A stretch of 13,843 nt of DNA from positions 1-13,843 of the forward strand of contig JALGVI010000080.1 in the NCBI GenBank assembly GCA_029838215.1, in the 5' to 3' direction. Shown one piece after another: positions 1-13,843 of this stretch; position 1 is the first letter of the stretch; each line of letters begins with the position of its first letter. Below the pieces are notes generated by a model, which worked only from the letters and a program-made list of their open reading frames with translations, made no database searches and had not been told where the DNA came from. The position numbers and the translations under genes are program-made. This stretch comes from Candidatus Helarchaeota archaeon (GTDB lineage Archaea; Asgardarchaeota; Lokiarchaeia; Helarchaeales; RDOG01).

Positions 1-867
1 CTTGGTTTTGGAATATTTCTTGCTGTTCTAATTGCTTTCTCATTTCAATCCATGACACTTTGGTATAGCTGGGTTCCGATGGCAGTACTTCTTGGATCTT
101 TCGATCTAGCTCAAATATTTCTCGGTTTAGGTTATATTTACTATTATTTTTTCATCTTTCTGATTCCCCTATTCTTCCTCTTTGGTTATTTTCAAATAAT
201 TTTTATCAAGTCAATGTATCGGACCATTAAGGAATTTGCTGAAAAACAAGGTCCAATCATGCGCAAGTTTTTGAAGGTTTTCAACATAATCCTAGCTCTA
301 TTTGTTCTGTGGTTCTGGATCGTGATATATTACTTCATAATCTACAATCCCTTCACGGCAGATTATCTTGCTGCCTTTACATCGTCGATCTTGGTTTTCT
401 CAGGAGGCATATTTCTCGCATTCGGAATGTTAATGCACGGATTGCCGTTGTCGTTTTTCGATTTTCTCATAACTTTTGATTTTGATGTGTTGAGCACGAT
501 GTTCACGATGTTCATAACGTTGCTCTTTTTGGTCTATTCGACGTTCCGTGCAATATATCATTTATCTTCTGAATCGGACAAAATTGGTGATGATGAAAAA
601 ATCTTCAATATTTTTACTCAAAAACAATCGTACAAATCACGGATCATCTTTGGTTTTGCATTATTGACGATTTTCATCGGAAGTATTGCCATATATTCTT
701 TCCTCTTGATTTACTTGCAAACCTCTATAAATTTAGGTGAATCCATATTAACCCCCCCCCTGAACATAATAGTTCTGTTTCTCGCCGTCATAGACAACCT
801 AAAATTGACAATATCCATCGTTGGTTTTGTCGTAGCTGTCATATATTTCTTTAAATACATGCGTTGA
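1..867 (+). CDS. Multi-pass membrane protein of unknown function, 5'-truncated by the window edge
   Basis: Frame 1 is open from base 1 (LGFGIFLAVLIAFSFQS-M...), so the ATG at 52 is internal or uncertain. About 7-8 long hydrophobic stretches. TGA stop at 865-867. No family motif recognised. Confidence 0.75.
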   Translation, partial: LGFGIFLAVLIAFSFQSMTLWYSWVPMAVLLGSFDLAQIFLGLGYIYYYFFIFLIPLFFLFGYFQIIFIKSMYRTIKEFAEKQGPIMRKFLKVFNIILALFVLWFWIVIYYFIIYNPFTADYLAAFTSSILVFSGGIFLAFGMLMHGLPLSFFDFLITFDFDVLSTMFTMFITLLFLVYSTFRAIYHLSSESDKIGDDEKIFNIFTQKQSYKSRIIFGFALLTIFIGSIAIYSFLLIYLQTSINLGESILTPPLNIIVLFLAVIDNLKLTISIVGFVVAVIYFFKYMR

Positions 868-1587
868 TTATTTCAGGACTTTCTTTTGTTCTGCAATGAT
901 TTCTTGGATGCCTTTCCAAGCAAATTCAATCATCTTATCTAATTGTGCTTTTGTAAACGTATTGCGTTCCCCTGTTGCTTGTATTTCAATAATTTCTCCT
1001 GATTCATCCATTACACAATTTAGATCTACTTCTACTTGCGAATCCTCTTCATAATCTAAATCCAGAAGTGGAATGTCATTTAGAATCCCAACACTAATCG
1101 CCGCCACGTGACCCTTGATCGGATCTTCGAAGAGGATGCCTCTCATTAATAATTTTTGAATGGCACTTTTCAAGGCGATAAATGCACCGGAAATCGAAGC
1201 TGTTCTGGTTCCACCATCTGCTTGGATGACGTCACAATCGAGAATGATGGATCGCTCTCCGAGAAGAGACATGTCCAATGATGCTCTAAGTGCCCTTCCG
1301 ATTAATCTTGAAATTTCCATTGTTCTTCCGTGAATCCTTCCAATCCGAGCCTCACGCTCGTTTCGAGTATGCGTGGCTGTCGGTATCATTGAATACTGTG
1401 CAGTCACCCAGCCAACGCCCCTTCCCTGCATGAAAGAAGGAACCGATTCTCGAACCGTTGCACTACATATGACTTTTGTATCTCCCATGCAAAATAACAC
1501 GCTTCCACTTGGATGTCTTAAATAATCAGGTCCCTCGATAGTAATTTTTCTACATTCGTCCAATTGTCGACCATCTGAACGCTCCAT
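868..1587 (-). CDS. rph: Ribonuclease PH, bacterial type (tRNA nucleotidyltransferase / 3'-5' phosphorolytic exoribonuclease)
   Basis: Starts MERSDGRQLD and carries the motifs GSVLFCMGDTKVIC, GWVTAQYSMIP, GRTMEISRLIGRALRA, DCDVIQADGGTRTASISG and LDLDYEEDS. ATG at 1587 gives 239 aa, the typical RNase PH length, with AAGGA upstream. The ORF-track start at 1605 is probably too long. Confidence 0.95.
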   Translation of the reverse strand: MERSDGRQLDECRKITIEGPDYLRHPSGSVLFCMGDTKVICSATVRESVPSFMQGRGVGWVTAQYSMIPTATHTRNEREARIGRIHGRTMEISRLIGRALRASLDMSLLGERSIILDCDVIQADGGTRTASISGAFIALKSAIQKLLMRGILFEDPIKGHVAAISVGILNDIPLLDLDYEEDSQVEVDLNCVMDESGEIIEIQATGERNTFTKAQLDKMIEFAWKGIQEIIAEQKKVLK

Positions 1588-1727
1588 GTTGTAACAATCC
1601 TTCAAAAAACAATTTAAAATTCATTTTTTTTGACGATTTATGTAATAAAAATTACTATTTGCTTTTAAACATAATGGATCACTTTTATGAAGTAAATTGG
1701 TGGAATTTACATGCTTGTTAAAATATC

Positions 1728-1733
1728 AAGGAG
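1728..1733 (+). promoter_or_regulatory. Shine-Dalgarno site (AAGGAG) for the amidohydrolase TTG start at 1742
   Basis: AAGGAG lies 8 nt before an in-frame TTG, which directly precedes QIIDFHIH, the usual N-terminus of the family. Confidence 0.7.
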
Positions 1734-1741
1734 TTTTTATC

Positions 1742-2680
1742 TTGCAGATCATTGATTTTCACATCCACTTATGGAAACAGGAATTTCTAACAAACGAATT
1801 CAAAAAAATGATGACCCGTTTTGCCGTCATGATGAACGTGCAAGAGTTTGATGATTTAGACTGCACGGCTGATAAATACTTGAAAGCAATAGAACCCGAA
1901 AAGGAAAAACACCGGGAATACGCCATCAAACATGCTCTCATATTTCCCGTAGATTATGCTTTTACTGCCGTGAAGTTTAAAATCTCATATGAGGAATACT
2001 TGAATTATATAGTCTCTGTTTGTGATGAACATGACGGGTTTTTCTCTTCATTGATAGGTCCTGATCCCAGGCACGGGCCGAAAGCTTTAGAATTAATCGA
2101 TCATTACATCACTCAATGCGGGTTCAAGGGAATTCTTCTCACTCCTTCTTTGGGATTCTCGCTTGAAGATCCCGTGATTGATAAGACGATTGAAAAAGCT
2201 GGTGAATATAAAGTTCCAATCATAATTCATGATGCAGGACTCGTTCCAAGACCTCTCAAATTAATGCGAAATCTTGTAATTCTTGATGAAATATTTTCAA
2301 AATATCCCAAACAAGTGTTTATCCTCTGCCCTTTTTCCCAAATGGATCCGACATTAATGAGAGTCGGGCTGAGACACAGAGAGCATCTAATGACTGACTT
2401 GTCTGCCTTTAATGCACGCTCCATAATGGGAAACATGCCAGACATGTTCAGGTCACAGCCGATCATTATGATGAACGATTCTTTTGGATCTGAAAAGATT
2501 CTTTTTGCTTCAGACTGGCCTTGGTACGAACAAGATATCCCCATTCGTGCATGGGTCGATGAAATCCGCAAGTTAAAAACACCGCTCTTTTTAAAACCAC
2601 TCGGACTTCCGTCAATTAATGATGAAAATAAAGAACGGATTTTAAGCCTGAATGCAAAAGAACTCTTGAAGCTTGATTAA
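1742..2680 (+). CDS. Amidohydrolase family protein (Amidohydro_2-like TIM-barrel metallohydrolase)
   Basis: IIDFHIH (DxHxH), GFKGI, VPIIIHD, GSEKILFASDWP and a C-terminal ILSLNAKELL. Start moved from 1697 to TTG 1742 on the basis of the SD site and the family N-terminus. Confidence 0.88.
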   Translation: MQIIDFHIHLWKQEFLTNEFKKMMTRFAVMMNVQEFDDLDCTADKYLKAIEPEKEKHREYAIKHALIFPVDYAFTAVKFKISYEEYLNYIVSVCDEHDGFFSSLIGPDPRHGPKALELIDHYITQCGFKGILLTPSLGFSLEDPVIDKTIEKAGEYKVPIIIHDAGLVPRPLKLMRNLVILDEIFSKYPKQVFILCPFSQMDPTLMRVGLRHREHLMTDLSAFNARSIMGNMPDMFRSQPIIMMNDSFGSEKILFASDWPWYEQDIPIRAWVDEIRKLKTPLFLKPLGLPSINDENKERILSLNAKELLKLD

Positions 2681-2712
2681 TTAATTAAAAAGATATTCGT
2701 GATGATGGTAAC

Positions 2713-3417
2713 ATGTTGACGCATCACGAGGTCATAAAAGAGTCGGACATCACGATAAAAACTGACTCGCAAGAAGCAATCAGGGTAGCCGTGGATGCCA
2801 TAAAATTTCATAGGAGAGAACTTGAAAACTACATTAGCAAGAATCCTCACTATGAAAGTTCTTTCGATCCCGTGCACGTTGATGCCGATGCTCCAGAAAT
2901 CGTGAAGATCATGGCTATAGAAAGTGAAAAATGTAACGTCGGTCCAATGGCTGGTGTGGCAGGAGCCCTCGCCGATCTCGGTGTTGCAAAAATGTTACGA
3001 GTAGGAGCAACAATTGCTGTCATCGAGAATGGTGGTGAAATTGCTCTTCAGACGAACTCAACTATCAACGTGGCTGTATTGGCGGGCAAGGCAACGCTTT
3101 CGGGAAAGGTCGGTTTTCGCATCACGCCAAAAGATTGCCCCTGTGGCATTGGGACATCGAGTGGTACTGTTGGACATGCTTTTAGTTTTGGTGTCGCAGA
3201 TGCGGCTGTCGTATTTGCAGAAAATGCAACATTAGGTGACGCTGCTGCAACCGCTGTTTGTAATGCCGTCCAAGGTGAAGATGTTGAACTTTCCATTCAA
3301 AAAGGATTAGAAGTTGCAGAAACAATAAAAGGGGTTCGTGGAGCATACATTCTTCGAGATGATAAGGCAGGTACGGTAGGGATGTTACCAAAATTCATAA
3401 AAATCGTTGATTTCTAA
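2713..3417 (+). CDS. UPF0280 family protein (ApbE-like superfamily, COG2122)
   Basis: HRRELENYI...P, VGPMAGVAGALAD, IENGGEIAL, GIGTSSGTVGHAFSFGVADA and GDAAATAVCN are the characteristic UPF0280 motifs. 234 aa. Confidence 0.9.
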   Translation: MLTHHEVIKESDITIKTDSQEAIRVAVDAIKFHRRELENYISKNPHYESSFDPVHVDADAPEIVKIMAIESEKCNVGPMAGVAGALADLGVAKMLRVGATIAVIENGGEIALQTNSTINVAVLAGKATLSGKVGFRITPKDCPCGIGTSSGTVGHAFSFGVADAAVVFAENATLGDAAATAVCNAVQGEDVELSIQKGLEVAETIKGVRGAYILRDDKAGTVGMLPKFIKIVDF

Positions 3418-3422
3418 ACATT

Positions 3423-3524
3423 CTAATGCAAGGTAAAGAAGAAAAACATGTAAATCAGGGCAGAAAGTACCACCACGGTCCCACAGAAAACATAAACAAC
3501 GAATATTTTAGTGTTATTATCCAT
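3423..3524 (-). CDS. Small single-pass membrane protein, 33 aa (MDNNTKIFVVYVFCGTVVVLSALIYMFFFFTLH)
   Basis: Translated by hand: ATG at 3524, TAG at 3423-3425, GGAGG (3537-3533) 8 nt upstream. A short polar N-terminus is followed by about 24 hydrophobic residues. It fills an otherwise empty gap and stops 5 nt from the convergent UPF0280 stop. It is below the size cutoff of the ORF track. Confidence 0.7.
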   Translation of the reverse strand: MDNNTKIFVVYVFCGTVVVLSALIYMFFFFTLH

Positions 3525-3532
3525 TTCGTTTT

Positions 3533-3537
3533 CCTCC
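3533..3537 (-). promoter_or_regulatory. Shine-Dalgarno site (GGAGG) of the 33-aa ORF
   Basis: The minus strand reads GTGGAGGAAAACGAA-ATG. Confidence 0.65.
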
Positions 3538-3579
3538 ACGAATGCATAAAGTTTCTTATACTAGTTGTCTCCAATTAGA

Positions 3580-3594
3580 TTTTATATCTTTTCG
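3580..3594. promoter_or_regulatory. Candidate archaeal TATA element between the divergent 33-aa ORF and the MFS gene
   Basis: The plus strand reads TTTTATAT and the minus strand reads CGAAAAG-ATATAAAA. It lies about 55 nt from each start codon. Pattern match only. Confidence 0.3.
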
Positions 3595-3640
3595 TCATGA
3601 GTTTTCTCGATCTTCGATTTACCTGAAGAGGTTTTTCACA

Positions 3641-5518
3641 TTGGAAGAAAAAAAGACAAGAAAACGTAGTGCAAGGAAGCGCGACCAAGATGATTTTTTT
3701 GGTTCAACTCCTCGAAGTCTCCGCTATATCATATTATTGACGATTGCTGCTTCGATAGTGAATTTTTTTGATGGTTGGGCAACATCCGTGATGGCTTTTG
3801 CCCTTCCCGTTGATCCCAAGGTTGAAGCCACGGGATTGCCCACAATTTATGATTATTTTGGTTTTACGATGTATTCCTTTCACGTCCCGTTAATATTTAT
3901 CATCGCAGGTCTTGGCGTCATGTCTGCCATTGTCTTTAAATGGGCAGCAGATAAGTATGGGCGAAAACCCCTCTATCTAATTACAGCATCGGGATTTATC
4001 ATTTTCACGGTTATTAGTGCCTTTGTCCCACCAGGTTCTATCTTTTTTCCCACGTTTCTATTAGTTCGATATTTTGCTAATCTCTTTCTAGCTGCAGATT
4101 TAATCATGGTCATCATAACTGAAGAGGCTCCAAGCAAGTATCGCGGTCGTTTGATCGCATTCACCGTATCAATGAATCTAATGGGAACATTGGCAGTGAC
4201 AATGATACATTTTTCGAATATTGCAATCCCCATACCCACGCTCTCGGGAATTCTGGTATTGACAACTTGGCAGGCGATGTTTTTCCTTAATATCTTCGGA
4301 TTTGCCTTTATATTTCCAATATATGCATTCATGAAAGAAACAAAACGCTTTCAATCAATGAAAAAATATGAAGCATATAAAAAAGTGAAAAAGGCAGAAC
4401 AAATCGAGAGATCCATCTGGATTAGAAGGCGGTTGCTTCAAGATTATTATCCATTCATGAGTAAGAAAATGTACCTGGACTTACTCGAAGAACGAAAAAT
4501 ATTCGACCAGTCGTGGATCGTGCCTTTAAAAAAGCAATACCTCCGTCCTTTATTGCTTGCAGTCGTTCCGTATGTCGCCATTCAGATGATTCTCATTGCT
4601 GTCGTGCAATACATGCCGCTCATGCTTTCGAATGAACTTTACATCCCTAACTGGGAACTTCTAATGATTCCATTCATCATCGTCGGTTTCGCGGGCGTGT
4701 TTTTCACGATGTACGTGATGGACCGTTGGGATAGGAAAGTCCTTGCCCTTCGTGGTGCGATCGGTATATTTTTTGGAGGTCTTTTAATTGCAGTACCCTC
4801 AGCATTCATACATCCTCCATTGCAATATGCTGGAAATTGGGTTTTATTTGCTGCAGACAACCCTGGTTTTTGTCAGTTGTTACTAACGTTCAGGCCGATA
4901 AACATAGTTCTCATGATTTCAGGCTTCTGCATTGGTGGATTTGCTGGACCATTAACACTTGCTGCAATTTCCGTCATGCCCTTGGAAATGACTCCAACAC
5001 ACATCTTAGGAACTGCGACAGGATGGTGGGGATTCTTTCAGAAAATTCCAACAATTCTTTCACCAACGATCATTTTTTGGGGCGCAATGATGGTAGCAGG
5101 AACCTCTGGTGTTGGATCCGGTGGATTAACGTTTGCTTGGTCCTACTTCTCCATTGGTATCTTTCTCATAACCGGTGTCTATACCATCGTTTATCTCGCC
5201 CCTGCAAAAGGAACGAGTCGTGGAAAAACCATCGAAGAAATATTATTCACGCAACAAAAACTTGGACTATCCCGAGAAAGAAGTCGAAAATATGAATACA
5301 TTCTACTGACCGCTACTTACCTCATTTACTTCTTCTGCACGTATATTTACGGCTTCATACTCAACGTGTATTACTTTGGTTTTAATCCCGTGATACCATT
5401 AATTCAGGTGCTCTTAATAGAAGGTTCGATAAGCATTGGCTTGATGATTGCCGTCATTTACGTGCGTGAAAAAGTCGTTGGTGTGGCTCCATACAAGCCT
5501 GAGGTGAAAAAGAAATAA
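3641..5518 (+). CDS. MFS transporter, sugar-porter/SV2-like, with a C-terminal two-helix extension
   Basis: Motif A twice (ADKYGRK, MDRWDRK), EEAPSKYRGR (ExxPxxxRG), KETKRF after TM6, EMTPTHILG, and PAKGTSRGKTIEEI resembling the PETKGKTLEEI signature. TTG 3641 has GAGGT 8 nt upstream (3628-3632), so it is preferred over ATG 3542. Confidence 0.88.
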   Translation: MEEKKTRKRSARKRDQDDFFGSTPRSLRYIILLTIAASIVNFFDGWATSVMAFALPVDPKVEATGLPTIYDYFGFTMYSFHVPLIFIIAGLGVMSAIVFKWAADKYGRKPLYLITASGFIIFTVISAFVPPGSIFFPTFLLVRYFANLFLAADLIMVIITEEAPSKYRGRLIAFTVSMNLMGTLAVTMIHFSNIAIPIPTLSGILVLTTWQAMFFLNIFGFAFIFPIYAFMKETKRFQSMKKYEAYKKVKKAEQIERSIWIRRRLLQDYYPFMSKKMYLDLLEERKIFDQSWIVPLKKQYLRPLLLAVVPYVAIQMILIAVVQYMPLMLSNELYIPNWELLMIPFIIVGFAGVFFTMYVMDRWDRKVLALRGAIGIFFGGLLIAVPSAFIHPPLQYAGNWVLFAADNPGFCQLLLTFRPINIVLMISGFCIGGFAGPLTLAAISVMPLEMTPTHILGTATGWWGFFQKIPTILSPTIIFWGAMMVAGTSGVGSGGLTFAWSYFSIGIFLITGVYTIVYLAPAKGTSRGKTIEEILFTQQKLGLSRERSRKYEYILLTATYLIYFFCTYIYGFILNVYYFGFNPVIPLIQVLLIEGSISIGLMIAVIYVREKVVGVAPYKPEVKKK

Positions 5519-5533
5519 ATCGAAGTGAAAAAA

Positions 5534-5764
5534 ATGGATGACAAGAAATTCGCGTATTTTGAACTTAAAGCTCGAAACTCGACCTTGATGAACATAACTA
5601 AAGAAATGATCAACAAGCTCACGAATGAATTACATTCTCTGGAAGAATTTCAAAAAAAATTCGAGAATGAAGTGCCACTTCATTCAATTATCAATCCTTT
5701 TGAAGATATCGAGAAGAAGCTTGGATTGATCTTTCGAGCATATGAAAGCGCATATGAAGAATGA
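5534..5764 (+). CDS. Small alpha-helical (coiled-coil-like) hypothetical protein
   Basis: Open frame from GTG 5525 or ATG 5534 directly after the MFS stop. Charged amphipathic helical pattern. Fills the gap to the convergent GT2 gene. Confidence 0.65.
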   Translation: MDDKKFAYFELKARNSTLMNITKEMINKLTNELHSLEEFQKKFENEVPLHSIINPFEDIEKKLGLIFRAYESAYEE

Positions 5765-5791
5765 GCTTTAAAAAGGCAAGCTTCGCCATTT

Positions 5792-6628
5792 TCATCTTTT
5801 TTTCTGTTCTTTTACAAACTCGCTTAATTTTTTTGCCTGTGCAAGTCGTTGTTTCATTCGATCTGCTGTAATGAATCGTGGATTTGTAAAAACCAACACG
5901 TTTCTCAATAATATGAATTTTCCCTTCCCGTGTTTCTTTATAATTTCTCGAATTTCCTGACTGAACATCGCATCGATTCCTTTCGATCCAGGGACTTGCT
6001 TGAAACCCCCTATTTCCTGAAAGATCTCTTTTTTCACGCACATGTTACAACCTGCAAGTTCGGTAAACCCGAGGAGATTCCGCATGTTGTACCACAAGTG
6101 CATGTTGATTGTTATCATGTAATAGTTGTTAAAAAGAGGCGGATGCTTCTTTTTACGAAGATGGTTTGCCCAAATGCTTAATAATACCATAATCGGGTAT
6201 GCCAAAGGGTTTGTAACTGATAAAAACGTGAAGAGAAACAACCAGAATGATCTAAAAGGTCCCCCATCATAAAAAAAAGGTGCTCCACACGCATAAAGGT
6301 CTTTTTTCTTCTGAAAGAGTCGGTAAACTTCCCTCAAGTAATTGTCCGGGAGATACGTGTCTGCATCAATGAAAATAAGGATTTCACCCTTCGCCTGCGA
6401 TGCCGCATGATTTACCTGAAAAGTCTTTCCACGCCGTGGAGAAATGAGGACCTTTGCAAATCGTTTTGCGATCTCAACAGTCCTGTCCGTGCTTTGTCCA
6501 TCAACAACAATTATTTCGTGAGGAATTGTTTGGTCCTGATTCTTAATCGTAAGCAACGTTCGCTCAATATCTTTTTCCTCATTGAATGTCGGGATGATAA
6601 ATGACACGACAGGAGATTCTGATTTCAT
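5792..6628 (-). CDS. Glycosyltransferase family 2 (GT-A fold)
   Basis: VSFIIPTFNEE, EIIVVDGQSTDRT, GEILIFIDADT (DxD), GCNMCVKKEIFQEIGGF. Central hydrophobic segment FWLFLFTFLSV...IMVLLSIW. Start is ATG 6628 or TTG 6673. Confidence 0.9.
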   Translation of the reverse strand: MKSESPVVSFIIPTFNEEKDIERTLLTIKNQDQTIPHEIIVVDGQSTDRTVEIAKRFAKVLISPRRGKTFQVNHAASQAKGEILIFIDADTYLPDNYLREVYRLFQKKKDLYACGAPFFYDGGPFRSFWLFLFTFLSVTNPLAYPIMVLLSIWANHLRKKKHPPLFNNYYMITINMHLWYNMRNLLGFTELAGCNMCVKKEIFQEIGGFKQVPGSKGIDAMFSQEIREIIKKHGKGKFILLRNVLVFTNPRFITADRMKQRLAQAKKLSEFVKEQKKR

Positions 6629-6676
6629 GTAGATCAATTCGAAAAAAGTCTTTTTTTGTATTTGGCTAATCAAGAG

Positions 6677-6700
6677 AAAAAAAAAAGAATGAGAGAAAAA
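6677..6700 (-). terminator. T-rich tract after the CDP-alcohol phosphotransferase stop (possible archaeal oligo-T terminator)
   Basis: The minus strand after the TAG reads TTTTT-CTCTCATTC-T10. Confidence 0.35.
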
Positions 6701-7675
6701 CTATTTTGGTTCGCTTAATTCAGAATCAAGGTGTTTCTTCCCGTGTTGCACCAAGAGTATCGTTGATATTATCGTGAACGCCATGTAGATGCAAAACAAT
6801 ATGATGATCCAATATTGCACGAAAAATGCATCAATACCCCACCAAAACGGCGTGCCAAACACGAATGGATATTGAAAATGTAATACCTTTGAAATGCCAA
6901 CACCAAGTCCTAACGGAATATACATGATAATGCGTGTTGGACGTTCCCCTGGAGTTATGAACGTAATGTGCAACCCTAGTCCCTGTTGTCGAGCCCTGCA
7001 ATACTCTTGAATCAAAATTTGAAACATGTAGATGACGATGAAAATAACGAGCCCTACGACAATTGTTTGCGTGAGTTCAAGATTTCCCATTCCCATGTAA
7101 CGGAAGAAAGTCGGAAAATTATCTGCCACGAAATATGCAACTCCTGCATACCAAAAGATATCTCCATACTTGTCAAGGACATGATCATAGAATGCTCCTG
7201 TTTTAGATCCCTTATCCGTAACATATGCCAGACAACCATCTATTGAATCCAAAGTCCCTGAAAATACAACGAGGATCGCCGTTCCGAGAATCCACGGTCC
7301 TCCCATGAGCCATAGCATGAAAACCCAGCAGGCAAGCAAGAAACTAAGGATGGACACTTTATTTGGCGTAAATCCTATGCGAGCATATTGCTTGGAAAAG
7401 AATAACATGATCTTCAGATAAGGCTTCAAAGGTCCTTCATCACTTTCGGGAGGTTTGTCCCAATCATGAGTCGTAGCCCATTTTTTCAGGTAGTCCTCAT
7501 AAGTCAGTTTTAATTTCTCTGGAGGAACTGGCTCACGTTTGAGAATGACCAATACAAAGAACGCAACAGTAGCAATTATCAGGGCAAAGAAAATAATTAT
7601 TCGAAATAAATCGAATGCAAGTGTTTTTGGCGTCACATCAACAAAAATCGGAAAAAAAATGCTTAGAAATGACAT
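6701..7675 (-). CDS. CDP-alcohol phosphatidyltransferase family protein with an N-terminal TM extension (archaetidylinositol-phosphate synthase / PgsA-like)
   Basis: TPNKVS, then DSIDGCLAY-x8-GAFYDHVLDKYGD, which matches DxxDGxxA(R)...GxxxDxxxD, and GERPTR. ATG 7675 has GAAGGA upstream. The exact substrate cannot be determined from the sequence. Confidence 0.88.
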   Translation of the reverse strand: MSFLSIFFPIFVDVTPKTLAFDLFRIIIFFALIIATVAFFVLVILKREPVPPEKLKLTYEDYLKKWATTHDWDKPPESDEGPLKPYLKIMLFFSKQYARIGFTPNKVSILSFLLACWVFMLWLMGGPWILGTAILVVFSGTLDSIDGCLAYVTDKGSKTGAFYDHVLDKYGDIFWYAGVAYFVADNFPTFFRYMGMGNLELTQTIVVGLVIFIVIYMFQILIQEYCRARQQGLGLHITFITPGERPTRIIMYIPLGLGVGISKVLHFQYPFVFGTPFWWGIDAFFVQYWIIILFCIYMAFTIISTILLVQHGKKHLDSELSEPK

Positions 7676-7731
7676 GATTAATCCTTCAGCTCCTTGGTTA
7701 TTCGTTTTTGTGAATTCTTTTCTCAAAAATT

Positions 7732-7750
7732 TCAGGTTTTTTTTACCTGA
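7732..7750. promoter_or_regulatory. Inverted repeat TCAGGT-T7-ACCTGA, candidate transcription-factor site
   Basis: Perfect 6-bp arms in the divergent intergenic region between the CDP-alcohol transferase gene and trmO. Confidence 0.3.
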
Positions 7751-7840
7751 GCTTGTTATAGAGGCTTTTTATTAGCATTATTTTAAATGTTTCTCAACCA
7801 ATTTAATTAACAAGATAAAAACGAATGAGAAGACGATATC

Positions 7841-8329
7841 TTGAAGGAAATAACATTTCAGCCAATCGGCATCATCCATTCGCCGTTTAAACGTCCCGAA
7901 GGAACACCCATTCAATTCGTGGGAGGAAAAAACATTCGCGGAACGATCGAAATCTTCCCGCAATATGTTGAAGGATTGAAAGATCTCGAAGGATTTTCTC
8001 ATATCTTCCTCATCTATTATCTTAATAGAGTCTCGAAGCGATCTTTGGTTGTAAAACCATATATGGATGATAAACTCCGCGGAGTTTTCGCCACGAGAAG
8101 TCCAAGCAGACCAAATCACATCGGATTATCAATTGTTCGGTTGATTAAAATCTCAAAAAATCAATTGGAAATCCAAGATCTCGACATTCTGGATGCAACT
8201 CCACTTCTAGACATCAAACCGTATGTCCCAGAAGTCGACACGAGAGAAAATTGTAAAATTGGATGGATGAAAGACAAAGTTGGAAAGTTTAAAAGCACTC
8301 TTGCCGATAAAAGATTTCACGCCCCTTGA
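7841..8329 (+). CDS. trmO: tRNA (N6-threonylcarbamoyladenosine(37)-N6)-methyltransferase TrmO (TsaA/YaeB family), single-domain form
   Basis: PIGIIHSPF...TPIQ, GLKDLEGFSHI, GVFATRSPSRPNHIGLS and DILDATPLLDIKPY. TTG start. 162 aa, no C-terminal domain. Confidence 0.9.
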   Translation: MKEITFQPIGIIHSPFKRPEGTPIQFVGGKNIRGTIEIFPQYVEGLKDLEGFSHIFLIYYLNRVSKRSLVVKPYMDDKLRGVFATRSPSRPNHIGLSIVRLIKISKNQLEIQDLDILDATPLLDIKPYVPEVDTRENCKIGWMKDKVGKFKSTLADKRFHAP

Positions 8330-8355
8330 AACCATACCATTACTTCGAAATGTTC

Positions 8356-9027
8356 TTAATTTTTCTTTTTTCCAAGATAAAATCTCGAATTCTTCAGTAT
8401 TTGAAGGGCTTCCTTATCATCCACGTCGTACCAGTGCTTGTAGGCATCTGCAACGGCAAATGGCGTGGTCCGAATATTAGGACAAACGACTTCTCGGACT
8501 AATGGCTCGATTCGGGATATTGTTGAATCAGGTGCCGTAGGAACTGCAACTATCAAGGATTTTACATCTTGATCTTTCAAGGATTTGATAGCTGCGATCA
8601 TCGTAAATCCTGAAGCCAAACCATCATCCACCAAAATCACGTGTTTCTCTTTTACGTCTAGTTTCCTTTCTTCCAACTCATAAAGCTTTATTCTTTCTTC
8701 GATATTCTGTCTTGTTTGCTTGACTTGCTTGTCGATTTGATTTCGTGATAATTGAAGGTGCTGAAGAAGGGTTTCATTAAAGATGATCGTTCCATCTGAC
8801 GTTATTGCACCAAATCCTGCTTCTGGATTGTAAGGGATTTTAATCTTACGTACAATCATTAAATCGTATGGTATTTCGAGAATTTGAGCCACCGATTCTG
8901 CAACAGGAATGCCTCCATTTGGAATGCAAAGAATGAGCGCATTTTCTGTTTTATTCTTTAACAGTCCCGCTAAAACTTCACCTGCGTGTTCCCGATCCCG
9001 ATAGATTCCTCTCTTTCCGTGAAAAAT
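8356..9027 (-). CDS. Type I phosphoribosyltransferase family protein (DRxxAG / IPxGG N-terminal subfamily); start codon non-canonical or damaged
   Basis: PRPP loop VILVDDGLASGFTM, VRKIKIPYNPE, VAVPTAP and FAVADAY. Manual translation shows the frame open for 45 codons upstream of GTG 8892 (IFHGKRGIYRDREHAGEVLAGLL...LCIPNGGIPVAESV) up to an in-frame TAA at 9028-9030. Confidence 0.85.
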   Translation of the reverse strand: MFHGKRGIYRDREHAGEVLAGLLKNKTENALILCIPNGGIPVAESVAQILEIPYDLMIVRKIKIPYNPEAGFGAITSDGTIIFNETLLQHLQLSRNQIDKQVKQTRQNIEERIKLYELEERKLDVKEKHVILVDDGLASGFTMIAAIKSLKDQDVKSLIVAVPTAPDSTISRIEPLVREVVCPNIRTTPFAVADAYKHWYDVDDKEALQILKNSRFYLGKKKN

Positions 9028-9098
9028 TTAACGCACTCTCCTGAATTTTCCCTTTTTAATCGTTAAAAATTTTTTAAATTAATAATGAATCTTGAATC

Positions 9099-9998
9099 TC
9101 AGTTCGCTCTATGCCGTATTGTAAGGTTTGGTCCTCCTTTGTCGTTGACCAAATATTCCTTGATTTGTTCATTCAAGGATGGAGGAAGCTCGTTCCATGT
9201 AATGCAGGCGATTTTAGTGAACGTGACGAGTTCTGAATAATTTAATGATAAATTTGTATAACCGGGACTTGTTGGTTGCAAGCAGATATGTGCATAAGAA
9301 TCCGGATTTTCTTCTCTATGAATGAAAACGTTCCCAGAATTTAGATCTATTCGGAAAAAATGAGTATCACGGAATATCAATGCTTCCGTTTCAGAATAGG
9401 AAATGCCCATGTCTTTCAACAATTCAATAAACGATTCCGATGTTTTCCTATTCCTGACCCTGAATCGCGTGCTTTGTGGATTAGCGCGAAGGGTTTCAAG
9501 CATGACTGATGCAAGCTCGGTGATTGCACCTTCAATATCTTCCTGACTTCCTCCTTCAACGTAATGACATGGTATTTGTTCGGCAAGACCTCTCACGTCT
9601 GCAGCCTGTATTTTTCTCTCATTTACTTTTTCTGCATTAAAACCAAAAAGCACGACAGGCACTCTTCCCACGTACGTCCACAATTCTCTAAGCCACCGAG
9701 GGATTTGAGGATTGAACGTGGAATATTTTGTCAAATCAAAAAATATCACGGCACCGGCTGCGCCACGATAAAAGCTTGAACGAAAAAAAGAAAATCTTTC
9801 TTGTTCAGTGATGTCCCAAATTGAGAGCGTGATTCTATCATCGTCGTTTACGGGAATGTCTTTTGTATAAACATCACAACCAATGGTTTTTTTATAATTT
9901 TTTCCAAAACTACCGCGACAAATTCCATGCAATAAATCACTTTTTTTCCTCTCACTTCCTCCTCCAATCGCTACTATTTTTAACTTGTAAACTCCCAC
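9099..9998 (-). CDS. Rab-like small GTPase domain with degenerate nucleotide-binding motifs, fused to a ~125-aa C-terminal domain of unknown function
   Basis: KIVAIG..., KTIGCDV, TLSIWDITEQERF, SSFYRGAAG, FFDLT, WLREL and VPVVLFG follow the Rab motif order. G1, G3, G4 and G5 deviate from consensus. GTG start, 6 nt after the ThiS/MoaD stop. Confidence 0.85.
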   Translation of the reverse strand: MGVYKLKIVAIGGGSERKKSDLLHGICRGSFGKNYKKTIGCDVYTKDIPVNDDDRITLSIWDITEQERFSFFRSSFYRGAAGAVIFFDLTKYSTFNPQIPRWLRELWTYVGRVPVVLFGFNAEKVNERKIQAADVRGLAEQIPCHYVEGGSQEDIEGAITELASVMLETLRANPQSTRFRVRNRKTSESFIELLKDMGISYSETEALIFRDTHFFRIDLNSGNVFIHREENPDSYAHICLQPTSPGYTNLSLNYSELVTFTKIACITWNELPPSLNEQIKEYLVNDKGGPNLTIRHRAN

Positions 9999-10004
9999 GT
10001 AGAC

Positions 10005-10205
10005 TCAACCACCTTGGAGCTTGGGCAAGATAATTATTTTAGAATCTTCCTGAATCATAGTTTCTAAATCCACGACTTTTTTACCATCAACCAAAACTGC
10101 ATGGTATCTATTGTTGAGTCCCAATTCTATCAAAAGATCCTTCAACCGCTTGCTTTCTTTTAATTGAATCGATTGAAGGAATGATTTCTTTTCGCTCATC
10201 AACAT
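10005..10205 (-). CDS. ThiS/MoaD family ubiquitin-fold (beta-grasp) protein with a C-terminal Gly-Gly
   Basis: 64-66 aa: LKDLLIELGL...AVLVDGKKV...IQEDSKIIILPKLQGG*. ATG at 10205 or 10199, with GGTGG upstream. Confidence 0.88.
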   Translation of the reverse strand: MLMSEKKSFLQSIQLKESKRLKDLLIELGLNNRYHAVLVDGKKVVDLETMIQEDSKIIILPKLQGG

Positions 10206-10316
10206 TCCACCAAAATCATAATAGAATAATTTTAGAATTTAAGGTCTATTTCTAATTCATAAAACAGCATTTCAAGTATGTTGTTCCTTTTTTTTTATTG
10301 CAGATGGAATATTCAT

Positions 10317-10328
10317 TAAAATAAAAAA
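10317..10328 (-). terminator. Oligo-T tract directly after the stop of the intact COG1233 gene
   Basis: The minus strand reads TGA-TTTTTT-A-TTTT and is followed by an AT-rich spacer of about 110 nt. Confidence 0.3.
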
Positions 10329-11813
10329 TCATTCTTTATGTTTTTGATGTTTTCTCAAGATGAGTTTACCGCAAAGCAATCCCGAATGCGTGGCAAGTTC
10401 TGTTCCGATGCCAAAAGATTCTGGTCCCACGTCTGCGCCTGTAAGATATAAGCCATTGATATCTGTCGTGAATCTTGGTTTGTTTTCTCCAACTTGTGTC
10501 GTGGTTTGAGCTAAACCAATACATGGTCCTCCTGCTTTTTCCCAAATCAATTCGGCATTTGTGGGCGTGAAGAAATTCTTCCAAATCACGTGATCATCAA
10601 TATTTGGAAAGATTGTTTTCACTGATTTTTCAAGCATCTGCTTCCATGGCTCATAATTTTGTGTTTCAACTGCCTTGTAACTCACTATTATCGCCGGTAG
10701 CAACAGCTGTTCTCCCTCATCCACCAAATTAGGAGACATGTTCGAAATCACGGGCAGGAAGAGCATTGGCGGATATTCTGGAACTTTACCTGTTGCCAAT
10801 TCTTCAAAATAAAATTCTGATTCTTCTTGCAAGGCAAATAGGAACGGCTCGTTTGTAAGTTTGGTATCAACCAAAAGACGCATGACTAAAACGCCCAAGC
10901 TGGGGCGAAGATCTTGAACTTGTTCAATATAATTTCGGGACCAGTACTCTTTCTTGACAAGGCTTAATGTTTCTTTCACTCCAACATTGCTAATTATGAT
11001 GTCCGATTCAAGAATGTCTCCCGTAGATGTTCTAACACCAACGACCTTTCCATCTTTCACTAGGATTTCCTGAACTCGAATCCCTTTTTTAATTTCTCCG
11101 CCATTTTTCAGTATTCCCTTAACCATTGCATCAGGAATGGCTTGACAACCGCCAATCGGATAGCACAACGACAAGCCTTTTTTATCCAGCATTGACTGCC
11201 CCGTGGCATTAATGACTGCATGAATGGCACGAAATAGTTCTCCCACGGAACCTTCATCAGCATGAGAAACCAATCCTGCGATGAACAGAAAAATTAGAAT
11301 GTCCTTGATTCCCGGAGGGAATTGTTTCTCTTCTAGCCATGACTTAAAATCTAAAGTATCGTATTTCTTCGTCTTTTTTGGTGAAACTCCCCGTAACGTG
11401 TCTGCAAGTTTTAGCAATAAATTCTCATAATTCTTCGGGTCGATTCCTTCAGGAACAACTTCTTGAAAATCAAAAGGAATTGCCCCGTCAGGACCATCAA
11501 TGTCAATTCCTACTGGTCCAAAAACCTTTTCTTTTTTCATTATTAAAAAAGGTATCTTGCGAGAATGAAACCATTCTATTTCATTTTCCACGTGTAGAAT
11601 CTTTAAAACGTCATTGATCGGACCGTATTCACCGCGATTTATGACATGGCAACCGAAATCAATGATTTTTCCTTCACGATCAAATCCTGAACAACGTCCT
11701 CCCAATACTTGATTTTTCTCGAGTAGGAGCGTTTTCCATCCATTAGAAATTAGGACTGCATTGGTAGCAAGCCCACCCAAACCGCCTCCAACGATGATGG
11801 CATCATATTTCAT
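10329..11813 (-). CDS. FAD-dependent oxidoreductase, phytoene dehydrogenase / retinol saturase-like (COG1233), copy A
   Basis: YDAIIVGGGLGG (GxGxxG), LLLEKNQVLGGRC, DFGCH, YPIGGCQAIPDAM...GGEI and C-terminal GLYLTGADVG. 494 aa. GAGGGA SD site upstream. Confidence 0.9.
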   Translation of the reverse strand: MKYDAIIVGGGLGGLATNAVLISNGWKTLLLEKNQVLGGRCSGFDREGKIIDFGCHVINRGEYGPINDVLKILHVENEIEWFHSRKIPFLIMKKEKVFGPVGIDIDGPDGAIPFDFQEVVPEGIDPKNYENLLLKLADTLRGVSPKKTKKYDTLDFKSWLEEKQFPPGIKDILIFLFIAGLVSHADEGSVGELFRAIHAVINATGQSMLDKKGLSLCYPIGGCQAIPDAMVKGILKNGGEIKKGIRVQEILVKDGKVVGVRTSTGDILESDIIISNVGVKETLSLVKKEYWSRNYIEQVQDLRPSLGVLVMRLLVDTKLTNEPFLFALQEESEFYFEELATGKVPEYPPMLFLPVISNMSPNLVDEGEQLLLPAIIVSYKAVETQNYEPWKQMLEKSVKTIFPNIDDHVIWKNFFTPTNAELIWEKAGGPCIGLAQTTTQVGENKPRFTTDINGLYLTGADVGPESFGIGTELATHSGLLCGKLILRKHQKHKE

Positions 11814-11839
11814 TTTCTTCCCTCAAATTCTCGTGTTGA

Positions 11840-13352
11840 TCATTTATTTTCGATATTTCCGTTTAAGATCAATTTGGCACATTCCATGCCACTTTGAACG
11901 GCATTATCCGTTCCTATCCCCCAGACATTTTTACCTATCCCTGTTCCGACAAGGTACAATCCCTCAATGGGCGTTTTTGAATCAAGAGCCTTCTCTCCAA
12001 CCTGATCAGGATATTGACCCACGCGGATGATGCCCCGATCATATTCTGAATGCCATAATTTCTTTAAATCATCGGGTCCAAACACGTCATAAAATTCAAC
12101 GTGGGAGCGGAAATGAGGATAAAAATATTCCATGTAGGATAAAAATTGTTCTGTAACCTGATTTAATGAATAATTTATCTTATCTGGTATGGCGTAACCA
12201 AGTATCAATAATTGCTTTCCCTTCGGTGCCAGTCTTGGAGACATTACCGAAACGGCAGGAATGAACAATGTTAATGGGACATCCGTGAATTGACCCATTT
12301 TCCATTTTTCGAAATCTTCATCAAATCTTGAAGTCACGTTGAAAATAAATGGCTCTTGGGTGACTTCCTTATCCAATGCGATTTTCAAGGAGTAGGGATT
12401 AATGGCGGGTCGAATTTTTTTAATATAGTCTATATAATTATTGGTGAAGTGTTCTTTTCCTACCATGTCAAGTGTTTCTTTTGGTCCGATATTACTGACT
12501 ACAATTGAAGATTCAATGATTTCACCGCTTGCCATTTGCACTCCGCGAATCATGTCCTTGCCTTCAACAACTAGGATTCTTTCCACAGTTTGAGACGTTC
12601 GAATTTCTCCTCCGAATGATTTGATTCCAGCTCCGATCGCATCGGGTATAACCTGACAACTACCGAAAGGATAGCCCAAGGCAAGTGCCTTGACGTTTTT
12701 TGCAAATAGGGATTTTGCATTTGATTGAACCGTGTCTAACAAACATCGCAAGAATTCGCCTGCCGATCCTTCATCTGGCCAAATACAAAGCCCTGCGCAA
12801 AAAAGAAGGTACATGATCAGGCGAACTCCAAGCCCAAATTTCAAATTTTTTGCCTGACACCACTCAATGAATGATAATGAATCAGCTTCGTGCGAATTTT
12901 TATACGTGACACCATTAAGAACCGTTGCCATCTTTGTCAGAACATTATCAAACTCGTCAGGACCGACTTCCGTTCCCATTACGTCATTTAAATCAACATC
13001 TGACGGATAAGGGATGGAGGAACGCTTGGAATTTATGTCTATTCCAAAAGGTCCAACGACTTGGTTTGGTGCCATTAAATAAAACGGAATTCGAGTCAAG
13101 TGGTAAAACGTCACTGCTTCTTGTTGGTTTAAATGGGCAAGAATTTGCCCGATGGGACCAAATTCACTTCGCACGAAAATGTGCGTTTCCATAGTCAATT
13201 GTAAATCCTTTTTTCTTATAGGACGAGCAACGTCCTCCAATGGTTCCATTTCTCTCTAGGATCAGGACTTTTTTCCCTTGCTTCGCCAGAACTCCCGCAC
13301 AAGAAAGACTTGCAAGCCCTGCGCCTAGAAAAATAGCATCATACCGTGCCAA
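11840..13352 (-). pseudogene. Second COG1233 FAD-dependent oxidoreductase (copy B), split by a +1 frameshift at 13186-13188 (true lesion or assembly error)
   Basis: The N-terminal frame (TTG 13352; YDAIFLGAGLAS...ERNGTIGGRC...GFTIDYG) joins the long frame (THIFVRSEFGPIGQ...GLYLVGTG) if one A is removed from GGAAACG. The repaired protein is 503 aa and colinear with copy A. Confidence 0.85.
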
Positions 13353-13374
13353 TTTTCTACCTTCACTTATAATT

Positions 13375-13843
13375 TTATATCGTCATCGTGGAAAGTGCTT
13401 GTATCAATTCCTTAGATACGGCTTGTTTTAAGTCTTCGTCCAAGAATAGTGCTGTCGGAAAGCCAAGAATTCCTCGTACCGTTAATTCGTTAAATTCCTC
13501 GAAATTAGCGATTTTAATTTCATTATCGTTTAGCAATCGCAATAGGTCAAGATCCTCCGAAAAAAACCGCCTGAGCGTCGAAATCGTGAATGAGATGCTT
13601 GGGACTTGTTCATTTATGTTCGATTGTTTTGCCATCAAGACGATGTATGACGGTGGTTGTAGTGGAAAAGTAACTGTTATGGGATTTTTTGGCGTCATGT
13701 TAATGATTAATTCATGGCCACTTGCAGGCAATAATTGTTTCATCAGGATAAATCTTTTATACTCATCTGAAAAGATCTTTCCCAATGCGGTATCAAGAAG
13801 TGCCTGCACGACCTTGAGAAATTCATCTAAAGAGACCTTATCC
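13375..13843 (-). CDS. Hypothetical protein with a probable SCP2 (sterol-carrier / lipid-binding) fold, 5'-truncated by the window edge
   Basis: The frame is open to the window end (DKVSLDEFLKVVQALL...). PSISFTISTLRRFFSEDLDLLRLLNDNEIKI resembles the SCP2 C-terminal pattern. The family call is by eye only. Confidence 0.55.
   Translation of the reverse strand, partial: DKVSLDEFLKVVQALLDTALGKIFSDEYKRFILMKQLLPASGHELIINMTPKNPITVTFPLQPPSYIVLMAKQSNINEQVPSISFTISTLRRFFSEDLDLLRLLNDNEIKIANFEEFNELTVRGILGFPTALFLDEDLKQAVSKELIQALSTMTI

What the first reader, a model, noticed from the sequence alone, without database searches (positions are those of the whole stretch)
9099..9998. Rab-like pseudo-GTPase: Rab surface motifs kept, guanine-nucleotide motifs lost, extra C-terminal domain
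Rab-family features are retained: TIGxD (switch I, Thr kept), xxIWD, QERF, SSFYRGA and FDLT. The GTP motifs are altered. G1 GxxxxGKS reads GGGSERKKS, G3 DxxG reads DITE, G4 NKxD reads FNAE, and G5 SAK reads GGS. Keeping the switch/effector surfaces while losing guanine recognition is the pattern of a pseudoenzyme scaffold or decoy. About 125 unrecognised residues follow, and there is no C-terminal CC/CxC/CaaX prenylation signal. If the host is Asgard, this is a eukaryotic-signature protein that has become a non-catalytic adaptor.
Basis: partly seen in the sequence, partly recalled or inferred. Interest (0 to 1): 0.75.

Follow-up and report, generated by a model that had tools for sequence, protein, structure and literature searches.

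The report
Dead Rab GTPase with Ubl-partner domain
An Asgard archaeal gene encodes a Rab-like protein that has lost its GTP-binding motifs and ends in an undescribed domain with an invariant cysteine; that domain is repeatedly encoded right after a small ubiquitin-like protein, so it looks like a ubiquitin-type tagging or docking module rather than a molecular switch.

Summary
Residues 1-172 are a clear Ras/Rab-like G domain (Pfam Ras E 7e-26; best solved relatives are Rab23, Rab11 and the Thorarchaeota Rab). G1, G3, G4 and G5 read GGGSERKKS, DITE, FNAE and GGS.

This is not a decaying copy. About 45 relatives from many Asgard lineages lack the same motifs while keeping the Rab switch and interswitch signature. 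A close orthologue pair gives dN/dS of about 0.1.

The "unrecognised" tail (188-299) is a conserved domain with no Pfam family, found in 148 of 400 Asgard genomes. Its signature is Cys-x6-Gly-Trp/Tyr-x-Asn...Lys...Leu-Pro. The AF2 model is confident (pLDDT 89.5) but only weakly resembles the E2/UEV/RWD fold.

Six nucleotides upstream lies a 66-aa ThiS/SAMP-type ubiquitin-like gene ending in Gly-Gly. The same pairing recurs beside this domain in several lineages, with or without the Rab-like part, and involves separately duplicated Ubl copies.

Best reading: a nucleotide-independent Rab-like scaffold carrying a Ubl-handling, possibly E2-like, domain. No biochemistry or complex prediction was possible. 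This scan noted the same module earlier on another genome (e1-5499830).

The parts
10005..10205 (-). First cistron: a 66-aa ThiS/SAMP-type ubiquitin-like protein ending ...LPKLQGG followed directly by the stop codon
   Evidence: translation. PF02597 ThiS E 3.5e-6, 27.9 bits against a cut-off of 22.5; SAMP2 is a weaker match. NCBIfam SAMP2 weak; five homologues all end LP[KR][IL]xGG.
10008..10016 (-). Shine-Dalgarno-like AAGGTGGT inside the last Ubl codons, about 10 nt before the GTG start; the stop-to-start gap is 6 nt (9999-10004)
   Evidence: Sequence read. The same 6-nt gap occurs in the orthologous locus L034. Translational coupling is inferred.
9483..9998 (-). Rab-like G domain (residues 1-172), a pseudo-GTPase by motif criteria
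   Evidence: AF2 gives the G-domain secondary structure, with pLDDT mostly 84-96; family motif table.
9939..9965 (-). Degenerate G1/P-loop GGGSERKKS: one-residue insertion, second Gly replaced, Lys-Ser kept
9804..9815 (-). Degenerate G3: DITE in place of DxxG
9630..9641 (-). Degenerate G4: FNAE in place of NKxD
9546..9554 (-). Degenerate G5: GGS in place of SAK
9438..9482 (-). Flexible linker, residues 173-187
   Evidence: pLDDT 56-57 across residues 171-190, below 50 for 176-184; pTM 0.63, so the relative placement of the two domains is not defined.
9102..9437 (-). C-terminal domain (CTD, residues 188-299): an unannotated Asgard family with alpha-beta4-alpha-alpha-beta secondary structure
   Evidence: no Pfam family. 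AF2 pLDDT 89.5, pTM 0.80; 148 of 400 Asgard genomes; conservation over 50 sequences.
9282..9284 (-). Codon of Cys239, invariant in 50 of 50 CTD sequences. It is followed by Gly246 (100%), Tyr247 (Trp in 92%), Asn249 (88%), Lys262 (100%) and Leu271-Pro272 (96% and 100%).
9099..9101 (-). Stop codon, followed by an AT-rich spacer with an oligo-T run before the next gene (PRTase, 8356-8892)
   Evidence: That this marks the end of the transcription unit is inferred.

Best explanation
The gene is the second cistron of a two-gene unit in a Helarchaeales-like Asgard archaeon. The first gene makes a 66-aa ThiS/SAMP-type ubiquitin-like protein (Ubl) with a free C-terminal Gly-Gly. The second makes a 299-aa protein with two domains joined by a flexible linker. 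The N-terminal domain derives from an Asgard Rab-like GTPase. It has lost the P-loop geometry, the DxxG glycine and all guanine-base contacts, but keeps the Rab switch I, interswitch and switch II surface. It therefore most likely acts as a nucleotide-independent, permanently 'on-shaped' binding or targeting module (inferred). The C-terminal domain belongs to an undescribed Asgard-wide family with an invariant Cys-x6-Gly-Trp/Tyr-x-Asn...Lys...Leu-Pro signature. This domain, rather than the Rab-like part, is what is genomically tied to the Ubl. It most likely binds the Ubl or carries it on Cys239 in the manner of an HPN-less E2 such as Atg10 or UFC1 (inferred; fold and profile evidence is weak). 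Shown: the domain architecture, family-wide motif loss under purifying selection, and recurrent Ubl-CTD adjacency. Inferred: loss of GTP binding, physical Ubl-CTD interaction, any thioester chemistry, and what the Rab-like surface binds.
For: G domain and motif loss.

Not decay: in about 50 family members the G1, G3, G4 and G5 motifs are non-canonical in nearly all, while IGCD, W[DN] and FRxxFYxGA persist. For P0007 against the L053 orthologue (85% identity), dN/dS is 0.10 overall, 0.115 for the G domain and 0.08 for the CTD. The P-loop itself differs between these two (KKT against NRT), which points to relaxed constraint on that loop alone.

The CTD is a real, independent domain: AF2 pLDDT 89.5. 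It occurs without any G domain in P0042, P0051, P0053, P0092, L148-L155 and a 134-aa stand-alone form. It is present in 148 of 400 Asgard genomes. Cys239, Gly246, Lys262 and Pro272 are invariant in 50 sequences.

Ubl coupling: a 62-68 aa ORF ending in GG lies immediately upstream of CTD genes (gaps of -29 to about 80 nt; 240 nt in G128). This holds in the window, L034, both CTD genes of L053, L054, four f21 genomes (a different class), G128, L148 and L149. The pairing persists when the Rab-like domain is absent. The CTD-adjacent Ubls fall in at least three separate Ubl clades, and in f21 they are sister to that lineage's own second Ubl. This indicates repeated recruitment.

E2-like hints: in the Foldseek-independent search, about 18 of the 50 best rows are UBC/UEV/RWD-fold chains (FANCL, BRCC45, VPS37A UEV, RWD, Atg10, E2S, Tsg101, Ubc9, UbcH7 and others) that cover the whole domain, at Z 3.1-4.6. 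hhalign's best local alignment places Cys239 and Tyr247 on the catalytic Cys and following Trp of this genome's own E2, P 0.018. The Cys-to-Trp (+8) and Cys-to-Pro (+33) spacings equal those of that E2.

The genome has E1-like (8) and E2 (3-4) genes elsewhere. In type-c relatives a JAB/MPN+ protease is a conserved neighbour.
Against: No structural match reaches Z 5. The best row is an unrelated AP lyase (Z 4.7), and polo-box and p32 folds score as well as E2s in the second look.

Profile comparison with 32 Asgard E2s is not significant (P 0.24-0.3). Pfam UQ_con, Prok-E2, RWD and UEV never appear even at E 10. There is no HPN motif.

In longer relatives three extra Cys (CxxC...C) precede the invariant Cys, so there it may simply be a zinc ligand.

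Most CTD genes (about 35 loci, including the large f6 group) have no adjacent Ubl. The Ubl family is a general Asgard one, found in 238 of 400 genomes and mostly in other contexts. No E1 sits in the operon.

The JAB adjacency is convergent and confined to one order, so it may be plain synteny.

The P-loop Lys-Ser, Thr38, Asp62 and Gln66 are retained, and [KR][ST] is kept throughout the closest subclade, so some phosphate or nucleotide binding is possible.
Confidence: 0.5

Rival explanations
1. The Rab-like pseudo-GTPase plus CTD is a plain protein-protein scaffold, for example in trafficking or signalling, and the CTD has nothing to do with the Ubl. On this view the neighbouring ThiS-type gene is a sulfur carrier or general modifier that merely shares a transcript.
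For: The Ubl family is general in Asgard genomes and mostly sits elsewhere. A second, very similar copy in this genome lies next to ribosomal protein L35Ae. Most CTD genes lack an adjacent Ubl. Nothing ties the fold firmly to E2s.
Against: Ubl-CTD adjacency with gaps of 0-30 nt recurs in at least 12 loci. It spans two classes, several CTD architectures including G-domain-less forms, and at least three Ubl clades. That pattern is hard to obtain by chance or vertical inheritance alone.
Confidence: 0.25
2. The G domain is still a working but atypical NTPase or nucleotide sensor, with altered base specificity or phosphate-only binding, and not a pseudoenzyme.
For: Lys19-Ser20, Thr38, Asp62 and Gln66 are retained. 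[KR][ST], the switch-I Thr/Ser and WD are kept across the closest subclade. The last G4 position is often Glu, as in NKVE, AKAE, VKAE, FNAE and TNTE. Relative P0002 keeps intact G1 and G3 together with the CTD.
Against: There is a one-residue P-loop insertion and the second Gly is replaced by a charged residue. The DxxG Gly is lost, and G4 and G5 are unrecognisable. The P-loop Lys is not conserved between orthologues at 85% identity (K against R), is absent in the sister P0003 (DRS), and the whole P-loop is missing or scrambled in other subfamilies.
Confidence: 0.15
3. The Ubl is a Ras-binding-domain-like beta-grasp effector of the Rab-like domain, docking on switch I and beta2 as Raf-RBD does on Ras. 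On this view the CTD is an accessory.
For: RBD and RA domains have the ubiquitin fold (established knowledge). The switch I and interswitch surface is the best-conserved part of the G domain.
Against: The Ubl stays paired with CTD genes that have no G domain at all (P0053, P0092, L148, L149). A strictly conserved free C-terminal GG suggests activation chemistry rather than mere docking.
Confidence: 0.07
4. The gene is a decaying paralogue of one of the genome's many Rab-like genes.
For: It scores 92.7 bits against Pfam Ras, compared with 127-188 bits for 43 other copies in the genome.
Against: The 299-codon frame is intact and identical on three contigs from two metagenomes. Full-length orthologues at 37-41% identity share the same architecture. 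A close orthologue pair has dN/dS 0.10. The gene pairing is conserved.
Confidence: 0.02

Closest known systems
Rab GTPases (Rab23, Rab11) and the Asgard single-domain Rab-like proteins (Thorarchaeota Rab, PDB 7EZB; PMC10933270)
   Same: G-domain fold. Rab-type switch I, interswitch and switch II stretches (TIGCD, LSIWD, ERF.FFRSSFYRGA, FFDLT). Like the Asgard Rabs, no prenylatable C-terminus (PMC10933270).
   Different: G1, G3, G4 and G5 are degenerate, and there is a one-residue P-loop insertion. A 125-residue linker plus extra domain follows. The gene sits in an operon with a Ubl. In the tree the 29 canonical Rab/Ras-like copies of this genome form a separate clade with 100% support.
PseudoGTPases (CENP-M, p190RhoGAP pG1/pG2, AAGAB N-terminal domain; PMC5593906, PMC12490416)
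   Same: G fold with nucleotide motifs lost but the domain conserved, presumed to act through protein-protein contacts.
   Different: Independent origin from an Asgard Rab-like clade, archaeal, and fused to a Ubl-linked domain. Nucleotide binding has not been measured here.
UBC superfold: E2 enzymes including HPN-less Atg10, Atg3 and UFC1, and the non-catalytic UEV/RWD/FANCL-ELF domains
   Same: N-terminal helix, four-strand meander and two helices. An invariant Cys just after strand 4, with Trp/Tyr at +8 and Pro at +33 as in this genome's own E2. Encoded beside a Ubl ending in GG.
   Different: No HPN motif and no significant sequence or profile similarity. Z is at most 4.6 for these folds. 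The domain is only about 110 residues. No E1 is adjacent. Related long forms carry a CxxC...C insert.
Archaeal and bacterial ThiS/MoaD-type modifier systems (SAMP1-3 with UbaA, TtuB of Thermus, Urm1)
   Same: A small beta-grasp protein with a free C-terminal GG, weak SAMP2/TtuB/ThiS sequence matches, and E1-like genes elsewhere in the genome.
   Different: From general knowledge, those systems work without any E2-like partner. Here a dedicated Cys-bearing domain is encoded with the Ubl.
Asgard/Caldiarchaeum eukaryote-type Ub operons (Ub, E1, E2, small RING, Rpn11; PMC5654768, PMC6043591)
   Same: Same phylum-level setting, and this genome also has such E1 and E2 genes.
   Different: This unit has only a Ubl and the CTD protein. 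The Ubl is ThiS-like rather than ubiquitin-like in sequence, and the partner is not a UQ_con E2.

Membership tests
Ras-superfamily small G domain (Pfam PF00071) | Sequence and fold of the G domain | tested here: met
   PF00071 E 6.7e-26, 91 bits against a cut-off of 21.6. Rab23 and Rab11 at E 1e-19 to 1e-22. AF2 gives G-domain secondary structure.
Ras-superfamily small G domain (Pfam PF00071) | G1 P-loop GxxxxGK[ST] | tested here: not met
   Reads GGGSERKKS: one extra residue, second Gly replaced, Lys-Ser kept.
Ras-superfamily small G domain (Pfam PF00071) | G3 DxxG | tested here: not met
   Reads DITE.
Ras-superfamily small G domain (Pfam PF00071) | G4 [NT]KxD and G5 SAK (guanine recognition) | tested here: not met
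   Reads FNAE and GGS.
Ras-superfamily small G domain (Pfam PF00071) | GTP/GDP binding and hydrolysis | not testable with these tools
   Needs mant-nucleotide binding, DSF and GTPase assays.
Rab family | RabF-type switch and interswitch motifs | tested here: inconclusive
   IGCDV, LSIWD, RFSFFR, FYRGA and IFFDLT align to the Rab23/Rab11 equivalents, and the best PDB hits are all Rabs. No Rab-specific classifier or rooted tree with eukaryotic Rabs was run.
Rab family | C-terminal Cys prenylation motif (CC, CxC, CaaX) | tested here: not met
   The C-terminus is ...LTIRHRAN and the last Cys is at residue 265.
PseudoGTPase (functional class) | G fold with catalytic or binding motifs lost, conserved in orthologues under purifying selection | tested here: met
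   Motif table over about 50 members. dN/dS 0.10 for a close orthologue pair. Full-length orthologues at 37-41% identity.
PseudoGTPase (functional class) | Demonstrated lack of nucleotide binding or hydrolysis | not testable with these tools
   Biochemistry is required. The retained Lys-Ser, Thr, Asp and Gln keep this open.
UBC/E2 superfold (E2, UEV, RWD) | Alpha-beta4-alpha-alpha fold similar to solved UBC/UEV/RWD structures | tested here: inconclusive
   About 18 of 50 rows in the wide search are UBC/UEV/RWD chains covering the whole domain, but at Z 3.1-4.6. Foldseek finds nothing at E <= 0.001. The second look is mixed with polo-box and p32 folds.
UBC/E2 superfold (E2, UEV, RWD) | Significant sequence or profile similarity to UQ_con or Prok-E2 families | tested here: not met
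   No such Pfam family for 15 members at E <= 10. hhalign gives P 0.018 for a 14-column local match and P 0.24-0.3 against 32 E2s.
UBC/E2 superfold (E2, UEV, RWD) | Active-site Cys after strand 4, with a conserved Trp about 8 residues later and Pro after helix 2 | tested here: inconclusive
   Cys239 is invariant (50 of 50), with Trp/Tyr at +8 and Pro at +33, the same spacing as this genome's E2 on contig C112. The pattern is not statistically established.
UBC/E2 superfold (E2, UEV, RWD) | HPN motif before the catalytic Cys | tested here: not met
   Absent in all aligned members. From general knowledge it is also absent in Atg10, Atg3 and UFC1.
UBC/E2 superfold (E2, UEV, RWD) | Thioester with a Ubl charged by an E1 | not testable with these tools
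Biochemistry is needed.
UBC/E2 superfold (E2, UEV, RWD) | Genomic association with Ubl-system genes | tested here: met
   A Ubl-GG gene lies directly upstream in at least 12 loci of several lineages and architectures. JAB is a neighbour in type-c loci. No E1 is adjacent; eight lie elsewhere in the genome.
ThiS/MoaD/SAMP Ubl family (the upstream gene) | Beta-grasp family HMM match | tested here: met
   PF02597 at 27.9 bits against a cut-off of 22.5. Weak SAMP2, TtuB and ThiS matches.
ThiS/MoaD/SAMP Ubl family (the upstream gene) | C-terminal Gly-Gly exposed without processing | tested here: met
   ...LPKLQGG then stop. All five aligned homologues end in GG.

The most novel reading that the evidence does not exclude
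The C-terminal domain is a previously unrecognised, miniature HPN-less E2-type carrier, or an obligate Ubl receptor, dedicated to a ThiS/SAMP-type modifier. Asgard archaea would have fused it to a Rab-derived, nucleotide-independent targeting surface. That would be a two-gene module joining small-GTPase-style localisation to ubiquitin-like conjugation, formally reminiscent of the Atg8/Atg12-Atg3/Atg10 logic, in the prokaryotic lineage closest to eukaryotes.
Probability: 0.25. Interest if true: 0.85.

Novelty: new variant of a known kind. Interest (0 to 1): 0.62.

Why it matters
Asgard genomes carry dozens of Rab-like genes, and these are usually read as evidence for switch-regulated trafficking. 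This family shows that a sizeable, conserved subset cannot be classical switches. About a third of the sampled Asgard genomes carry the tail domain, mostly in such fusions.

The family also ties a Rab-type surface to ubiquitin-like protein biology through an unannotated domain. If the domain proves to be an E2-like carrier or a receptor for a SAMP/Urm1-type modifier, two things follow. It would fill a gap between E2-less archaeal sampylation and eukaryotic E1-E2 cascades. It would also give a simple two-protein system to test how GTPase-like scaffolds and Ubl tagging became linked before eukaryotes.

If it is only a scaffold, the finding is still a clean, testable prokaryotic pseudoGTPase family.

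Tried and rejected
- The look-up of sequencing runs listed no run, so no expression evidence is available either way.
- Foldseek against PDB gave nothing at E <= 0.001.
- The ESM Atlas feature search gave no usable hit. The Atlas structure search returned only unnamed or DUF bacterial clusters at TM 0.4-0.6.
- Pfam on the CTD (15 members, E <= 10) returned only scattered noise. NCBIfam and PADLOC returned nothing for the CTD.
- A word-seeded search with the CTD alone found only one other protein.
- Of four calls to the search for related loci on genome contigs, two found no searchable pattern, the type-a pattern found no relative, and the type-c pattern found one Helarchaeota MAG. Distribution outside Asgard was therefore not tested.
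- hhalign against E2 profiles was not significant.
- Pfam UEV in the own genome matched nothing, and nothing in the control genomes either, so that search is uninformative.
- Rejected: a GDI/REP-like reading of the two upstream flavoproteins. They are CrtI/phytoene-desaturase family, and they are not conserved next to the Ubl-CTD pair in L034, L053 or L054.
- Rejected: a decaying pseudogene.
- The G-domain tree is a quick, midpoint-rooted one. It does not resolve whether the CTD was fused once or several times.
- The literature searches and the papers read did not describe this architecture. That is not proof that it is unpublished; it may exist as an unnamed asCOG.
Full report
**What is there**

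The finding's coordinates hold one ORF, on the minus strand (9998 to 9099, GTG start, 299 aa). Residues 7-157 match Pfam Ras at E 6.7e-26 and Roc at 6e-18. The best solved relatives by sequence are Rab23 (8e-22), Rab11 (4e-19) and the Thorarchaeota Rab 7EZB (1e-18).

Against these, the motifs read as follows:
- G1 is GGGSERKKS, with one extra residue and the second glycine replaced.
- G3 is DITE.
- G4 is FNAE.
- G5 is GGS.

The P-loop Lys-Ser, the switch-I Thr38, Asp62 and Gln66 survive. The C-terminus (...LTIRHRAN) has no cysteine motif.

**The organism**

The window is contig C37 of a 3.6-Mb genome of 170 contigs (94% complete). It has 72 Ras-family matches, three to four UQ_con E2 genes and eight ThiF-type E1-like genes. 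Named relatives of the protein come from Helarchaeales/Helarchaeota MAGs. This is an Asgard archaeon, probably of that order.

**Decay or conserved pseudoenzyme?**

An exhaustive HMMER search found full-length relatives at 30-39% identity (P0006, P0007, P0009, P0012, P0019, P0039, P0045, P0049, P0056). The word-seeded search added P0002, P0003 and P0004.

I aligned these with about 30 further members taken from Asgard genomes. G1, G3, G4 and G5 are non-canonical in nearly all. The P-loop is scrambled, or deleted as in P0056. DxxG has lost its Gly, and NKxD and SAK are unrecognisable. Meanwhile [IL]G[CV][DN], W[DN] and F/L-R-x-x-F-Y-x-G-A persist.

Only P0002 keeps G1 and G3, and P0009 keeps G1. 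The single-domain relatives P0004 and P0013 are fully canonical.

In a quick tree the window's protein is sister to the partial Helarchaeales protein P0003 (SH-aLRT 96). It sits in a clade with P0002, P0009, P0015, P0006 and P0007. The 29 canonical Rab/Ras-like copies of the same genome form a separate clade with 100% support. In this subclade the fusion therefore seems to precede the motif loss.

For the one close orthologue pair with DNA available (P0007 against the L053 gene, 85% identity), dN/dS is 0.10 overall, 0.115 for the G domain and 0.08 for the tail. Yet their P-loops differ (KKT against NRT). The window's own gene is identical on three contigs from two metagenomes.

The pseudo-GTPase reading is therefore supported at the sequence level, and 'simple decay' is rejected. 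The closest subclade keeps [KR][ST], the switch-I Thr and WD, so I cannot exclude residual phosphate or non-guanine nucleotide binding.

**The tail is a domain**

Residues 188-299 have no Pfam, NCBIfam or PADLOC family. They nevertheless align well across the family and also occur in proteins without any G domain (P0042, P0051, P0053, P0092, L148-L155, and a 134-aa stand-alone form).

A profile of the domain matches 148 of 400 Asgard genomes. Most matches fall in 320-400-aa ORFs with a Rab-like N-terminus. This genome has a second, divergent copy on contig C47.

Over 50 sequences, Cys239, Gly246, Lys262 and Pro272 are invariant. Trp247 (Tyr in the window's protein), Asn249, Phe215 and Leu271 are nearly so. 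Longer subfamilies insert CxxC...C just before the invariant Cys.

AF2 models the domain confidently (pLDDT 89.5, pTM 0.80) as helix, four-strand meander, two helices and a final strand. In the full-length model it is joined to the G domain by a low-confidence linker, and the relative orientation is undefined (pTM 0.63).

**Fold comparison**

- Foldseek against PDB gives nothing at E <= 0.001.
- The Foldseek-independent search gives no Z above 4.7, and the top row is an unrelated AP lyase. About 18 of the 50 rows are UBC/UEV/RWD-fold chains that cover the whole domain: FANCL ELF, BRCC45 UEV, VPS37A UEV-like, two RWD domains, Atg10, E2S, Tsg101 UEV, Knl1 RWD, Ubc9, UBE2F, UbcH7 and UbcH5c.
- The second look at Foldseek's own list mixes a few E2s with polo-box and p32 folds.

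At the sequence level, hhalign's best local alignment to this genome's own E2s puts Cys239 and Tyr247 on the catalytic Cys and the following Trp (P 0.018). The Cys-to-Trp (+8) and Cys-to-Pro (+33) spacings equal those of the E2 on contig C112.

With 32 Asgard E2s the profile comparison is collinear over the whole domain but not significant (P 0.24-0.3). There is no HPN motif. I therefore treat 'E2/RWD-like' as a lead, not a result.

**Context**

Six nucleotides upstream, with an AAGGTGGT stretch inside its last codons, lies a 66-aa ThiS-family gene ending ...LPKLQGG then stop.

The same arrangement occurs in several places:
- A 62-68-aa ORF ending in GG, with gaps from -29 to about 30 nt, precedes the orthologue P0006 (L034).
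- In L053 it precedes both a Rab-like+CTD gene and a CTD-only gene in tandem.
- It precedes the CTD-only P0092 (L054).
- It precedes four genomes of a different class (f21).
- With somewhat larger gaps it occurs in G128, L148 and L149.

Because the pairing survives in proteins that lack the G domain, the Ubl's partner is the CTD and not the Rab-like part.

The reverse association is not exclusive. The Ubl family is general in Asgard genomes (238 of 400) and usually sits elsewhere. This genome's second copy lies next to rpL35Ae. The large f6 group and the type-c CTD genes have no adjacent Ubl.

In a Ubl tree, the CTD-adjacent copies fall into at least three clades. In f21 they are sister to that lineage's other Ubl. 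This points to repeated recruitment of a Ubl paralogue beside a CTD gene rather than one inherited operon.

Two weaker hints:
- Type-c genes of one order have a conserved, convergent JAB/MPN+ neighbour.
- The C47 paralogue is followed by a weak RING-like zinc-finger protein, below the Pfam cut-offs.

The two flavoprotein genes upstream of the Ubl are CrtI-family, not GDI-like. They are not conserved with the pair elsewhere.

**Explanation**

The best-supported picture is a bicistronic unit with two products. One is a GG-ended ThiS/SAMP-type modifier. The other is a protein that combines a nucleotide-independent Rab-shaped interaction surface with a Ubl-handling domain.

I rate the structural facts as solid: the architecture, conserved motif loss under selection, and recurrent Ubl-CTD adjacency. 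My odds for the functional readings are:
- functional link to the Ubl: about even;
- E2-like thioester chemistry on Cys239: about one in four;
- a plain scaffold whose Ubl neighbour is incidental: 0.25;
- an atypical but active NTPase: 0.15;
- the Ubl as an RBD-like ligand of the G domain: 0.07;
- decay: 0.02.

**Novelty**

PseudoGTPases and Asgard Rab-like proteins are both known (PMC5593906, PMC12490416, PMC10933270). The papers I could search and read describe Asgard GTPases fused to roadblock or longin domains and Ub-E1-E2-RING operons, but not this architecture or pairing.

An earlier follow-up in this same scan, on another genome, reached a very similar reading (e1-5499830). I saw it only after my own analysis. 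It is agreement between AI notes, not independent evidence.

**Limits**

I had no access to model coordinates to judge whether Cys239 is exposed. No tool reached outside the Asgard phylum for the CTD.

Noticed in passing
G000 contig C47:173-1141 (L050 173-1141, plus strand) and L050 1190-1711: A second, divergent Rab-like pseudo-GTPase plus CTD paralogue (322 aa, P-loop GHNEEHKS, with a CxxC insert) in the same genome. It is followed 48 nt downstream by a 173-aa protein with a weak RING or zinc-ribbon-like C-terminus (Prok-RING_1 and zf-RING_2, both below cut-off).
   Followed up: partly
G000 contig C87:28237-28428, minus strand (L114 3735-3929): A second copy of the same Ubl subfamily (64 aa, ending KIVGG, 97 bits to the Ubl profile). 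It is not next to a CTD gene but about 200 nt upstream of ribosomal protein L35Ae.
   Followed up: partly
L053 1430-3750 (JGI metagenome contig); similar layout in L148 (G125:C35): Tandem layout: Ubl-GG, then Rab-like+CTD (300 aa), then a second Ubl-GG, then a CTD-only protein (305 aa). The CTD-only protein has a conserved N-terminal MDYLYE..HYKGDS motif and C-terminal LRDEML.EL.RLR helices. Each CTD gene has its own Ubl.
   Followed up: partly
L051, L055, L057, L058 (type-c CTD loci, order-level relatives): A JAB/MPN+ metalloprotease gene (HSHPG...D motif; PF01398 E 3e-13) lies convergently about 10 nt from the 3' end of the Rab-like+CTD gene in four loci. It may be plain synteny within one order.
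   Followed up: partly
window 10329-11813 and 11840-13249, minus strand: Two tandem CrtI/phytoene-desaturase-family flavoproteins upstream of the Ubl. The weak Pfam GDI hit (5e-4, below cut-off) is explained by the shared flavoprotein fold. The second gene is called as 485 aa with an NAD-binding N-terminus on the identical JGI contig, against 469 aa from the first ATG here, so its start is uncertain.
   Followed up: partly
window 2713-3417, plus strand; L063, L065 and L074 upstream ORFs: A 234-aa PRK04334/UPF0280-type protein in the window has homologues lying divergently next to the Ubl-CTD pair in three f21 genomes. In the window it is about 5.7 kb from the pair. This may be coincidence.
   Followed up: no
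G000 contigs C155:19297-21001 and C13:32062-32292: Two proteins of about 430 aa with repeated RWD/UBC-like modules and a Cys-rich RING-like C-terminus. The one on C155 lies directly beside an E1-like gene. These are probably RWD-RING E3-type components of the genome's eukaryote-like ubiquitin system.
   Followed up: no
P0056 and G128:C9 (L056/L097): Members of the family in which the first beta-strand and the whole P-loop of the G domain are missing from the ORF, yet the rest of the domain and the CTD are conserved. In G128 a Ubl-GG gene lies 240 nt upstream.
   Followed up: no
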